Below are positions 1 to 64,000 of a stretch of 64,000 bases of DNA, in pieces. The position numbers were made by a program, and so were the translations under genes. Origin of the DNA: an uncultured Candidatus Rokubacteria bacterium. Its GTDB lineage: Bacteria; Methylomirabilota; Methylomirabilia; Rokubacteriales; CSP1-6. Below the pieces are notes generated by a model. That model was not told the DNA's origin. It was given only the letters and a program-made list of their open reading frames with translations, and did not search any database. Each line of letters begins with the position of its first letter. The first letter of the stretch is position 1. Where the stretch lies: positions 1 to 64,000 of the forward strand of contig CAVPPZ010000014.1 of assembly GCA_963707305.1 (NCBI GenBank). The letters run 5' to 3'.

Positions 1-86
1 GCGTGAACGGGACCTGCATGACAGCGGCTACCGTAGCGACCCCCTGCAGCGACCGTCAATGTCCAGAGATGGATACAGTCGGCGTC

Positions 87-839
87 TTACCCCCGGCCGA
101 CGAACGGCATCTTCGTCGCCATCACGGTGAGGAACTGCACGTTGGCGTCGAGCGGCAGGCTCGCCATGTAGACCACCGCGTCCGCCACGTGCTCGACGTT
201 CATGAGCGGCTCCGGGCGGACCTCGCCGTTCGCCTGGGGCACGCCGTCCTTCATGCGCGAGGCCAGCGGCGTCTCCGCGTTGCCGACGTCGATCTGGCCG
301 CACGCGATGTCGTACTTGCGCCCATCGAGCGACGTGGACTTCGTGAGGCCCGTGACGGCGTGCTTGGTCGAGGTGTACGCCACGGAGTTCGGGCGCGGCG
401 CGTGCGCGGAGATCGAGCCGTTGTTGATGATGCGGCCGCCGCGCGGCGTCTGGTCCTTCATGATCTTGATCGCTTCCTGCGTGCAGAGGAAGCACCCGGT
501 GAGGTTCGTGTCGACGACGGCCTTCCACTTCTCGAACGGCAGGTCTTCCATCGGGACGGCCGGCGCGCCGATGCCGGCGTTGTTGAAGAGCAGGTCGAGC
601 CGCCCGAACGTCTCCTTGGTGCGGGCGAACAGGTTGCGGATCGCCGCCGCGTCCGCCACGTCGGTGGGCACGACCAGCGACTGCTGTCCCGTGGCCTGGC
701 CTTCGCGCGCGACGTCCTCGAGCAGCTCCTTGCGCCGCCCGGACAGCACCACCGACCAGCCGTTCCGCATGAGGGCGAGGGCGGAGGCCTTGCCGATGCC
801 CGTGCCCGCGCCCGTGATCACCGCGATCTTGGCAGCCAT
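87..839 (-). CDS. SDR family NAD(P)-dependent oxidoreductase
   Basis: 250-aa ORF. It has the N-terminal TGAGTGIG Rossmann glycine motif, an NNAG motif and the catalytic YxxxK motif (YTSTKHAV). It is the last gene of a minus-strand amidase / C45 / SDR cluster. Confidence 0.85.
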
Positions 840-851
840 GGACGATCCTCC

Positions 852-1982
852 TTACACGGTCACCGGGGCGGGCTGTCCCACCTCGAGACGATAGGTCGTG
901 AAGCGACGGTTGAGCGCAGGCAGCGGCGCGATCTCCATGATCCCGAGCGCGGGCTCCATGACGATCATCGCGACGGTGGCCGTCTTCGTGCCGTTCACCG
1001 TCTCGCGCGGCGGGCGGCAGACCGACCACGGCGCGGCGAAGTCGTCGAAGAGCGCCGCCTTCACGGTCTCGGGCGTGATCGAGCCGATCTGCGGCGCGAG
1101 GAGCCCGCGCACGCGCAGGTCGCGATAGAGCGTGCACGGGGTGTTCGCGATCCCGGTGTCCTTGAGCTTCGCGAGCGCGACCGGGCTCACCCAGTGATTC
1201 GCGTGCACGAGGAGCCCGCGGTCCGGATGCACCTGGAACGTCTCGTCCGGCGCGCACTCGAAGTCGATGGCGATCCCGCCCGCGTGGCTCACGATCATGT
1301 TGTTGGCCGCCGACTTGGGCGTGGCGTACACCGCGCGCATCGCGAGGGCGACGTGCTCGGACTCCAGCACCTTGCGGCGGATGAGGGCCAGCGGCACGCC
1401 GGTCTGCCGGTAGTCGCGGTCCGACTCGAGATAGTTCGCGGTGATGGCGATGCCGGCCGCGTTGAGGCCGGAGCGCGCGAGGCCCCCGGCCTCGGTGAAG
1501 GTGAGGAGGTCGGGCCCGTCGTCGCGCCGGATCGACAGCACGACGCCCGTCTCCGCGCACTCGACCTTCCAGTCCCAGTTCTGCGCGTGGAGGAGACGCC
1601 GACTCTGCGTGGCTTCGGGCAACGCCACCACGCCCGTACAGGCGTCGTCGGGAACCGCGCGGCGCTGGCCGAGCTTGAGAATCTCGGTGCGCGCGTTCAG
1701 GAGCACGACCGCCTCGAAGTCCAGGCCGGCGCCCTCGGCGATGCCGCGCATCTCCTCGACGTACGCCGGCTCGAACGCCGCGATCCGCGGCAGGTAGTCC
1801 TGGACGAGGCCACGGATGGTCGGCCAGTCACAGGACGACCGTGCGAGCTGGGCCGTGTAGTGCTCGACCCCGAGCGCGATGCGGGAGGCGGCCTGCTCGC
1901 CGTACTGGCGGCCGCGCACACGGGGTGGTCCCGAGACCTCGATCAGCGGGAAGGGAGCGATCATGCCCGCAGCATAATGCAT
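852..1982 (-). CDS. peptidase C45 family protein (acyl-CoA:6-aminopenicillanic acid acyltransferase-like)
   Basis: 376 codons starting MHYAAGMIAPF. The ATG at 1982 lies 6 bp after the amidase stop. The six-frame track extends this frame to 2948 only because the GC-rich frame lacks stops; that extension overlaps the amidase gene and is rejected. The family assignment is recalled from sequence features, not from a database search. Confidence 0.6.
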   Translation of the reverse strand: MHYAAGMIAPFPLIEVSGPPRVRGRQYGEQAASRIALGVEHYTAQLARSSCDWPTIRGLVQDYLPRIAAFEPAYVEEMRGIAEGAGLDFEAVVLLNARTEILKLGQRRAVPDDACTGVVALPEATQSRRLLHAQNWDWKVECAETGVVLSIRRDDGPDLLTFTEAGGLARSGLNAAGIAITANYLESDRDYRQTGVPLALIRRKVLESEHVALAMRAVYATPKSAANNMIVSHAGGIAIDFECAPDETFQVHPDRGLLVHANHWVSPVALAKLKDTGIANTPCTLYRDLRVRGLLAPQIGSITPETVKAALFDDFAAPWSVCRPPRETVNGTKTATVAMIVMEPALGIMEIAPLPALNRRFTTYRLEVGQPAPVTV

Positions 1983-1987
1983 CGGGC

Positions 1988-3409
1988 TCAGGCCGCGACG
2001 GGAGGCCGCCGCGTCCCCACGCCCGTCGCCTGCTCGAAGGCGTGGGCGAGCTGCAGCACCCCCCAGTCGTCCTGATGGCGTCCGACGATCTGGAGCCCCA
2101 CCGGCAGGCCGTCGTCGGTGAACCCGCACGGCACCGAGATGGCCGGCAGACCCGTCACCGTGATGTCCGAGCAGACGCGCATCCAGTCGATGTAGGTGGG
2201 CAGGCGCACCCCGTTGATCTCCGTGGGGTACGGCTGCGTGACGTCGAACGGCGGGACCTGGGTCACCGGCAGGAGGAGGAACGGTCGCTCCTCCATGAAC
2301 GCGCGGACGCGGTCGTAGAGGGCGGCGCGGCGCGCCTCGGCCTGCACGATGTCGTGCGCGGTGAGCTTCTGGCCCTGCTCGATGTTCCAGATGACGGTGT
2401 CCTTCATCTGGTCGCGATGGCGCTCGAGGAGCGGCCCGTACTTCGCGAGGAACAGGATCGCGCGCCAGACCTGGAAGATCTCGCGCGCGTCGGTGAAGTC
2501 CGGGTGGCCGTCCTCCACGACGCACCCGAGCTGGGTGAAGATCCCCCGCTGCCGCTCGATGACCGAGCGGATCCGCGTGTCGATCGGGAGACCGCCCAGA
2601 TCCGGCGCCCACGCCACCCGCACGCCGCGGAAGTCGCGCGCCAGCGGCGCGCGAAACCGCTCGCCGGGCTCCGCGATCGCGAGCGGCGCGCGCCGATCGG
2701 GGCCCGCCATCGCGCTCAGGAGGAGCGCCGCGTCCGCGACCGTGCGCGCCATGGGACCGTGCGTCGACAGTCCGAGCCACGGCGCTTCCGCGGGCCACAC
2801 GGGCACGCGGTTGAGCGACGGCCGCAGCCCGACCACGTTGCAGAAGCTCGCCGGGTTGCGGAGCGAGCCGCCGAGGTCGCTGCCGTCCGCGATCGGCACC
2901 ATGCCGCAGGCGAGCGCGACCGCGGCGCCGCCGCTCGAGCCGCCGCACGTCTTCGAGGGATCGTACGGATTCAGCGTGCGGCCGAACACCTCGTTGAAGG
3001 TCTGCGAGCCCGCGCCGAACTCCGGCGTGTTGCTCTTGCCGAGCGTGATGGCGCCGGCCGCGAGGGTGCGCTCGACCACGAGGGCGTCGGCGTCGGGCAC
3101 GTGGTCCCGGTAGATCGGCGAGCCGTACGTGGTGCGGATCCCGCGCGTCACGAACAGGTCCTTGTGCACGATCGGCAGGCCGAACAGCGGGCCCATGGTG
3201 TCGCCGCGCGCGAGCGCGGCGTCCTTCGCACGCGCGTCGTCGAGCGCGCGCTCGGCGGTGAGCGTCACGATCGCGTTGACCTTCGGGTTCACGCGCTCGA
3301 TCTGCGCGAGGTGCGCCTGCACGACCTCGGTGATCGACACGTCGCGGGCGCGGATACGGCGGGCGAGCTCGGTCGCGGTGAGGAAGCAGAGGGTGTTCAC
3401 GCCCGGCAT
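1988..3409 (-). CDS. amidase (amidase-signature family, GatA-like)
   Basis: 473-aa ORF with the amidase signature GGSSGGAAVALACG plus the KDLF...TRG and SDLGGSLR motifs. It is the first gene of the minus-strand cluster. Confidence 0.85.
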   Translation of the reverse strand: MPGVNTLCFLTATELARRIRARDVSITEVVQAHLAQIERVNPKVNAIVTLTAERALDDARAKDAALARGDTMGPLFGLPIVHKDLFVTRGIRTTYGSPIYRDHVPDADALVVERTLAAGAITLGKSNTPEFGAGSQTFNEVFGRTLNPYDPSKTCGGSSGGAAVALACGMVPIADGSDLGGSLRNPASFCNVVGLRPSLNRVPVWPAEAPWLGLSTHGPMARTVADAALLLSAMAGPDRRAPLAIAEPGERFRAPLARDFRGVRVAWAPDLGGLPIDTRIRSVIERQRGIFTQLGCVVEDGHPDFTDAREIFQVWRAILFLAKYGPLLERHRDQMKDTVIWNIEQGQKLTAHDIVQAEARRAALYDRVRAFMEERPFLLLPVTQVPPFDVTQPYPTEINGVRLPTYIDWMRVCSDITVTGLPAISVPCGFTDDGLPVGLQIVGRHQDDWGVLQLAHAFEQATGVGTRRPPVAA

Positions 3410-3476
3410 TGTAAAGCCTGACCAGTGGATCAGATGGCGGCGGCGTGCGTCTTACAGGGTGAAGGAGATGGATACG

Positions 3477-3674
3477 ATGAAGCTCCTGTGGGTCGTACTG
3501 GCCGCGGTCCTGCTGTCAGGGTGTGCCGTGGTCCCCTTACCATATCCCTACGCGGTGGGGCCGGAGGTGGGCGTCGGCGTGGGCGTCGGCGTGCCGGTCT
3601 ATCGCGGCGGGTACTCCCACGGTCCGTACTACCGCCGCGGCTACTACGGCCGGCCGTACTATCGCCGCTGGTAG
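3477..3674 (+). CDS. small lipoprotein, Tyr/Gly/Arg/Pro-rich (65 aa)
   Basis: GAAGGAG ribosome-binding site 9 nt upstream of ATG 3477. The signal peptide MKLLWVVLAAVLLSGC has a lipobox. The mature part is low-complexity: PYPY, a (GV)4 run, and YRGGY / GYYGRPYYRRW. Confidence 0.55.
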   Translation: MKLLWVVLAAVLLSGCAVVPLPYPYAVGPEVGVGVGVGVPVYRGGYSHGPYYRRGYYGRPYYRRW

Positions 3675-3688
3675 CCGCTAGGCGCTTG

Positions 3689-3778
3689 CCGGCGCAACGG
3701 CAGCCGCGGAGCGGCACGGCTTTGCCGGGCTGCGGAGCGCGGGGGGCATGGGGGGTGCGTCTCGCACCCCCCATGTCA
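3689..3778. repeat. GC-rich palindromic intergenic repeat, copy A (ends CCCCCATGTCA)
   Basis: ~85% identical over ~85 bp to the copy at 62286-62372. It contains the perfect hairpin GGGGGGTGCG-TCT-CGCACCCCCC and abuts the stop of the minus-strand ATP-grasp gene. Confidence 0.6.
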
Positions 3779-4723
3779 TTGAGTCGCTCGGGCGACGATC
3801 GAGTCGACGAAGTCCTGGAACGGATCGAAGCCCAGCACGCGCGGCGCGTCGGCGACGAAGTTCGAGGTGGCGTTGACGTCGTAGAAGTAGGCCAGCCCGT
3901 CGCGCGCGCTCACCAGGTACTCCACACCCCCGACGTCGATCCCGGCCTCGACCGTCAGACGGACGGCGGTCTCGACCGCGGCGGCCGGCGCGTCGTACCT
4001 CGTGACGCTCATGCCGGGCTTCGTCTCCACGGGGCACGCGGCGAGGGGATCCGTCGGAGCGGGCACCTGACAGATGTCGGCCGGGCACAAGTTGAAGTCG
4101 CGCGCGACCTCGCGCACGATCCGGATGGCGTAGAGCCCGCGCCCGTCGAGCACCTCGACACGGACGATCGCTCCGTCCGCAGGCTCGATGTATTCCTGCA
4201 CGAGCGCGGTGCCGTCGGGCCCGAAGGCAAGCGTGTCGAGCCCGGCCCGGAGCTCGTCCACGGAGTCGAAGCGCACGATCCCGGCGCCGGAGCCGCCGAC
4301 GTTCGGCTTCACGACCAGCGGGAACGCGATGCGGTCGAGCGTCTTGAGGATCTGCTCGCGATGGTTCACGACGACGGCCCGCGGATAGCGAACGCCGAGG
4401 CGCTCGAAGAGCTCGAGCTGGAGCGCCTTCGACTTCTCGAAGCGGTAGGCGCGCACCGGATTGATCACCGGGATGCCGCGGGCTTCGTAGTGGGCGAGGA
4501 GCGCTTCCGCGTAGAAGAGGACGCCCCCGTGGCCGCGGGTGTGCGACGACGGGCTCGTCCGATTGACGATCACCGAGTAGTGGCGATCGGGGTCGCGGGG
4601 ATCAAACGCGTGGCTCGAATGGTCGATCTTCTCGTAGGGGAGCCGACGCGCGTCCAGGGCGTCGATCAGCCGGCGGGACCATTCCGGGTGTTCGTCCAGG
4701 ATGCCGATCGGGCGATCGAGCAT
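3776..4723 (-). CDS. ATP-grasp domain protein (RimK/alpha-L-glutamate ligase-like)
   Basis: 315-aa ORF with the glycine-rich loop LVVKPNVGGSGAGIVRF and ATP-grasp C-terminal motifs. Confidence 0.75.
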   Translation of the reverse strand: MLDRPIGILDEHPEWSRRLIDALDARRLPYEKIDHSSHAFDPRDPDRHYSVIVNRTSPSSHTRGHGGVLFYAEALLAHYEARGIPVINPVRAYRFEKSKALQLELFERLGVRYPRAVVVNHREQILKTLDRIAFPLVVKPNVGGSGAGIVRFDSVDELRAGLDTLAFGPDGTALVQEYIEPADGAIVRVEVLDGRGLYAIRIVREVARDFNLCPADICQVPAPTDPLAACPVETKPGMSVTRYDAPAAAVETAVRLTVEAGIDVGGVEYLVSARDGLAYFYDVNATSNFVADAPRVLGFDPFQDFVDSIVARATQ

Positions 4724-4786
4724 TGGTTTCTCCTAGCTTTACGGGAAATACTGTAATTCCGACTTGTTTATAGGAGAATAGACGTC
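4724..4786. promoter_or_regulatory. AT-rich 63-bp divergent intergenic region (putative promoters for the ATP-grasp and SelW-like genes)
   Basis: Locally low GC (tttctcctagctttacgggaaatactgtaattccgacttgtttataggagaatagacg) in an otherwise GC-saturated sequence. It contains the AGGAGA ribosome-binding site for ATG 4787. Confidence 0.3.
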
Positions 4787-5083
4787 ATGGAGATCGAGAT
4801 CAAGCGCTGTGTCCTGTGACGCCATCTGCGAAAGGAGGCCGTGAGCCTCAGCGCGGAGCTCACCCGTGAGGTCGGGGTGACGCCGAAGATCGGCTGGGCG
4901 TGGCCGGGCCAGCTCGACGTGCTCGTCGACGGCGCCGTCGTCTTCTCGAGAAGGACGGCGGGCAGGCTACCGGAGCCCGGTGAAGTCGCGCGCCTGCGTC
5001 AGGCCGTCAGGCGACGATGGCCTGCTGCTTCTCCCGCGACACGCCCACAGCCTCACCGGCCTGGAGGATCTCCTCCCAGGTGA
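4787..5083 (+). CDS. SelW/Rdx-family selenoprotein (CxxU), in-frame TGA at 4817-4819 read as Sec
   Basis: ATG 4787 has an AGGAGA ribosome-binding site 8 nt upstream. The product is MEIEIKRCVL-U(TGA)-RHLRKEAVSLSAELTREVGVTPKIGWAWPGQLDVLVDGAVVFSRRTAGRLPEPGEVARLRQAV. This matches the bacterial SelW-like architecture: the CxxU redox motif at residues 8-11 and the later FEV/VDG...FS...GRFPE core. The six-frame track begins this ORF only at a GTG after the TGA. The 3' end extends to 5083 and overlaps the convergent gene, so the true stop is uncertain. Confidence 0.6.
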
Positions 5084-6083
5084 TCGGATCGACCTCGATC
5101 CCGGTGCGTGACCGCTCGGCGCGCGCCAGCCGCTCGGGCTCGCCGGGGACCAGCACGGGTGCTGCGGGATCGGCGGGCGGCGAGCCCTTCAGGTAGTCCA
5201 CGAAGCCGTCGATCTCGCGGCGCAGCCAATCGACGCCGGCCAGCCGCGCCGGATCCAGCACCACCGCGAACATGTTGTTGATCGTCCCGCCCTTGCGCAC
5301 GTTGCCGGGCTGGATCGTCGGGCCCCCCGAGAGCGCGCCCGCGAGCAGCTCGGTCACCACGGCCAGCGCGTAGCCCTTGTGACCGCCGAACGTGCGGAGC
5401 GCGCCGATCGGATCCTGGTACATCACGTTCGGATCGCGTGTCGGCTGCCCCTTGGCGTCGATCAGGATGCCCTCGGCCACGAGGTGCTTCTCGTTCTTCG
5501 CGACGCGCACCTTGCCCATCGCGATCGCGCTCGTGGCCATGTCGAGCAGCAGCGGCGGCTGCCGCTCGGTGCCGGGGATCGCGATGCAGACGGGGTTGGT
5601 GACGAAGCGCGCGTCGGTGCCGCGGAACGGCGCCACGAGCGCGCGGTGGTCGGTGACGTTGACGAAGTGCAGCGACACGAGGCCGGCCGCGCTGGCCATC
5701 TCACCGTAGGCGCCGACGCGGCCGATGTGCGGCGCGTTCGCGAGCGTGACCGCGACCACGCCCGTCTGGCGGCATCGCGCGATGGCGGCCTCCATCGCTT
5801 CGCCGGCCACGCAGCGGCCGTAGCCGCGGCCGCCGTCGAACATCAGCACGGCGCCATCGTCCTTCACGACCTTCGCGCGCGTGTTCGGGATGACGAGACC
5901 CGCCTTCAGCTGACGGATGTACGAGGGCACCATGCCGACGCCGTGGCTGTCGTGGCCGTAGAGGTTCGCGAGCACGAGGTGGTCGGCGACGAGATCCGCC
6001 TCGGCGACGGCGCTGCCGCCGGCGTGGAGGATCGTGCTGGTGAGATTCCGGAGCCGGTCGGCGGTCGGTTTGGTGGCTGGCAT
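5007..6083 (-). CDS. Ldh family oxidoreductase (malate/L-lactate/sulfolactate dehydrogenase family 2)
   Basis: 358 codons from ATG 6083 (MPATKPTADRL...). Family motifs GHDSHG and FGGHKGYALA are present. Confidence 0.8.
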   Translation of the reverse strand: MPATKPTADRLRNLTSTILHAGGSAVAEADLVADHLVLANLYGHDSHGVGMVPSYIRQLKAGLVIPNTRAKVVKDDGAVLMFDGGRGYGRCVAGEAMEAAIARCRQTGVVAVTLANAPHIGRVGAYGEMASAAGLVSLHFVNVTDHRALVAPFRGTDARFVTNPVCIAIPGTERQPPLLLDMATSAIAMGKVRVAKNEKHLVAEGILIDAKGQPTRDPNVMYQDPIGALRTFGGHKGYALAVVTELLAGALSGGPTIQPGNVRKGGTINNMFAVVLDPARLAGVDWLRREIDGFVDYLKGSPPADPAAPVLVPGEPERLARAERSRTGIEVDPITWEEILQAGEAVGVSREKQQAIVA

Positions 6084-6180
6084 GGCCGAGACAGTACCAT
6101 TTTCCCGGGGCGAGACGACGGGCCCGGCTTCGTGTACAAAGGGGGGGTCGTCGTACAACCCCCCACGGAGGAGAAGACCC

Positions 6181-6780
6181 ATGGCTCAGCTGCAGATCCC
6201 CCTCGATGCCGCCCGTTTCGCCACTGGCCAGAGCTGGAAGGACTACATGGCCCAGATGGGCGATACGCGGGCCCGGACGGAAGAGAACTACCAGAAGTCC
6301 GCGCTCACCGACGACGAGCGGAAGTTCTTCGGCGGCGTGAAGAACGTCCGCTACGTGATCATGCTCGCGGAGAACTGGTGCGGCGACGTGCACCGCAACT
6401 CGCCGCTCGTCGCCCACGTCGTCGACGCGATCCCGAGCGCCGAGCTGCGGGTGTTCCTCCGTGACCAGGCCCCCGACCTTCGCGACACGTTCCTCAACAA
6501 CGGCTACCAGTCCATTCCGGTCGTCGTCTTCTTCGACCAGAACTGGAACGAGGTCGGCCGGTGGTACGAGCGCGCGCACGCCGCGACGGGCAAGGCCGCC
6601 CAGCTCCGCGTCAATACCGTGGACGCGGCGCCGAAGGACGACAAGGCCAAGCAGGACGCCGCGATGAACGAGTTCCGCAGTGCGGTGACCAACGCGTACA
6701 ACGCGGCAGGCGGGCCGATGTGGCGGGCTGCGGCCGCCGAGCTCCGGCTGGTCTGCGAGAACGCCGACAAGAAGAAGTAG
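6181..6780 (+). CDS. thioredoxin-fold protein (WCGDV, monothiol CxxV-type)
   Basis: GGAGGA ribosome-binding site before ATG 6181. The active-site-like segment is VIMLAENWCGDVHRN, followed by IPVVVFFD, which is typical of a thioredoxin fold. Confidence 0.65.
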   Translation: MAQLQIPLDAARFATGQSWKDYMAQMGDTRARTEENYQKSALTDDERKFFGGVKNVRYVIMLAENWCGDVHRNSPLVAHVVDAIPSAELRVFLRDQAPDLRDTFLNNGYQSIPVVVFFDQNWNEVGRWYERAHAATGKAAQLRVNTVDAAPKDDKAKQDAAMNEFRSAVTNAYNAAGGPMWRAAAAELRLVCENADKKK

Positions 6781-6879
6781 GTCCGTTCTCAGCCGTGCCA
6801 TGGGGGCGACGCGCGGGCGGTCATTCACCGGCCCGCGCCGTCGCCGCCAGGCCCGGCGGCAAGGCGGTAAAATGCTCCG

Positions 6880-8862
<1,983 letters not shown>

Positions 8863-8881
8863 GCGTCACAAGGAGGACACT

Positions 8882-9944
8882 GTGAGCACCTTCAAGGTCA
8901 TCATCCAGAAACCCGCGGCCGGCACCGTCACCTACGATCTCGCCGACGGGCCCTACGCCATCGAGCGCGAGGCGCTCGATCCCATCGGCGCCGAGATCGT
9001 CGAAGTGCCCGCGAAGACGGAGGAGGAGTTCATCGCCGCCGCCAGGGACGCGGACGCGCTCATCGCGCGCAACCGCCGCATCAGCGCCACCATCATCAAG
9101 AGCCTGCAGAAGTGCAAGGTGATCGGCCTCGAGCAGCGTCGGCGCCGACACCGTCGACGTGGACGCGGCGACGGAGGCGGGCATCGTCGTGACCAACGTC
9201 CCGGACGTCTTCATCGACGAGGTGGCCGATCACACGATGGCCATGTTCCTCGCCGCCCACCGTCGCCTCCGCCTGATGCACCAGCTGACGGTCGACGGCC
9301 GGTGGCGCGATGGCCGCCCGTACTTCAACGAGATCCCGCGGCTCTACGGCCAGACGATGGCGCTCATCTCCTTCGGCAACGTCGCGAAGGCCGTGGCGCG
9401 CCGCTGCCACGCCTTCGGCCTCCACGTCATCGCCTTCGATCCGTACGTGGCGGAGCTCGACATGACGTCCGTCGGCGTGGAGCCGGTGACGAGCCTGCTG
9501 GAGCTGCTGCGGCGCGGCGACTTCGTGTCGATGCACGCGCCGCTCAACAACGAGACGCAGCACATGATGAGCCTGCAGCAGTTCCAGGCGATGAAGCGCA
9601 CCGCGCTCTTCATCAACAACGGCCGGGGCCCGACGGTGGACGAGGCGGCGCTGGCCAAGGCGTTGCAGGAGGGGTGGATCGCGGGCGCCGCGCTCGACGT
9701 CTTCGAGCAGGAGCCGGTCGATACGGGCAACCCGCTGCTCAAGATGGAGAACGTGATCGTCACGCCGCACATCGCGTCGGCGACGGCGCGGATGGCGCCG
9801 GAGTCGCGCCGGCGGCTCGGGCGCGAGATCGCGACCGTGCTGCAGGGCAAGTGGCCGCGCTCCGCGGTGAACCCCGGCGTGCTTCCGCGGACGAGCTTGA
9901 TCCGGTGGCAGCCGTACCCGATGGGCCGCGGACCGAACCGGTAA
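8882..9944 (+). CDS. D-isomer-specific 2-hydroxyacid dehydrogenase (frameshifted near 9135)
   Basis: AAGGAGGA ribosome-binding site plus GTG 8882. The N-terminus MSTFKVIIQKP...KVIGLE is in one frame. After a 1-nt frame change the next frame continues SVGADTVDVDAATEAGIVVTNVP...HIASAT. Confidence 0.75.
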
Positions 9945-9968
9945 CGCGCCGGAGACGGTGGCGTCGAG

Positions 9969-9995
9969 CGGAGGGGGCCGTCGAGGCCCCCTCCG
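9969..9995. repeat. GC palindrome GAGGGGGCC-GTCGA-GGCCCCCTC (terminator-like hairpin, repeat family member)
   Basis: Perfect 9-bp stem just downstream of the 2-hydroxyacid dehydrogenase stop. It is related to the element at 60999-61030 (shared ...CCTCCGAAT tail). Confidence 0.4.
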
Positions 9996-10013
9996 AATTT
10001 TGGAGGTGGCGCG

Positions 10014-11124
10014 ATGCGATGGGTGACCGCACTACTGCTGCTCGCCGCGCTGGCGGGGGTGGCGGCCGCCGCCGAGGCGGCGACTCCGGACGACGCGTAC
10101 ATCGCCGGCTATGCGGCGGCGGTGCTCGAGCGGGAGTTCCAGGCGAGGACGACGTCGTTGCGCGTCGAGCGTGGCGTCATTTCCGTCCACACGGCCGATC
10201 TGGGCGGCGCCGATCGCGACGCGCGTGCAGGAGGCGCTGTCGCGGATCGTGGGGGTCGTGCGCGTCGAGATCGGCGATCCCCCCGGGCCACCGCGCATCC
10301 CGGTGGCCGTCGGGTCACGCGCGACGGAGCCCGGCGGCAAGCAGGCGCAGGTGATCGAGGACCTGTCGGTCGGGCTGCTGCCGAGTGGCCATCTGTTCAA
10401 GCCTCTCCTGGCCGATCCGCGGTGGCCGCATTTCGCCGCCTCGTACCAGTACTACCTCGACGATCCTCAGCTTGGCAGCGTCGCCGCCGTCAGCTTCGGC
10501 GAGACCCTCACGCTCTTCCGCGAGAAGCTCGGGGGCGGGTGGTGGGAGACGGGAATTCAGGCCGGCGTGTTCGCGTTGTTCGACGTGGAGGCGCCGTCGA
10601 CGGATCTGATCAACGCGGACTACATGGTCGCGGCGTTCCTCGGCTATCGCTACGACCGCTTTTCCGCGATCGCGCGCCTCTTCCACCAGAGCAGCCACCT
10701 CGGCGACGAGTTCGTCCTGCGCAACCGCGTCAAGAACCGCGTCAACCTGAGCTACGAGGCCGTCGACCTTCGCGCGTCGTACATGCTCTTCGACGACGTG
10801 CTCCGCCTCTACGGGGGCGGCGGGGTGCTGTTCGACCAGGAGCCGTCCGACCTGAAGCCGGGGTTCGTGCAGTGGGGCATCGAGTTTCGCAGCCCGTGGC
10901 GGACGACCGCATTCCGCCCGATCGCGGCCGCCGACATCCAGAACCGCGAGGAGAACAACTGGCACACCGACTTCTCGCTGCGGGCGGGGATCGAGTTCGA
11001 GAGCTGGCTGGGGTCGCGGAACCTGCAGATCATGCTCGAGTACTTCCGCGGCCACTCACCCAACGGCCAGTTCTACCAGGGGAAGATCGACTACCTCGGT
11101 GTCGGCGCCCACTTCAACTTCTAG
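10014..11124 (+). CDS. DUF1207-family outer-membrane beta-barrel protein (frameshifted near 10205)
   Basis: Signal peptide MRWVTALLLLAALAGVAAAAEA. After a 1-nt frame change the product continues with the FKPLLADPRWPHFAASY motif and ends in aromatic-rich beta-strands (...GVGAHFNF). Confidence 0.7.
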
Positions 11125-11125
11125 A

Positions 11126-11290
11126 CATGGGGGGCTCCGGGCGCCCCCCAGCCCCCCACGCTCCGCGGCCCGGCATAGCCGTGCCGCTCCGCGACTGCCG
11201 TTATCGGTGTAACGGCACTCGCCGAAGGGCGGACTTCACGTCCGCCCGGAGGCGCGGGGGGCTTGGGGGGCGCCCGGAGCCCCCATGTCA
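11126..11290. mobile_element. MITE-like GC-rich element with ~21-bp terminal inverted repeats
   Basis: Left end ACATGGGGGGCTCCGGGCGCCCCCC and right end GGGGGGCGCCCGGAGCCCCCATGT are reverse complements (1 mismatch). Internal hairpins are GCCGTTATCGGTGTAACGGC and GGGCGGACTTCACGTCCGCCC. The element sits exactly between the TAG stops of convergent genes, with CTAG on both sides. Confidence 0.45.
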
Positions 11291-12343
11291 CTAGACTCCG
11301 GCGCGTTTCAGGACGTACGGGATGTTCTCGGCCGCCTGCTTGCGCGTGCCCGCGTCGATCTCGCGCACCGTCTCGACGGTGGCGGCGGACACCGGCGTCG
11401 GAATGCCCTTCTCGCGCGCCTGCGCCACCACGTAGCCGTTCATGTAGTCGATCTCGGTGGGCCGGCCCTTCGCGACGTCCTGCGCCATCGAGGCCCGCCA
11501 GTTGCGCCCGCTCGCGGAGGCCGGCGTCAGCATGCGGTCGAGGGTCTCGTACGTCTCGCGCCGATTGGCGTCCGCCCACTGCTCGGCGGCGGCGCCGTTG
11601 ATCTTGGGGATCGTGTAGCCGAGCGCCAGACCCACGCGCGCGGATTCCGCCGCGAGGTGAATGCTGATCGCCCGCCCCGCCTCGCTCGACATGATCTCGA
11701 GGCCGCCGAGGCCGGACATCGCCTGGACCGGGTTGCCCATCGCGTTCGCGCAGAGCTTCGACCAGCGCTCGCCCCAGAGGTTGTCGGTCGCCAGCGCGCC
11801 GTCGACCACCGACAGGATCTCGGCGAGCTCCTTCGTGCGCGGGGTGATCGTGCCGTCGTGCTCGCCGGCGCGGAAGACGTCGTGGCCCTTGTTGCCGCCC
11901 TTCTCCATGCCGCGCTCGACGGTGCCCGGCTTCCACAGCGCGACGCCGATCTTCGACATCACGAGGCCGACCGAGCGCTGAGCGCCGGCGACCGACGCGA
12001 CGATCGGATCCGGCCAGCAGTTCTCGGACGCGACGACGTAGCCGTCCGCGCGCAGGTGGCGGAGGGCGAGCTGCGTGGCCCACGCGGTGTCGTAGACCTT
12101 CATGGCCACGAACGCGATCTCGAAGTCGCGCGGCAGCCGCTGCGCCTCGTTCAGATGGACGGCCTTCGGCCGCGCCTCGAACGGGTCGTGCGGTCCGGTG
12201 ACCGAGATGCCCTTCCGGTTGATCGTGTCCACCTGCTCGGCCCACGGATCGACGAGCGTGACGTCGTGACCCGCGCGCGTGAGGAACGATCCGAGGTAGC
12301 TGCCGATGGCGCCCGCGCCGACGAAGAGGATCTTCTTGCCCAT
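11291..12343 (-). CDS. panE: 2-dehydropantoate 2-reductase (ketopantoate reductase)
   Basis: ATG 12343 gives MGKKILFVGAGAIGSYLG, the Rossmann motif of the ApbA/PanE family. 350 aa. Confidence 0.85.
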   Translation of the reverse strand: MGKKILFVGAGAIGSYLGSFLTRAGHDVTLVDPWAEQVDTINRKGISVTGPHDPFEARPKAVHLNEAQRLPRDFEIAFVAMKVYDTAWATQLALRHLRADGYVVASENCWPDPIVASVAGAQRSVGLVMSKIGVALWKPGTVERGMEKGGNKGHDVFRAGEHDGTITPRTKELAEILSVVDGALATDNLWGERWSKLCANAMGNPVQAMSGLGGLEIMSSEAGRAISIHLAAESARVGLALGYTIPKINGAAAEQWADANRRETYETLDRMLTPASASGRNWRASMAQDVAKGRPTEIDYMNGYVVAQAREKGIPTPVSAATVETVREIDAGTRKQAAENIPYVLKRAGV

Positions 12344-12396
12344 GGGCCCCCCGATGCGAATCATTTGGGCGCCATGATACCTGCTAACGTGGGTGG

Positions 12397-12894
12397 GTGG
12401 TGATCCGCCGGTTGAGGCCTGACGAGGCGGCGTTGTTCAAGGACCTGCGCCTCCGCGCGCTCGGCGAGTCGCCCACGTCGTTCGCCGACACCCTCACCGA
12501 GGTGGCCGCGCAGCCGCCGGAGTACTGGGACAAGCTCACCGCGTCCGTGACGCGGGCCGACGGGCAGGTGATGTTCGTGGCCGAAGCGGACGCGCGGGCC
12601 GTCGGCCTCGCGTTCGGCCTCTTCGATCGCGACGACACGAACCTCGGGCATCTCGGGGGCATGTGGGTGGAGCCGGCCTGGCGCCGGCGGGGCGTGGGCC
12701 GGGCCCTCACCGACGCGGTCATCGCGTGGGCCCGGGAACGCAAGCTGCGGGCGCTCGAGCTCTGGGTGACCGAGGGCAACCGCGGGGCGATCGACCTCTA
12801 CGCGTCGCGGGGGTTCACCGCGACGGGCGAGGAGGATGTGCTGCCGTCGGACCCGAGCTTCCGGGTGTCGCGCATGATGCTGGGGCTCGTGTAG
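12397..12894 (+). CDS. GNAT family N-acetyltransferase
   Basis: 165 aa with the acetyl-CoA binding motif RRRGVGRAL. Confidence 0.85.
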   Translation: MVIRRLRPDEAALFKDLRLRALGESPTSFADTLTEVAAQPPEYWDKLTASVTRADGQVMFVAEADARAVGLAFGLFDRDDTNLGHLGGMWVEPAWRRRGVGRALTDAVIAWARERKLRALELWVTEGNRGAIDLYASRGFTATGEEDVLPSDPSFRVSRMMLGLV

Positions 12895-12917
12895 GATCGA
12901 GCCCGGGGAGGGCCCAG

Positions 12918-14656
12918 ATGCGCATCTACTACGACATCGATCTCGGCAACCGGACCATCACGAAGCGGGAGCTCGAAGGCGAAGCGGTCGTGAAGGCCGG
13001 ACGTTACTGGATCGCCAAGACGCTGCTCGAGCTCGGCGCGGCCACCGTGGACCCGCTGTCGCCGCAGAACCCGCTGGTCTTCTCGGCGGGTCCCTTCGCG
13101 GGGACGAGCTTCTCGAACGCCAACCGCACCAGCGTCGGCTGCAAGAGCCCTCTGACGGGCGGCATCAAGGAAGCCAACGGCGGCGGGAGCTTCAGCTACG
13201 GCCTCGGGCCAGCAGCACATCGCGGGCTTCACCCTGCACGGCGCGTCGCCCACCTGGGTGGTCGTCCACTTCAAGAAGGACGGCACGATCGAGTTCGACG
13301 ACGCGGCCCCCTACCTCGGGAAGGGCAACTTCGAGGCGCAGGACCTGCTGCACAAGAAGTACGGCAAGAAGGTGACGATCGCGCTCTGCGGCCCGGTCGG
13401 TGAATACCAGGGCCTGCTCGGCGGCGTCGCGTTCAGCGACAAGGACGGCCGGCCCGCGCGGCTCTCGGCCCGTGGCGGCGTCGGCGCGGTGATGGGCTCG
13501 AAGAAGGTGAAGGCGATCGTCGTCGACCTCGACAAGATCCCGAGCTTCCACGAGCCGAAGAAGGTCAACGCGGCCATCAAGGACTACTCGAAGATGCTGC
13601 TGGCCGACTCGATGGTGCAGAACTTCTACCAGAAGATCGGCACCATGGGCATGGCCGATCTCCAGAACACGCTCGGCGGCCTGCCCGTGCGGAACTTCAG
13701 CGTGGGCCAGCAGGCCGACGTCGCGAAGGGCGAGACGTTCAAGATGGGCGGCGAGTACATCGTGCCGCTCAACAACAGCCGCGGCGGCGAGATGACCCAT
13801 GCGTGCATGCCGGGCTGCGTGATCCAGTGCAGCAACGTGTACGTGGACGCGAGCGGCAAGGAGGTCGTCTCACCCGTCGAGTACGAGACGCTCGGCCTGC
13901 TCGGCACGAACTGCGGGCTCAGCGATCCGGACGACCTCGCGCAGATGAACCACATCGCGAACGACCTCGGCGTGGACACCATCGAGCTCGGCGCCACCAT
14001 CGCCGTGCTGATGGAGGCCGGTCTCGGCCAGTTCGGCGACGTGACGTTCATGACGGACGTGCTCGCCGAGATCCGGAAGGGCACCGAGAAGGGCAAGCTC
14101 TGGGCGCAAGGCACGGCCCGCGTCGGTGAGCACTACAAGGTGCGGCGCGTTCCGGTCATCAAGAAGCAGGCGATCAGCGCCTACGACCCGCGCGTGATCG
14201 AAGCGACCGGCATCACCATGATGGCCACCGCGCAGGGCGCCGACCACACCGCCGGCAACCTGCCGCGGCTCAAGACGCGGGAGATGGATCTCAGCGCGAT
14301 CCTGGAGCAGAGCCTCGCGCACCAGGCGCGCGTGGCGGCCAACGACTCGCTCGGCCTCTGCATCTTCGGCATGAGCGTGACGAACCCGAACACGCAGTTC
14401 CTCACCGACGCGATCAACGCCGCGCACGGCACGACGCCTCACGCCGGACTTCTTCGAGCGGCTGGGGCGCGAGGCGCTCAAGCTCGAGTGGGAGTTCAAC
14501 AAGCGCGCGGGGTTCACGGCGAAGGACGACGAGTTGCCGGCGTTCTTCTACGAGGAGCCGCTGGCGCCGACGGGCCACGTGGCCAGGTTCCACGGCGTGG
14601 ATGTGCACGGGATGTACGAGAATACGGCTAGGACTCGAGGCAACTGGATTGATTGA
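12918..14656 (+). CDS. aldehyde:ferredoxin oxidoreductase (tungsten-containing AOR family; two frameshifts)
   Basis: N-terminus MRIYYDIDLGNRTITKR...SFSYGLG. After a shift near 13205 the product continues QQHIAGFTLHG...CMPGCVIQC...DPDDLAQMNHIANDLGVDTIELG. After a second shift near 14440 it continues TPDFFERLGREALKLEWEFNKRAG...GMYENTARTRGNWID and stops near 14656. Confidence 0.8.
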
Positions 14657-14700
14657 CATTGGGGGGAGCGATGCTCGCTCCCCCCAATACCCCCCATCGC
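14641..14700. repeat. GC-rich palindromic repeat (GGGGGGAGCG-ATGCT-CGCTCCCCCC) in a convergent intergenic region
   Basis: Perfect 10-bp G6/C6 stem of the same family as other copies. It lies between the AOR stop and the TauD stop. Confidence 0.5.
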
Positions 14701-14770
14701 TCCGAAGGGCCTTCCGCTGGTCGCACGCGCTCGGTCTTCGACCGAGCGGGTTTCAGACCACCGAGGCGTC

Positions 14771-14802
14771 GAGTCTCAGCGCTGGTTGAGTCTCAGCGCT
14801 GG
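14771..14802. repeat. tandem direct repeat 2 x GAGTCTCAGCGCTGG
   Basis: Two 15-bp units separated by 2 bp. The second unit contains the TauD stop codon. Confidence 0.5.
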
Positions 14803-15740
14803 AGTGAAGTTTCGAGGCCGACGCCTGCGGGGACGATGCCGTCCCAGCGGTCGGTACGCGTCGCGAACGGAGGGTCGGCGGTCGGGGCCTCGCCGGCGAG
14901 GGTCGTGCGGCGCATGACCCGCGCGTATTTCGCGGCGTCCCACGGGCGGCCGCGATGGAGCACGCAGCGGTTGTCCCACATCACGAGATCCCACTGCGAC
15001 CACCGGTGCTGGAGGATCACCTCCGGGCGCGTCGTGTGCGCGAGCAGGTCGTCCAGCAGCCGGCGCGACTCCTCGTAGGGCAGGCCCTCGATGTACCAGG
15101 CGTGCGAGCCGATGTAGATCGACTTCCGGCCGTTCACGGGATTCGCGCGCACCAGCGCCTGGCGGACGGGCGGGAGCGCACGCTCGTGCTCCGGATCGAA
15201 GAGTCCCTGCGCGATCGTGCTGCGCGAGTAGAGGATGCTGTGCACGACGACGCGCCCGTCGAGGCGGCGTCGGACGTCCTCGGGCAGCGTGGCGTACGCG
15301 TGCCGCATGCTCACGAACTCGGTCTCGCCACCGACCGGCGGCACCTCACGGCCGGAGAGCAGCGAGGCCATCGCGGGGACCGGCTTGAACGAGCTGTCCG
15401 TGTGCCAGAGCTGGTTGCCGGACTGGTAGATCATCCGGCGATCGGACCAGTCCATCAGCTTCTCGTCGTGATCGGGATCGACGTTGGACAGGTCCACCAG
15501 GTTCGGATGCAGCCGCTTCTCCTGACCGATCGACGCGAGCGTGGTCTCGAGCGGACCGAAGCGCTCGCTGAAGCGCATCTGCTCCTCGTCGGTCAACCGC
15601 TGTCCGCGGAAGACGAGGACCGAGTGCTCCTGGAACGCGTCGAAGATCGTCCGAAACGTCGCGTCATCGACGGGCCGCGCGAGATCGACGCCCTCGACGC
15701 GCGCGCCGAGGTGCGGGAGCAGGGGAGTGATGGTGACCAT
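14793..15740 (-). CDS. TauD/TfdA-family Fe(II)/alpha-ketoglutarate-dependent dioxygenase
   Basis: ATG 15740 gives MVTITPLLPHLGARVEGVDL. The WHTDSSF iron-binding motif is present. 315 aa. Confidence 0.8.
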   Translation of the reverse strand: MVTITPLLPHLGARVEGVDLARPVDDATFRTIFDAFQEHSVLVFRGQRLTDEEQMRFSERFGPLETTLASIGQEKRLHPNLVDLSNVDPDHDEKLMDWSDRRMIYQSGNQLWHTDSSFKPVPAMASLLSGREVPPVGGETEFVSMRHAYATLPEDVRRRLDGRVVVHSILYSRSTIAQGLFDPEHERALPPVRQALVRANPVNGRKSIYIGSHAWYIEGLPYEESRRLLDDLLAHTTRPEVILQHRWSQWDLVMWDNRCVLHRGRPWDAAKYARVMRRTTLAGEAPTADPPFATRTDRWDGIVPAGVGLETSLQR

Positions 15741-15798
15741 GGGCGGAGGATAGCAGAGGTCTCCCGGCGGGCGGCTCGACTGGGGTACCATCGAAGCA

Positions 15799-16263
15799 AT
15801 GAATACGCTGACTGTCGACGAGCCCAAGGACCTCAAGCAGCACATCGGCCGGGAGCTGGGTCCCTCGGAGTGGATGACGGTCGATCAGGCCATGATCGAC
15901 AAGTTCGCGGACGCGACCGGCGACCACCAGTGGATCCACGTGGACGTCGAGCGCGCCAAGCGCGAGATGCCCGGGGGCAAGACGATCGCGCACGGCTACC
16001 TGACCCTGTCGCTGGTGCCGCGCATGGCCGCCACCCTCGTCACCGTCACCAAGCGCAGCCGCGGCATCAACTACGGCTCGAACAAGGTCCGCTTCACCAG
16101 CCCGGTTCCCGCGGGGGCCCGCATCCGGCTGCGGCAGCGGATCACGGCCGTCGATGACGTGGCGGGGAACGGGGTCCGGGTGACCTCCGAGGCCACCGTG
16201 GAGGTCGAGGGCCAGGAGCGGCCGGCACTGGTCGCCGAGATCATGGGGCTGCGGTACGCCTGA
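15799..16263 (+). CDS. MaoC-family dehydratase (hot-dog fold)
   Basis: 154 aa with DHQWIHVDVERA and GKTIAHGYLT hot-dog motifs. Confidence 0.85.
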   Translation: MNTLTVDEPKDLKQHIGRELGPSEWMTVDQAMIDKFADATGDHQWIHVDVERAKREMPGGKTIAHGYLTLSLVPRMAATLVTVTKRSRGINYGSNKVRFTSPVPAGARIRLRQRITAVDDVAGNGVRVTSEATVEVEGQERPALVAEIMGLRYA

Positions 16264-16343
16264 GGGCTGGGGGGGTGTAAATAAGGAGACGGCCAGGGCC
16301 GTCGAAACAACTGGATGTCATCTTCGACAAGAGGACGGGAACG

Positions 16344-16718
16344 ATGAAGAAGATCGCCGTTGCCGGTCTCATCGTGCTCGGCGTCACGCTGATGGGGGCC
16401 CTGCCCAGCGACGCCGACGGTCGGCGTCACTTCCATGGCCATGGCGGCCATGTCCATACGCGGTTCTTCGTCGGCTTCGGCCCCTCCTACTACTGGGGGC
16501 CGTACCCGTACTGGTATTACCCGCCGGCGCCGTACGTCGTCTACACGCCGCCCCCGGTCGTGGTGCAGCGGAGCGAGCCGGTCTACATCCAACAGACGCC
16601 GCCGCCGATGGCTCCGGCGCCCGAACTGCAGTTCTGGTACTACTGCCAGAGCGCCGGAGGGTATTACCCCACGGTCCCGAACTGCGCGGAGGAGTGGGTG
16701 AAGGTGGCGCCTCGATGA
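16344..16718 (+). CDS. secreted Tyr/Pro/Trp-rich protein with C-terminal Cys-x12-Cys module
   Basis: Signal peptide MKKIAVAGLIVLGVTLMGALPSDA. The aromatic/Pro low-complexity part is YYWGPYPYWYYPPAPYVVYTPPPVVV. The C-terminus is WYYCQSAGGYYPTVPNCAEEWVKV. The stop overlaps the next start (ATGA). Confidence 0.6.
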   Translation: MKKIAVAGLIVLGVTLMGALPSDADGRRHFHGHGGHVHTRFFVGFGPSYYWGPYPYWYYPPAPYVVYTPPPVVVQRSEPVYIQQTPPPMAPAPELQFWYYCQSAGGYYPTVPNCAEEWVKVAPR

Positions 16719-17296
16719 GGATGAAGACGCTGGCGGCTCCGGTCGCGGCGTTGATCCTGTGCACCGCGTGCGCGACCGTGCCGACAGGACCGAACGTGGT
16801 GGTCCTTCCCGGGCGGGGCATGCACTTCGACCAGTTCCGCAACGACGACTACACGTGCCGCACCTTCGCGTCCCAGCAGACGGGCGGGACACCGTCGGAC
16901 ACGGCGGCGCGAAACACCGTCGGTGGAGCCGTGCTGGGCACGTTGCTCGGCGCCGCGGCGGGCGCGGCCATCGGTGCCGCGAGCGGGAGCGCAGGCACCG
17001 GCGCCGCGGTGGGCGCGGGCGTCGGTCTCCTCGGCGGCACGGCGGTGGGCGCCAGCGCGGCGGCCCCCGCCTACAACACGCTGCAGCAGCGCTACGATGC
17101 CTCGTACATGCAGTGCATGTACTCGAAGGGCCATCAGATCCCCGTCGCCCGTGGCTCGGCGCCCTCGTACGCGTCGCAGCCCGCGGCCGCACCACCGCCA
17201 CCACCTCCGCCGCCTCCGCCGCCGGCGGCGAAGCCGACGACGATTCCGCCACCGCCCGCAGGGACGCCGCCGCCTCCACCGCCGGGCGTGAGGTAG
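16715..17296 (+). CDS. glycine-zipper (Rick_17kDa_Anti/2TM-like) lipoprotein with poly-Pro C-terminal tail
   Basis: Start MRMKTLAAPVAALILCTAC has a lipobox. Two Cys-containing motifs are DYTCRTF and YMQCMY. The glycine zipper is GAVLGTLLGAAAGAAIGAASGSAGTGAAVGAGVGLLGG. The tail is a PPPPPPPPPPP run. Confidence 0.65.
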   Translation: MRMKTLAAPVAALILCTACATVPTGPNVVVLPGRGMHFDQFRNDDYTCRTFASQQTGGTPSDTAARNTVGGAVLGTLLGAAAGAAIGAASGSAGTGAAVGAGVGLLGGTAVGASAAAPAYNTLQQRYDASYMQCMYSKGHQIPVARGSAPSYASQPAAAPPPPPPPPPPPAAKPTTIPPPPAGTPPPPPPGVR

Positions 17297-17379
17297 TCGG
17301 CAAAACCGGCGCTCGACACGCCCGGCCTCTTCGGGTCCCGGTTTGACGGCCACAGAACCGGGGCTACACTGCCTCGACG

Positions 17380-18135
17380 ATGACAGCGGCCAAGAAGGGC
17401 GCCCACGAGCTCCACGAAACGTTCCGCACCATCCTCTGCATCGCCGCCCATCCCGACGACATCGAGTTCACGATGGCGGGGAGCGTGGCGAAGTGGACCG
17501 GCGAAGGCCGCGACGTGATCTTCTGTCTCGTGACCACCGGAGGCGCCGGCACCAACGAGTACACGCCGGACGGCGAGGGGCTCGTGCCCACGCGCGAGCG
17601 CGAGCTGCACGAGGCCGCGCGGATCCTCGGCGTCAAGCAGGTGGTGCTCCTCGGCTATGCCGACGGGACGCTGGAGCCGACGCTCGGGCTGCGGCGGGAC
17701 CTCACGCGCGTCATCCGCCGCGCGCGGCCGGACGTGGTGGTCTGCGGCGATCCCACGGTGCGCTACTACGGCAACGAGTACCTCAACCATCCCGACCACC
17801 GCGCGGTGGCCAGCGCGGCGCTCGACGCCGTGTTTCCCTCGGCGGAGACGCGCGGCATCTTTCCCGAGCTGCTCACCGAGGGGCTCGCGCCCCACAAGGT
17901 CAAGGAAGTCCTGATCAGCGGCGCGGTGCCGCCCGACACGTGGATCGACATCGGCAAGACGCTCGACGTGAAGGTCGCCGCGCTCAAGGCGCACGCGTCG
18001 CAGGTCGGCCCGGGCGAGTGGGTGGAGCCGATGCTGCGCGAGTGGGCGGCGCGCGACGCCACGCGCAGCGGCGTGAGCCACGCCGAGGCGTATCGGCGCA
18101 TGATCCTCTGGCGAGAGGGGGATTCGGGGTCCTGA
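17380..18135 (+). CDS. PIG-L/LmbE-family deacetylase
   Basis: 251 aa with the AHPDDIEF zinc-binding motif and a conserved HPDH. Confidence 0.85.
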   Translation: MTAAKKGAHELHETFRTILCIAAHPDDIEFTMAGSVAKWTGEGRDVIFCLVTTGGAGTNEYTPDGEGLVPTRERELHEAARILGVKQVVLLGYADGTLEPTLGLRRDLTRVIRRARPDVVVCGDPTVRYYGNEYLNHPDHRAVASAALDAVFPSAETRGIFPELLTEGLAPHKVKEVLISGAVPPDTWIDIGKTLDVKVAALKAHASQVGPGEWVEPMLREWAARDATRSGVSHAEAYRRMILWREGDSGS

Positions 18136-18171
18136 GTCATGCGGCCCCGATGTCCAAAGGAGTGACGAGCC

Positions 18172-18525
18172 ATGAGCGATGACAAGGTGGAAACGGTCGT
18201 CTCGTCCAGCAGCGGGACCCTCGGACGCGCGTACAACACGGCGCGCACGGCCCGCGTGGCCTTCGACTCGTCGTCGCGGCCGCAGGCCGACGCGCTCACC
18301 AACAGCGAGGCGTTCATCGCGGCGGTGTCGTCGTGCGGCGTGACGCTGATCGAGATGCACGCCAAGGACACGGGGGTGCCGCTGACGGGCATGACGGTCA
18401 CCATCGAGGGCACGCGGACGGCGGCGAAGCCCAACCGCTACGCGCGCGTGGCGATGACCTTCGAGATGTCCGGCGTGACCCAGGCGCAGGCGGACGCGCT
18501 CGTCGCGACCTACCGCGAGCGTTGA
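18172..18525 (+). CDS. OsmC/Ohr-family protein
   Basis: 117 aa. AAAGGAG ribosome-binding site. The Cys-containing core (AVSSCGVTLIEMHA) is typical of the OsmC fold. Confidence 0.65.
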   Translation: MSDDKVETVVSSSSGTLGRAYNTARTARVAFDSSSRPQADALTNSEAFIAAVSSCGVTLIEMHAKDTGVPLTGMTVTIEGTRTAAKPNRYARVAMTFEMSGVTQAQADALVATYRER

Positions 18526-18694
18526 CCCCTCTACGGTACGGTCGCGGACGCGACCGCAGTGACCGTGAAGGCCCTCGCGAAGCCGCAGTAACAGCAGAGG
18601 CGAGAGCCACTCGCGCAGCGGTCGACGAGGGCCTCGGAGTGCGTCGCGCGAGGCCCGTGGGCACTCGCGGAGCGCGCGGGTTCATCCCGCGCGC

Positions 18695-18740
18695 GCAGCG
18701 TGGGGGGCTTGGGGGGCGCGTCTCGGCGCCCCCCAATGAT
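18695..18740. repeat. GC-rich palindromic repeat (GGGGGGCTTGGGGGGCGCG-TCTCG-GCGCCCCCC)
   Basis: The same GCGGGGGGCWTGGGGGG module occurs at 3737-3757 and 11254-11275. Confidence 0.5.
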
Positions 18741-18742
18741 TG

Positions 18743-18757
18743 GTTAATTGCGTTAAC
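18743..18757. promoter_or_regulatory. perfect palindrome GTTAA-TTGCG-TTAAC in the marR promoter region (candidate MarR operator)
   Basis: AT-rich palindrome 28 bp upstream of the marR ATG. MarR regulators typically bind such dyads in their own promoters. This is an inference. Confidence 0.4.
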
Positions 18758-18784
18758 TGTTCAAGCGGTGCATGATTTGGCCCC

Positions 18785-19279
18785 ATGCTCACCCCGCGCC
18801 GCCGCCGCTCCGCACGAGCACGCCGGGCGCCCGGCCTGTCGGTCGACGCCCAGCGTCTGCTCGAGCTCCTGAACGCGCTCGGCAGCACCACGTTCCGCCA
18901 GATGGTCTGGCAGCGCCTGTCCGAGCTCGACCTGACCTTCGCGCAGTCGCAGGTGCTGTTCCACGTGAACGATCATCCGGGCTGCCCCATGGGCGACGTG
19001 GCGAAGGCGTTCGGCGTGACCCTGCCGGCCGTGACCCACATCGTGGATCGTCTCGAGCAGAAGGGCTTCGCGGCGCGGGGCGCCATGCCCGGGGACCGTC
19101 GCGTCACCACGCTCGAGCTGACCGCGGCCGGACGGACACTGGCGCGCGAGCTGGACTCGACCCGCACCCGCGCCATGGAGGCGATCCTCGCGCGTGTCTC
19201 GGCGGCGGAGCGGCGGCAGATCCTGACCGGCGTCGAGGCGCTCGTCGACGCCGCGATGCGGGCCACGGAGGAGTCATGA
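18785..19279 (+). CDS. MarR family transcriptional regulator
   Basis: 164 aa with a winged-helix region (GDVAKAFGVTLPAVTHIVDRLEQKGF). The stop overlaps the next gene's ATG (ATGA). Confidence 0.85.
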   Translation: MLTPRRRRSARARRAPGLSVDAQRLLELLNALGSTTFRQMVWQRLSELDLTFAQSQVLFHVNDHPGCPMGDVAKAFGVTLPAVTHIVDRLEQKGFAARGAMPGDRRVTTLELTAAGRTLARELDSTRTRAMEAILARVSAAERRQILTGVEALVDAAMRATEES

Positions 19280-20463
19280 GGGCCCTCGCGCTCGTCGCGC
19301 TCGCGCTGCTGACCGCGGCCTGCGGAGACCGGGCGACCGCGCAGAAGCCGCCGCCCGCCGCGCCGCCGGTGCCGGTCATGGTGGCCGACGCCGTCGAGCG
19401 CATGGTCCCGCTCCAGGTGAGCGCCGTGGGCAACGTCCAGGCGCTCACGACCGTGGGCGTGAAGTCGCAGGTCGCGGGCGAGATCAAGGAGGTCCACTTC
19501 GCCGAGGGCCGCGACGTGAAGCGCGGCGATCTCCTGTTCACCATCGATCCGCGGCCCTTCGAGACCGCGCTGCGCCAGGCGGAAGCGGCGCTGGGGCAGC
19601 GCCAGGCCGAGGTGAGCCAGGCGCGCGCCAACATCGCGCGCGACGTCGCCCAGCTCGAGTGGATGCAGTCGCAGGAGGGCCGGTACCGCGAGCTGCTCTC
19701 GAAGGAGCTGATCGCGCGTGAGCAGTACGAGCAGATCCGGGCCAACGCGGCGGCGATGGAGGCCTCGGTGCGCGCGGTGCGCGCCGCGGAGGAGAACGCG
19801 CGGGCGGCCGTGACGGCAGCGCAAGCCACCGTCGAGAACGCCCGTCTCCAGCTCTCCTACACGAAGATCCACGCGCCGATCGACGGGCGCACCGGGAACC
19901 TGCTCGTGCAGCGCGGCAACGTGCTCAAGGCCAACGAGGACAACCCGCTCGTCGTGATCGCGCAGGTCGAGCCGATCTATGCCTCGTTCGGCGTCCCCGA
20001 GCAGCAGCTCGCCGCCATCCGGCACCACCAGGCCGCGGCCGGGCTCAGGGCCGAGGCGCGCGTGCCCGGACACGGCAGCGAGACCGGCACGCTGACGTTC
20101 GTCAACAACACCGTCGATCCGACCACGGGGACGATCCAGCTCAAGGCCACGTTCCTCAATGCGAAGAAGGTCCTCTGGCCGGGGCAGTTCGTGGAGGTCA
20201 CGCTCACGCTGGCCAGCGAGCACGCCGTGGTCGTGCCGTCGCAGGCGATCCAGGCGGGCCAGCAGGGACCGTTCGTCTTCGTGGTGAAGCCGGATCTGCG
20301 CGTGGAGTCGCGGAAGGTCCAGGCGGGCCGGCGCCTCGAGCGCGAGACGATCGTCACGAGCGGCCTCAAGGCCGGCGAGCGCGTCGTCACCGACGGGCAT
20401 CTGCGTCTCGTGCCCGGCGCCAAGGTCGACATCAAGACGCCCGCGCCCGCGAAGACGTCGTGA
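19276..20463 (+). CDS. efflux RND transporter periplasmic adaptor subunit (MFP)
   Basis: Lipoprotein signal MRALALVALALLTAACG, a coiled-coil region and a beta-barrel C-terminus. GTGA overlap with the permease gene. Confidence 0.85.
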   Translation: MRALALVALALLTAACGDRATAQKPPPAAPPVPVMVADAVERMVPLQVSAVGNVQALTTVGVKSQVAGEIKEVHFAEGRDVKRGDLLFTIDPRPFETALRQAEAALGQRQAEVSQARANIARDVAQLEWMQSQEGRYRELLSKELIAREQYEQIRANAAAMEASVRAVRAAEENARAAVTAAQATVENARLQLSYTKIHAPIDGRTGNLLVQRGNVLKANEDNPLVVIAQVEPIYASFGVPEQQLAAIRHHQAAAGLRAEARVPGHGSETGTLTFVNNTVDPTTGTIQLKATFLNAKKVLWPGQFVEVTLTLASEHAVVVPSQAIQAGQQGPFVFVVKPDLRVESRKVQAGRRLERETIVTSGLKAGERVVTDGHLRLVPGAKVDIKTPAPAKTS

Positions 20464-23400
20464 AGCCCGAGCTCTTCATCCGGCGCCCCGTCCTCACGAC
20501 GCTGCTCATGGCCGCCGTCGTGATCTTCGGGCTCATGGCGTACATCCGCCTGCCGGTCAACGACTTGCCGAACGTCGACTACCCGACGATCCAGGTCATC
20601 GCCAACGTCCCGGGCGCGAGCCCGGAAACGATGGCGTCCGCCGTGGCCACGCCCCTCGAGCGCCAGTTCTCGACGATCGCGGGCATCGATTCGATGACGT
20701 CCACGAGCGCGCTCGGTGTCACGCAGATCATGGTGACGTTCGCGTTCGACCGGAACATCGACGCCGCGGGCCAGGACATCCAGGCCGCCATCGCCAAGAC
20801 GGCGCCGCTGCTGCCGCCCGGCATGCCGACGCCGCCGATCTACCAGAAGGTGAACCCGGCGGACCAGCCCATCCTCTTCATGGCGCTCTCGTCGCCGACG
20901 CTGCCGCTCTACACGGTGGACGAGTACGCGCAGACCTTCCTCGCGCAGCGGATCTCGACCGTCAGCGGCGTGGCGCAGGTCACGGTGTTCGGCTCCCAGA
21001 AGTACGCGGTCCGCGTGCAGGTCGACCCGCGCGCGCTCGTGACCCGCGGGATCGGCATCGACGAGGTGGAGCAGGCGGTCGCGCGCGCCAACGTCAACAA
21101 GCCGACCGGCATCCTGTCCGGCCCGCATCAGTCCGTGAACGTGCAGGCGACCGGGCAGCTCATGGACGCGGAGGCGTACCGGCCGCTGGTGGTGGCGTAC
21201 CGCAACGGCTCGCCCGTGCGGCTGGCCGAGCTCGGACGCGTGGTCGACGGCGTGCAGAGCGACAAGGTCGCGGGCTGGTTCAACGACGAGCGCGCGGTCG
21301 TCCTCGCCGTCCAGCGGCAGCCGGGCACGAACACGATCCAGATCGTCGACGCGATCAAGCAGATGCTGCCGAGCCTCCGCCAGCAGATCCCCGCGGCGGT
21401 GAACCTCAACGTCGTCTTCGATCGCTCGGTCGCCATCCGCGAGTCGGTGCACGACGTCCAGCTCACGCTCGTCCTCACGATCGGACTGGTCGTGATGGTG
21501 ATCTTCCTCTTCCTGCGCAACGTCTCGGCGACGATCATCCCGAGCCTCGCCGTGCCGCTCTCGATCGTGGGCACGTTCGGCGTGATGTTCCTGTTCGGAT
21601 ACTCCGTGAACATCATCACGCTCATGGCGTTGACCCTCTGCGTGGGGTTCGTCGTCGACGACGCGGTCGTCGTCCTCGAGAACATCGTCCGGCACATGGA
21701 GGCGGGCGAGGACCGCCTGACGGCCGCGCTCAACGGCGCGCGCGAGATCGGCTTCACGATCGTCTCGATGACGCTGTCGCTCGCCGCGGTGTTCATCCCC
21801 GTCCTCTTCATGGGCGGCCTCGTCGGGCGGCTCCTGAAGGAGTTCGCGGTCACCATCATGGTCGCGGTGCTCGTCTCGGGCGTGGTCTCGCTGACGCTCA
21901 CGCCGATGCTCTGCAGCCGCTTCCTTCGGCCGCCGCACGGCGGGCACAACCGCCTCTACCAGTGGTCGGAGCGCGTCTTCGACGGCATGCTCCGCGTGTA
22001 CGACCGGACGTTGCAGTGGTCGCTGCGGTACCACCGCGTGACGATCGTCCTGTTCGTCCTGACGTTCGTCGGGACGGTCTGGTGCTTCCGCGTGATCCCG
22101 ACCGGGTTCATCCCGACCGAGGACAACGGCACGATGTTCGCGTTCACGGAGGCGTCGCAGGACATCTCGTTCGACGCGATGGCGGAGCGCCAGCGCGCGG
22201 TGGCGCAGATCGTCCGGGAGCATCCGCACGTCCAGCAGCTCGTGTCGTTCATCGGCGCGTCCGGCTCGAGCACCGTGCTCAACAACGGCCGCGTGTTCGC
22301 GCTGCTGAAGCCACGCGAGGGACGCCCCCACGCGGAAAAGATCATCCAGGACCTGCGCCCGCAGCTCGCCACCGTGCCGGGCATCCGCGTGTACCCGCAG
22401 ATCCTCCCGACCATCCGGATCGGCCAGCTCACGAAGGCCGTGTACCAGTACACGCTGCAGAGCCCGGACACGCAGGAGCTCTATTACTGGGCGCCGCTCC
22501 TCTACGAGCGGCTGCGCGGCTTGCCGGGATTGCAGGACGTCAACACCGATCTCCAGCTCTCGAGCCCGCAGATCACCGTGGACATCGACCGGGACAAGGC
22601 CTCCGCGCACGGCGTGACGGTCGACCAGATCGAGAGCGCGCTCGGCGCCGCGTACGGCTCGAAGCAGGTGTCCACGATCTTCACACCCTCGAACCAGTAC
22701 TGGGTGATCCTCGAGGTCGATCCGGAGTTCCAGAAGGACGCGAGCGCGCTCGATCGCCTCTACGTTCGCTCGGGCCGCGGGCCGCTCGTGCCGCTCAACG
22801 CCGTCGCGCGGCTGGTCCCTGGCGTGGGGCCGCTCACCGTGAACCACCTCGGGCAGTTGCCGGCGGTCACGGTGTCGTTCAACACGCGGCCCGGGGTCGC
22901 GCTCTCCGACGCGGTCGCGCAGGTCGAGGCCGTCCAGCGCGAGCTCCGCGTGCCGGCCACCGTGTCGATGACGTTCCAGGGCACCGCCCAGGCGTTCCAG
23001 GACTCGCTCAAGGGGCAGGGGATCTTGCTGCTGGTGACGATCCTCGTGATCTACCTGATCCTCGGCGTCCTCTACGAGAGCTTCATCCACCCGCTGACGA
23101 TCCTGTCGGGGCTGCCCTCGGCAGGCCTCGGCGCGCTGGCGACGCTGCTCCTGTTCAACCTCGAGCTCAACGTCTACGGCTTCGTCGGCCTGATCATGCT
23201 CGTGGGCATCGTGAAGAAGAACGCGATCATGATGATCGACTTCGCGATGGAGGCGGAGCGCGCGGGCGCGACGCCGCGTGACGCGATCTACCAGGGCTGC
23301 CTGCTGCGCTTCCGGCCGATCATGATGACGACGATGGCGGCGCTGCTCGGGACGTTGCCGATCGCCCTCGGGATCGGCGCCGGCGCGGACGCGCGGCGCT

Positions 23401-23579
23401 CGCTCGGCCTCGCGGTGGTCGGCGGCCTGGTCGTCTCGCAGCTCCTGACGCTCTACATCACGCCGGTGCTCTACCTGTACATGGAGGGCGCCCAGAAGTG
23501 GATGGCGAGCCAGCCGGTGTCACGGATCCTTCGCTGGCGCCGCGGGGAGATCACCTCCGCGCACCCCGCACGCGGCTAG
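20460..23579 (+). CDS. efflux RND transporter permease subunit (AcrB/HAE1-like)
   Basis: 1039-aa intact ORF with 12 transmembrane helices and two large periplasmic loops. Typical start MKPELFIRRPVLTTLLM. Confidence 0.9.
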   Translation: MKPELFIRRPVLTTLLMAAVVIFGLMAYIRLPVNDLPNVDYPTIQVIANVPGASPETMASAVATPLERQFSTIAGIDSMTSTSALGVTQIMVTFAFDRNIDAAGQDIQAAIAKTAPLLPPGMPTPPIYQKVNPADQPILFMALSSPTLPLYTVDEYAQTFLAQRISTVSGVAQVTVFGSQKYAVRVQVDPRALVTRGIGIDEVEQAVARANVNKPTGILSGPHQSVNVQATGQLMDAEAYRPLVVAYRNGSPVRLAELGRVVDGVQSDKVAGWFNDERAVVLAVQRQPGTNTIQIVDAIKQMLPSLRQQIPAAVNLNVVFDRSVAIRESVHDVQLTLVLTIGLVVMVIFLFLRNVSATIIPSLAVPLSIVGTFGVMFLFGYSVNIITLMALTLCVGFVVDDAVVVLENIVRHMEAGEDRLTAALNGAREIGFTIVSMTLSLAAVFIPVLFMGGLVGRLLKEFAVTIMVAVLVSGVVSLTLTPMLCSRFLRPPHGGHNRLYQWSERVFDGMLRVYDRTLQWSLRYHRVTIVLFVLTFVGTVWCFRVIPTGFIPTEDNGTMFAFTEASQDISFDAMAERQRAVAQIVREHPHVQQLVSFIGASGSSTVLNNGRVFALLKPREGRPHAEKIIQDLRPQLATVPGIRVYPQILPTIRIGQLTKAVYQYTLQSPDTQELYYWAPLLYERLRGLPGLQDVNTDLQLSSPQITVDIDRDKASAHGVTVDQIESALGAAYGSKQVSTIFTPSNQYWVILEVDPEFQKDASALDRLYVRSGRGPLVPLNAVARLVPGVGPLTVNHLGQLPAVTVSFNTRPGVALSDAVAQVEAVQRELRVPATVSMTFQGTAQAFQDSLKGQGILLLVTILVIYLILGVLYESFIHPLTILSGLPSAGLGALATLLLFNLELNVYGFVGLIMLVGIVKKNAIMMIDFAMEAERAGATPRDAIYQGCLLRFRPIMMTTMAALLGTLPIALGIGAGADARRSLGLAVVGGLVVSQLLTLYITPVLYLYMEGAQKWMASQPVSRILRWRRGEITSAHPARG

Positions 23580-24031
23580 CGCGCGCCGAACCCTCGCGCC
23601 ATGAAGCTCGCCACGAACACGATGAGGAGCACCACGGCCATCTCGACGTGGTTGATGACGTAGAGCGTGCGGGCGCCCGACGTGTCGGGCGTCTGGCCGC
23701 GGCCGCGGAGCGCGCGCCAGCGGATGAACGTCAGCATCGGACGGATCTCGAGGGCCACGACGAGCACGAACAGCGTCATCTTCGTCCAGAACAGCGACGA
23801 GCCCAGGTAGAACGCGCTACCCTTCTCGAGACCCGCGAACGCGCGCAGGAGTCCCGTCCCGAGCCACAGCGCGGCGGCGACGCCCCAGGCCGTGTCGGCG
23901 GCGAACAGCCGTCCGAAGCCCGCGGCGTCGAGCGGGGCACGGAGGGCGCGCCCGCGCAGCCACACCGCGGGGAGGCCGATGGCGAGCGCGAGGACGTGGA
24001 GGGCGGAGACGATGGCGGCCGCGGCGGGCAT
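23576..24031 (-). CDS. DUF2214-like small integral membrane protein
   Basis: 151 aa with 4 predicted transmembrane helices. ATG 24031 diverges from yfbR. The upstream in-frame extension to 24430 is rejected. Confidence 0.5.
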   Translation of the reverse strand: MPAAAAIVSALHVLALAIGLPAVWLRGRALRAPLDAAGFGRLFAADTAWGVAAALWLGTGLLRAFAGLEKGSAFYLGSSLFWTKMTLFVLVVALEIRPMLTFIRWRALRGRGQTPDTSGARTLYVINHVEMAVVLLIVFVASFMARGFGAR

Positions 24032-24049
24032 GCTGAGGGAATTGTACTC

Positions 24050-24628
24050 ATGAGTCACCTGTTCGCGTACCTGTCGCGCATGAAGTTCATCCGCCGCTGG
24101 GGCCTCATGCACAACACGTATCCGGAGAACATCCAGGAGCACAGCCTGCGCGTCGCGATGATCGCGCACGCGCTCGCGGTGATCCGGAACCGGCACTGCG
24201 GCGGGCACGTCAGCCCCGAGCGCGCGGCGCTGCTCGCGCTCTATCACGACGCGGGCGAGGTCCTGACCGGCGACATGCCCGCGCCGGTGAAGTACTTCAA
24301 CCCGGAGATCCGCGCCGCGTACCGCGAGATCGAGGCGGCGGCGCACGATCGGCTCTTCTCGATGGTGCCCGAGGCGCTCAAGGACGACTACCGGCCGCTG
24401 CTGTTCCCCGCGGAGAGCGACCGGCCGCACTGGGAGCTCGTCAAGGCGGCGGACAAGGTGTGCGCGTACGTGAAGTGTCTCGAGGAGGTGGCCGCCGGCA
24501 ACAACGAGTTCGCGAAGGCGTCGAGCGCCCTCCGGGCCGCGGTCGACGCGCTCGATCTGCCGGAGGTGCGGTACTTCATGGAGACGTTCGCCCCGAGCTT
24601 CCGTCTGACCCTCGACGAGCTCGGATAG
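24050..24628 (+). CDS. yfbR: HD-domain 5'-deoxynucleotidase YfbR-like
   Basis: MSHLFAYLSRMKFIRRWGL...HSLRVAMIAHALA...YHDAGEVLTGD, i.e. the HD motif. 192 aa. Confidence 0.8.
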   Translation: MSHLFAYLSRMKFIRRWGLMHNTYPENIQEHSLRVAMIAHALAVIRNRHCGGHVSPERAALLALYHDAGEVLTGDMPAPVKYFNPEIRAAYREIEAAAHDRLFSMVPEALKDDYRPLLFPAESDRPHWELVKAADKVCAYVKCLEEVAAGNNEFAKASSALRAAVDALDLPEVRYFMETFAPSFRLTLDELG

Positions 24629-24639
24629 GAGCAGGACAG

Positions 24640-26611
24640 ATGGCGCAGATCGACGCCGCGAGCATTCTCGAGTCGAGTCCGAGCACGTGGGAGATCACCA
24701 CCGCGGGAGACGGTCCTCGCGGCCGTCTGCCGCTCACCGCGGAGATGCTCCTGGAGCGCCCGAGCGGCGACATCTTCGGGCTGACGCAGAACGCGGGCAT
24801 GGGATGGAATCCTCGCGAGCTGGGGCGTCCGCAGTACCTCATCCTCAGCACGCAGGGCGGGATCCGCGCGCCGGACGGGCACGCCGATCGCGCTCGGCTA
24901 TCACACCGGCCACTGGGAGATCGGCCTGCTTGATGCGAGGCGGCCGCGCGGGAGCTGGCGGCGCTCGAGTGCCTGCCCTTCGCCGCCTTCTGCTCCGATC
25001 CCTGCGACGGCCGCACGCAAGGCACCGTCGGCATGATGGACAGCCTCGCGTATCGCAACGACGCGGCGCTCGTCTTCCGCCGGCTGATCCGCTCGCTGCC
25101 GACGCGGCAAGGCGTGCTCGGCGTCGCGACCTGCGACAAGGGGCTGCCCGCGATGATGCTGGCGCTGGCGGCGATGCGCGATCTGCCGAGCGTGCTCGTG
25201 CCGGGCGGCGTGACGCTGCCGCCGCGCGACGGCGAGGACGCCGGCAAGGTCCAGTCGATCGGCGCGCGCTTCGCGCACGGCGAGATGACGCTCGAGGAGG
25301 CCGCCGACCTCGGCTGCCGCGCGTGCGGCTCGCCGGGCGGCGGCTGCCAGTTCCTCGGCACGGCCGCCACGTCGCAGGTGGTCGGCGAGGCGCTCGGCCT
25401 GACGCTGCCGCACTCGGCGCTCGCGCCGTCGGGACAGCCGATCTGGCTCGACATGGCGCGCCGCTCGGCCCGCGCGCTCGTCGCGCTGCGCGCGCGCGGC
25501 CTCACCACGCGCGACATCGTCACCGACGCGGCGGTGCGGAACGCGATGGTCGTGCACGCGGCGTTCGGCGGATCGACCAATCTGCTGCTGCACCTGCCGG
25601 CGATCGCGCATGCGGCCGGCCTCCGGCGCCCGACGCGTGGACGACTGGATCGCGGTCAACCGGCGCGTCCCGCGCCTCGTCGACGTGCTGCCGAACGGTC
25701 CCGTCGGCCATCCGACCGTGCGCGTGTTCCTCGCCGGCGGCGTGCCCGAGGTGATGCTCCATCTGCGACGCCTCGGCCTGCTCGACGAGACGTGTCTCAC
25801 GGTCTCCGGCGACTCGCTCGGCAAGAACCTCGACTGGTGGGAGTCCTCGGCGCGGCGGCGCGCGATGCGCGAGCGGCTGCGCGTCGCGGACGGCGTCGAT
25901 CCCGACGACGTGATCATGGATCCGGACCGCGCCCGCGCGCGCGGCCTCACGAGCACGGTGACGTTTCCGCGCGGCAACCTCGCGCCCGAAGGCTCCGTCA
26001 TCAAGAGCACGGCGATCGATCCCTCGGTGGTCGACGCCGACGGCGTCTACCGGAAGACGGGGCCCGCGCGCGTCTTCACGCGCGAGCGCGACGCGATCGC
26101 CGCGATCAAGAGTCGCGGCGACGATCGGCTCAAGCCGGGCGACGTGCTGGTGCTGATCTGCCGCGGGCCGCTCGGCGCCGGGATGGAGGAGATCTATCAG
26201 ATCACCGCCGCGCTGAAGCATCTGACGTTCGGCAAGCACGTCGCCGTGCTCACGGACGCGCGCTTCTCCGGCGTGTCCACGGGCGCGTGCATCGGCCACG
26301 TCGGGCCCGAGGCGCTCGCGGGCGGACCGATCGGCAAGGTCGTGGACGGCGATCTCATCCGGATCGTCGTCGATCGGAACCGTCTCGAAGGCAGCGTGGA
26401 CCTCGTGGGCGCGCCCGGTACCGCGGTGGGCGCGGAGGAAGGGGACCGGCTGCTCGCCACGCGCGCCGCGCGGCCGGACCTGGCGGCGGACCCCGACCTC
26501 TCACCGGACACGAAGCTCTGGGCCGCGCTGCAGCAGGTGGGCGGCGGCACCTGGGGCGGGTGCGTCTACGACGCGGACGCGATCGCTACGGCGCTTCGGC
26601 CGGCACGGTAG
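24640..26611 (+). CDS. IlvD/EDD-family dehydratase (dihydroxy-acid/sugar-acid dehydratase-like; at least 2 frameshifts)
   Basis: Three frame segments. Segment 1 is [11 protein letters not shown]...GMGWNP. Segment 2 begins after a shift near 24925 and contains ...[30 protein letters not shown]...CDKGLPAMM...[10 protein letters not shown]. Segment 3 begins after a shift near 25625 and contains ...[21 protein letters not shown]...[17 protein letters not shown] to the stop at 26611. Confidence 0.75.
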
Positions 26612-27422
26612 GCGGCGTCGCCGCCGCGCTGACCTGAGTCTCTGACGCGGCCGCCGATGCCGGTAAGGCGTTCGCCGTGCTGCGGCCATCGGTGAACGCC
26701 GCCGACGTGACGCCCGGATCATTCTTGCTCGATCGCGGCGGCTCGACCGTGTGCCGCGTGAGCTGCAGGCGTGTCGGCTCCGACGCGGACGGCGGCGCCG
26801 GCGTGGCGCCAGGGGCCGCTCCGGGCTTCGCCGGAGTCCCGGCGTGCGCGACAGCCGCGCGGCTGAGGACGCGTGCGACGAAGGCGCGCGTCTCCGGATA
26901 CGGCGGCACCCCTTTGTGCTTGAGCACGGCCTGCGCCCCGGCGTTGTAGGCGGCGAGCGCCAGCGGAACGTCGCCGGAGAATCGATCGATGAGATCGCGC
27001 AGGTGACGCGCGCCGCCGTCGACGTTGTCGGCCGGATTGAACGCGTCGCGGACCCCGAGCATCGCGGCGGTCGACGGCATCAGCTGCATCAGCCCGACCG
27101 CGCCACGGCGCGACACGGCGCGCGGATTCGCGTCCGACTCGACGGAGATGACCGCCGCCACGAGGGACTCCGGCAGCCGGTGACGCGCCGCGGCCTCACG
27201 CACGTGACGCGCGATCACCGCGGCGCTATGGCGAGAGGCGTGGCGGAGTGGTCGCACGCGCCTCGCATCGTCGGTGCCGCGGGACGACGCATGGGTGTGA
27301 GGCGCGCCGGCGATGGCAGCCGCGGGCCCAGGCATGGTCGCGTGCGCCGGGATCCGCGAGGACCCGTACACGAGACCACCCATGGCCAGGACGACGCCCA
27401 GCCCGACCACGTCTGTTCTCAT
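26586..27422 (-). CDS. lytic transglycosylase domain protein (SLT)
   Basis: Signal peptide, then the SLT catalytic motif [25 protein letters not shown] and AYNAG. The C-terminus is Pro/Ala-rich low complexity. Confidence 0.8.
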
Positions 27423-27606
27423 CTCGGGGGCCGGGCAGCAACGGGGGTGCCACGGGTGGTGCCGCGACGCGCAACGTACGCTGACGCGAACTTGCGAGAC
27501 GGGGCGGCCGCCCCTCGTCCGGGGGGCGTCCGGAGGGTGACAGCCGTGTCAGGGCGCTCCGGTGTTCTCCATCCCGAGCTTCGGGTATACTCCCCACGTG
27601 CTTGCG

Positions 27607-28161
27607 ATGAGTTCTCGCATGCTCGCTGCGGCGGCTGGCGCCGTGCTCTTCGTGATGACGTCGGTCGCGACCGCCGACCAGTCGACGCTCCCGAAGTCCA
27701 CCGTCCTCGCCGACTTCGGGTTCTCGTTGAGCGCGCCCGCGCTCGACAAGAACGCCATCACGTTCACCGACCGTGGTCTGCTCGTCCCCACGCCGTGGGG
27801 ACTGTTCGAGGCGACGATCGTCTCGACGCCCGTGGATCGCATGGTGCGGGTCCCGCTGAGCCCGAACACCGATCCGGGGAACCAGCGGTTCCAGCCCTAC
27901 GTCACCGCGGGCTCCCGGAAGAACGTCGACGGCGACTCGGTCCTCGAGCAGGCCCGGCCCTCGGCCTTCGTCGATACGGCTCGTACGGACCTCAAGGCGG
28001 GTGCCGGGGTGCTGTTCAAGCTCGACGACAACGTCGAGCTGTTCGGGGAGTACCAGTTCATGCGCGTCCGTCGGGACGACGGGCGGGGCCCGTCCCTGGG
28101 GCCGCTCGGCGGGACGCTGGACGCGAGCGGGTTTTCGCTCGGAATCTCCGTTCGTTACTGA
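27607..28161 (+). CDS. outer-membrane beta-barrel protein (OmpW/porin-like, ends ...GISVRY)
   Basis: ATG 27607 gives MSSRMLAAAAGAVLFVMTSVATA, a signal peptide. Alternating beta-strand pattern with a C-terminal aromatic residue. A TATACT -10-like hexamer lies 20 nt upstream. Confidence 0.55.
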   Translation: MSSRMLAAAAGAVLFVMTSVATADQSTLPKSTVLADFGFSLSAPALDKNAITFTDRGLLVPTPWGLFEATIVSTPVDRMVRVPLSPNTDPGNQRFQPYVTAGSRKNVDGDSVLEQARPSAFVDTARTDLKAGAGVLFKLDDNVELFGEYQFMRVRRDDGRGPSLGPLGGTLDASGFSLGISVRY

Positions 28162-28351
28162 ACACCCCCCTCCGCCACCCCGTGTAATTCCGGGGGTGCC
28201 CACCGGCTGACAGCCGTCAGGACGCTGACGTAACGCTCACCCCCTTGCGCTTGCGTTCGTGCGCGTCTTTTCAACTAGTTGTCGGATCTCAGGCATGGCG
28301 CGGGACTTGCCGCTCAAGGCCCCCAGGAACTCACCCGTCCAGGGAGCGTCC

Positions 28352-29248
28352 ATGCTAGGAGAGGTTCGGGGAACGGTGCGGTTCAAGGAGCCCCTCAGCT
28401 TCTACACGTCGCTGAGGACCGGAGGGTTGGCGGACATCTTCGTAGCCCCTCAAGATCTGGATGACGTCCGACATACCCTCGCATTCGCCGAGCGCCAGCA
28501 GCTGCCGCTGGTGATCCTGGGCGGCGGCAACAAGGTCCTCGTGCGCGACGGGGGCGTCCGCGCCGTGGTGATGAAGCTCGAGGGCTGCCTGGCGCGGGCT
28601 GACTTCCACGGGGAAGAAGCCGTCGTGGGAGGCGGCATGGGGCTGGCGGCGTTGATCCGGCATGCCGCGGCCCATGAGCTCGGCGGGATCGAGCCGCTGG
28701 TCGGGATCCCGGCCACGGTGGGCGGCGCCATCGCGACGAACGCGGGCACCGCGGACGGCTGGATCGGCGACTACCTTTCGGCGGTGTACTACCTGTCCCC
28801 GGACGGCAGCTTCGGCGAGCACAAGCCCTCGACCACGCCCATGGCCGAACGGCGCATCGACCTCCCGCCCGGCGCGGTGGTCGTCGGCTGCCGCCTGCGC
28901 TTCCAGCGGCGCACGACGCGGGAGATCCAGCGCGACGTGAAGCAGCGCCTCAAGCAGAAGAACATCGCGCAGCCGCTGGCCCTCGCGTCGGCCGGCACGA
29001 TCTGGAAGGATCCGCCCGGCCTCAGCGCCGTCCGCCTCATCGAGAAGTCGGGCCTGCGCGGCAAGCGCGTCGGGAGCGCCGAGATCTCGGCGAAGCACCC
29101 GAACTACATCATCAACCGGGGCGGCGCCAGGGCGACGGACGTCATCGAGCTGATGGAACTGACGCGCGAGCGCGTGCGGACGCACTTCCAGGTCACCCTG
29201 GAAGAGGACATCCAGATCCTCGGGGAGCCGGTCGGCCGCGCGAGTTAG
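28352..29248 (+). CDS. murB: UDP-N-acetylmuramate dehydrogenase
   Basis: AGGGAG ribosome-binding site plus ATG 28352. FAD-binding N-terminus FYTSLRTGGLADIFV...LVILGGGNKVLV and the MurB C-terminal domain. 298 aa. Confidence 0.85.
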   Translation: MLGEVRGTVRFKEPLSFYTSLRTGGLADIFVAPQDLDDVRHTLAFAERQQLPLVILGGGNKVLVRDGGVRAVVMKLEGCLARADFHGEEAVVGGGMGLAALIRHAAAHELGGIEPLVGIPATVGGAIATNAGTADGWIGDYLSAVYYLSPDGSFGEHKPSTTPMAERRIDLPPGAVVVGCRLRFQRRTTREIQRDVKQRLKQKNIAQPLALASAGTIWKDPPGLSAVRLIEKSGLRGKRVGSAEISAKHPNYIINRGGARATDVIELMELTRERVRTHFQVTLEEDIQILGEPVGRAS

Positions 29249-29527
29249 CTAGCGCCGCGGGCCGCGACCGCCGCCGGGCCCGGCGCCAGTCGCCTTTTCG
29301 ACCTTGATCGTCCGGCCGTCCAGGCTTGCGCCGTTCAGGCGGCTCACCGCCTGATCTGCCCCCTCCGGCGTCGCCATCTCCACGAACCCAAAGCCGCGCG
29401 AGCGGCCCGTGTCCCGGTCGGTGACGATCGTGGCGGACTCGACGGGACCCACGGCGGCAAACGCCTCCCGCAGGCTTTCAGTGGACGTGGAGTAGGAGAG
29501 GCCGCCGACGAAGAGTTTCACGGCCAT
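29249..29527 (-). CDS. RRM-domain RNA-binding protein
   Basis: 92 aa starting MAVKLFVGGL. Motifs RNP-2 (LFVGGL) and RNP-1 (RGFGFVEM). Gly-rich tail. Confidence 0.8.
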   Translation of the reverse strand: MAVKLFVGGLSYSTSTESLREAFAAVGPVESATIVTDRDTGRSRGFGFVEMATPEGADQAVSRLNGASLDGRTIKVEKATGAGPGGGRGPRR

Positions 29528-29635
29528 GAGCGATGCTCCTTGCGTATGAACAGCAGTGCACGGCGACGAACCGACCCCCCTGCGCGTGCAGTATACAGGG
29601 TCCGTTGGCGTGATTCTTGAGTCCCTGCAGCGCTG

Positions 29636-30052
29636 GTGAGAACGCGTCCAGGCTACACGATCGGTCACCCCGATGCGGATCTCGCGCGCGACGAGCGGCG
29701 GACTCGTCGCCCCGACACGGGATGCGGCAACACGCTGGACATGACGCACCCGCGGACGCTGCAGCTCATCATGGACAGCCTGCGGTACTGGATCCGGGAC
29801 ATGCACGTCGACAACACGCTGATGATCCTGGTGAACGCGTATCACGAGCCGATCGACTTCGTGCTGCCCGCCCACCCGCGCGGCGCGCGGTGGGAGATCC
29901 TGCTGGACACGCGCGGCGCGAGCGGCCAGCGCCGCCACCGCGCGCTTCGCGGGGGCGCGTCCTACGACCTCGCGGCGCGCTGTCTGGCGATGCTGAGGCT
30001 CGTGGACATGCCCTCTACCAGCCGATCTCCTGGCCGGGATTCATCAACCTGA
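29636..30052 (+). pseudogene. glycogen debranching enzyme (GlgX)-like remnant with internal deletion
   Basis: The fragment reads ...[31 protein letters not shown], which is GlgX catalytic-domain sequence. It is joined directly to the extreme C-terminal part ...[31 protein letters not shown]. The catalytic barrel between them is missing. Confidence 0.5.
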
Positions 30053-31049
30053 CGTGCGTGTCGAGGCCGCGCCGTCGCGCTTCGCTCAGGAGCCGGTCCG
30101 GCGGCTCGTGAAAGGGTTCGCGGTTCAGCTCGAACGTGCCCCAGTGCATCGGCACGAGGACCGCGGCGCGTAAATCCTCGAAGGCCTGCACGGCTTCCTC
30201 GGGGTTGATGTGGTTGGGGTGATGCGTGCCCCAGCCGGCGTAGCCACCGATCGGGAGCAGCGCGGCCTGGAACGGGCCGAGCTGCGCGCCGATGTCCTTG
30301 AAGCCGGCGAAGTAGCCCGTGTCGCCCGCGAAGTACAGCCGCTGCTTCGGCGTGCCGACGACCCAGGAGGCCCACAGCCGGTGGTTCTGATCGGTGAGCC
30401 ATCGTCCCGACGAATGCTGCGCAGGGGCCGCGGTGAACGTCACGCCTCGCCACGTCGAGGCCTGCCACCAGTCGAGCTCGACGACGTCGGTCGCGCCGAA
30501 GCGTGTGAGCAGGTCCTTCATCCCGAGCGCCACGAAGAAACGCGGCTGGTACGTCGCGGCGAGGCGCCGCACGGTGGCCTCGTCGAGGTGGTCGTAGTGA
30601 TCGTGCGAGACGACGACCGCGTGGATCGGCGGCAGGTCCTCGAACCTGAGGCCGGGCGGGATGATGCGGCGTGGCCCGACGAAGCGGACGGGACTGGCGC
30701 GGTCGCCCCAGTTCGGATCGGTGAGGATGTTGAGGCCGCCGAGCTGGACGAGAAAGGTCGAGTGCCCGATCCAGGTGAGGGTCGGCTTGACCCCGTTCGC
30801 GCGGATCGCGGCCCCATCGTTCGACAGGACCTCGAGCGGCGTCCCCTGGGCCGGCCATCCCTCGAGAGTCCGCCGGACGAGGCGCCGGGCGCGCTCGACC
30901 ATCGGATAGGCGTACGCGGGATCGAGATTCCTGAACCCACGGTCGAGATGGTGGATCGGGGTCTCACGCTTCGGAGTCTGGGCGGTGGAGAACGTCTGCG
31001 GCGCGACCAGCAGCAGGGCAACGACCAGGACCAGCAAGCGACGACGCAC
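30015..31049 (-). CDS. MBL-fold metallo-hydrolase (NAPE-PLD-like), secreted
   Basis: Signal peptide [16 protein letters not shown]. Metal-binding motifs [10 protein letters not shown] and WIGHSTFL. 344 aa. Confidence 0.8.
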
Positions 31050-31120
31050 GGCAACTCCTACAATTCGGTGGGGTGTGAGCTCCGCAACAGACCCTTACGC
31101 TATCACACGGGGCGAGGCCC

Positions 31121-31288
31121 TCAATTGAACCAGCCGTCCTGCATGATGTGACGGCGCATGGCGAGGATCGCGGCCACGTCCTCCCGGCGGCACTCCGAGT
31201 TGCCCGCCATCTGGCGGAGGATCAACGAGACGCGCAACCAGGGGAGCTGCCAGGTCGCGTGCGCGTTCGGCGGATCTGACGTGGTCAT
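31121..31288 (-). CDS. hypothetical small protein (55 aa) downstream of the encapsulin gene
   Basis: AAAGGGG ribosome-binding site 6 nt upstream of ATG 31288. No recognisable domain. Confidence 0.3.
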   Translation of the reverse strand: MTTSDPPNAHATWQLPWLRVSLILRQMAGNSECRREDVAAILAMRRHIMQDGWFN

Positions 31289-31450
31289 CGACGCCCCTTT
31301 CGAGAACACTCGAACGTGCTCCCGAACAGGGGGCAACGACGCTGCCATCAGCGGCGGATCGTTAACTCGCTGGTTCTAAACGTGAAACGCGCTTGTGGTC
31401 ATTTCTGCCATGGCAGGGAGAGTCTCCCGAGCGGGGAGGTTCTCCCGGGA

Positions 31451-32261
31451 TCACGGCTCGAGGAGACACACCGCGTCCGGCGTCACGATCTGCGCCCCGA
31501 GGGTCTCGACGCAGAACAGGTGCACCGCGTCGCGATCGTGCAGGCGATAGCCCACGCTGAGGTCGCCGCCGACGCTCAGGACGAAATCGCCGTCCCGGAC
31601 CGAGAAGACGGCGCCCGGCGTCGCGGACGACCAGCGAGCGGTGGACCGCCCGGAGCACCTCGCGCAGTTGCCGGGCCGCGGGATACCCGTGGTCGCCTTC
31701 GGCCTGCAGGTACTCGAAGTACCGGCCCGGCGACAGCACGAGCTCGTACGGCCCACCGATGCCGCGCGTGTCGAGGATCTCGATCGCCTTCAGGACATCC
31801 GCGATCATGCGACCGGGCATCGTCCACTCGCCGGCCTTGACGCGTGGCGACTCCGGCGACGTGAGGAAGCCACCGCCGATGGGATCGCCGTAGAGCGCCA
31901 GGCGATCCTCGGCCAGCGCGACCTCGCGCGCCGCTTCCTCCGCGTGCTTGGTGTCGAGGCGCGTGGCGCCGCGCTCGAACACTTCGATCGCCGGCCACGG
32001 GAGGCTGAACTCCGCGCGGACCTCGGCGAGGAGCACCACCTCGGGCCGGCACACGGTCGCTGTTCCCTCGCGTGTCCGGCACGGCATCATCGTTCCGAGG
32101 CGCGAGGCCACGAGCTGATCCCACCCGTGCGGACCGTCGAACGTGGCGACGCGGCGGGCGGTCAGCACGTGACGCGCCGCCTGCCCCACGGCCTCGTCGA
32201 CCTCTTTCCACACAGGCGCGGACAGCGGAGCGGCCTCTCGACGCAGCGTGTCCATACTCAT
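31451..32261 (-). CDS. family-1 encapsulin nanocompartment shell protein (frameshifted near 31640)
   Basis: GAGGAGG ribosome-binding site. ATG 32261 overlaps the cargo gene stop (ATGA). The N-terminus MSMDTLRREAAPLSAPVWKEVDEAVGQAARHVLTARRVATFDGPHGW...GPYELVLSPGRYFEYL is HK97-fold Linocin_M18-like. After a 1-nt shift the C-terminus reads ...GAVFSVRDGDFVLSVGGDLSVGYRLHDRDAVHLFCVETLGAQIVTPDAVCLLEP. About 270 aa. Confidence 0.8.
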
Positions 32262-32644
32262 CGTCCTCCTCGGAGCGAGCCCACGGTCGCCGTGACGCGC
32301 GCGGCGCGCGGGTGTCCCGCACCGTTCCCCGGCGCCTCGCCCGCTTCGATCGCCTGCTCGCGTCCGACGATCGAGCCGCCGGTGAAGAGGTACTCGCGCA
32401 ACGTGGCGTCGAAGCGTGGATCGCGCCGGCGGATCCATTCGAGCACCATCGCGGCGTGCTCCTTCTCCTCGTCGCGGTTGTGGCGCAGGATGTCGCGCAG
32501 CTCGCCGTCATGGGTGGCGTCCATGCGCTGCTGGTACCAGTCGATCGCCTCCAGCTCTTCCATCAAGCTGACGATGGCGCGATGCATGTCGCGCGTCGCG
32601 GGCGCCAGGTGTTGCTCGGCCTCGTGGAATCCGGTGGAGCTCAT
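32258..32644 (-). CDS. encapsulated ferritin-like protein (EncFtn) cargo with C-terminal targeting peptide
   Basis: GAGGAGG ribosome-binding site 12 nt upstream of ATG 32644. The ferritin-like core is EELEAIDWYQQRMDATHDGELRDILRHNRDEEKEHAAMVLEWIRR. The C-terminal tail ...TATVGSLRGGR resembles encapsulin cargo-loading peptides. The gene lies directly upstream of the shell gene. Confidence 0.75.
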   Translation of the reverse strand: MSSTGFHEAEQHLAPATRDMHRAIVSLMEELEAIDWYQQRMDATHDGELRDILRHNRDEEKEHAAMVLEWIRRRDPRFDATLREYLFTGGSIVGREQAIEAGEAPGNGAGHPRAARVTATVGSLRGGR

Positions 32645-32767
32645 GGGGACGCGGTCCTCCTCGCCCCATCGTCTTGCAATCTTCTTGACAGCGACCTCGA
32701 CAGGACCGACCGTGGCGGACGGCGTGAAGGATCGCGACGAACGTCACGGACACCGGAGGGATCGGAG

Positions 32768-33085
32768 ATGACGGGGGGAACGGCGCGCGTGCGGGTCGCG
32801 GGGGCAGGGGACATCGGCCCCGGAGAAAAACGGGTGGTCGACGCGGCCGGGCGCGCCGTGGCGCTCTTCAACGTGGAGGGGCGCTACTACGCGATCGACA
32901 ACGCCTGCCCGCATCGCGGCGGGCCCCTGGCCGACGGGGATCTCGAGGGCGCGGTGATCGCGTGTCCCTGGCATGCCTGGCGCTGGGACGTCCGCACCGG
33001 CGCCAACACCAACAATCCCGCGGTGACGCTGGCCTGCTACGCCGTGACGGAGGAGGCGGGGAGCCTCTTCATCGAGGTCGCGTGA
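32768..33085 (+). CDS. Rieske [2Fe-2S] domain protein (NirD-like small Rieske ferredoxin)
   Basis: 105 aa with the CPHRGG and CPWHAW Rieske motifs. It diverges from the encapsulin operon. Confidence 0.8.
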   Translation: MTGGTARVRVAGAGDIGPGEKRVVDAAGRAVALFNVEGRYYAIDNACPHRGGPLADGDLEGAVIACPWHAWRWDVRTGANTNNPAVTLACYAVTEEAGSLFIEVA

Positions 33086-33128
33086 CGGTTTTGTTGACAC
33101 CCCGCGACCGCTTTCCTAGCATGCTCTG

Positions 33129-33323
33129 GTGGAGGCGGTGCTCGGCAGCTCGCTGACGCTTCCAGTCGGCGTGGCGCTCCTCGCAGGCGTGGGACTGGCG
33201 TATGGGTGGCGTGTGTACCAGCGGTGCCCGCATTGCGGACGCGTGGTCCGTCGAGTGTTCGTTGGGTGGAAACGCTGCCACGGGTGTGGCCGCCAGTACC
33301 GCCGTGGACTGAGACTGAGATGA
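33129..33323 (+). CDS. small membrane-anchored zinc-ribbon protein (CPHCG...CHGCG)
   Basis: 64 aa with a GTG start. One transmembrane helix (LTLPVGVALLAGVGLAYGW) precedes the CPHC-x14-CHGC motif. The 3' end overlaps the bactofilin start, and the start codon is uncertain. Confidence 0.4.
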   Translation: MEAVLGSSLTLPVGVALLAGVGLAYGWRVYQRCPHCGRVVRRVFVGWKRCHGCGRQYRRGLRLR

Positions 33324-33724
33324 GAGCGCTCCTCCGCTTCTTCGGCCTCGCCGATGGGTCCGGCGCCGCCTACGCGCCGCCGGCCCACGCGCCCACTATC
33401 GTCGGCGCGGGCATGACGATGAAGGGTGAGATCAAGGGCGAAGGGACCGTGCTCATGCTCGGCTCGTTCGAGGGCGACATCGTGCTGGACGGCACGCTGC
33501 ACGTCGGCCCCGAGTCGCGGATCGACGCCAACATCGCGGCGACCGCGATCGTGATCGCCGGCAGCGTCCGCGGCAATCTCTCGTCCAACACCCGCGTCGA
33601 GGTCCTCCCCAGTGGCTCGTTCACCGGCTCCGTCCGGAGCGGCAGCTTCACCGCCGCCGACGGCGCCGTGGTCAAGGGCGACCTGTGGGTCGAGCGGCCG
33701 GCCACGACGCCCGCCGCCTCGTGA
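33320..33724 (+). CDS. bactofilin (DUF583) cytoskeletal protein
   Basis: MRALLRFFGLADGSG...TIVGAGMTMKGEIKGEGTVLMLGSFEGDIVLDGTLHVGPESRIDANI...GSVRGNL is the bactofilin beta-helix repeat. Confidence 0.8.
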   Translation: MRALLRFFGLADGSGAAYAPPAHAPTIVGAGMTMKGEIKGEGTVLMLGSFEGDIVLDGTLHVGPESRIDANIAATAIVIAGSVRGNLSSNTRVEVLPSGSFTGSVRSGSFTAADGAVVKGDLWVERPATTPAAS

Positions 33725-34356
33725 ACGAGCTCCTCGCGCGTCTGACGCCGCGGCTGCTGGTCACGGTCGGTCTCGGCGTGCTCGGCCTCGTCCTCGTGGT
33801 CGGTGGCGCCTGGTTCTGGCTGAGTACCCAGTCCGAGCGCGCGCAGGCGGTCCATGCCGACGGACTGGCGCAGGCCTACGCTCTGCGCGGGGGCCAGGCG
33901 CCCGCCGCGGCACGCACCGCCGCCATGACCGCGCTCGAGGCCGCGATGGCGCAGGCGCCGGGCGCTCCGCTCGCGTCGCAGAGCGCGTACGAGCTCGGCA
34001 ATCTCCGCTTCGACCTCGGCCAGTACGCGCAGGCCCGCGCGGCCTATGAGATCGCGCGCGCCCGGGCCGAGAGCGCGACGATCCGCACGCTCGCCCGCGC
34101 CGGCATCGCCGCGACGTGGGAGAGCGAGCGCAACTTCGGGAGCGCGATCACCGCGTACACGGAGGCGCTCGCCGGCGAGAAGCCGGGCCAGTTCTACTAC
34201 GAGGACCTCCTGATCGGGCTCGGGCGCAGCCAGGAGCTCTCCGGGAAGCGCGACGACGCGATCAAGACGTACCAGCGGCTCTTGAAGGACGTGCCGAAGC
34301 TGCGGCGCGAGAGCGAGATCCGCGGGCGGCTGGCGAGTCTGGGGGTCAGCGGCTAG
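33685..34356 (+). CDS. TPR-repeat membrane-anchored protein
   Basis: N-terminal transmembrane helix LLVTVGLGVLGLVLVVGGAWFW followed by TPR-like Ala/Tyr-rich repeats. The start is ambiguous: ATG 33685 lies inside the bactofilin gene, and GTG 33721 overlaps its stop. Confidence 0.5.
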   Translation: MGRAAGHDARRLVNELLARLTPRLLVTVGLGVLGLVLVVGGAWFWLSTQSERAQAVHADGLAQAYALRGGQAPAAARTAAMTALEAAMAQAPGAPLASQSAYELGNLRFDLGQYAQARAAYEIARARAESATIRTLARAGIAATWESERNFGSAITAYTEALAGEKPGQFYYEDLLIGLGRSQELSGKRDDAIKTYQRLLKDVPKLRRESEIRGRLASLGVSG

Positions 34357-34459
34357 GATTCCCCGTTCTCGAGGCCCGGTTGACGACGGCCCCGACCCCG
34401 CCTACGATCCCTCCATTCAGACGAGACGATCGCACCTATCGCGCCGCTTTCGTGCTCTC

Positions 34460-35551
34460 GTGGCCCTGGCGGGAGGCGCCGTGGCCTGGGCGCTCGCCGC
34501 GCCCGCGGCCGGTCAAGGGTTCGGCGCCGACACGCCGGGTGGCACGGGGAAGCTCGTCGTCACCGTCACCAGTCTGGCCGACGCGGGGCCGGGGACGTTG
34601 CGCGAGGCGCTGGCCGGCGGCGGCGATCGGTCGATCGTGTTCGCCGTGGGCGGCGTGATCCGGACGGCCATGGAGCTGTACGTCACCGGCGGCTTCGTGA
34701 CCATCGACGGCACGACCGCGCCGGCCCCCGGCATCACGCTCGACGGCCACGGCATCGTCATCCGCGGCAACAAGGGCGCCCATGACGTGATCGTGCGCGG
34801 CCTCAGGATCCGCAACGCGAAGAACGACAGCATCCAGATCACGAACGCCGCGCACAACGTGCTCATCGAGCACGTCTCCACCCACGGCGCCGCCGACGGC
34901 AACATCGACATCACGCAGGGCGCCCGCGACGTGACGGTGCGCTGGAGCATCCTGGCCAAGCCGCGGTTCCACGAGAAGAACATGCTGATCTCGTACGGAC
35001 CCGCGCGGATCAGCCTCTACAACAATCTGTTCGTCGGCGCCCGGCAGCGCAATCCGCTCGTGAAGATGACCACCGGCGTGGCGACCGACACGACCGTCGA
35101 CATGCGCCACAACGTCGTCTGGGGCTGGCAGCGCGGGATCGCCACGGACATCCGCGACGGGGTCTGGATCAACGTGGTCGGCAACTACTACGGGGGCGCG
35201 AGCGACATGAGGGACGCCATCGTGGTGAACTTTGACCCGGCGGACACGCCGCCGCGCGCCTACATCGCGGACAACGTCCGGGCCGATGGCCGGCCGATCC
35301 ATCCGCGCGGCACCGGGAATCTCACGGCGCCGCTGCCGGCGCCGGCGATCCCGGGCGGGCGGCCGTGCGAGGAAGCGCACGCCGTGCTGCGGAAGGCGGG
35401 CGCGCGTCCGCTCGACGCGATCGACGAGAGGTTCGTCGCCATGGTGACGGTGGCGGCGTGCGAACCGTCGCCGCCGCAGGAGGAGCCGGCGAAGGACGCG
35501 CCGACGGTCGACGCCAAAGAGCCGGATCGAGAGGCGCCGAAGCAGCCCTAG
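34460..35551 (+). CDS. secreted right-handed beta-helix protein, pectate-lyase-like
   Basis: Signal peptide ...ALAGGAVAWALAAPAAGQG. Parallel beta-helix repeats are present (HDVIVRGLRIRNAKNDSIQITNAAHNVLIEHVSTHGAADGNIDIT...). The C-terminus is Pro/Glu-rich. Confidence 0.6.
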   Translation: MALAGGAVAWALAAPAAGQGFGADTPGGTGKLVVTVTSLADAGPGTLREALAGGGDRSIVFAVGGVIRTAMELYVTGGFVTIDGTTAPAPGITLDGHGIVIRGNKGAHDVIVRGLRIRNAKNDSIQITNAAHNVLIEHVSTHGAADGNIDITQGARDVTVRWSILAKPRFHEKNMLISYGPARISLYNNLFVGARQRNPLVKMTTGVATDTTVDMRHNVVWGWQRGIATDIRDGVWINVVGNYYGGASDMRDAIVVNFDPADTPPRAYIADNVRADGRPIHPRGTGNLTAPLPAPAIPGGRPCEEAHAVLRKAGARPLDAIDERFVAMVTVAACEPSPPQEEPAKDAPTVDAKEPDREAPKQP

Positions 35552-35588
35552 AGGGCCCCGCCCCGCTGGTCTAAGTGCCGATAAGCCG

Positions 35589-35648
35589 CATTATGTCAAC
35601 CACGCCAGGAGCGAGACGCTCGTGGCGTGGTCGACATAATGCCCGGGG
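35589..35648. repeat. long inverted repeat (19-bp arms) GCATTATGTCAACCACGCC ... GGCGTGGTCGACATAATGC
   Basis: Near-perfect hairpin (1 mismatch) in the convergent intergenic region between the beta-helix gene and the Sec-peroxiredoxin gene. It contains the ATGTCAACC motif that also ends repeat copy B. Confidence 0.5.
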
Positions 35649-35687
35649 GTTTCGAGCGAGGGACTACCGACGGCTGATCGCGGCGGG

Positions 35688-36162
35688 CTACTGCTTCTTA
35701 CGCAGTGACTCGATCACGTCCAGGACCCGGAGAACCTCCGCGCCGTCGCGGACCATCTGACGGTCGCCGGCCTGGCCCCAGCGCAGGATCGCCCTCCCGA
35801 TCCACCACGAACGTCGAACGCCACGCCACGTTCCGGTCCTCGTCCAGGACGCCGTACGCACGGATCGCGGTGCGATGGATGTCGCTCAGGAGCGGGAACG
35901 AGATCTTCCGGGCCTCCAGGAACGCGGCGTGGGAGAACGGGCTGTCGGCGCTGATGCCGAGCAGCATCGCCCCACGCTCCGCGGCCTTCGCTGCGACCTG
36001 GCCCAGGCCGCCCAGCTCAGGCGTTCAGATGCTGCCCCAGTCGTAGCAGTAGAAGACGAGGACGACGTCCTTGCCACGGAGCTCGGCCAGGTGGATCTGG
36101 CCGCCCCCCGTGGACGGGAGCGTGAAATCCGGCGCGGGCTGGCCGAAGCGGAGTCCTGTCAT
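35688..36162 (-). CDS. Bcp-type peroxiredoxin with in-frame TGA at the peroxidatic-Cys position (candidate Sec-Prx); 1 frameshift near 35795
   Basis: ATG 36162 overlaps the paaK stop (ATGA). The product is [46 protein letters not shown](TGA, 36027..36025)-TPELGGLGQVAAKAAERGAMLLGISADSPFSHAAFLEARKISFPLLSDIHRTAIRAYGV... This aligns with the Bcp motif FYPKDxTPGC(T)TE, with U in place of the peroxidatic Cys. After a 1-nt shift the C-terminus reads ...ILRWGQAGDRQMVRDGAEVLRVLDVIESLRKKQ. Confidence 0.6.
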
Positions 36163-37432
36163 GCGTCCCTATGTACCACACGGACCGCCTTTCCTTCAGA
36201 GCGCGGAATCGTCTGCGGTGGGACGAGGTGGACCTCGACGCCGAGACCGATCGCGACGCGCACGCAGTCGGCGATCCGGACGCGCAGCGCGTCCAGCTCG
36301 GGATGGCGCTCCGTGAAGCCGCCGCACCGCGCGAGCAGCAGCGCCGCGGGCTCGACGTGGACCTCCACGCGCGCGAGCGTCTCCGTGCGATCGACGACGA
36401 GCTGATAGTGCGGCTCGAGCTCCGCGATCGTGAGCAGCGCCGCTTCGACCTCGGACGGATAGACGTTCACGCCCTTGATGACGAGCATGTCGTCGGCGCG
36501 TCCCTTGAGCCGCGCGATGCGCGCGGACGTGCGCCCGCACCGGCACGGCGCGGTCGTGAGCGCGGTGATGTCGCCCGTCCGGTAGCGGAGCATGGGCAGC
36601 GCGCGCTTGGTCAGCGTCGTCACCACGAGCTCCCCTTCCTCGCCCTCGCCGCGCGGCGCGCCCGTCGCGGGATCCACGATCTCCGGCAGGAAGTGATCGT
36701 CCGGCGACGTGCAACCCCTCGCGCGCCTCGCACTCGCCGGCGACGCCGGGTCCGATGATCTCCGACAGGCCGTACACGTCGTACGCGGGGCAGCCCCACA
36801 CGCGCTCGAGCGCGCGCCGCAGCCCTTCGGTCCACGGCTCGGCGCCGAACATCCCGTACTTCAGGCCGAGCTCGTGCGGGCGACCGCCCGGCGGCGAGCA
36901 GGCTCTCGCCGATGTGGAGCGCGAACGACGGCGTGGCGCCGAGCCCGTCGGGCCGGAAATCCTGGAGCAGCATCTGGTGGCGCGCGGTGTTGCCGGAGGA
37001 GACCGGGACCACGGTCATCCCGATGCGCTCGCCGCCGTCGTGAAAGCCGAGGCCGCCCGTGAAGAGCCCGTAGCCGTAGGCGTTGTGCAGCGTGTGGCCG
37101 GGCCGGGCGCCGGCCGCGACCATCACTCGCGCCATCACCTCGCGCCACACGTCGAGGTCGCCGGCCGTGTAGCCGACGACGGTCGGCTTGCCCTTGGTGC
37201 CCGACGACGCGTGGATTCTCGCGAGCTCGGTCCGCGGGACCGCGAAGAGCCCGAAGGGATAGTGCTCGCGCAGGTCGGTCTTCCGCGTGAACGGCAGCGC
37301 CTGGAGGTCGTCGAGGCTCCGGATCTCCGGCGTGCCGACGCGCGCCCGGATCACCGGCACGCGCTCCACCGTCCACCGGACCGTCTCGCGCAGGCGGGCG
37401 AGCTGGAGCGCGCGCCGCTCGTCGGCCGTCAT
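36159..37432 (-). CDS. paaK: phenylacetate--CoA ligase (PaaK); two frameshifts
   Basis: [20 protein letters not shown]...[14 protein letters not shown] (AMP-binding motif) ... then shifts near 36900 and 36715 ... [17 protein letters not shown]...[19 protein letters not shown]...[13 protein letters not shown]...[19 protein letters not shown]...[12 protein letters not shown]. Confidence 0.8.
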
Positions 37433-37461
37433 CGTCTCCGCGCCTGGATTCCAGATCATCC

Positions 37462-37818
37462 TCAGCCCTTGGGTGGCAACCGACCGTCCGACCGTCCATT
37501 TTGTGCGAGGACGGTCTTGAGGTCAGGCGGCTCCGGGAACTGCTGGTCGACGGTGACGTGCCGGCGCAGTCCGAGGGCTTCCCGCTGGATCAGGAGGGCA
37601 AGCCGCGCGTCGAGGGCCCGGCGCCGCGCGATGGTGTAGTCCTCCGACCGCCGCTCGTGCTCGGCCGCGTCGCGGGCGGCGAGCAGGCGGTCGGCGGCCT
37701 CGCGCGTCTCCTGGAGGGCCTGCTCCAGCCGCTCCCCGGCCCGGCCCAGCGCGGCCGCCTTCTCTCCGGCGATCTCCTTCTCGATCCGGCGGAGGGCCTC
37801 GCCCCGGGTCGACGTCAT
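37462..37818 (-). CDS. hypothetical coiled-coil protein (118 aa)
   Basis: ATG 37818. Charged helical sequence with no recognisable domain. The stop overlaps the upstream-most paaK ATG. Confidence 0.35.
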   Translation of the reverse strand: MTSTRGEALRRIEKEIAGEKAAALGRAGERLEQALQETREAADRLLAARDAAEHERRSEDYTIARRRALDARLALLIQREALGLRRHVTVDQQFPEPPDLKTVLAQNGRSDGRLPPKG

Positions 37819-38053
37819 TCGAGGACGACCCCCGTGAGGAGCCAGTGCTGACGCTCGAGGAAATGCTTCAACGTCTCCATGACGGCCGGGTCCGTCGCCG
37901 GCTCGAGGCTGACGCGGTCGGGCAGGATGTGGCGGACGTCGGGGTAGGTCACGAGCACCTTGCGCAGCGTGCGCACGCGCTGGTCCGACGACAGGAGCCC
38001 CTGTCCCTCCCGCCCACTCCACTCCCCGCGCAGGAGAACGCGGATGGCCCGGC

Positions 38054-39215
38054 TCAGGAGACGCCAGCCTCCACGCGGGCGGCCGCTTCCGTGTACAGGT
38101 CGAGCGTCCGGTCGATCTGGAGACGGACGTCGAACTCGCGCTCGGCCACGGCGCGCGCGCGGGCGGCCATCCGCGCGCGCCGCTCGGGATCGAGCAGCAG
38201 GCCGATGGCGGCCTCGGCGAGGGAGGCGCCGTCGGGCTTGGTGAGCACGCCCGTCTCGCCGTCACGGACGGCCTCGTCGCACCCGGGGCCGCTCACCGTC
38301 ACCGCGGGCAGCCCGCACGCGGCGGCCTCGGCGAGCACGAGCCCCTGGGTCTCGGTCTCGGACGCGAAGACGAAGAGATCGGCGGCCCGGTAACACTCGA
38401 CGAGCGCCTCGTGGGGCCGCACGCCGAGGAAGTGGATGCGATCGCCGACGGGCAGCGCGCGGGCACGGCGGCGCAAGCGCGTCCGCTTCGGTCCCGTGCC
38501 CGACGAGCACCAGGCGCGCCCGCGGGACCGTGCCGACGACCAGCTCGAAGGCGGTCAGGATCCGTTCCACGCTCTTCTCGCGGTCCAGCCGGCCCACGTA
38601 GAGCAGCACGCGGTCATCGGCCGCGAGCCCCAGCTCGCGACGGGCGCCGGCGGTGTCGCCGGGCGCGAAGTGCGCGAGGTCCACGCCCGTCGGCACGACC
38701 GCGATCGGCGTGCGCACGCCGCGCGCCGTGAGCTCGTCGCGGATCAGCGCGGACGGCGCGATGACGGCGTCGGCGCGCGCGGCGAAGCGCGTGCTGATGC
38801 CGACCGCGGCCGCCTCGACGAGACGGCGCGGCAGCGGGACGTAGTGCGCGTACTTGTCGTAGCGCGTGTGGTAGGTGAACACGAGGGCGCGGCGCTCGCG
38901 GTGCGCGAGCCGGCGCGCGAGCGGGCCGAGGAGGAACGGATGGTGCGCGTGGAAGACGTCGAACCGCTCGGCGCGCACGCGCTGGGACACCGCGCGCGAC
39001 CACGGCACCGCCAGCGCGAACTCGGGATAGGTCGCGGCCGGGAGCGAGGGATAGCGCACGATGTGGTCGGTCGTGTCGGCGGCGCCGGGAAAGCGCGGCG
39101 CGAACACCCAGGCCGCGTGACCGCGGGCCTCGAGTCCCCGGCGGAGCGTCTCCACCGAGGTGGTGACGCCGCCGCGAAACGGCAGGTAGTTGTTGGTGAA
39201 GAGAGCGATCTTCAC
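38054..39215 (-). CDS. glycosyltransferase family 4 (frameshifted near 38480)
   Basis: N-terminus MKIALFTNNYLPFRGGVTTSVETL (GT4 N-terminal domain). After a shift the C-terminal domain reads ...FLGVRPHEALVECYRAADLFVFASETETQGLVLAEAAACGLPAVT. Confidence 0.8.
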
Positions 39216-39228
39216 GATCGGGCCGTCG

Positions 39229-39732
39229 TCACGCCTTGTTGAACTTCTCGAAATCCTCCGGCTTGATGTTCTGCAGCCACTCCCGCAGGCGATCCGGATC
39301 GTCCGCCTTCACCGGCTCCCCTTCCTTGCCGCCTTCGAGGTTCTTCGCCTTGCGCACGACCTCTTCGTCCACGAAGATCGGCGCGCCCACCCGGAGCGCC
39401 AGCGCGATCGCGTCGGACGGCCGGGAGTCCACCGTGTACTCGCTGCCGCCCAGCTGCAGGTGGAGCACCGCGTAGAACGTGTTCTCCTTGAGGTCGGTCA
39501 CCATCACCTTGACCACCCGCGCCTCGATCGTCTCCAGGATGTTCTTGATGAGGTCGTGCGTCATGGGGCGCGGCGTCTCGATCTTCTCGAGCTCGAGGGC
39601 GATGGCGTTCGCCTCGTAGATGCCGATCCAGATCGGCAGCGAGCGCTTGTCTTCCTCGTCACGGAGAATGATGATCGGCAGGTTCGAGAGCGGGTCGAGC
39701 GCCAGCCCGCGCACCTTCATCTCGACAAACAT
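39229..39732 (-). CDS. bifunctional nuclease family protein (DUF151/BFN)
   Basis: 167 aa with the LPIIILRDEEDKRSLPIWIGIYEANAI motif family. Locally lower GC than the neighbouring genes. Confidence 0.75.
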   Translation of the reverse strand: MFVEMKVRGLALDPLSNLPIIILRDEEDKRSLPIWIGIYEANAIALELEKIETPRPMTHDLIKNILETIEARVVKVMVTDLKENTFYAVLHLQLGGSEYTVDSRPSDAIALALRVGAPIFVDEEVVRKAKNLEGGKEGEPVKADDPDRLREWLQNIKPEDFEKFNKA

Positions 39733-41061
39733 ACGGCCTCCTCTGGCGTTGCCACGAGCGCGCCGCGCAGGCTGTGAGGGAGGACCTCGGTGACGCGGAC
39801 CTGGGCGAGGTCGCCGACGGCCACCTGCCCCTGCCCATCGAAGTTCACGATGCGATTACAGCGTGTGCGTCCGGACAGCTCACCGGGATTCTTCTTCGCG
39901 ACGCCGTCGACCAGCACCTCGACGGTCTCGTCGAGGCGGCGCCGGCTCCGCGCCTGACCGACCCGCGTGGTCATCTCGAGCAGTCGCGCGTTGCGCTCGG
40001 CCTTGACGGCGGCCGGGATCTGATCCGCCATGCTCGCGGCCGGGGTGCCCGGCCGCGGCGAGTACCGGAAGACGAAGACGTTGTCGTAGCCGACGCGCTC
40101 GACCATCGCCAGCGTCGCCGCGAAGTCGTCGTCGGTCTCGCCGGGAAAGCCGACGATGAGATCGGTCGAGAGTGACATATCCGGCACGGCGTCCCGCAGC
40201 GCCTCGATCAGCGCGAGGTACCGCGCGCTCGTGTAGCCGCGATTCATGCGTTCGAGGATGCGATCGGCGCCCGACTGCAGCGGGCAGATGGAACCACTCG
40301 CACACCTTCGGCACGTCGCGCACGGCCGCGATGAGCCGCGGCGTCAGGTTGTACGGGTTCGACGTGGTGAAGCGGATGCGCGCGAGCCCGTCGACGTCGT
40401 TCACGGCCTCGAACAGCGCCGCCAGATCGGTGGGGGGCGTCAGGTCACGGCCGTAGGCGTTCACCGTCTGCCCGAGCAAGGTGACCTCGCGGCAGCCTTC
40501 CGCCACGAGCTCGCGCACCTCGCCGACGATCGACGCGGGCGAGTGGCTGCGCTCGCGGCCGCGCGTGGTGGGCACCACGCAGAAGGTGCAGTGCTTCTCG
40601 CACCCTTCCATCACGGTGACGTACGCCTTGAGGCGCGACGCGCCGGCGGGCTTCGCGGTGATCTTCACGAGCGGGCCTTCGCCGGTCTCGAGCACGGGCC
40701 GGCCCTCGCGCCGCACTTTCTCGACGAGCTCCCCCACCCGCGCGATCGCGGGGGAGCCGAACACGAGATCGACCTGCGGCGCGCGCCGCTGGATCTCGGC
40801 CTTGTGGAGCTGCGCCATGCATCCCATGACGCCCACCATCAGCCCCGGCCGCTCGCGCTTGAGCTTGGCGAGCTCGCCGAGCTTCGAGAACACCTTGTCC
40901 TCCGCCTTTTCACGGATCGCGCAGGTGTTGACGAGGACCAGGTCGGCGTCCGTCTCGCTCTCGGTGAGCTCGTAGTGGTGGTCCCGGAGGAGTCCCGCGA
41001 CTCGCTCCGAGTCGTATTCGTTCATCTGACAGCCGTACGTGATGAGGTGAAGTTTCGCCAT
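39717..41061 (-). CDS. miaB: tRNA (N6-isopentenyladenosine-37-C2)-methylthiotransferase MiaB (frameshifted near 40270)
   Basis: MAKLHLITYGCQMNEYDSE (UPF0004 domain). The radical-SAM motif is CEKHCTFCVVP. After a shift the TRAM C-terminus reads ...RIVNFDG...VRVTEVLPHSLRG. Confidence 0.85.
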
Positions 41062-41178
41062 AGTTCAGCGGCAGTTGGGGTGCTGTCTCGACCGTAGCAT
41101 CCACCCCATATCAAGTCAAACGAACGGGGCCAGAGTCGGCTCTGGCCCCGTTCATTCTCGCGCGCGCGGGCCCTCGGG

Positions 41179-42692
41179 CTAATCGATTTCTTCGGGCCGC
41201 CCGCTTGCCCTGGCGCCGGCCTTCTGGGCCTGAGCGCTGCCGTTCGCCGAACCGTGGCCATTGCTGCCGAACGTGAGCGGCGGCTGCACCTGGAACTGCT
41301 TCTCCAGCCGCGCGCGGCGCTCCTTCCAGCCTTCCTGGTACTCGAGCTCGTCCTCGTGCAGCGTGGCGGGCTGCTTCACCCCGTGCGCGTTGCGGAACTG
41401 GATCGCGAGGTCGGACGCCTGCCGGCGCACCGAGTCCCACGGCGTGCCGAGGGAGAACTGGTCGGAGATGGCGCCGATGCGTCCCGTGTGGATGTTGCAG
41501 GACAGCGTGATGGCGCTGATGATCGGGCCCGACCAGAACGACGTCTGCGAGTTGATCGGCATCGGCAGGATGTGCAGGTTGTGGCTGCCCCGGCAGTCCC
41601 CCGCCACCATCGGGCAGGCGGCCCACGGCGAGGTGATCTCGCCCGGGGCCGGCCAGTCGCCCTGCGCGAACGCGAGCAGCACCGGGTCGTCCTTCCCGCC
41701 GTACGTGAAGCCCTTCTTGGTCTTGATGTTGTGCAGGCGCTCCGCCGAGCAGATGTAGCCGAGCTGACCGGGCTCGTTCTTCTCGGTCCGGCTCCAGATG
41801 CGCGCGATGACGAAGCGCGACGAGCGGCAGAGCCCTTCGATGTCGTAGAGGTCCTCGGGCGCGCGCAGGCGGATGACCTTCTCCTGGAGCCCCTTCGCGA
41901 GCTCTTCCATCTTGCCGTCGAGGGCCTTCGGATCGCGCGGATGGGCGCCGGCCTCCACCGCCTGCGCCTTCGTGTCGAGGTCCACGATGTCGAAGAAGTA
42001 GCCGCGCTTCATGCTGGAGGCGGCGATGATGAGCCCGGTGTTGAACCGCGGCAGCAGGTACGCGCCCGTCGCGAAGTAGTTGAAGGCCATCGGCTCGGTC
42101 TTGTCGGCGAACGACACGAGCACGGTCTGCGACGCGTTGTCCTTCCGCACGCGGGAACGGCAGCGCGACCGTGGCCGGCCCCGCGCCGCGCAGGTTGCCC
42201 GTGAACGCGTCCGCGACGAGGTCCTGGCCGGGGCCGTAGAGACCCAGCTCGGCCGCCTTGCTCGCGCCCTCCTGCAGCGCGTCCCACATGAGCTCGTCGA
42301 CCACGCTCATGTCGGCGTGCTCGCTCATGATCCCCGTGACCGCGCAGTCGTCGCCGGTGTGCGTGACGATGAGCGACGTGAAGATCGGCTCGCCGCGATA
42401 GCCGTTGTTGTCGAGCACGAACTTCGCGATGATCGGACTTCACCTCGTCCGCCGCCACCACGTGGCCGCCGACGCCGCCGACGTCGGCCTTGGTGGACTT
42501 GATGTAGCGCTGCACGAGCGCGGGGTTCTTCGCGAAGATGTGCGACTTGTACGAGAAGATGTTCGGCGTGCTCGTGACCGGGACCTTCTCGGAGACGGTC
42601 TGGGGCAACCCGGCCAGCTCGTCCTTCGACTGGTGGTACTCCCCGAGGGAAACGGGTTGCCCGCTCGGCGGACCATAGCGCCGGTTGCCCAT
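41179..42692 (-). CDS. fbp: fructose-1,6-bisphosphate aldolase/phosphatase (class V, archaeal-type FBPase); 2 frameshifts, N-terminal extension
   Basis: GGAGGTG ribosome-binding site 7 nt upstream of ATG 42692. Family blocks, with shifts near 42425 and 42130: ...IKSTKADVGGVGGH; FTSLIVTHTGDD...GLYGPGQDLVADAFTGNLRGAGPA; FADKTEPMAFN...GKDDPV...RGSH...GTPWD. There is a ~59-aa N-terminal extension before the conserved KADVGG block, so the start may be misplaced. Confidence 0.75.
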
Positions 42693-42784
42693 GCTGACAC
42701 CTCCGTAGTGACGTGGGTGACGGGGAAAAGCCTGCGAAAGGAAGGATAGCGAGGTACACTTTCTCAAGCAAGGACTTTCACGGG

Positions 42785-43819
42785 ATGAAATTCCTCTCCG
42801 GCGGCGGTCCCGAGCTGCGGCAGATGGTGCAGTGCCTGGAGCTGTACTACCGCCAGGCCCAGAGCCAGAAGGACATCGCGCGCACGCTCGGTGTCTCCGC
42901 CGCCACCGTCTCGCGGCTGCTCAAGCGCGCGTACGACGACGGGCTCGTGCGCGTCGAGCTGGACCTGCCGCGCACGCAGGCGCTGGAGACCGCCCTCGTC
43001 CAGCGGTACGGCCTGCGCGACGCGGTGGTGGTGGCCTCGGGCGGGCGTGGGGACGTGCGCGAGGAGCTCGGCGTCGCCGCCGCCGCGTATTTCGAGAAGA
43101 TCACCGGCCACGGCATGCGCGTCGGCCTCTCGTGCGGCTTCACGCTCTACCAGGCGGTGCACGCGCTGCGCGAGCGCCGCCTGCGCGACCTGGTCCTCTA
43201 CCCGCTCTCCGGCGAGAGCACGCTGAAGCTCGTCGACATCTCGCCCAACACGCTCGTGGGCATGGCCGCCGCGAAGTACCGGCCGCACGTGACCGCGTAT
43301 GCGCTGCCCGTCCAGCACCTGCAATCGACGCGGCAGCTCCTGCGCGAGCGGCGCCGTCTCTTGCGGGATCCGGAAGTCCGTCGCATCTACGCCGGCGCGC
43401 AGGACGTCGACGTCGCGCTCGTGGGCATCGGCCTCATCGGCGAGCAGACGCCGGGCTTCTGTGCGCTCGCGGAAACCTACGGCGTCAGCGTCAAGCGCCT
43501 GCGGCAGCTGGGCGTGGTCGGCGAGATCAACTATCAGCCCTTCGACGCCGACGGCCGGATCGTCGATCGCCCGGAGCTGCGCGCCCTCGTGCAGCGCGTG
43601 CTCGCGGTCGACGGCCCGCATCTGCAGGCGCTCTCGCGTCGCGACGATCGGTGGGTCATCGCGGTGGCCGGCGGTCCGGGCAAGGTCGACGCCGTGCGCG
43701 GCGCCTTGCGCGGGCGCTTCATGAACGTGCTGGTGACCGACCAGGACGTGGCGGCCGGATTGTTGGAGGGGGGGGCTCCGGGCGCCCCCCCGGCCCCCCA
43801 CGCTACGGGCCCGGAATGA
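42785..43819 (+). CDS. SorC-family sugar-binding transcriptional regulator (CggR/DeoR-like)
   Basis: ATG 42785. The N-terminal HTH is [20 protein letters not shown]. The SorC sugar-phosphate-binding domain follows. The last ~14 codons (..[16 protein letters not shown]) are encoded by a GC-repeat element. Confidence 0.8.
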
Positions 43820-43850
43820 ATCCGGGCCCTCCGCGAGTGCCGTCAGCGGC
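43777..43850. repeat. GC-rich palindromic repeat copy (GGGGGGGCTCCGGGCGCCCCCCC...CCCCCCACGCT) plus hairpin GGGCCCGGA-ATGAA-TCCGGGCCC
   Basis: Near-identical over its first ~45 bp to the left end of the element at 11129-11175. It overlaps the sorC 3' end. Confidence 0.5.
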
Positions 43851-44811
43851 TCGGGACTGACTCCTCCTCGAACACGCCCATCCGCCGGAACTTGTCCTGG
43901 CGCTCCTCGACGAGCGCGCGCCGCCGACATCGACGACAGATCGGCCAGCGACTGCCGCAGCACGCCGCGGATGTTCGCCGCCGCGCCCTCCCAGTCGCGA
44001 TGCGCGCCCCCGACGCGGCTCGGGCACGATGCCGTCGATCACGCCGAGCCGGAGCAGGTCGGGCGCCGTGATCCGCATGCTCTCCGCCGCTTCGGGCGCG
44101 CGCGAGGCGTCGCTCCAGAGAATGGCGGCGCAGCCTTCCGGCGAGATCACGGAGTAGACGGCGTACTCGAGCATGAAGACGCGGTTCGCCCATGCCGATC
44201 GCGAGCGCGCCGCCGCTCCCGCCTTCCCCGGTGACGATCGTCACGATGGGCGACGTGAGCCCGGCCATGACGCGGAGATTGTGCGCGATCGCTTCCGCCT
44301 GGCCGCGCTCCTCGGCGCCGGTGCCCGGATACGCGCCCGGCGTGTCGATGAACGTGACGATCGGCTTGGCGAACTTCTCGGCGAGCTGCATCATGCGCAG
44401 CGCCTTGCGATACCCCTCGGGGTGCGGCATCCCGAAGTTGCGCGCGATCTTCTCGCGCGTGTCGCGCCCCTTCTGGTGGCCGACGACCACCACGCCCCGC
44501 CCTTCGAAGAGCGCGAGGCCGCTGACCACCGCCGCGTCGTCGCCGTGCAGACGGTCGCCGTGGAGCTCGACGAAGTCGTCGAACAGCAGCTTGATGAAGT
44601 CGCGCGTGTGCGGGCGCTTGGGATGCCGCGCGAGCTGCGTGCGCTGCCAGGCGGTCAGCGCCGCGTAGGTCTTCTGGCGCTGGCGCTGGAGGCGCTCCTC
44701 CAGCTTGGTGATCTCCTCGCCGTGCGCGACGGGATCGTCGAGCGCACGCAGGGACGCGATGTGCGCTTCCATCTCGAGCAGCGGCTGCTCGAAGTCAAGC
44801 CCTTCCGGCAT
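43843..44811 (-). CDS. accA: acetyl-CoA carboxylase carboxyltransferase subunit alpha (3 frameshifts)
   Basis: [24 protein letters not shown]...[21 protein letters not shown]...[13 protein letters not shown] in frame A. Then ...[18 protein letters not shown]...[19 protein letters not shown] in frame B. Then frame C, then back to frame A for ...[18 protein letters not shown]. Confidence 0.85.
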
Positions 44812-47800
44812 GCTCCACCGTCACCGTTCCCGGCCCGAGCAGGGCCTCGATCTTCGCCGCCAGCTCGGCGCTGCCATCGACGGAGACGCTCGCGGCCCGC
44901 ACCACGACTTCGAGCGACGAGACGAGGACGTGAACGAAGAGCGGCACGCCGCCCGCGTGCTCGTTGCACACGCGGCGGAGACTCTCGAGTACGGTGGTGA
45001 CGTCGCCCTCGCCGGGGACGCGCACACGACACGCGTTCGGCTGGCTCGGGCCGTTGCTCTGCGACGGGCCGTCCGTTGCCGACCAGCGCATGCTCGAGCA
45101 ACCGGATGTCCTCGGCCAGCACGACCCGGCCCTTCTCCGTGTCGTCGACTTTCCCCCGGACCAGCAACACGTCGCGCGACCGCAGGTACCCGGCGCCCGC
45201 CTTGAAGGGCTCCGGGAAGATCGTGATGTCGACGCACGCCGTCGGTGTCCTCGAGCGTGGCGAACGCCATGCGGTTGCCGCTCTTGGTCGGGATCTCGCG
45301 GAGGTTCGTCACCTGGCCGTAGAGCAGGACCTTGCTGCCACTCGGCCGCGCGGCGAGCTCCGACGACGACGTGATCCCCAGCGAGTCCACGAGCGGCTTG
45401 AACCGCGCGAGCGGATGCCCGGAGACGTAGAACCCGAGCACTTCCTTCTCGAACGCGAGGCGCTGATCGTCGTCCCACTCCGGCACGGCCGCCGCGTCGG
45501 CGGCGCGCACGGGCGCCGGCGCCGCGGCCGGGAGCAGGTCGAAGAACGACCCCTGCCCTTCTGCCTTGTCGCGCTGCTGGCGCTGGCCGCTCTCCATGGC
45601 CGCGTCGAGCAGGGCGAGCAAGTGCGCGCGCGCCATCCCGATCGAGTCGAAGGCGCCGGCCTTGATGAGACTCTCCACGACGCGCCGGTTGACGAGGCGA
45701 AGGTCGACGCGCGCGCAGAAGTCGTCGAGGCTCGTGAACGTGCCGTCCGCGGCGCGGGTCTTGAGGATCGACTCCATGGCCGCCTCGCCGACGTTCTTGA
45801 TGGCGGCGAGCCCGAAGCGGATCGTGTCGTCGTGGACGCTGAACTGCACCGACGAGCCGTTCACGTCGGGCGGCTTCACCTCCACGCCCATGGCGCGACA
45901 CTCTTCGATGTACTTCACGATCTTGTCGGTGTCGCCCATTTCCGACGTCAGCAGCGCCGCCATGAACTCGACCGGGTAGTTCGCCTTGAAGTACGCCGTC
46001 TGGTAGGCGACGAGCGCATACGCGGCGGCGTGTGACTTGTTGAATCCGTAGCCCGCGAACTTCTCCATCAGCTCCCAGACCTTCTCGGCCTTGGCGGCTG
46101 ACGTCTTGCGCTCGGCGCAGCCCGCGAGGAACTTCTCCTTCTGCTTCGCCATGAGCTCGCGGTCCTTCTTGCCCATGGCGCGCCGGAGCGTGTCCGCTTC
46201 ACCCATGGTGAAGCCGGCCATCTCCACGGCGATCTGCATGATCTGCTCCTGGTAGATCATGATCCCGTACGTTTCCTGCGTGATCTTCTGCATCGCAGGA
46301 TGCTCGTACGTGATCTTCGCCCGCCCCTGCTTGCGGTTGATGAAGTCCGGGATCAGGTCCATGGGGCCCGGGCGATAGAGCGAGACCATCGCGATGACGT
46401 CTTCGAGCCGCTCGGGCCTGAGCCCGCGCAGCGCCTCGCGCATGCCCGACGACTCCAGCTGGAAGACGCCGAACGTCTTCGCCTCCGCCAGGCCGGCGTA
46501 CGTCTTCGCGTCGTCGAGCGGCAGCGTGTCGAAGTCGATCTCGATCCCGCGCGACTCCTTGAGGAGCTTCGCCGTGTTGGCGAGCACGGTGAGCGTGCGC
46601 AGGCCGAGGAAGTCCATCTTGAGGAGGCCGAGCTTCTCGATCGGGCCCATCGCGTAGCCGGTGATGAGCTCCGGCCGCTTGGGGTCCTTGTAGAGCGGCA
46701 CGTACTCGTCGAGCGGCTCGTCCGAGATCACGACCGCCGAGGCGTGGACGGAGGCGTGGCGCGTGCAGCCCTCCAGCGCCCGCGCGATGTCCCAGAGCTC
46801 CTTCACCGCTCGGCTGGCTCTTCACCATCTCGGCCAGCGGCGGCGACTTCTGGTACGCGTCGTCGAGCGTGATGTTGAGCGGGAAGCCCGGGACCAGCTT
46901 CGCGATGCGATCGACGTCGGCGAACGGCATCGCGAGCACGCGGCCGACGTCGCGGATGACGGCCTTCGCGCCCATCGTTCCGAACGTGATGATGTGCGCG
47001 ACGTGATCGTGGCCGTACCGCTCGGCGACGTACTTGATGACCTCATCCCGTCTGTCGTCGGCAAAATCGATGTCCATGTCGGGCATCGAGATTCGCTCGG
47101 GATTCAGGAATCGTTCGAACAGGAGGTTGTATCTGATCGGATCGATGTTCGTAATGCCAAGGCAGTACGCGACGAGCGAGCCCGCCGACGAGCCACGGCC
47201 CGGCCCCACCGCGATCCCCCGCTCGCGCGCGTAGCGGATGAAGTCCCACACGACGAGGAAGTACCCGGCGAAGCCCATCTTCTCGATCACGGCCAGCTCG
47301 TGATGCAGCCGCTCTTCGAGCGCGTCGCTCGGCGTCGCGCCGTACCGCCGGCGCAGGCCCTGGCGCGCGAGCTCCTCCAGGTAGCTGTTCAGCGTGTGGG
47401 TCTCGGGCACCGTGTACCTGGGCAGGTGGAAGGTGCCGAAGTCGATCGTCAGATCGCACTGCTCGGCGACCCGCACGGTGTTGGTGCACGCCTCCGGCAT
47501 CTCGCCGAAGACCACCGCCATCTCCTCCGCGGACTTCACGTAGAACTCCTCGGTGGAGAACTTCCAGCGGTTCGGGTCGTTCAGCGTGGAGCCGGTCTGG
47601 ATGCAGAGGAGCGCCTCGTGCGCGCGCGAGTGGCCGGCCTCGAGGTAGTGCGAGTCGTTGGTGCCCGCGATCGGCGCGCCGATCGCCTCCGCGATCCGGC
47701 GCGTCTCGGCGGTCACCTTGATCTGCTCGGCCAGCCCGTGGGCCTGGACCTCCATGAAGTAGTGGTCCTTGCCGAACACTTCCCGGTACCAGCCCGCGGC

Positions 47801-48280
47801 CGTGCGCGCCTTGAGCGTCTCGCCGGCGCTGATGAGCCGCGAGACCTCGCTGTTCAGGCATCCGGAGAGCACCACGAGCCCGTCGGCGTGCTGGGCGAGC
47901 AGCTCCTTGTCGACGCGCGGCTTGTAGTAGAAGCCCTCGAGGTACGCCTTCGACACGAGCTTCATGAGGTTGCGGTACCCGGCCTGGTTCCGCACCAGGA
48001 CGGTCAGATGGTTCGCGCCCTCGTAGCCACCGTCCTGGTTGCCGCGTTCCTTCCGTCCACCCGGCGCGACGTACAGCTCGCATCCGAGGATCGGCTTGAT
48101 GTCGGCCTTCTTCGCCGCCAGGTAGAAGTCGATCCCGCCGAAGAGGTTCCCGTGGTCGGTGAGGGCGATCGCCTTGAAGCCGAGGGCCTTCGCCCGGTCG
48201 ACGAGCTTGTCGAGCTGCGCGGCGCCGTCGAGAAGGCTGTACTCCGAGTGAACGTGGAGGTGAACGAAGTCGGCCGCCAA
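44795..48280 (-). CDS. dnaE: DNA polymerase III subunit alpha (at least 3 frameshifts)
   Basis: TTG 48280 lies 8 nt after the guaA stop. The PHP domain is [15 protein letters not shown]. Polymerase core motifs follow across frames 46199..48673, 44821..46806 and 44795..45901 (...[26 protein letters not shown]...). The 3' end overlaps the accA start; dnaE-accA adjacency is conserved in many bacteria. Confidence 0.85.
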
Positions 48281-48288
48281 CGCGCGAC

Positions 48289-49839
48289 CTACTCCCACTC
48301 GATCGTGGCCGGCGGCTTCGACGAGATGTCGTAGACCACCCGGTTCACACCCGGCACCTCGTTGATGATCCGGCTCGACACGGCGCCCAGGAGATCGTAC
48401 GGGAGCCGCGCCCAGTCCGCCGTCATCGCGTCCTGGCTCGTCACCGCGCGCAGCGCGATCACGTTCGCGTACGTCCGGAAGTCGCCCATGACGCCCACCG
48501 TGCGTACGGGCAGCAGGACGGCGAAGGCCTGCCAGAGGTCCCGCTCGAGCCCGGCCGACCGGACCTCGTCCTGCACGATCGCGTCGGCGCCGCGGAGGAT
48601 GTCGAGCCGTTCCCTCGTCACCTCTCCGAGCACACGGATCGAGAGGCCGGGACCGGGGAACGGCTGGCGCCACACGATCTCGGCCGGCAGACCGAGGAGC
48701 TCACCGATGCGCCGCACCTCGTCCTTGAAGAGCTCGCGCAGCGGCTCGACCAGGCCGAACTGCATGTCGGGCGGCAGGCCCCCGACGTTGTGGTGCGTCT
48801 TGATCGTGGCCGACGGGCCCTTGTACGACACCGATTCGATGACGTCCGGGTAGAGCGTCCCCTGCGCGAGCCAGGGGATCGCGCCGAGCTTCTTCGCCTC
48901 GTCCTGGAAGACCGCGATGAACTCGGCCCCGACGCGCTTGCGCTTCACCTCGGGGTCGGTGATCTCCTGTAGGACCGCGAGAAATCGGTCGGATGCGTCG
49001 ACGTGGATCAGGTTGATCTTGAACGTGTCGCGGAACGTGTGGACGACCGCCTCCGCCTCGCCCTTCCGCAGGAGACCGTTGTCCACGAAGACGCACGTGA
49101 GCTGGTCCCCGATGGCCTGGTGGATCATCACGGCGACCACCGACGAGTCCACCCCGCCGGAGAGGGCGCAGAGCACCCGGTCGTGGCCGACCTTCGCGCG
49201 AATGGCCGCCACCGTGTCGTCGATGAACGACGCCATCGACCACGTGCGGCTCGTGCCGCAGAGGTCGAGGAAGTTCTCGAAGACGCGCCGGCCCTGCGGC
49301 GTGTGCACGACTTCCGGGTGGAACTGGACCGCATAGAGCTTGCGCGCGTCGTCCGCCATGGCCGCCACCGGACTGTTCGTCGTGGCGCCGAGCGTGGTGA
49401 AGCCCGGCGGAGGCTTCAGCACGGTATCTCCGTGGCTCATCCACACGGCGACGCGGCCGCCGTCGTCCGGCTTCACGCCTTCGAGCAGCCGGTTCGTCCC
49501 GGTCAGGTGGACGCTCGCCTTCCCGTACTCGCGCCGATCGGAAGGCACGACCTCGCCGCCGAGCAGGTACCCCATGGCCTGCATCCCGTAGCAGATGCCG
49601 AGCACCGGAATGCCCGCCTCGAAGATCTCTTTCGACGGCAGTGGCGCGCCGTCGTCGTAGACGCTGTTGGGGCCACCGGACAGCACGATGCCCTTGTAGC
49701 CGCCCGTGAGGAGGTCCTGCGGCGGATGTGTGCACGGGAAAATCTCGGAGTACACCCCGAGGTCCCGGATGCGGCGCGCGATGAGCTGGGTGTACTGCCC
49801 GCCGAAATCGAGGACTGCGATCTTGTCGACGTTCTCCAC
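48289..49839 (-). CDS. guaA: GMP synthase (glutamine-hydrolysing)
   Basis: Intact 516-aa ORF. GATase domain with the GICYGMQ motif, and the ATP-PPase motif SGGVDSSV. Confidence 0.9.
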
Positions 49840-49854
49840 GCCGCGGCCCCCGAT

Positions 49855-51015
49855 CTAGCGGGGCCGTCCCAGCTTCTGCGCCTGCTGAAAGACCTTCCCT
49901 TCCGTCTTGATCGCCGGGGCGATGATCAGCTCCGTCAGCTGGAGCTCCCGGATGTTCCGTGCGCCGACCGAGCCCATGCAGGTGCGGATCGCGCCCACGA
50001 GGTTCAGCGTCCCGTCCTCGGTGAACGCGGGCCCGAACAGGATCTGCTCGAGCGAGCCCGACACGCCCACGCGGATGCGCGTGCCACGCGGCAGGTTCTG
50101 GTGCGGCGTCGCCATGCCCCAGTGATAGCCGCGGCCCGGCGCCTCGGACGCGCGCGCGAAGGCCGAGCCGATCATGACGGCGTCGGCGCCCGACGCGAAG
50201 GCCTTGCAGACGTCGCCGCCGGTCGTCATGCCGCCGTCGGTGATGATCGACACGTAGCGGCCGGTCTGCTTGTAGTAGAAATCGCGCGCCGCCGCGGAGT
50301 CGGCCGTGGCCGTCACCTGCGGCACGCCCAGCCCGAGCACTTCACGGCTCGTGCACGCCGCGCCGGGGCCCACGCCGATGAGCAGCGCATCGACGCCGCA
50401 CTCCATCAGCTCGAGGCACGCCTCGTACGTGACGACGTTGCCGATGATGAGCGGGATCGCGAGCGACTTCTTCAGCTTGCGGAGGTCGACGGGCGGGTAC
50501 TCGGTGGCGATGTGGCGCGCGGTGGTCACGGTCGACTGCACCACGAAGATGTCGGCGCCGGCTTCCTGCGCGATCTGACCGAAGCGCTCGGCACGCTGCG
50601 GGATCGACGACACCGCGACCGTGCCGCCCCCCTTCTTGATCTCCTCGATACGGCGGTGGATCAGCTCTTCCTTGATCGGCTCACCATAGATGGACTGGAT
50701 GATCTTGGTGGCCTCTTCGGGGCTGGCGGACACGATGCGGTCGAGGACTTCTTCCGGGCGCTCGTAGCGGGCGAAGACGCCTTCGAGGTTCAGGACGGCC
50801 AGACCGCCATGGCGCCCCATCTCGATGGCCAGCTTCGGCCCAACCACCCCATCCATGGCCGCCGCGATGATGGGGATCTCGAACTGGCGTCCGCAGAGCT
50901 CCCAGGTGATGTCGACTTCGTTGGGGTTGACTGTCAGCGCGCCCGGGACGAGAGCGATGTCATCGAACCCGTACGCCGCGCGTGCTTTGCGTCCCCGCCC
51001 CACCCACATGCCCAT
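49855..51015 (-). CDS. IMP dehydrogenase-family protein lacking CBS subdomain (GuaB-like, 386 aa)
   Basis: AGGAGG ribosome-binding site 8 nt upstream of ATG 51015. The IMPDH catalytic barrel motifs GIGPGAACTSR and GGDVCKA are present, but there is no CBS pair insertion. Confidence 0.8.
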   Translation of the reverse strand: MGMWVGRGRKARAAYGFDDIALVPGALTVNPNEVDITWELCGRQFEIPIIAAAMDGVVGPKLAIEMGRHGGLAVLNLEGVFARYERPEEVLDRIVSASPEEATKIIQSIYGEPIKEELIHRRIEEIKKGGGTVAVSSIPQRAERFGQIAQEAGADIFVVQSTVTTARHIATEYPPVDLRKLKKSLAIPLIIGNVVTYEACLELMECGVDALLIGVGPGAACTSREVLGLGVPQVTATADSAAARDFYYKQTGRYVSIITDGGMTTGGDVCKAFASGADAVMIGSAFARASEAPGRGYHWGMATPHQNLPRGTRIRVGVSGSLEQILFGPAFTEDGTLNLVGAIRTCMGSVGARNIRELQLTELIIAPAIKTEGKVFQQAQKLGRPR

Positions 51016-51118
51016 CGACTCAACCTCCTGTCGCCCGCCGTCCATGTCTAGATGTAGGGATCGCCCGCTGTCGTCTATACCAGATTTCGTGCAGTATAGG
51101 CAGCGCACCCTCGGAGTG

Positions 51119-51832
51119 TCAACCGACGATGTCCCCGGCCAGCACGCGGGTGGGGCCGGTCTCGGTCTCCAGGAGGAGCGCGCCGTCATCGTCCAGTCCG
51201 ATCGCCGTCCCGACCACCTCGCCGGCGGTGATGCGGCGCCCCAGCATGCTCGCGAGCACGGTCCACCGCGTCCGGACCGGTGTAAACCCCTCGTGCTCGA
51301 GCCGGCCTCGCCAGTGGGCCACCGTGGCGAGGATGGCGCCGAGAATCGCGTCGCGATCGGCGCGTCCATGCTCGATCGCCACCGAGGTCGCCTGCGGCGC
51401 GAGCCGAGCGCGGACGGACGTCTGCGCGACGTTGACGCCGATGCCGAGGATCACGGCGTCGCCGTGGCGCTCGAGCAGCACGCCCGCGATCTTCCGGCCG
51501 CCGATGACCACATCGTTCGGCCACTTCAGACGCGCGTCGACGCCGGCGCTCTCGATCAGCGCCTCGGCGACGGCGACGCCCGCGGCGATCGACAGGGTTG
51601 GCAGCCGCGCGAGCGGCAAGGACGTCCGGAGCACGACGGACAGCAACAGGCTTTCGCCCGGCGTGTCGAGCCACACGCGTCCGCGCCGGCCCCGTCCCTG
51701 CGTCTGCGTGTCGGCCACGACCGCGGTGCCGTCGACGGCGCCGTCGGCCGCGAGCGCGGCGGCATGACGCTGCGTGGAGTCGACGGTCTCGAGGCGAACG
51801 ATCGGGGGCGCGACGTCAGCGCGTGCCGTCAT
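51119..51832 (-). CDS. birA: biotin--[acetyl-CoA-carboxylase] ligase (no N-terminal HTH)
   Basis: 237 aa with the biotin ligase motif GRGRRGRVW. Confidence 0.8.
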   Translation of the reverse strand: MTARADVAPPIVRLETVDSTQRHAAALAADGAVDGTAVVADTQTQGRGRRGRVWLDTPGESLLLSVVLRTSLPLARLPTLSIAAGVAVAEALIESAGVDARLKWPNDVVIGGRKIAGVLLERHGDAVILGIGVNVAQTSVRARLAPQATSVAIEHGRADRDAILGAILATVAHWRGRLEHEGFTPVRTRWTVLASMLGRRITAGEVVGTAIGLDDDGALLLETETGPTRVLAGDIVG

Positions 51833-51854
51833 TGACCTTGACGGTCCATGACCG

Positions 51855-54494
51855 TCAATCGTTTTCCAGCCAGCTGAGGCTCGCGGTGAGCTTGGCGTGC
51901 AACGCCTCCTGCTCGGCGAGCTTCTCGCGCTCCTTCTCGACGATCTCGGCCGGCGCGCGCTCGACGAAGTCCGGGCGGCCGAGCTTCGCCCGCGTGAAGC
52001 CCATCGTCTCGTTCGTCTTCTTGATCTCCTTCTGGATCCGCTGCCGCTCCGCCGCGACGTCCACCACGCCGGCGAGCGCGACGTACAGCTCGGAGGCGCC
52101 GACGACGCCCAGGGCCGAGCCCTGCGGACGCATGGCCGCCGGATCCACGGTGACCGTCGACCGGCTCAGCGACTCGATCAGCACGCGATGCTCGCTGAAG
52201 ACCGCCGCGTCGTCGCCGTGCGGACGGAGCGTGACTTCCAGCGAGGTGCCCGGCCCGATCCGCATCTCGCCGCGGATCGTGCGCACCGTCGTGATCGCGC
52301 CCATCACCAGCGCGACGAACCGATCGACCGCGGCGTCGGCGGGAAGCGCGGCCGTCTTCGGATACGGCGCGACCATGATCGAGTCGCCGGCGTGCGGCAG
52401 CCGCTGCCAGATCTCCTCGGTGATGAACGGCATCAGCGGATGCAGGAGACGGAGCGTCTCCTCCAGCACCGTCACGAGCGTGTGCTGCGTGGCCTCGCGC
52501 GCGGCCGGACTCTCCGGGCGATAGAGCGAGCGCTTCGCGATCTCGAGGTACCAGTCGCAGTAGTCGCTCCACACGAACTGGTAGAGCACCGACGCCGCGT
52601 CGTTGAAGCGGTACTTCTCGAGCGCGTCGCGGACCTCGGCCACGGTGGCCGCGAGCCGCCGGCGGATCCAGCGGTCGGGCACGGCCTCGCTCGGCCGCGC
52701 GCGCGACGCCTCGTAGCCCTCGAGGTTCGACAGCACGAGCCGCGAGGCGTTCCAGAGCTTGTTCGCGAAGTTGCGCGACGCCTCCAGGCGGTCCTCGGCG
52801 ATGCGGATGTCGCGGGCGCCCGGCAGGACCATGCCCGCCAGCATGAAGCGCAGCGCATCGGTGCCGTACTTGTCGAGCAGGTCGAGCGGGTCGACGACGT
52901 TGCCCTTCGTCTTCGACATCTTCTGGCCTTCGGGATCCCGGACGAGCGTGTGCAGGTACACGTCGCGGAACGGCACCTCGCGCATCAGGTGCAGCCCGAG
53001 CATGGCCATGCGCGCGACCCAGAAGAACAGGATGTCGTAGCCGGTGACGAGGACCGCCGTGGGATAGAAGGTCCGCAGCTCCGGCGTGTCGTCCGGCCAG
53101 CCGAGCGTCGAGAACGGCCAGAGGCCGGACGAGAACCACGTGTCGAGGACGTCCGTCTCCGGGCGCAGCGGGCGCTGGCACGACGGACATGCCGTCAGGT
53201 CCGTGCGCGAGACGAACACCTTCTCTTCGCTGTCGCAGTACCACGCGGGGATCCGGTGGCCCCACCAGAGCTGGCGCGAGATGCACCAGGGGCGGATGTT
53301 CTCCATCCAGTGGTGGAACACCTTCGCCCAGTGCGGCGGGAGCACGGTGATGCGGCCGTCGTTCACCGCCGCGTCCGCCGCGTCGGCGAGCGGCTTCACC
53401 TTCACGTACCACTGCTTCGAGACGAGCGGCTCCACGACGGTCTTGCAGCGGTAGCAGAGGCCGACGGCGTGCCGATACGGCTCGATCCGATCGATCAGGC
53501 CGAGCGCCTGCATGTCCTCGACGATGCGCTTGCGCGTCTCGAAGCGATCGAGGCCCGCGTACTTGCCGGCGGCCGCCGTCATCTTGCCGTCGAAGCCGAT
53601 GACCGTCCGGATCGGCAGCCCGTGGCGGCGCCCGATCTCGAAGTCCACCGGATCGTGCCCGGGCGTGACCTTGATGACGCCGGTCCCGAACTCGGGATCG
53701 ACCGCGTCGTCCGCGACGACCTTCACGCGGATGGTGCCGTCCACCGAGGGGATCTCGAGCGTCTGTCCCACGTACTGCGCGTAGCGCGGGTCGTTCGGAT
53801 GCACGGCGAGCCCGGTGTCGCCCAGCTTCGTCTCCGGGCGCACGGTGCCGAGCGTCAGCGGCCCGTACTTGATGTAGACGAACTCCGCGTCCCGGTCCTC
53901 GCGCTCGACCTCGAGGTCCGCGAGCACGGTCTGACAGCGCGGGCACCAGTTCACGATGTAGTCGTCGCGATAGATCAGGCCGTCTTCGTAGAGCCGGACG
54001 AACGCTTCGCGGACCGCCCGTGACAGCCCTGGGTCCATCGTGAACCGCTCGCGCCGCCAGTCGCACGACGCGCCCAGGCGCTTGAGCTGGCGGATGATCG
54101 TCCCGCCCGACTCCTCCTTCCACTGGAGGACGCGCGCGAGGAATCCCGCGTAGCCGAGGTCTTCCTTGGTCTTGCCTTCCGCGGCGAGCTGCCGTTCGAC
54201 CACGTACTGCGTGGCGATGCCCGCGTGGTCGGTGCCGGGCATCCACAGCGCGTTGAAGCCGTCCATGCGCTTCATCCGGATGAGGATGTCCTGCAGCGTG
54301 TTCACGAGCGCGTGGCCCATGTGCAGCGAGCCCGTCACGTTGGGCGGCGGGATCACGATGCAGTACGGCGGGCGCGGATCGTCGGCCTCGGCATGGAAGA
54401 GCCCGCGCTTCTCCCACTCCGGATACCAGCGGGCCTCGACCGCCGCCGGCTCGTAGCGGTCGGGAATGTTCGTGGCGTTGCCGTTCGCGCTCAC
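51855..54494 (-). CDS. valS: valine--tRNA ligase
   Basis: Intact ~880-aa ORF. GTG 54494 overlaps the upstream gene stop (GTGA). The HIGH motif is HMGHAL and the KMSKS motif is KMSKT. C-terminal coiled coil. Confidence 0.9.
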   Translation of the reverse strand: MSANGNATNIPDRYEPAAVEARWYPEWEKRGLFHAEADDPRPPYCIVIPPPNVTGSLHMGHALVNTLQDILIRMKRMDGFNALWMPGTDHAGIATQYVVERQLAAEGKTKEDLGYAGFLARVLQWKEESGGTIIRQLKRLGASCDWRRERFTMDPGLSRAVREAFVRLYEDGLIYRDDYIVNWCPRCQTVLADLEVEREDRDAEFVYIKYGPLTLGTVRPETKLGDTGLAVHPNDPRYAQYVGQTLEIPSVDGTIRVKVVADDAVDPEFGTGVIKVTPGHDPVDFEIGRRHGLPIRTVIGFDGKMTAAAGKYAGLDRFETRKRIVEDMQALGLIDRIEPYRHAVGLCYRCKTVVEPLVSKQWYVKVKPLADAADAAVNDGRITVLPPHWAKVFHHWMENIRPWCISRQLWWGHRIPAWYCDSEEKVFVSRTDLTACPSCQRPLRPETDVLDTWFSSGLWPFSTLGWPDDTPELRTFYPTAVLVTGYDILFFWVARMAMLGLHLMREVPFRDVYLHTLVRDPEGQKMSKTKGNVVDPLDLLDKYGTDALRFMLAGMVLPGARDIRIAEDRLEASRNFANKLWNASRLVLSNLEGYEASRARPSEAVPDRWIRRRLAATVAEVRDALEKYRFNDAASVLYQFVWSDYCDWYLEIAKRSLYRPESPAAREATQHTLVTVLEETLRLLHPLMPFITEEIWQRLPHAGDSIMVAPYPKTAALPADAAVDRFVALVMGAITTVRTIRGEMRIGPGTSLEVTLRPHGDDAAVFSEHRVLIESLSRSTVTVDPAAMRPQGSALGVVGASELYVALAGVVDVAAERQRIQKEIKKTNETMGFTRAKLGRPDFVERAPAEIVEKEREKLAEQEALHAKLTASLSWLEND

Positions 54495-55537
54495 GGCATC
54501 ACCGGCGACGCCGACGTGACACGCCAGCCGGCGGCGCCCGCGCGCTGGAACGTGAGCGACCACGGCGACCCGTGGCCGTCGCTGGCGGCGACCGAGACGT
54601 TCGCGCCCGTCATCGCGTCGCACACGGGCTCCGGCTCGAGCTTCGCGGGCAGCCGCTCGCGCACGCGGGGATCCGGCACGAGGCCGGCGACCGCGCGGCG
54701 GTCGCCACCCGCGAGCGCCGTGAAGAGCCGCGCGACCGACGCACGAAGCTCGCGATGCCACGCCTCGTACTGCCGCTGGCTCACGCGTGCGTAGGCGCCC
54801 GTGGCCGGCGCCAGTCGGTAGACGTCTTCTTGCTCCGTCTGGCCCTCGCAGCCCGCCACCCACCCGGGATACCGGAGCTCGTAGCGGATGCGGAGCTCGG
54901 GGCCACGGACCGTGTAGCTCCGAGCGACCAGTCCGTCGGGATAGACCTCCGCCGTCGACCACACGACGCGGACGCCTTCGGCGTATTGCCGCGCGAGCTC
55001 GAGGCGAAGCGGACGGCTGATCTGGCCCGACGCGGTGCCTTCCCACGCGACGAGGAACTGCACCATGCCGCCCCCCGCCGGCGAGAGCGGATAGAGCGCC
55101 GGGCGGCCTTCGCGCGCGATCGTGGTCAGCAGCGCGGCTTCGTCGCGGAGTCGACCGTACACGCGGATGCTGTTCGCGGTCGCGCGCTCCCCGAGCTGGA
55201 AGACGCCGACGACCAGCTGGCCGAGCCGCACAATGCGCACGGCCGCGCCGCCCCAGGCGTCACTGAACGCGTCCAGGCGGTCCTGCAGGAACGCGGTGGA
55301 TGCGAAGACGCCGCCGGAGCCGAGACTCTCGACGATCTCTTCGTCGAGGAGCGCGTACGCCTCGCCATAGGCGTCGGCCGACGTGCCGGCATCGAGGATC
55401 TGGGCGGCGCTCAGGCGCTCGGACACGAGCGCGCGGAAGCGCTCCAGACGATCGGGAACGGGGCCCGCGGCGACGCTGACGGCCGCCGCGACGGCAGCAG
55501 CGGCGAGGGCGGCCGCGAACCGGTAAGTCCGCGTCAC
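54491..55537 (-). CDS. hypothetical secreted protein
   Basis: GTG start region V(S/T)RTYRFAAALAAAAVAAAVSVAAG is a signal peptide. No recognisable domain, and the start codon is uncertain. The long upstream extension to 56974 is a GC-frame artefact. Confidence 0.4.
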   Translation of the reverse strand: MTRTYRFAAALAAAAVAAAVSVAAGPVPDRLERFRALVSERLSAAQILDAGTSADAYGEAYALLDEEIVESLGSGGVFASTAFLQDRLDAFSDAWGGAAVRIVRLGQLVVGVFQLGERATANSIRVYGRLRDEAALLTTIAREGRPALYPLSPAGGGMVQFLVAWEGTASGQISRPLRLELARQYAEGVRVVWSTAEVYPDGLVARSYTVRGPELRIRYELRYPGWVAGCEGQTEQEDVYRLAPATGAYARVSQRQYEAWHRELRASVARLFTALAGGDRRAVAGLVPDPRVRERLPAKLEPEPVCDAMTGANVSVAASDGHGSPWSLTFQRAGAAGWRVTSASPVMP

Positions 55538-55591
55538 GCCAAGCGATCTCGGTGACACTCGCCTATGGTACAACAGGCGGAGCCTCCGACG

Positions 55592-56865
55592 ATGCTGCGC
55601 CTCATCTCGGTCATCGATCGGTACGTCCTTCGGGAGTTGCTCGCCCCGCTCTGCTTGAGTGGCGCGGTGTTGACCTTCTTTCTCCTGATCGACCGGATCT
55701 ACAGCCTCACGGACCTGGTCATCACGAAGGGCGTCCCCTTCCACCTGGTCGCCCAGCTGCTCGTCTTCATGATGCCGTCCTTCCTCGCCCTGACCCTGCC
55801 GATGGCGCTGCTCGTCGCCGTCCTCCTCGCGGGCGGACGCATGGCGGGAGACCTCGAGGTGGTCGCCCTCCAGGCCTCCGGCGTCAGTCCGCTCCGGCTC
55901 TTCAGCCCGGTGATCGCGGTCGCCCTGATGGTGACCCTGGCCTCGGGCGCCCTGACGCTCGTCCTCGGCCCGCCCGCCAACCGCGAGTTCCAGGCGCAGC
56001 TCTTCAAGATCCTCGAAGCGCGGGCGACCGCGGGGCTCAAGGAGCGCGTGTTCAACGCGGACTTCGGGGACGTCGTCATCTACCCCGAGGAGATCAGCGC
56101 CTCGCAGGTCGCCCTCCGCGGGCTCCTCGTCTCCGACGAGCGCGATCCCAAGCTGACGCGCATCATCACCGCGCGCGAGGGGCGCCTGCTCCCGGACGAG
56201 GTCAACCGGCGCATCACCCTCCGGCTCCTCGATGGCGGCGTGAACGAGGCGGACGTCCTGCCGGCGGTGCCGACGCCGGGCGACGCGGGAGGCGCCGTCG
56301 CCACGACGCCCGATGGCAGCGGCGGCGGCGCCGCGGCGGCCGGGCGCTATCGGTACACCGCCTTCGGCCTCTACGACATGAGTCTGCCCCTCGACACGCG
56401 GCTGCGCGGCGCCGCGCGCTTCGAGAAGCCCGAGAAGGACTACTCGCTGAGCCAGCTCGAAGCGAGCATCGCGGCGTTCGCCGACCAGCCCCAGCGGCGG
56501 GCGGCCTTCGCGGTCGAGTGGCACAAGCGATTCGCGTTCCCGCTCGCCGCCCTCGTCTTCGCGATCGTGGGGTTCCCGCTCGCCATCCGCTCGCACCGGG
56601 GCGGGCGCGCGATCGCGCTCGTCGGGAGCCTCGTGATCCTCACCCTCTACTACCTCCTCGTGACGGCGCTGGAAGGCGCCGCGCTCCGCGGACGGTTCCC
56701 GTCCTGGGCGGCCATCTGGACGCCGAACCTGCTCTTCGGCGCCATCGGCGTGCTGCTGATGATCGTGGTGGTGAAGGACCTGCGATGGCGACGCGCCCGA
56801 GCGCTCTGGCGTCTCGTCGAGATCCCGGCCGTGCGATGGCGCCGATCCGGCGCCGGGAGCCGTGA
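55592..56865 (+). CDS. lptF: LPS export ABC transporter permease LptF (frameshift near 3' end)
   Basis: ATG 55592 with a GGAG ribosome-binding site. MLRLISVIDRYVLRELL is the YjgP/YjgQ N-terminus. 6 transmembrane helices. The reading frame lacks a stop until 59107; another frame ends with a TGA overlapping the lptG GTG at 56862. Confidence 0.75.
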
Positions 56866-57971
56866 TCCGCAAGACCGGCCCGGACGACTCGACCCACATC
56901 ATCGACCGGTATCTCCTCCGCTCCCAGGTCACGTTCATGCTGATCGGGCTCGCGGTGGCCGCCGCGCTCTTCATCGTGGTGGACCTCGCGCAGACGCTGG
57001 ACCGCTTCCTGCGAGCGAAGCCGCCGCTGGGCTACATCCTCGAGCACTTCGTCTACCGGCTCCCCGCGGGGCTGTACGACGGCCTGCCCATCGTCATGCT
57101 GGTGGCGACGATCTTCCTGTTCCTCACGCTCACCCGGAACCACGAGCTCACGGCGCTCAAGGCGGCGGGCGTGAGCCTCTATCGCATCAGCGCGCCCATC
57201 ATCGTGCTCGGCGTCGGCGTCGCGGTCCTCGCGGCCGTCTTCCAGGAGACCGTGCTGCCGCTCATCAACGAGCGCGGCGACGAGGTCGACCGCGTGAAGA
57301 TTCGCGGCCAGCTGCCCCGGCACATGCAGTCGCGCGCACGGCTCTGGCTCCGCGGCGCCGACACGCGCTTCTACCGCGTCGAGCTGCTCGCCCCCGGCAC
57401 GTCCGATCTCTTCGGCGTGACCATTCTCGAGCTCACGCCCGACTTCCGGCTGCAGAGCCGGCTGGACGCGCGGCGCGCTCACTGGTCGGGCGACGCGTGG
57501 GAGCTGAAGGACGGCGCGTTCCGCGAGGCGAACGCCGAGGGACAGATCGACTCCGTGCCCTTCAACCTGACGACGCTCAACCTGACCGAGCGCATCGAGG
57601 ACTTCACGCAGATCCAGAAGCCGGTCTCGGCCATGAGCTACCGGGAGCTGAGCGACTACGTCAAAAAGCTCGAAGCCGCCGGCTTCCACGCGCAGAAGTA
57701 CCTGGTCGAGCTCTACGCGAAGGTGGCGTTCCCGCTCGTGAACCTGATCATGGTGCTGGTGGCCATCCCGTTCGCGCTCCAGGCCCCGCGCTCCACGCGC
57801 CTGGTCGGCATCGCGCTGGCGATCATCATCATGGTGGGCTACGTCGTCGTCCACCAGGCCGCCGTCGCGCTCGCCCGCGCGGACTTGTTGCCGCCGGTCC
57901 TCGCCGCGTGGACGGCGAACGTGATCTTCCTGGGCCTGGGTCTCTCGCTCTTCGCGCGCGCCCGGACTTGA
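56862..57971 (+). CDS. lptG: LPS export ABC transporter permease LptG
   Basis: GTG start gives (M)IRKTGPDDSTHIIDRYLLRS. YjgP/YjgQ family, 369 aa, intact. Confidence 0.8.
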   Translation: MIRKTGPDDSTHIIDRYLLRSQVTFMLIGLAVAAALFIVVDLAQTLDRFLRAKPPLGYILEHFVYRLPAGLYDGLPIVMLVATIFLFLTLTRNHELTALKAAGVSLYRISAPIIVLGVGVAVLAAVFQETVLPLINERGDEVDRVKIRGQLPRHMQSRARLWLRGADTRFYRVELLAPGTSDLFGVTILELTPDFRLQSRLDARRAHWSGDAWELKDGAFREANAEGQIDSVPFNLTTLNLTERIEDFTQIQKPVSAMSYRELSDYVKKLEAAGFHAQKYLVELYAKVAFPLVNLIMVLVAIPFALQAPRSTRLVGIALAIIIMVGYVVVHQAAVALARADLLPPVLAAWTANVIFLGLGLSLFARART

Positions 57972-58019
57972 TCGACTCGGGGACGGGCCCTAACCGACAG
58001 CTCGCCCGCGCGGGCCGGG

Positions 58020-58160
58020 CGGCGCCGGGGGGCCCCAGGGGGGCGGGTGACATCCGTCCCCCGCACCGGGTTCGGCACGTGCTCGCCGGTGCGATGGAAA
58101 CATGTCGGCGCAGGACCGCGCCAAACACTGTCGGGGTTCAGAGCCCCCCTGGGGCCCCCG
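58020..58160. mobile_element. MITE-like element with 17-bp terminal inverted repeats GGGGGGCCCCAGGGGGG / CCCCCCTGGGGCCCCCC
   Basis: The inverted repeats at ~58027-58043 and ~58139-58155 are exact reverse complements. They flank ~95 bp of non-coding sequence in the convergent lptG / UPF0182 intergenic region. Confidence 0.4.
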
Positions 58161-58195
58161 CCGCCCGCCGGCCCCGCGCCGTGCGAGCCTGCCGG

Positions 58196-60945
58196 CTACG
58201 GCTTCGCGCCGCCGCCGAGCGAGCGCAAGACTTCCTCGAGCCGCTTCTGCTCGGCGCCGTAGGCCGCCCAGTCGCCGCGGCGGAGTGCCTCCTGCGAGCG
58301 GCCCCAGATCTCCCAGGCGCGCTGACCGAGCGCGCCGAGCGGGGCGGGCGCGGTCGGTGCGGCCGGCGAAGGGCCGCGCGCGGGCGCCGCCTCGGCGGCG
58401 GTCGGCCGGAGGCCGGTGAAGATCCGCGCGAGCGATTGCTCGAGCGTGGGCTCCATGGCGATCTGGTTGCCGTACGCGACGATCACGCGCCGCAGCTCCG
58501 GCAGCGCCCCCTGCTCCGACGCCGCCAGGTAGAGCGGCTGCACGTAGATCAGCGACTGGTCGATGGGGATCGCGAGGAGCGAGCCGCGGATCACCTGCGA
58601 GCCGCGCTGGTTCCACAGCGCGAGCTGCTGGGAGATCACCGGGTCCTGATCGATCCGGGCGTCGATCTGGCGCGGACCGTACACGAGCTTCTGCTTCGGG
58701 AAGTTGAAGACGATGAGCCGGCCGTAGTTCGGCGGATCGGAGCGCGCCGCCAGCCACGCGATCATGTTGTCGCGGCGCGCGGGGTTGAAGAGCGTCAGGA
58801 GGACGAACTCCTCCTTCGATTCGCCCGGCACGCGCATGATCGTGTAGTACGGCTCCATCTCCCGGTCACGCCCCTCGATCGCCCGCCGCGGCACCGCCCA
58901 CAGGTCCTCCTTGTTGTAGAACACTTGCGGGTCGAGCATGTGGTACGTCGCGTACTTGCGCGCCTGGATCGCGAAGAAGTCCTCCGGATACCGGATGTGC
59001 TTCTGGAGATCGGCGGGCATCTCCGCCAGCGGCTTCAGCAGCCCGGGGAACGCCTCGCGCGCAGGCGCGGACGATCGGGTCGGTGGGGTCGGCGATGTAG
59101 AACGTGACGTCGCCGTCGTAGGCGTCCACCGTCACCTTCACGGAGTTGCGCATGTAGTTGCCGATGCCCCGCGACGGGCTCGGAGTACGGGTAGCGATCG
59201 GTCGTCGTGTAGCCGTCGAGCATCCACACCAGCCGGCCCGGCGTCGTTGACCACGAGGTACGGATCGCGGTCGTAGCGGAAGAACGGCGCGATGCTGGCG
59301 GACGCGCTGGCTCGATCGTCGCGGTACAGCATGATGCGGCTCTCGGCGTGAGGTCGTTCGAGAGCAGGAGATCTTCGATCTCGCCGAAGCGCGCGGCGAA
59401 CGCGAGCTTCCGGAGCCACGAGCGTGATCACCACGCCGCCGCGGCCCTGCGTAGCGCGTGTACACGTTCTGGTCGCCGGCGCGGATAGTCGAGCTCCTGC
59501 GAGCGCGTGCGGACGAGGACGTACTCGTTGGCGATCTCGCCGTAGTAGATCTCCGGCCGCGTCACCTTCGGGAAGCCGCCCGTCGAGACTGCGGCGGGAT
59601 GTCCTTGACGAGGAACTCCGGCAGCCCCTCGGTGGTGATGCGGTTGACCGGGCCCACCACGACGCCGTAGCCGTGCGTGAACGTCAGGTGCTCGTTGATC
59701 CAGATCCGCGCACTGCAGATGCGGGTACGACAGCTCGCGCGGCGACAGCATGAGCTGGCGGTACTCGCCGTTCACCACGTAGCGGTCGTTGTCGACGTCC
59801 ACGAACTTGTAGTAGGTGCGGATCTCCTGGAGCTGCGCGAAGGTGCGCAGGAGCGGCCGGTAGTCCCACAGCCGGATGTTCTTGATGGTCGAGCTCGTTG
59901 CGCTCCAGCGCGCGCGCATCGAGCGTGCTCGTCGGCCGGGAACTCGCGCTCCTGACGATCCGGTCGAGGCCGTACGGCCTGGCGCGTCATCCGGATGTTG
60001 TGCTCGATGAAGGGCCGCTCGGCCGCCAGCTCGTTGGGCGTGACGCGGAAGCGCTGGAGCAGCGCCGGGTACAGCGCCGAGACCCACCACCCACACGACG
60101 CCCAGCAGCCACCAGCCCGCCCGCCACGAACCGGAGGCCGGGCCGCCCGATCTGGACCAGGCACGCGACGGCGCACAGCGCGGCCAGCACGGCGAGCGCG
60201 CCCAGCATCGGCAGCGTCGCGTTGATGTCGGTGTAGGACGCGCCCACGATGATCCCGCGCGCGCGAGAAGAGCATCTCGAAGCGGTCGAGCCAGAAGCCG
60301 ATCGCCTTCAGCGCCGAGCAGCAGCGCGCCCAGCACGAGGAGATGCGCGCGGGCGCCGGACGGCGAGGCGCGGGCCGCGCGTCGTCAGCGCGAGGCTGCG
60401 CGCAGCACGTAGACGACCAGCGCGAGCAGCGATCGTTCCCGTCGACGAGCGCCGGTCGCCCAGCCGTGCACAGCCGCCAGAAGGGCAGGACGAACACGAA
60501 GAAGCCGAGGTCGCGACCGAAGAGCGGATCGGTCGTGCCGAACGGCGCGGCCGTTCAGGAAGCCGACGACGATCGCCCAGTGCGCGCTGGCGCGCAGCCG
60601 GCCACGATGGAGATGACGAGCAGGACGACGGGCAGGAAACGCCGCAGGAGCGGCTCGATGACGACCCGGCCGGGCAGTCCGAGCTGATCCTCGAGCTCCC
60701 ACACGCACGTCGGGCGCCGCGGTCCGGGCCGCGAACGTGAGGTTGGCGCCACAGGAACACGAGGACGCCGACCAGCATCGCGGTGAACAGCCCGCCGCGC
60801 AGGGACAGGATGCTGCAGGAAGACCTGGCTGTAGCCGACCTCGCCGAACCACAGCCAGTCCGTGTAGAGCGGCACGAGCTGGGCGACGATCGCCAGCAGG
60901 ACGAACACGCAGAATCAGGATGACGACGGGAGGGAGTCGCCTCAT
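58196..60945 (-). CDS. UPF0182-family large membrane protein (at least 6 frameshifts in this assembly)
   Basis: Fragments across frames. The N-terminus is [12 protein letters not shown]... The family motifs include [17 protein letters not shown] and [53 protein letters not shown]. The intact C-terminal 274 aa read ...[20 protein letters not shown]... Confidence 0.65.
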
Positions 60946-60960
60946 GGTCGGCCGTCCAGT

Positions 60961-61030
60961 AGCGGTACTACGTTCGAGCGCGGGCGGTGCCCGCGCTCTC
61001 CTAGTTCTGGGGGAGGGTGCGGAGGGGGCC
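60961..61030. repeat. GC-rich palindromic repeats (GAGCGCGGGC-GGTG-CCCGCGCTC; GGAGGGGGCCTCGACGGCTCCCTCCGAAT)
   Basis: 10-bp stem hairpin plus a copy related to 9969-9995. It lies between the UPF0182 start and the metK stop. Confidence 0.45.
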
Positions 61031-61050
61031 TCGACGGCTCCCTCCGAATC

Positions 61051-62205
61051 TCAGGCATCCTTGCGCAGGTCCTTCGCGCTTGTCCGTCCGCTCCCACGTG
61101 AACTCGGGCTCGGAGCGACCGAAGTGGCCGAAGGCCGCCGTCTTGCGATAGATCGGCCGGCGCAGGTCGAGGTACTCGATGATGCGCGCGCGGCCGGAAA
61201 TCGAAGTGCCGGCGCACGAGCTCCTCGAGGCTGGTGCTCCGTCACCTTGCCGGTGCCGTCGGTCTTGACCATGATCGACACGGGCTCCGGCACACCGATC
61301 GCGTACGCCACCTGCACCTGCGCGCGGTCGGCCAGCCCGGCCGCCACGATGTTCTTGGCGACGTGCCGCGCCATGTACGCGCCGGAGCGGTCGACCTTCG
61401 TCGGATCCTTGCCGGAGAAGGCGCCGCCGCCGTGCGGGCACGACCCGCCGTACGTGTCGACGATGATCTTGCGGCCCGGTGAGGCCCGTGTCGCCCATCG
61501 GGCCGCCGGTCACGAACCGCCCGGTCGGGTTGATGTGGTAGACGACCTTGTCCGGATCGATGAGCGCGCGCCGGGATGACCGGCTGGATCACGTGCTCGA
61601 TGATGTCCTCGCGGATCCGGTCCTGCCCCACGTCGTCGGCGTGCTGCGTGGAGATGCACGATGGTCTCGACGCGCGACCGGCTCGCCGTCGCGGTAGCGC
61701 ACGCTCACCTGGCTCTTGCCGTCGGGGCGGAGGTAGGGCGAGCTCGCCGCTGCGGCGCACCTGGCTGAGCCGCGCCACGAGCCGGTGCGAGAGCATGATC
61801 GGCAGCGGCATGAGCTCCTGGGTCTCGCGGCAGGCGTAGCCGAACATCAGGCCCTGGTCGCCCGCGCCTTCCTTGTCGACGCCGAGCGCGATGTCGCGCG
61901 GACTGCTTGTCGATGGCCGCGATGACGCCGCACGTGTGGCAGTCGAAGCCGTAGTCCGACTTGATGTAGCCGATGTCCCTGATGGTCTCGCGCACGAGCT
62001 GCGGGATGTCGACGTAGCAGTTCGTGGTGATCTCGCCCGCGACCACGACGAGGCCGGTGGTGAGGAGCGTCTCGCACGCCACGCGCCCGCTCGGATCCTG
62101 GGCGAGGATCGCGTCGAGGACGGCGTCGGAGATCTGGTCGGCGATCTTGTCGGGGTGCCCCTCGGTCACCGACTCCGACGTGAACAGGTATTCGTCACGC
62201 GCCAT
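61051..62205 (-). CDS. metK: S-adenosylmethionine synthetase (4-5 frameshifts in this assembly)
   Basis: GGGGAGGA ribosome-binding site. [34 protein letters not shown] in frame 1. Subsequent conserved blocks (GFDCHTCGV; ISTQHADDV; [11 protein letters not shown]; [27 protein letters not shown]; [16 protein letters not shown]) are spread over 4 frames. Confidence 0.85.
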
Positions 62206-62285
62206 GCACTCTTCCTCCCCAACGGCTGAGCTGAAACCGCGTCACTTTAGCACAGACCGGCCGGGCTCCGGCAGCCTGTCGACTG

Positions 62286-62372
62286 CAACGGCGCCCGCGG
62301 AGTGGCACGGCTTCGCCGGGCCGCGAAGCGAGGGGGATTGGGGTGCGTCTCGCACCTCCCATGTCAACCCTC
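62286..62372. repeat. GC-rich palindromic intergenic repeat, copy B (ends CCTCCCATGTCAACC)
   Basis: ~85% identical to copy A (3689-3778), including GGCACGGCTTYGCCGGGC and the hairpin GGGGTGCGTCTCGCACC. It lies between the PGI/PMI stop and the metK start. Confidence 0.6.
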
Positions 62373-63429
62373 GCGAAGGCGGCGCTTGATCTCGTCGAGC
62401 GTGGCGACCGTCCACGGGTCGACACCGCGCAGCACGCCGAGGTAGTAGCTCGTCCACTGGCCGAGGTACGTGAGCGACAGGAGGCGGGCCAGCACGCCGT
62501 GGCCACGGCTCCGGCACTCCGACACGCCGCCCGCCGCCGGGCCGACCAGCTCGCGCAGGAGCGCGAAGCGCCGCGCGATGTCCGGCGCCTCTCGATCGTC
62601 GCGCAGGAGCACGAGCTGGAGCTCGCGCGCGAGCGGCGTGCGCCACGCCTCGATCGTGTTGTGGTTCATCTCGGGGATGGCGCCGGCGAGCGCGAAGCTC
62701 TTGGCGTTCTCCTCGAAGTCGGTCTTCCAGCGGTAGGCGACGGGGCCCGTCACGGGCCCGCCGTACACGGCGGGCCAGCCGAGCGCCGATCGCGAGCGCC
62801 AGCTGCTTCGCCTCGTTGCTCGCCGTCGGCCGCTCCGGGGCCAGCTCCGTCGCCGAGCGCGTCCACCACGGCCAGGGCCTCGTCGATCTCGTCGCCCGAC
62901 ACGACGTCGATGTCGCAGCGCGCGCAGGACGCGCGTGATCGGAAAGAACAGGTACCCGAGCGCCATGCGCGGCATCAGGCCCGGCGGGAAGCGTCGCCCA
63001 GGGCAGCTCGCGCTGCGCCGCGAGCGCGCCCAGGTCGCCGCCGGCGGTGACGATGACCAGCGGAAGCCCGCGGCGCCGCGCGGCATCGACGGCGGAGAGC
63101 ACCTCCGCGCTGTCGCCGGAATACGAGACCGCGATCACGAGGGCGTCGTCCCACGCGACCGACGGCAGCCCGTAGCCGCGGTGGACCACCACGGGGATCT
63201 CGACGCGATCGGCGGCGCAGGCGGCCACCAGGTCGCCCGCCGCGGCCGAGCCGCCCATCCCCGCGATGACGAGGACGCGCGGACGCTTCATGGCCGGCAG
63301 CGCGCGCAGCTCGATGGCGCTCGCGTCCCGGCACTGGACGGGAAACTTGGCGAGCACGTACCGGGCGCCGTGCGGATCGGCGGCGGCCAGCGCGTCCAGA
63401 TCGTCGAGGACGCGCGGGTCGCTATTCAC
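62364..63429 (-). CDS. bifunctional phosphoglucose/phosphomannose isomerase (archaeal-type SIS-domain PGI/PMI); frameshift near 63000
   Basis: GTG 63429 overlaps the rapZ 3' end. The N-terminus is (M)[15 protein letters not shown]...[18 protein letters not shown]...[14 protein letters not shown]. After a shift the product reads ...[26 protein letters not shown]..., the PGI/PMI family signature. Confidence 0.65.
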
Positions 63430-64000
63430 GATCGATGTCCCGGTGCACGACGCTCGGCGCATGCCCGATCGATTCGAGGAAGTGCCGCAGCTGCTCCACG
63501 AAGGTGACGGAGCGGTGCCGGCCGCCGGTGCAGCCGATGGCGACCGTCAGGTACGCCTTGCCTTCGCGCTGGTAGAACGGCAGCAGGAACTCCAGCAGCG
63601 AGCCGCAGGCGCTGGAGCAGCTCGCGCGCCTCCTCGTGGCCCAGCACGAAGTCCCGCACGCGCTGGTCGCGGCCGTCGAGCGGCCGCAGCCCTTCGACGA
63701 AGTGCGGGTTCGGCAGGAAGCGGACGTCGAACACCAGGTCGGCGTCGAAGGGAATGCCGTGCTTGAAGCCGAAGGAGACGAGCGAGACGGCGAGGCCGCC
63801 GCGCGTCTTCGGCGTGACGTAGCACTCGCCCAGCAGCGCCTTGAGCTGGTGCACGGTCTGCGCCGAGGTGTCGACGATGCGGTCGGCGATCTCGCGCATG
63901 TGCGCCATGGCCTTGCGCTCGGCGCGGATGGCGTCGAGCACGTTGCCCTCGGCGCCGAGGGGATGGCGCCGCCGGCTCTCGTGATAGCGCCGGACGAGGG
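63422..64000 (-). CDS. rapZ: RNase adapter protein RapZ (3' part; 5' end beyond window; frameshift near 63545)
   Basis: ...[48 protein letters not shown]... then after a shift ...[58 protein letters not shown]-stop (TAG at 63424..63422). Confidence 0.7.

Follow-up and report, generated by a model that had tools for sequence, protein, structure and literature searches.

A probable SelW-like (Rdx-family) selenoprotein gene with an in-frame TGA, cut short by standard gene callers

The stretch of DNA analysed here, 64,000 nucleotides in length and hereafter called the window, very probably carries a real SelW-like (Rdx-family) selenoprotein gene which standard gene callers cut short because it appears to contain an in-frame selenocysteine (Sec) codon. 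Since the statistics of the single sequence are unremarkable, the decision rests upon comparative data, that is, upon what related loci have kept on both sides of this codon. The elements of the predicted gene are:

4773–4778, + strand: Shine-Dalgarno-like AGGAGA, read directly, with an 8-nt spacer to the ATG.
4787–5083, + strand: complete SelW-like (Rdx) selenoprotein ORF, 98 residues including the putative Sec11, with its stop at 5081–5083.
4808–4819, + strand: predicted redox motif Cys8-Val-Leu-Sec11 (TGT GTC CTG TGA); no clade member varies at C8 or at position 11.
4817–4819, + strand: in-frame TGA, the presumed Sec codon; TGA in the window and in 77/77 related loci.

By direct reading and translation the ATG at 4787–4789 opens a frame which specifies MEIEIKRCVL, meets the TGA at 4817–4819, continues as RHLRKEAVSLSAELTREVGVTPKIGWAWPGQLDVLVDGAVVFSRRTAGRLPEPGEVARLRQAVRR… and closes at the TGA at 5081–5083. 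The residues immediately after the first TGA are RHLRKEAVSLS… (RHLRKEAVSLSAELTREVGV…). An ATG preceded by AGGAGA and opening MEIEIKRCVL-TGA, as described in the initial annotation, is thus present, and the AGGAGA presumably serves as the ribosome-binding site; syntenic close relatives keep (A/G)GGAGAATAG at the same position. It was also correctly noted that the ORF track opens only past the TGA, as a standard gene caller would have it: in the program-made list the ORF begins at GTG 4841 and is 80 aa long. Upstream ORF extensions are, as a general observation, common at 70 % GC.

The assignment to the SelW-like/Rdx family, made in the initial annotation by inspection, was borne out by profile searches. 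With the U of the full ORF replaced by C, HMMER gave 23.3 bits against Pfam Rdx (PF10262; gathering cut-off 22.6 bits), the alignment running from residue 3 to 69 and over profile positions 2–70 of 74; trimmed to 76 aa the protein scored 24.5 bits, which is again a small margin over the cut-off. The ORF past the TGA, taken by itself, scored 17.4 bits and lies under it, so that recognition of the family depends on reading through the TGA. Each of the 37 clade members tested matched Pfam Rdx, with a best E-value of 2.8e-9, and a clade profile built by aligning 37 read-through relatives retrieved the solved Rdx proteins MIEN1 (2LJK), Atu0228 (2FA8) and SAV_2001 (3DEX). The motif C8-V-L-U11, which follows IEIKR, aligns on the C-t-q-C (CxxC) of Atu0228, and position 11, the TGA, falls on the second Cys of the CxxC in 2FA8. 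Against the narrower NCBIfam models the window protein scored 22 bits for TIGR02174 (CXXU_selWTH; cut-off 34.2) and 30.2 bits for NF041051 (SelTWH_Campy; cut-off 88), and as judged from these scores it is related to the SelT/W/H models and not a member of them. Since both alignments are full-length (residues 3–68 or 3–70) despite their sub-cut-off scores, the clade seems to be a divergent branch of the Rdx family.

An AlphaFold2 model was obtained for P0009, the one database protein of the clade which is full-length (mean pLDDT 65, pTM 0.46). Residues 1–11, that is, strand β1 and the motif, have a pLDDT below 50 and are effectively unmodelled, because a single row of the alignment covers the N-terminus; the remainder has the order α-β-β-β-α, as expected from the thioredoxin-like β1-α1-β2-β3-β4-α2 fold of the family. 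In a Foldseek search of the PDB with this model the top 18 matches were all SelW/Rdx proteins, mouse SelW among them, with TM-scores of about 0.5 and E-values of 0.01–0.4.

A protein search returned 25 relatives, of which 24 had been called at about 57 aa, starting just past the TGA, and one (P0009) was full-length. The DNA of 84 loci was collected, both reference genomes and metagenomes being drawn upon; the N-terminus was readable in 76. All 76 read M-x-I-x-I-K-R-C-x-x-TGA, and so does a 77th locus, L085, which is the nearest relative of the window. Neither Cys nor TAA nor TAG was found at this codon among the 77 related loci, which come from Rokubacteria/Methylomirabilota, Acidobacteriota, and soil and sediment metagenomes. 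The in-frame TGA is hardly a base-call error, since the same codon is TGA in 77/77 loci drawn from many assemblies and sequencing projects. P0009 shows a G at this position and near-identical loci have TGA there, the G being best explained as the product of a code-25 gene call.

Codon tables were compiled from 61 unique sequences, or 62 with L085 added. Among the 61, the amino acids at codons 2–10 and 12–18, on both flanks of the TGA, are conserved while the codons vary synonymously: Lys6 is AAG in 49 and AAA in 11, Arg7 is specified by four codons, and Cys8 is TGC in 46 and TGT in 15. Beyond the TGA, Asp13, Ile14 and Arg15 are likewise conserved with synonymous change. In twenty of the 62 unique sequences the frame contains neither ATG nor GTG nor TTG ahead of codon 25, and re-initiation cannot therefore yield the conserved residues 12–21.

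The GAGGC-CGUGA-GCCUC stem to which the initial annotation had pointed, at the place where a bacterial SECIS element is expected, does fold as described:

4835–4849, + strand: SECIS-like hairpin core, with the stem GAGGC (4835–4839) paired to GCCUC (4845–4849) and the apical loop CGUGA (4840–4844).
4825–4857, + strand: extended hairpin of the minimum-free-energy fold, found in this sequence only, with a lower stem 4825–4830/4852–4857.

The UGA-to-loop distance is 20 nt, the loop starting 21 nt past the UGA. In the window the region folds at −19.5 kcal/mol with z = −1.1, and 27/200 shuffles fold equally well at this GC content (70 %). Folding of single sequences was not significant (z = −1.1 and −0.36) and was rejected as evidence for a SECIS. 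A hairpin in the same register was found in 51/51 unique segments downstream of the UGA, with a spacer of 14–15 nt, a stem of 5–6 bp, (G)GAGGC/GCCUC(C), and a loop of 5 nt which reads CGUGA in 22, CGGGA in 11, CGGGC in 7 and otherwise in 11. In these 51 sequences the upper five pairs are formed in 254 of 255 cells. Where the stem changes, by C to U on the 3′ arm or A to G on the 5′ arm, a G·U wobble is preserved; the A to G change (GAG to GGG) replaces Glu by Gly without breaking the pair. At the closing pair 30 sequences have G-C and 9 have U-A, and the remaining 12 are unpaired there. Covariation proper thus amounts to this one closing pair plus the wobble changes, most of the stem pairs being invariant, and as the stem also encodes the conserved residues E-A-x-x-L the constraints on RNA and on protein are confounded. 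A conserved lower stem was unsupported when one fixed register was tested, 20–40 % of its cells being paired in the relatives, and the lower stem (4825–4830/4852–4857) probably lies outside the functional element.

The codons from which the stem is built hardly vary at their synonymous sites, in contrast to codon usage for these amino acids at other places in the gene:

Glu17: GAG in 54/54; Glu elsewhere in the gene is about 23 % GAA.
Ala18: GCC in 58 and GCG in 3 of 61; Ala58 is GCG in 27 and GCC in 19.
Ser20: AGC or AGU only; Ser elsewhere in the gene is a mixture of AGC, TCG and others.
Leu21: CUC in 55, CUU in 6 and CUG in 0 of 61; Leu25 is CUG in 26, UUG in 13 and CUC in 12.

Naive binomial values for this bias are about 7e-7 and 5e-12 and, as they ignore shared ancestry, are descriptive only. 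Published criteria for bacterial SECIS elements (PMC13188914) ask for a loop of 3–9 nt, a stem of 4–16 bp, a UGA-to-loop distance of 16–37 nt, and a G within the first two positions of the loop followed by G or U. All 51 unique relatives satisfy these, and the window does so with CGUGA, 5 bp and 20 nt. The Infernal comparison with Rfam was less favourable to the initial annotation, for no curated SECIS family was matched: in the window, at gathering thresholds, nothing matched the hairpin, and with E-values up to 10 the segment 4760–4920 gave no SECIS family and three weak lncRNA/leader matches which are attributable to chance.

The 3′ end of the gene is unusual. The initial annotation had observed that it runs 77 nt into a convergent Ldh2 gene and suggested a frameshift or a stop error; the overlap and the stop error stand, and the frameshift does not. 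The features concerned are:

5007–6182, − strand: convergent Ldh_2 (malate/L-lactate dehydrogenase family 2) gene, identified by Pfam Ldh_2 (347 bits) and by synteny.
5015–5017, + strand: CGA at codon 77, in place of the TGA stop of the relatives (codon-by-codon comparison with L023, L018 and L013).
5015–5083, + strand: C-terminal extension of 22 residues (RWPAASPATRPQPHRPGGSPPR) plus stop, antisense to the C-terminus of Ldh_2.

The Ldh_2 stop is TCA on the + strand at 5007–5009, from which the overlap extends to 5083. Syntenic relatives end in …GCC GTC AGG CGG TGA (A-V-R-R-stop) where the window reads …GTC AGG CGA CGA TGG; in the relatives GTC AGG contains, on the opposite strand, the stop of Ldh_2, which gives an overlap of 11 nt. 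The alignment is a plain one of TGA with CGA, and a frameshift was ruled out as there is no frame with a nearby stop. As read from this comparison the odd 3′ end is a stop loss of the substitution type, TGA to CGA at 5015–5017. The C at 5015 on the + strand is also the first base of an Ldh_2 codon which specifies Val in the window and Thr or Ser in the relatives. All intact relatives lack the 22-residue extension and end 55–63 residues past the conserved V/M-S-L, and the nearest relatives (P0001–P0004 and L085) have normal gene ends. Because relatives of Ldh_2 are called at 358 aa, its true start is probably internal to the 5007–6182 ORF. An exact-protein look-up found the window Ldh_2 unrecorded, probably because the longest ORF begins ahead of the true start.

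Compared with L085 over codons 1–70, the window copy has 12 synonymous and 4 non-synonymous differences; the peptide ahead of the TGA is the same in both, although its codons differ synonymously, and no hairpin codon has changed. The excess of synonymous differences, the identical peptide and the unchanged hairpin codons indicate purifying selection until recently. The initial annotation had also named a peroxiredoxin near 36 kb as a second candidate for Sec, and this gene does have a TGA at the catalytic position, together with an insertion of one nucleotide:

36161–35698, − strand: AhpC-TSA peroxiredoxin (128 bits), with a TGA at 36026–36024 corresponding to the catalytic position.

The 1-nt insertion, at about 35789, shifts the frame relative to relatives which read VVDREGVLRWGQAGDRQMV…; otherwise the protein is 92–96 % identical to intact relatives. 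Gene calls for near relatives of the peroxiredoxin are again either short or have W at the catalytic position, the W in P0026, P0031, P0032 and P0035 presumably being a code-4 reading by JGI gene calls. The lesions in the two Sec-candidate genes, stop loss in one and the insertion in the other, could reflect either decay or assembly errors.

Three other readings of the TGA and of this copy were weighed against a functional selenoprotein gene. If the TGA were a true stop, the gene would be the 80-aa ORF from GTG 4841, and the ten codons upstream would be there by chance or encode a leader peptide. The ORF in the program-made list and 24 of the 25 public gene calls begin past the TGA, and AAGGAGG at 4832–4838 resembles a strong Shine-Dalgarno sequence with a GTG after it. 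The spacer from AGGAGG to that GTG is only 2 nt, however; codon 19 is GGG, which is not a start, in many relatives, quite apart from the 20 of 62 sequences devoid of any start before codon 25; codons 2–10 and 12–18 are under selection at the amino acid level; and the shortened protein, besides falling under the Rdx cut-off, would be without the redox motif and strand β1. We regard this reading as very improbable. It is more improbable still that the TGA specifies a standard amino acid, Trp or Gly by an alternative code, or is an erroneous base call for TGC or TGT. Some JGI gene calls do give G (P0009) or, in the peroxiredoxin relatives, W, but an error shared by 77 independent loci is not credible, TGA is an ordinary stop which terminates Ldh_2 in the window and the SelW-like gene in its relatives, and the position is aligned with a redox Cys. 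Genetic codes 4 and 25 are those of low-GC lineages, whereas this genome has 70 % GC.

A fossil or decaying copy within a genuine selenoprotein family, in a genome which has lost the Sec trait or in which the gene itself is impaired by stop loss and tail, deserves somewhat more weight and is nevertheless unlikely. This copy has no stop codon at the usual place and its tail extends into Ldh_2 in antisense, the sole other Sec candidate in the window is frame-shifted relative to all its relatives, degenerate and frameshifted SelW-like copies exist in other assemblies (L078–L083), and the window has no sel genes. Against this, the start codon, ribosome-binding site, CxxU, hairpin and all clade-invariant residues are intact, the differences from L085 are predominantly synonymous and leave the hairpin untouched, a small redox protein may remain active with an extension past its last helix, and a single indel in a peroxiredoxin so close to its intact relatives may equally be an assembly error. 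A further conjecture accepts an obligately Sec-containing, divergent Rdx subfamily and gives its minimal SECIS a second use, as a selenium-dependent switch between two products. The 5′ arm of the stem (AAGGAGG) matches a Shine-Dalgarno sequence almost perfectly, and about half of the members have an in-frame GUG in the loop; if the conjecture were true, limiting selenium or SelB would lead to termination at the UGA, internal initiation and a 57-aa protein without the redox motif. Many members lack the GUG, and a spacer of 2 nt is ill suited to initiation, so that we consider a switch of this kind very doubtful. The reading preferred here remains that of a SelW-like selenoprotein gene.

The gene order amidase, RimK-type ATP-grasp, SelW-like, Ldh_2, Thioredoxin_9 and 2-hydroxyacid dehydrogenase is shared, at 80–89 % amino-acid identity, with a Rokuibacteriota MAG (L001, VGLJ01) and several contigs from soil and lakes; this synteny places the window among the Rokubacteria/Methylomirabilota. 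More distant members of the clade come from Methylomirabilia and from Acidobacteriota (Thermoanaerobaculia, Sulfomarinibacteraceae). No partner gene was found to be conserved across lineages, the synteny being restricted to loci of the Rokubacteria type, with the qualification that clustering of stop-to-stop ORFs is noisy at this GC content. ARAGORN detected no tRNA-Sec, indeed no tRNA, in the 64-kb window or in 46 related loci. A tblastn search with E. coli SelA and SelD queries found no match in the window plus 505 kb of related loci, a result which covers that DNA only and has no bearing on the whole genome. As neither sel genes nor tRNA-Sec lie within the window, decoding of Sec in the source genome is inferred. 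A 2026 review (PMC13188914) describes a Methylomirabilota MAG predicted to have 63 selenoprotein genes, the largest bacterial set reported, which is consistent with the use of Sec in this lineage.

Based upon the ORF with its in-frame TGA, the family membership, the conservation on both sides of the TGA and in the hairpin, and the stop loss, all of which are observed directly, we might propose the following course of events. Translation would begin at ATG 4787. At UGA 4817–4819 termination would not occur, since the hairpin 20 nt downstream (4835–4839/4845–4849) would act as a bacterial SECIS; its loop CGUGA, with G at position 2, would recruit SelB-GTP-Sec-tRNA(Sec), and selenocysteine would be inserted. 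The product would be a protein of about 76 residues with a thioredoxin-like fold, in which Cys8-x-x-Sec11 would cycle between selenol/thiol and selenenylsulfide, making it a thiol-dependent redox protein. The scheme implies that SelB binds the hairpin, that the redox chemistry takes place as described, and that selA, selB, selC and selD are encoded in other parts of the genome. In the window copy the stop at codon 77 was lost by TGA to CGA within the 11-nt overlap with Ldh_2, and the predicted protein as a consequence carries the 22-residue tail, which is probably functionless.

Bacteria have been known since 2005 to possess SelW-like CxxU selenoproteins (Zhang and Gladyshev 2005–2008; PMC1088965, PMC1794560), a family with few Cys forms which outnumbered every other selenoprotein family in the Sargasso Sea data. 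SelW-like proteins are listed under PF10262 as “predicted with high confidence” (PMC13188914). Like them, the window gene encodes a single domain of some 75 aa, in which C-x-x-U comes after an N-terminal β-strand and the core reads G-x-F/L-(E/D)-V…G…F-S…G-R-x-P; its UGA is in frame and is directly followed by a hairpin, and Cys-containing forms are few or absent (PMC1794560). It differs in belonging to a divergent, apparently Sec-only clade which narrowly passes Pfam and fails TIGR02174 and NF041051, in its taxa (Rokubacteria/Methylomirabilota and Acidobacteriota), and, for the window copy, in the stop loss and the 22-residue tail. Searches of the literature, including that on Rokubacteria, Methylomirabilota and BSepDB, found no description of this specific SelW-like clade.

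The Cys-containing Rdx proteins Atu0228 (2FA8), SAV_2001 (3DEX), VcR75 (2P0G), 2OKA, 2OBK and 2OJL are similar over the whole domain at the level of profiles, their CxxC falling on the CxxU, and rank first among the structural matches of the predicted model. Unlike the window gene they have Cys for Sec and no SECIS, and are longer (about 80–105 aa); the similarity is weak, with sequence E-values of 0.02–0.09 and TM-scores of about 0.5. Mammalian SELENOW (mouse SelW, 2NPB) and MIEN1 (C17orf37, 2LJK) share the Rdx fold and the CxxU/CxxC position, MIEN1 being the best PDB sequence match of the clade profile (E = 5.6e-4). These are eukaryotic proteins whose SECIS, of a different architecture, is placed in the 3′ UTR (PMC1088965). 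The hairpin resembles the E. coli fdhF-type SECIS and the bSECISearch consensus in its position inside the coding region after the UGA and in its small apical loop, where a G precedes U or G (PMC13188914). Unlike the fdhF element, to which it has no sequence resemblance, its helix is very short (5–6 bp) and no conserved lower helix was detected.

The window gene is then real but unexceptional, one more member of a bacterial selenoprotein family that is already established, and it reveals no new mechanism. Its significance lies chiefly in annotation, as essentially all public relatives have been called as fragments of about 57 aa without the active site, or with the wrong code (G or W). These miscalls hide what appears to be a widespread selenoprotein clade of soil and sediment in the Rokubacteria/Methylomirabilota and Acidobacteriota, one which adds to the view of the Methylomirabilota as a selenoprotein-rich phylum. 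The compact and strongly conserved putative SECIS, with a core of 15 nt, could aid the study of SelB recognition outside the Proteobacteria and Firmicutes.

Beside the SelW-like gene, an Rdx-family reading frame with a CxxU motif whose in-frame TGA (4817–4819) is presumably read as Sec, the window has the following features:

3468–3674 (approximate), plus strand: small ORF with a lipoprotein-type signal
4736–4786: intergenic stretch separating the SelW-like gene from the divergent ATP-grasp gene
6181–6780, plus strand: Thioredoxin_9 family protein with a WCGD motif (96 bits)
35698–36161, minus strand: AhpC-TSA peroxiredoxin, second selenoprotein candidate (family score 128 bits)

In the small ORF a Gly/Val repeat comes after the lipoprotein-type signal (MKLLWVVLAAVLLSGC…), and the tail is rich in Tyr, Arg and Gly (…GVGVGVGVPVYRGGYSHGPYYRRGYYGRPYYRRW); in related contigs a gene of 67 aa is called at the matching place in the amidase to ATP-grasp interval. 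The Thioredoxin_9 gene, which relatives share in syntenic position, lies directly past Ldh_2. It adds a second thiol-redox gene to the surroundings of the SelW-like gene, an association confined to Rokubacteria-type loci.

Across the syntenic Rokubacteria-type loci the intergenic stretch keeps the motif GTAATTCCGAC-N6-8-(T)TAT-(A/G)GGAGAATAG. In L001, a Rokuibacteriota MAG (VGLJ01), its version is TAGAAT, which resembles a -10 box and stands just 8 nt upstream of the ATG. Because of this resemblance and spacing, the putative ribosome-binding site of the SelW-like gene (AGGAGA, 4773–4778) might be part of a promoter giving a short-leader or leaderless transcript. A sigma-70 consensus scan gave no match.

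In the peroxiredoxin the peroxidatic-Cys position is occupied by an in-frame TGA at 36024–36026 (…VLVFYCYDWGSI-TGA-TPE…). Its near relatives, with identities of up to 96 %, are called either as post-TGA fragments of about 92–108 aa or with W at this position. The window copy also carries an extra base near 35789, reading GGC GAT CCT versus GGC GTC CTG in the relatives (VVDREGVLRWGQAGDRQMV…); relative to them, this 1-nt insertion shifts the reading frame of the last 35 residues. The window copy is either a pseudogene or the product of an assembly error.

Degenerate copies of the SelW-like gene were seen in metagenome loci L078, L079 and L080–L083, where the N-terminal part (…IEIKRCFF-TGA…) and the C-terminal part lie in different frames; in L080–L083 the C-terminus is cut off (…FSKKSAG-stop). 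Since an identical lesion recurs in four assemblies, all from one study, this copy may be a real pseudogene. Another relative (L057, 2545 onward) has likewise lost the normal C-terminus (…GRSPTRRRAHPADP…) and its reading continues for hundreds of codons; at such GC content ORFs over-extend easily once the stop or frame is lost.

A more distant Rdx-type gene, at 2200–2500 of locus L084, has the CxxU motif (MNIVIQHCVS-TGA-GYRPRAASLAAF…GQLDVLVDGERV…), and the Sec form therefore reaches beyond the SelW-like clade studied here.

Some JGI protein calls (P0009, P0026, P0031, P0032 and P0035) are full-length, with G at the TGA position in the SelW-like protein and W in the peroxiredoxin. Translation of the contigs under genetic code 25 or code 4 would produce just such calls. 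The G and W calls at the TGA probably represent a systematic annotation artefact, by which the Sec codons are hidden.

Follow-up and report, generated by a model that had tools for sequence, protein, structure and literature searches.

A probable Family 1 encapsulin iron-storage locus with an EncFtn cargo in the Rokubacteria and the single-base frame break in its deposited shell gene

Known EncFtn-encapsulins and the cargo-shell gene pair

The closest described systems are the pairs of encapsulated ferritin-like protein (EncFtn) and encapsulin from H. ochraceum and R. rubrum (PDB 7OE2/7ODW, 5DA5; He et al. 2016, PMC5012862), and the ferroxidase and entry-site residues of the R. rubrum EncFtn have been defined experimentally (PMC5012862). 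Further iron-storage encapsulins are the T=3 EncA of M. xanthus, which goes with EncB/C/D, and the IMEF systems that occur in Firmicutes and contain a ferredoxin, and the T. maritima encapsulin (maritimacin, PDB 3DKT), a T=1 shell with a ferritin-like cargo, is the solved structure closest to the shell described here. The locus in our window (the whole stretch of 64,000 nt that was analysed) shares with the H. ochraceum and R. rubrum systems the order of EncFtn followed by shell, the same two-helix EncFtn domain, in which the Glu/Glu/His(+Tyr) residues of the ferroxidase centre and the Glu/Glu pair of the entry site are identical, a disordered linker ending in a C-terminal ...GSL(R/K) anchor, and a shell of like length (~265 aa) that is nearest to T=1 shells. 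It differs from them in its host, an uncultivated Rokubacteria lineage, in a moderate identity to the solved proteins as judged by the alignments, and in a longer terminal motif, GSLRGGR, in which the Arg-Gly-Gly codons also serve as the ribosome-binding site of the shell gene. Taken together, our analysis makes it very likely that this soil Rokubacteria (Methylomirabilota) genome encodes here an iron-storage system of the classical Family 1 encapsulin type and that the 1-nt insertion breaking the shell ORF is a sequencing or assembly error. The features of the gene pair are the following:

32656..32662, minus strand: Shine-Dalgarno sequence GAGGAGG, 11 nt 5' of the EncFtn ATG, seen in the sequence and conserved in the related loci L001, L046 and L049
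32258..32644, minus strand: intact EncFtn cargo gene, 128 aa (PF22277, TIGR04535, solved structures)
32261..32290, minus strand: codons of the putative cargo-loading peptide ATVGSLRGGR, following a variable Gly/Ala/Asn-rich linker (ortholog conservation)
32265..32271, minus strand: Shine-Dalgarno sequence GAGGAGG of the shell gene, within the Arg-Gly-Gly codons of the cargo-loading peptide (sequence)
31451..32261, minus strand: Family 1 encapsulin shell gene, 267-269 aa after removal of one extra base (PF04454, NF041155, homologs)

The ferritin-like cargo proposed by the first-pass annotation was identified as EncFtn by a profile search, in which it matched PF22277 with E=2.1e-40 (136.8 bits, cutoff 27), as well as by its score against TIGR04535 (132.6 bits, cutoff 125) and its matches to solved EncFtn structures (E=1e-30 to 3e-34). 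Aligned without gaps at an offset of +2, E30, E60, H63 and Y37 of the window protein fall on the R. rubrum ferroxidase residues E32, E62, H65 and Y39, all identical, and E29 and E32 on the likewise identical entry-site residues E31 and E34. The resemblance of the C-terminal ...TVGSLRGGR to cargo-loading peptides, also proposed initially, was borne out by a comparison of ~46 Rokubacterial EncFtn genes, in which a [TS][VIL]GSLRGGR-like terminus is conserved and the linker before it is hypervariable, and by alignment with the 'encapsulated ferritin localisation sequence' ...GIGSL of H. ochraceum. A Gly-Ser-Leu-Lys motif has been described (PMC5012862), and the TVGSL-type targeting motif of IMEF ferredoxins resembles the TVGSLR of the window protein (PMC8346489). 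EncB and EncC of M. xanthus match the cargo weakly.

The assignment of the second gene to the HK97-fold encapsulin shells was also sustained, and the profile searches place both proteins in their families far beyond chance. All shell scores refer to the protein from which the single inserted base was removed. This repaired shell matches PF04454 (Linocin_M18) with E=2e-54 over model positions 1-252 of 253 and the NCBIfam Family 1 encapsulin equivalog NF041155 with 194.9 bits (cutoff 100) over model positions 1-261 of 261, and full-length homology to 37 solved encapsulin chains suggests that it adopts the HK97 fold. Its best solved match is T. maritima encapsulin (3DKT; E=4e-35, residues 3-267 against 1-263), and the ranking of solved structures runs from T=1 shells (T. 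maritima 4e-35, H. ochraceum 5e-32) to the far weaker T=3 EncA of M. xanthus (7e-17) and a T=4 shell (3e-10). The flavin-contacting Trp of the T. maritima protein aligns one position off the invariant Trp89 found here, so flavin binding cannot be assumed for this shell. An AF2 prediction of the repaired shell from an alignment of 13 close homologs gave a poor model (pLDDT 42.8). Since encapsulins and phage capsids share the HK97 fold and are often confused (PMC8346489), the gene might in principle encode the major capsid protein of a prophage. This is scarcely conceivable given the full-length match to the Family 1 equivalog model, the EncFtn gene with its C-terminal targeting peptide that sits directly upstream of the shell gene (also found across the ~46 loci), and a neighbourhood of cellular genes (Rieske, bactofilin, TPR, MBL, MurB and RRM) that is devoid of terminase, portal and protease genes.

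Cargo and shell genes are also translationally coupled, as the shell Shine-Dalgarno sequence lies inside the last cargo codons and the shell start either overlaps the cargo stop or trails it by 2 nt. Both genes have the GAGGAGG ribosome-binding sites that had been noticed initially (32662-32656 and 32271-32265), and the (C)GAGGAGG inside the cargo-loading-peptide codons shows the same layout in most related loci. The mode of coupling had been described as an ATGA overlap, and the ATG at 32261 does overlap the EncFtn TGA in this way. However, the start used by most homologs, MD(T/Y)LRR, corresponds to the ATG at 32255, 2 nt past the EncFtn stop, which is probably the conserved shell start, and in 40 of the 46 loci the cargo stop and shell start overlap as TGATG. 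The conserved form of coupling is TGATG, in which the genes overlap by 1 nt, or a start at MDTLRR after a gap of 2 nt, rather than ATGA.

The comparison of ~46 Rokubacterial loci further indicates that EncFtn and shell together constitute the conserved functional unit, as their adjacency is kept in essentially all related loci and in one of them (L041) the two genes are jointly inverted with respect to the genes around them. By analogy with the characterised homologs, on which our view of assembly, cargo loading, ferroxidase activity and T number is based, EncFtn would form ring-shaped decamers and oxidise Fe2+ at di-iron ferroxidase centres composed of E30, E60 and H63 with Y37. The flexible linker and the C-terminal ...TVGSLRGGR would dock these decamers into a pocket that the HK97-fold shell protein has on its inner surface, and the shell would most likely be a T=1 60-mer that encloses a ferric mineral. 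A Rieske ferredoxin, a 55-aa protein and an MBL-fold hydrolase are conserved neighbours of the encapsulin pair and would be components of the system only putatively. A full-text literature search for encapsulins in combination with Rokubacteria returned nothing relevant.

The frame break in the shell gene

As deposited, the reading frame of the shell gene is interrupted by one inserted base:

31614..31618, minus strand: single inserted base within GCCGGGC (DNA alignments, tblastn, codon-position HMM)

On the minus strand the break reads GAC GCC GGG C GCC, compared with GACGCCGGCGCG or GACGCGGGCGCC in relatives, and DNA alignments showed that the extra base is missing from L001, L046 and the short-read Logan contig L050. 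The shell frame changes at residue 214/215 according to tblastn and at 31613/31614 according to a codon-position HMM, and intact shell homologs (267-269 aa, up to 95% identity) align over the break site without gaps. Consequently, the deposited shell is split into a 299-aa ORF (32261..31362), which comprises the native residues 1-215 followed by 84 out-of-frame residues, and a 101-aa ORF (31756..31451). A 1-nt frameshift had been noted near 31640, with 31620-31680 named as the range for a read-level check; the frameshift proved to be real and to consist of a single inserted base, but its position is ~25 nt away from the predicted one and lies just outside the named range.

This break is not an isolated case. 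A screen for frame switches with a stop codon within -200 to +75 nt revealed at least 14 further genes or gene segments in the window with the same +1 (insertion-type) break, affecting dnaE, IlvD/Edd, MiaB, GT4, an AMP-binding enzyme (2), 2-Hacid_dh, DUF1207, AOR (2), FBPase_3 (2) and AccA. These were confirmed either by Pfam coordinates running across the break or by tblastn or blastn against the intact syntenic contig L046. Break sites other than that in the shell gene lie at 9136, 10198, 13205, 14436, 25634, 36706, 36891, 38476, 40282, 42152, 42433, 44186 and 46808. Every one of the breaks moves the frame by +1, and the six for which a DNA comparison was possible are insertions of 1 nt. Given at least 14 further +1 breaks in the same window, dnaE and accA included, the shell break is almost certainly a sequencing or assembly artefact and not a pseudogene or a programmed frameshift, and as one of at least 15 such insertion-type breaks it reflects a problem of data quality instead of a property of the gene. 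Very probably, the shell gene is intact in the organism.

The opposite view would be that the shell is a genuine pseudogene and that the organism is shell-less and has kept an orphan EncFtn. The frameshift is after all present in the deposited sequence, and the adjoining glgX/isoamylase gene is down to remnants in the window, which indicates some real gene decay in the region. Nevertheless, a pseudogene is improbable considering that breaks of the same type are found in at least 14 other genes or segments in the 64 kb, the essential dnaE and accA among them, that the shell coding sequence is otherwise undamaged and 95% identical to intact homologs, and that the shell is intact in close relatives. 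A programmed +1 ribosomal frameshift that sets the amount of shell protein might be envisaged from the location of the site in a G/C run and from a zero frame that stays open for 84 further codons. However, the site is not conserved and the shell is encoded in a single frame in all homologs examined, a slow or stop codon is absent at the site, and breaks of the identical type are scattered over unrelated genes, which together make programmed frameshifting a negligible prospect. In summary, an artefactual insertion in an intact gene is the explanation that we favor.

Neighbouring genes and the divergent Rieske gene

The encapsulin pair is flanked on both sides by further genes and sequence elements:

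31416..31446, minus strand: GC-rich nested hairpin GGGAGA..CUCCC..GGGAG..UCUCCC right after the shell stop, with the U-tract absent (folding)
31121..31288, minus strand: 55-aa small protein with the motif WQLPWLRV.LILR...GWFN-COOH, encoded between the shell and MBL genes (homologs)
30015..31049, minus strand: predicted secreted metallo-beta-lactamase-fold hydrolase (MBL), 344 aa, downstream neighbour (PF12706, E=1.8e-42)
32645..32767, no strand assigned: divergent intergenic region, 123 nt (alignment with L001, L046 and L049)
32690..32684, minus strand: conserved TGTCAAG, which is CTTGACA in the direction of the Rieske gene (same alignment)
32768..33085, plus strand: small Rieske [2Fe-2S] ferredoxin, 105 aa, ligands C47/H49 and C66/H69 (PF00355, E=1.1e-19)

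Downstream of the shell, the region 31289-31456 of the minus strand folds with -67.5 kcal/mol (z=-2.78), and the hairpin is conserved in three of four relatives. It may mark the 3' end of the EncFtn-shell transcript or stabilise it. A consensus scan of 30900-33200 for terminators and promoters found no canonical terminator and a single promoter-like site located downstream of the Rieske gene, and scans of the whole 64,000-nt window with Rfam (gathering thresholds) and for tRNAs gave no matches.

The small ORF noticed after the shell gene in the first-pass annotation is present and has 27 homologs of 55-57 aa with 60-98% identity and 20 invariant positions, always located between the shell and MBL genes on the contigs seen. 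None of the 44 GTDB loci contains it, and a search of 1.84 billion representative sequences with its profile retrieved only 25 proteins, nearly all of 45-99 aa. The protein has no Pfam or NCBIfam match, and AF2 predicted a helical hairpin with moderate confidence (pLDDT 68). The small protein is real and of narrow distribution, a neighbour of the encapsulin genes and at most a putative part of their system. The MBL gene follows 3' of the shell gene in ~29 related loci, and its product scores below the cutoff of the generic 'metal-dependent hydrolase' NCBIfam model.

On the other side, the divergent Rieske [2Fe-2S] gene is present as had been claimed, and its ligands are retained by 28 neighbouring orthologs, whose termini vary. 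The designation as NirD-like was not borne out, since the protein stays under the NCBIfam cutoffs for both HcaC (71 vs 113) and NirD (TIGR02378; 56.3 vs 74.65 bits) and its gene has a 64-aa ORF and genes for a bactofilin and a TPR protein as neighbours instead of nirB. Within the intergenic region TGTCAAG is the sole conserved element, and it recurs 5' of EncFtn in most Rieske-linked loci; read as CTTGACA, it could represent a -35 box. An AT-rich palindrome resembling a Fur box was not seen between the Rieske and EncFtn genes.

The Rieske protein has been considered as a dedicated redox partner of the nanocompartment that might provide the electrons for reducing and releasing stored Fe3+, much as Bfd does for bacterioferritin or as the 2Fe-2S ferredoxins do that are encoded in IMEF encapsulin operons, with the 55-aa protein as a possible further accessory. 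The divergent adjacency in ~29 related loci, which survives the inversion in L041, and the good conservation of the Rieske orthologs are consistent with such a role, as are the reports that encapsulins still lack an electron donor for iron release and that IMEF systems are accompanied by ferredoxins (PMC8346489; PMC11202242). However, the Rieske gene is confined to the clade in which the entire block TPR-bactofilin-hyp-Rieske/EncFtn-shell-MBL is shared, and because the adjacency belongs to this larger syntenic block it is explained by vertical inheritance. A comparison of related loci showed that the co-occurrence of Rieske and encapsulin genes does not exceed the shared synteny, and a nearby Rieske gene is missing from ~16 loci for which 2 kb or more of upstream sequence is available, among them L002, the closest GTDB relative. 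Moreover, IMEF operons encode a 2Fe-2S protein nearby and an iron-sulfur neighbour is likewise found here, but it is of the Rieske type and devoid of a targeting motif: no TVGSL-like motif occurs at either terminus of the 28 Rieske orthologs, and neither the Rieske nor the MBL gene encodes a targeting peptide. The C-terminus ...AGSLFIEVA of the Rieske protein, which contains 'GSL', was rejected as a targeting peptide as it is not conserved among orthologs. In addition, the small 55-aa ORF is limited to one subclade, and a full-text literature search found no paper that links encapsulins and Rieske proteins. With this evidence the role of a dedicated redox partner is unlikely, and synteny is as far as support for the originally suggested iron/redox-handling module with the Rieske protein extends, the gene being missing in the sister clade and in L002. 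The Rieske and MBL genes belong to a syntenic block of larger extent that is found in one clade, and both genes are missing from the sister clade.

Implications of the locus

The biological weight of the locus itself is small, since EncFtn-type Family 1 encapsulins are already well characterised structurally and biochemically and both genes can be named by standard pipelines, provided that the shell ORF is intact. Its practical value is that of a data-quality flag for the contig, which carries about one single-base insertion per 4 kb, and as a consequence automated annotation splits or truncates the shell gene along with dnaE, accA, miaB, ilvD-like genes and others. Pseudogene or 'orphan cargo' calls that are based on this assembly would be wrong. 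Beyond that, the mechanism by which iron is released from encapsulins is unresolved (PMC11202242), and the clade-conserved Rieske neighbour is the only lead toward this question at the locus. In one Rokubacteria clade, the Rieske protein could conceivably be the missing electron donor that mobilises EncFtn-encapsulin iron, as a Rieske-type counterpart of Bfd, and the 55-aa protein might be a further partner, a proposal that we regard as unlikely.

Cargo and shell genes

The first-pass annotation was right in calling the locus a Family 1 encapsulin operon with an EncFtn cargo; it is an ordinary one that automated annotation can recognise, from an uncultivated soil phylum.

Features of the encapsulin locus
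32644..32258, minus strand: ORF of the ferritin-like cargo EncFtn, 128 aa, C-terminus ...ATVGSLRGGR
32255-32271, minus strand: cargo-shell junction, where the codons CGAGGAGG in the tail of the cargo-loading peptide (CLP) double as the shell Shine-Dalgarno
31416-31446, minus strand: conserved nested hairpin, GC-rich and lacking a U-tract, immediately downstream of the shell stop codon
31288..31121, minus strand: 55-aa ORF (family proteins P0121-P0147 and P0270-P0294)
32768..33085, plus strand: Rieske gene (PF00355, E=1e-19)
32684-32690: conserved TGTCAAG element between the divergent EncFtn and Rieske genes (CTTGACA in the Rieske direction)

The cargo had been proposed to be ferritin-like, and the 128-aa ORF indeed matched PF22277, the EncFtn-like Pfam family (E=2.1e-40), and scored 132.6 bits against a curated cutoff of 125 with the NCBIfam model 'encapsulin-associated ferritin-like protein'. 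Alignment with R. rubrum EncFtn (5DA5) was gap-free with an offset of 2, which places E30, E60, H63 and Y37 on the ferroxidase-centre residues Glu32/Glu62/His65/Tyr39, defined by experiment (PMC5012862); E29 and E32 align with the Glu31/Glu34 site. A Gly/Ala/Asn-rich linker, hypervariable across about 46 Rokubacterial orthologs, starts after residue ~90, and all of these orthologs share a [TS][VIL]GSLRGGR-like terminus, which in the window protein aligns with the H. ochraceum 'localisation sequence', in agreement with the CLP suggested earlier. The predicted layout is the expected one of enzyme domain, flexible tether and shell anchor. In two related loci (L012 and L045) EncFtn ends right after ...GSLR, with CGA TGA instead of CGA GGA, resulting in a shorter targeting peptide, and in a third (L030) its frame continues into the shell gene, either as a fusion or as another long-read frame error.

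The shell frame read from the ATG at 32261 is encapsulin-like for 215 residues and is then lost, while the C-terminal 54 residues sit in another frame ending at 31451. The joined 269-aa protein matched PF04454 (E=2e-54, model positions 1-252 of 253) and, at 194.9 bits (cutoff 100, positions 1-261 of 261), the Family 1 encapsulin equivalog NF041155, so that the shell assignment, with a predicted HK97 fold, holds for the joined protein. It was also matched full-length by 37 solved encapsulin chains, the best being T. maritima 3DKT (E=4e-35), and with T=1 shells at the top of the matches, the predicted assembly is most likely a T=1 60-mer. A phage capsid, of negligible probability, is excluded by the hit to the equivalog model, by the cargo with its CLP and by the cellular genes nearby. 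The 168-nt spacer holding the post-shell hairpin gave z=-2.78, and the hairpin may represent a transcript 3' end or a stabiliser.

Frame breaks in the shell gene and across the window

A 1-nt frameshift in the shell gene had been placed near 31640; the frameshift was confirmed, but at a different position, as one extra base inside GCCGGGC at 31614-31618, by DNA alignment to L001 (an ENA forest-soil contig, shell identity 95%), L046 (a 30.6-kb JGI contig syntenic with window positions 25.2-40.5 kb) and L050 (a short-read Logan contig, DNA identity about 95%). An HMM of codon position, with the window as its training data, switched the shell frame at 31613/31614, and the repaired shell aligned gap-free across the break site with twelve intact homologs of 267-271 aa. 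Over the whole window the HMM gave ~25 same-strand frame switches without a nearby stop codon, and at least 14 of these, all insertion-type (+1) breaks, were confirmed in other genes by Pfam coordinates across the break, by a Pfam domain spanning the joined pieces or by tblastn against L046, which carries intact versions of the syntenic genes broken in the window.

Frame-break sites outside the shell gene
9136, 10198, 13205, 14436, 25634, 36706, 36891, 38476, 40282, 42152, 42433, 44186, 46808: other frame-break sites
45235, 45075, 35801 and several in 59-64 kb: probable further breaks

The Pfam model continues over the break in dnaE (DNA_pol3_alpha, 1-191 and 193-260), IlvD/Edd (ILVD_EDD_N, 26-251 and 256-316), MiaB (Radical_SAM, 2-99 and 108-165) and a GT4 glycosyltransferase (Glycos_transf_1, 6-59 and 64-171). 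Joined pieces gave a single domain stretch for 2-Hacid_dh, DUF1207 and AccA (one break each) and, over the junctions, for aldehyde:ferredoxin oxidoreductase (AOR) and FBPase_3 (two breaks each); two further breaks lie in an AMP-binding enzyme (tblastn against L046). Every confirmed break moves the frame by +1 (f to f+1), with a 1-nt insertion in the window at six of the six breaks comparable at the DNA level. Since this direction is uniform and the loss of dnaE and accA would be lethal, the most parsimonious explanation is an insertion-prone assembly with roughly one error per 4 kb, and the shell frameshift is taken as one such assembly artefact. The window-wide insertion pattern and the intact relatives disfavour both a true pseudogene, which is very unlikely, and a programmed frameshift, for which the chance is minimal. 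Polishing of the contig is needed ahead of any pseudogene call.

The region 60100-61000 shows a strong A-over-T skew (+0.33 to +0.44) and no consistent frame in the coding HMM; 973 nt came out as non-coding, next to numerous frame switches of 70-240 nt at 59.0-60.3 kb, and the region resembles a membrane-protein gene on the minus strand in which frame errors are dense. At 29686-30004 (plus strand) glgX/isoamylase is reduced to two remnants (residues 298-350 and 639-704 of the intact 705-aa L046 gene), with ~1.8 kb missing relative to L046, either through a genuine deletion or through misassembly.

Cargo-shell coupling and the conserved unit

The GAGGAGG ribosome-binding motifs reported for both genes are present, and the Arg-Gly-Gly tail codons (CGA GGA GG) form the shell Shine-Dalgarno. 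With these codons, and with cargo stop and shell ATG overlapping as TGATG in 40 of the 46 loci, the '...RGGR' tail may be conserved partly under a constraint from translational coupling instead of for binding to the shell. In the window and the relatives nearest to it, two extra bases stand between cargo stop and shell ATG (TGAGTATG), hence the incidental upstream ATGA start in the first-pass annotation: the ATG at 32261 does overlap the EncFtn TGA, but most homologs, the profiles and T. maritima Met1 align to a second ATG at 32255 (MDTLRR).

All 44 GTDB matches were Rokubacteria/Methylomirabilota MAGs (shell identity 60-79%), and EncFtn lies upstream of the shell in essentially every locus. 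About 29 loci also contain the divergent Rieske gene and a downstream metallo-beta-lactamase-fold (MBL) hydrolase gene, within a longer conserved stretch of genes ordered TPR-bactofilin-(small ORFs)-Rieske / EncFtn-shell-MBL. A sister clade (shell identity 60-66%) and the closest GTDB relative, L002 (79%), keep the EncFtn-shell pair in other gene contexts, with no Rieske gene in the flanking DNA examined, and in L041 (5636-8412) the pair is flipped as a unit relative to the Rieske-TPR block. Since the pair is kept without Rieske and inverted as a unit, the functional unit is the two-gene EncFtn-shell module.

Neighbouring genes and proposed function

The divergent Rieske gene is present as annotated, and its orthologs keep the CxH...CxxH ligands, with variable termini at which no TVGSL-like motif was found. 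Their scores fall short of the NCBIfam thresholds for both NirD and HcaC, so the NirD-like label was not borne out. For the proposed iron/redox-handling module, the Rieske link is so far one of clade-level synteny. The most interesting reading left, unlikely as judged from sequence, is that the Rieske protein might be a redox partner for iron release from the compartment: encapsulin iron release and its electron donor are unresolved in the literature, and Bfd-like ferredoxins go with IMEF systems (PMC8346489, PMC11202242). The TGTCAAG element recurs ahead of EncFtn in most loci with a linked Rieske gene and may serve as an operator or as the Rieske -35 box (in the window, TTGACA-N17-GACCGT); a look for a Fur-box-like palindrome in the Rieske-EncFtn intergenic region gave none.

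The 55-aa ORF, located as first described, is a real gene. Its 27 homologs (55-57 aa, 20 invariant positions) share the motif WQLPWLRV.LILR.M...ED...R...GWFN, with the signature WQ(L/H)P(W/Y)LR...(I/L)(R/K)...GWFN, in which GWFN forms the extreme C-terminus. The gene lies between shell and MBL in every contig checked and is found only in the subclade at 80-95% shell identity; a profile search of 1.84 billion proteins gave about 25 representatives, and neither Pfam nor NCBIfam has a model for the family. AF2 gave a helical hairpin (pLDDT 68).

By analogy with characterised homologs, Fe2+ would enter through the shell pores and be oxidised at inter-subunit di-iron sites of EncFtn decamers, which their C-terminal peptides would hold to the P-domain pocket, and ferric mineral would build up in the shell lumen, providing iron storage and oxidative-stress protection (PMC5012862, PMC8346489, PMC11202242).

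Follow-up and report, generated by a model that had tools for sequence, protein, structure and literature searches.

A candidate selenocysteine codon at the peroxidatic position of an AhpE-like peroxiredoxin from Candidatus Rokubacteria

The 64,000-nucleotide stretch of DNA analyzed here (the window), from an uncultured Candidatus Rokubacteria bacterium, carries on its minus strand a gene for a peroxiredoxin (Prx) in which a TGA codon falls where the catalytic cysteine is expected. Such a codon could specify selenocysteine (Sec), could be read as some other amino acid, could be a genuine stop, or could be an error in the assembled sequence. Here, we consider which of these readings is best supported by comparison with related genes, and what kind of peroxiredoxin the gene would encode.

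The gene and its internal TGA

The gene occupies positions 35688–36162 on the minus strand, from an ATG start codon at 36162–36160 to a TAG at 35690–35688. As assembled, it lies in two frames; once a single inserted base is removed (see below), it encodes 157 amino acids. The protein used in searches was reconstructed by joining the two frames and replacing Sec (U) with Cys. The reconstructed Prx matched PF00578 (AhpC-TSA) over residues 7–126 with a score of 125.4 bits (E = 1.7e-36; Pfam gathering cut-off 26). The AlphaFold2 model displayed a peroxiredoxin fold (pLDDT 88, pTM 0.86), and its top matches in the PDB were all peroxiredoxins. A strand at residues 33–37 is followed by a loop and then by a helix at residues 47–62 (α2), which residue 46 caps at its N-terminal end. 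The active-site loop was modeled with low confidence, at a pLDDT of ≈62 for residues 41–50.

The TGA, at 36027–36025, is codon 46. In HMMER alignments it shares a column with the peroxidatic Cys (Cp) of 2ywn (FTQVCTKE) and of human PRDX2 (FTFVCPTE), in agreement with the sequence-only reading, which had placed the TGA on the catalytic Cys. The same reading held that peroxiredoxin sequence resumes in frame after the TGA, and the PF00578 match and the homologues bear this out: the frame continues as TPELGGLGQVAAKAAERGAMLLGISADSPFSHAAFLEARKISFPLLSDIHRTAIRAYGVLDEDRNVAWRSTFVVDREG. An intact counterpart (L081) was present on an independent contig from forest soil. It is 88% identical to the window gene at the nucleotide level and 94% identical at the amino acid level, and 46 of the 58 nucleotide mismatches fall at third codon positions.

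When one genome per species was scanned, 168 relatives of the Prx came to light, and the loci of the best 80 of these 168 were retrieved, nearly all from Candidatus Rokubacteria/Methylomirabilota MAGs. The TGA is kept at codon 46 in all 80 of these species-level loci, and also in L081, while TGC, TGT and TGG are found at this site in none of the best 80 of 168. The surroundings of the codon in the 80 loci read FYC[YF][D/S/A][WF]GxI-TGA-[TS]PE[LI]. In a codon alignment that was guided by MAFFT and comprised 81 sequences, dN/dS was 0.34 before the TGA (43 ungapped codons) and 0.28 after it (108 codons), and GC3 was 0.90 on the 5' side and 0.91 on the 3' side. By this measure, both halves of the gene are under purifying selection, which, together with the high GC3 on either side of the TGA, indicates that they are translated as a single protein.

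These comparisons bear directly on the reading of the TGA as an error for TGC or TGT, or as a true stop that would give a 45-residue peptide and a protein of ≈91 residues started from an internal ATG. Prediction programs do call two separate genes here, and the assembly is demonstrably indel-prone, as described below. However, L081 and the independent assemblies of the 80 species-level loci share this TGA, and the errors seen in the window consist of indels and include no substitution. The 45- and 91-residue pieces are, moreover, complementary halves of one Prx domain, cut at the junction of strand β3, the Cp loop and helix α2, and the internal start positions differ among the members. The comparative data thus effectively refute both forms of this reading, to which we assign a negligible probability.

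The split gene calls are reflected in the public databases. In a search of 5.8 billion proteins, nearly all close matches (75–95% identity) were 90–108 residues long and comprised only the part after the TGA. An exhaustive search with HMMER, covering 1.84 billion cluster representatives, likewise recovered clade members (66–77% identical) as truncated calls in every case. Nine database matches were “full-length”; the residue at the Cp position was W in eight of these and L in one. Several of the W-bearing records, from JGI pipelines that translate TGA as Trp, overrun the normal C-terminus by way of a second W. The suspicion that this Sec-Prx had been missed by annotation was therefore well founded, since the public records are almost exclusively 90–108-residue fragments or TGA=Trp read-throughs. 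Separately, Leu stands at the Sec position in two records, P0008 and P0232, for neither of which an encoding contig is on record.

The second irregularity in the gene is a one-base insertion at position 35789 (an A, read on the minus strand), where the window reads GGC G[A]TC CTG and the homologues read DREGVLRWGQ. It is the sole gap in the coding sequence relative to L081, and its removal restores DREGVLRWGQ; as assembled, the conserved C-terminus of the Prx (ILRWGQAGDRQMVRDGAEVLRVLDVIESLRKKQ-stop) sits in another frame. A one-nucleotide frameshift had already been noticed from the sequence by itself; it is real and consists of a single base, but it lies at 35789 rather than near 35795. The neighboring genes are similarly affected. 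The upstream gene, for a paaK-type AMP-binding ligase (36159–37459, minus strand; AMP-binding_C_2), requires three frames (−1, −2 and −3) in a tblastn alignment with the intact PaaK of another locus (L040), with shifts near 36880 and 36690, and a GT4 glycosyltransferase gene is split within the Glycos_transf_1 domain, with profile positions 6–60 in one open reading frame and 63–171 in the next. The extra bases, at ≈36690, ≈36880 and ≈38440, amount to three more frameshifts within the adjacent 3 kb. In close relatives (92–95% identity), paaK is intact at 403 residues and so is the C-terminus of the Prx. Four indels within ≈3.2 kb, in a region that is intact in relatives, are better explained by an assembly prone to indels than by decay of the Prx gene alone.

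The window copy might nevertheless be a pseudogene, in a clade of otherwise real selenoproteins, if the insertion is genuine and destroys the C-terminal 35 residues. The frameshift does stand in the assembled sequence, outside any homopolymer run. However, the rest of the protein retains the 94% identity to L081 and the excess of third-position differences noted above, the conserved ILRWGQAGDRQMVRDG... block can still be read from the sequence beyond the shift, which carries no more damage, and both paaK (two shifts) and the glycosyltransferase gene (one shift) within 3 kb are broken as well, while their relatives are intact, as fits an indel-prone assembly. A pseudogene is therefore unlikely. 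The insertion is most likely an assembly error and not a biological lesion, as the sequence-only reading had also supposed; the three neighboring frameshifts and the intact close relatives make that suggestion a probable one.

The start of the Prx gene overlaps the stop codon of paaK (TGA, 36161–36159) in an ATGA at 36159–36162 on the minus strand, and is preceded by a Shine–Dalgarno-like AGGGA at 36170–36166. The same 4-nt overlap is found in the contigs of L081, P0015 and P0016. This overlap had been taken as a sign that the Prx is translationally coupled to paaK. The overlap itself is real, but it occurs only in close relatives and is absent from all 80 species-level loci, four of which carry paaK ≈840 nt upstream. 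We considered paaK as a clade-wide partner and rejected it, as it is not directly adjacent to the Prx gene in any of the 80 loci. The limitation of the overlap to close relatives suggests a local arrangement that gives no clue to function. No conserved redox partner or operon emerged across the 80 loci, in which the commonest neighbor is present in 25 of 80.

A hairpin downstream of the UGA and the selenocysteine trait

If the UGA is decoded as Sec, a bacterial SECIS element should follow it. Published criteria for such elements (bSECIS) specify an apical loop of 3–9 nt on an upper stem of 4–16 bp, a G within the first two positions of the loop, which mostly starts G[G|U], a UGA-to-loop spacing of 16–37 nt, and a minimum free energy of −7.5 kcal/mol or lower. 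The 54 nt from the TGA onward were aligned in 81 sequences, which could be done free of gaps. RNAalifold returned a single helix from this alignment, in which columns 18–24 pair with columns 28–34 around a 3-nt loop, and manual counting gave the same result. In the window, the hairpin spans 36011–35993 on the minus strand, with 8 bp, of which 7 bp form the conserved core (36010–35994), and with the apical loop GGC at 36003–36001. The 3-nt loop and the stem of 7 conserved base pairs (8 in the window) are both within the published ranges. The first base of the loop, G25, is invariant, and the loop starts with GG or GU in 74 of the 80 loci, the GGC of the window among these forms. The distance from the UGA to the apical loop is 21 nt (alignment positions 4–24), and the energy of the folded segment (36013–35990) is −13.3 kcal/mol. 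The SECIS prediction 3' of the TGA that had been suggested as a check thus found a hairpin that agrees with published bacterial elements in all four respects and that also covaries.

The covariation is the more telling part of this evidence. In the alignment, 97.6% of the helix cells are paired, compared to only 13–46% when the 3' arm is slid by 1–3 nt. There are 48 double-change cells in the helix, and the observed covariation was matched in none of 500 shuffles. The pair between columns 20 and 32 is AU in 34 sequences, GC in 30, GU in 15 and AC in none, while the pair between columns 24 and 28 is GC in 51 and CG in 17. Because column 24 falls on a synonymous third position, within a Leu codon, its covariation with the first base of a Gln/Glu codon does not arise at the protein level. 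In addition, the longest run of identity between the window and L081, 65 nt from 36057 to 35993, stops precisely where the 3' arm of the hairpin ends (P ≈ 0.006 for a run ending there if the mismatches were randomly placed). The fold energy is unexceptional when considered on its own, with z = −1.5 for the 63 nt after the UGA and z = −1.9 for the isolated hairpin, and the case for a SECIS therefore rests on the comparative data. Single-sequence folding of those 63 nt gave an alternative structure; this was non-significant at the z given above, and the comparative helix was preferred. Like the consensus bacterial SECIS (bSECISearch; the E. coli fdhF/fdnG type), the Prx hairpin is in frame, lies directly 3' of the UGA and has a loop that begins with G. 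To our knowledge, it has no primary-sequence likeness to the E. coli elements.

The decoding machinery was sought in the same material. Searches for tRNA-Sec in the 64-kb window and in 60 of the loci were negative, and the window contains no tRNA at all. Neither the window nor the flanks of the 80 loci contain selA, selB, selC or selD, according to searches that, for SelA, SelB and SelD, used tblastn with approximate E. coli probes against the window and 1.2 Mb of loci. A weak SelD-like match in one locus (L033) was ThiL-like on inspection. Rfam reported no family in a scan of the whole window, which is uninformative, as Rfam is without a useful bacterial SECIS model. The window has eleven further in-frame TGAs that are flanked on either side by high GC3, but all of these appear to lie in antisense frames, and a screen of the window for CxxU/UxxC motifs produced no convincing selenoprotein candidate. 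Since no sel genes were found in the window or flanks, we infer the Sec machinery of the source genome from its relatives.

A Rokubacterial contig, L009, carries a second selenoprotein gene beside the Prx. This gene encodes a complete DsbA/DsbG-type lipoprotein with a thioredoxin fold (Pfam Thioredoxin_4, E = 3e-34), and its best NCBIfam match is NF041057, “thioredoxin-like (seleno)lipoprotein”. The TGA in this gene is at the first Cys of CPYC (VEFSDYQ-U-PYCKR), and it is followed by a hairpin of its own, beginning 19 nt from the U of the UGA. Furthermore, according to a 2026 review (PMC13188914), 63 selenoprotein genes are predicted in one MAG of the Methylomirabilota. Together, the second selenoprotein and the Methylomirabilota report suggest that the Sec trait is present in the lineage.

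There is also the possibility that the UGA is recoded to something other than Sec, either to Cys, by a SelB-type factor acting with a tRNA-Cys that resembles tRNA(Sec) and bears the anticodon UCA, or to Trp or Gly in a reassigned genetic code. SelB-dependent insertion of Cys at UGA is described for some bacteria, the sequence by itself leaves the inserted amino acid unspecified, and the JGI pipelines rendered several clade members with TGA as Trp. Reassignment, however, is excluded by the ends of the genes: the 80 Prx genes terminate in TGA (41), TAA (21) and TAG (18), and the 41 that end in TGA identify it as an ordinary stop, so that the code is not reassigned and the internal UGA is read by context. 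Moreover, the “W” read-throughs overrun the conserved C-terminus, and at a Trp or Gly site one would expect TGG or GGN codons in some members, but such codons are absent from all 80 loci. Further points against this reading are the location of the site at the redox-active Cp, the agreement of the hairpin with the bSECIS criteria, the second selenoprotein of the classic UxxC kind on L009 and the large selenoproteome reported as predicted in the Methylomirabilota MAG (PMC13188914). We therefore consider recoding to any amino acid other than Sec very improbable. The proposal of a candidate selenocysteine peroxiredoxin, by comparison, is well supported by the conservation of the TGA in 80 of 80 loci, the covariation of the SECIS, the selection on both halves of the gene and the 41 TGA terminators.

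Active site and relationship to known peroxiredoxins

The active-site motif of peroxiredoxins, PxxxT/SxxC, reads C39-Y-D-W-G43-S-I-U46 in the window Prx, or CxxxGxxU. Cys39 (TGC, 36048–36046, minus strand) occupies the site of the universal Pro (Cp-7), and Gly43 (GGC, 36036–36034, minus strand) that of the catalytic Thr/Ser (Cp-3). Both substitutions are found in 80 of the 80 loci, so that neither Pro at Cp-7 nor Thr/Ser at Cp-3 occurs in the window Prx or in any of the best 80 of 168. The Cp-2 position is variable among the 80 loci (S/G/N/R/T). The conserved catalytic Arg115 (codon 35820–35818, minus strand), which corresponds to Arg116 of M. tuberculosis AhpE (MtAhpE), is invariant (...NVAWRSTF...), and the catalytic Glu49 is kept in the clade alongside it. 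The alignment of this region with the Bcp/Prx motif FYPxDxTPGC(T)TE, as originally put forward, thus holds for the coincidence of TGA and Cys, but the actual sequence is FYCYDWGSI-U, with Cys in place of Pro and Gly in place of Thr.

These substitutions go together with Sec. Of the nearest representatives, the 98 whose motif could be scored include 74 with P...[ST]...C but no case of Cys at −7 and Gly at −3 combined with Cys at Cp. Two further peroxiredoxins among the nearest representatives, in which TGA is likewise translated as W, retain the Thr. In MtAhpE, Pro38 adjoins the reactive Cys, and the Thr is reportedly replaceable only by a residue that bears a hydroxyl group (PMC7231847). The motif of known Sec-peroxiredoxins has been given as T/SxxU (PMC1794560) and as a “highly conserved PxxxTxxU” (PMC13188914). 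The literature that we searched contained nothing that describes a CxxxGxxU motif or that substantively ties Rokubacteria to selenocysteine; large selenoprotein screens may list the clade as plain “Prx”.

The original label of the gene, Bcp-type, did not stand up to comparison with curated profiles. Scores against NCBIfam models were below the cut-off in all cases, and far below for Bcp (NF006960, 54.2 bits against 140) and PrxQ (NF053650, 54.3 against 260); AhpC scored 66 against 272 and PrxU (NF040737) 65.7 against 270. Among solved structures, those of AhpE and Prx1 come closer to the window Prx than Bcp does. The best PDB match by identity (38–39%), RMSD (1.6 Å) and length was MtAhpE, with a TM score of 0.87–0.90, and the nearest full-length relatives with Cys, which are only 40–49% identical, show canonical motifs of the AhpE kind, among them FYPFAFSGICTGEL and FYPLDWSPVCSNQL. 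Given the low Bcp/PrxQ scores and the match to AhpE, “AhpE-like”, which is based on the closest structure and the nearest Cys relatives, should replace “Bcp-type”. The protein may belong to the AhpE subfamily itself, although its identity to AhpE is low and the Pro and Thr are missing. There is some likeness to the BCP/PrxQ group in the Prx fold, the small monomer and the Thr at Cp+1, and the archaeal Bcp-like proteins 2ywn and 3hjp are among the top sequence matches. However, the resolving Cys of the CxxxxC motif of that group is absent from the clade.

MtAhpE (PDB 1XXU, 1XVW and 4X0X) is a 1-Cys peroxiredoxin of ≈153 residues that shares with the clade the GI-Cp-xxEL context, the Glu at +3 and the catalytic Arg. 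It differs in having Cys45, Thr42 and Pro38 where the clade has Sec, Gly and Cys, respectively, and the identity between the two is only ≈39%. The reductant of the mycobacterial enzyme is mycoredoxin/mycothiol. Some clade members are named “mycoredoxin-dependent peroxiredoxin” in JGI records.

Sec-containing peroxiredoxins are already known. The family that has PrxU of Eubacterium acidaminophilum as its prototype (PF00578) resembles the clade in its fold, in the position of Sec at Cp encoded by UGA, in its in-frame SECIS, in the Arg and in being truncated by gene callers. In contrast to that family, the clade falls below the NF040737 cut-off, has invariant Cys and Gly in place of Pro and Thr, and has no Cys orthologue that we could see. 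Known Sec-peroxiredoxins arose from Cys forms repeatedly, with five Cys-to-Sec conversion events tabulated (PMC1794560). Within the clade, a Cys-containing orthologue was seen neither among the 80 loci nor in the HMMER search of 1.84 billion representatives. The earlier description of the pattern as typical of Sec/Cys pairs was therefore overstated; relatives with Cys at Cp do exist, but at 40–49% identity and outside the clade.

Other thioredoxin- or Prx-fold redox selenoproteins combine Sec with a nearby Cys, and the 2026 review (PMC13188914) includes among them the Prx-like thiol:disulfide oxidoreductases (UxxC), Prx-SUH (NF045827, CxxU) and the cd02970 AhpC/TSA-like proteins (UxxS). In these families, Sec is part of a CxxC-type dyad, whereas in the Prx clade it is at the true Cp and its partner Cys would be seven residues upstream. 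NF045827 did not match the window Prx at E ≤ 1e-3, and models related to SelL and WAxxUGC were marginal only. On present comparisons, the clade is best described as a distinct AhpE-like variant of the Sec-peroxiredoxins, with an altered catalytic motif and apparently obligate in its use of Sec.

Proposed mechanism and implications

Taken as a whole, the evidence makes it very probable that the gene encodes a functional Sec-containing peroxiredoxin belonging to an AhpE-like clade with a wide distribution in the Rokubacteriales/Methylomirabilota of soil and groundwater, that its Sec is read by way of the hairpin, and that the insertion at 35789 is an error of the assembly. In the mechanism that we propose, the UGA would be decoded as Sec by SelB and Sec-tRNA(Sec), with insertion directed by the hairpin through its G-first apical loop 21 nt past the UGA. 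Because Sec46 occupies the Cp position and Arg115 and Glu49 are kept, the selenolate most likely attacks hydroperoxides, and would itself be converted to a selenenic acid. With its low pKa and high nucleophilicity, Sec may make the activating Thr dispensable. Cys39, the equivalent of which adjoins Cp in AhpE, could serve as a built-in resolving thiol, forming an intramolecular Cys39–Sec46 selenenylsulfide that would then be reduced by a reductant of the thioredoxin or mycoredoxin type. Since the Thr that is lost has been reported as essential for Prx catalysis, there is also room for a role other than that of a peroxidase.

A more far-reaching interpretation is that the clade constitutes a mechanistic subclass of peroxiredoxins in its own right, in which the change from Cys to Sec is accompanied by loss of the Thr (to Gly) and by replacement of the Pro with a resolving Cys at Cp-7, giving an intra-loop selenenylsulfide and an obligate dependence on selenium. 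The last of these features is suggested by the lack of a Cys orthologue. We advance this interpretation tentatively and consider it somewhat less probable than its opposite. If it is correct, the clade would represent a natural experiment in which Sec substitutes for the activation network of peroxiredoxins.

The immediate consequence is for annotation. A widespread family, which has 168 relatives in the one-genome-per-species scan and also comprises hundreds of metagenomic clusters, is presently stored almost only as fragments or as mistranslated read-throughs, and recognition of the Sec codon would give a complete antioxidant enzyme back to Rokubacterial genomes. The clade is also of interest for the chemistry of peroxiredoxins, the catalysis of which is thought to need an invariant set of Pro, Thr, Cys and Arg. 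Throughout the clade, two of these four have been exchanged, and only alongside Sec, which makes it a concrete system in which to test what Sec gives to an enzyme. Finally, selenoprotein-rich bacteria have been described as mostly anaerobes. A predicted, apparently obligate-Sec peroxidase in a phylum of soil and groundwater adds to the hints that the Methylomirabilota may depend heavily on selenium.

Frameshifts and Assembly of the Window

Together with the single inserted base at position 35789 in the peroxiredoxin (Prx) gene, four indels fall within ≈3.2 kb of the window. Two of these are frameshifts in paaK, near positions 36690 and 36880, and the fourth lies near 38440 in the glycosyltransferase gene (38054–39215); both genes are intact in the relatives. 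The entire window was probably derived from an indel-prone assembly, perhaps one of long reads, and every ORF-based reading of it should therefore be treated with caution. Between paaK and the glycosyltransferase gene, a small ORF on the minus strand (37462–37860) displayed a weak match to DUF6665 (E = 3e-4, under the gathering score). The 267-aa ORF call that encloses it looks like an over-extension.

An Inverted Repeat Downstream of the Prx Gene

The Prx gene and a pectate-lyase-like gene converge on a 136-nt spacer, which contains a 20-bp inverted repeat (35578–35642) with arms GCATTATGTCGACCACGCCA and TGGCGTGGTTGACATAATGC separated by a 15-nt loop. The repeat is AT-rich against a 70% GC genome and is present in one copy in the window. 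Its right arm and flank (GTTGACATAATGCGGCTTATCGG) were 100% identical in L081, an independent forest-soil contig, while the remaining spacer had diverged; the repeat was not found in the best 80 of the 168 relatives' loci (L001–L080). It may act as a terminator or a regulator site, or give rise to a small RNA.

Labels and Database Entries of the Prx Family

Several loci that have the Prx gene with 67–72% identity (L011, L025, L033, L055, L056, L058, L067, L070, L072 and L079) carry record titles from other phyla. The bacterial labels are Binatia, Acidoferrum, Dormiibacterota, Myxococcales, Verrucomicrobiia, Limnocylindria and Deferrimicrobiaceae, and there is one archaeal label, Nitrosocosmicus. 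Most of these loci originate from a single MAG catalogue, SMAG, and the labels could result from mis-binning, mislabelling or horizontal transfer.

In the public protein databases, nearly all entries of the family (P0001–P0009 and P0010–P0120) are C-terminal fragments of 90–108 aa, N-terminal fragments of 45 aa deposited as separate entries, or JGI translations in which TGA is read as Trp and which continue past the true stop codon. They are variously labelled AhpC, peroxiredoxin, mycoredoxin-dependent peroxiredoxin or redoxin domain protein. Two entries, P0008 and P0232, have Leu at the Sec position (FYCYDFGGI-L-TPEL); to our knowledge, no standard genetic code reads TGA as Leu, and for neither entry is a source contig recorded.

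Other Candidate Selenoproteins

The Rokubacterial contig L009 carries a second selenoprotein gene on its minus strand (2445–3086). Its product is a DsbA/DsbG-like lipoprotein with a thioredoxin fold, and TGA occupies the first Cys position of the CPYC motif. The distance between the U of this UGA and the start of a hairpin, CCCAGCA-GGUG-UGCUGGG, is 19 nt. The protein is related to the NF041057 “(seleno)lipoprotein” family, scoring 117 bits, below the cut-off of 190.

Among unrelated peroxiredoxins, two cluster representatives, one of them P0270, have W at the peroxidatic Cys position and the canonical Thr at −3 (e.g., FYALAFTGGWTNEL). Both are probably additional Sec-peroxiredoxins in which TGA was translated as Trp.
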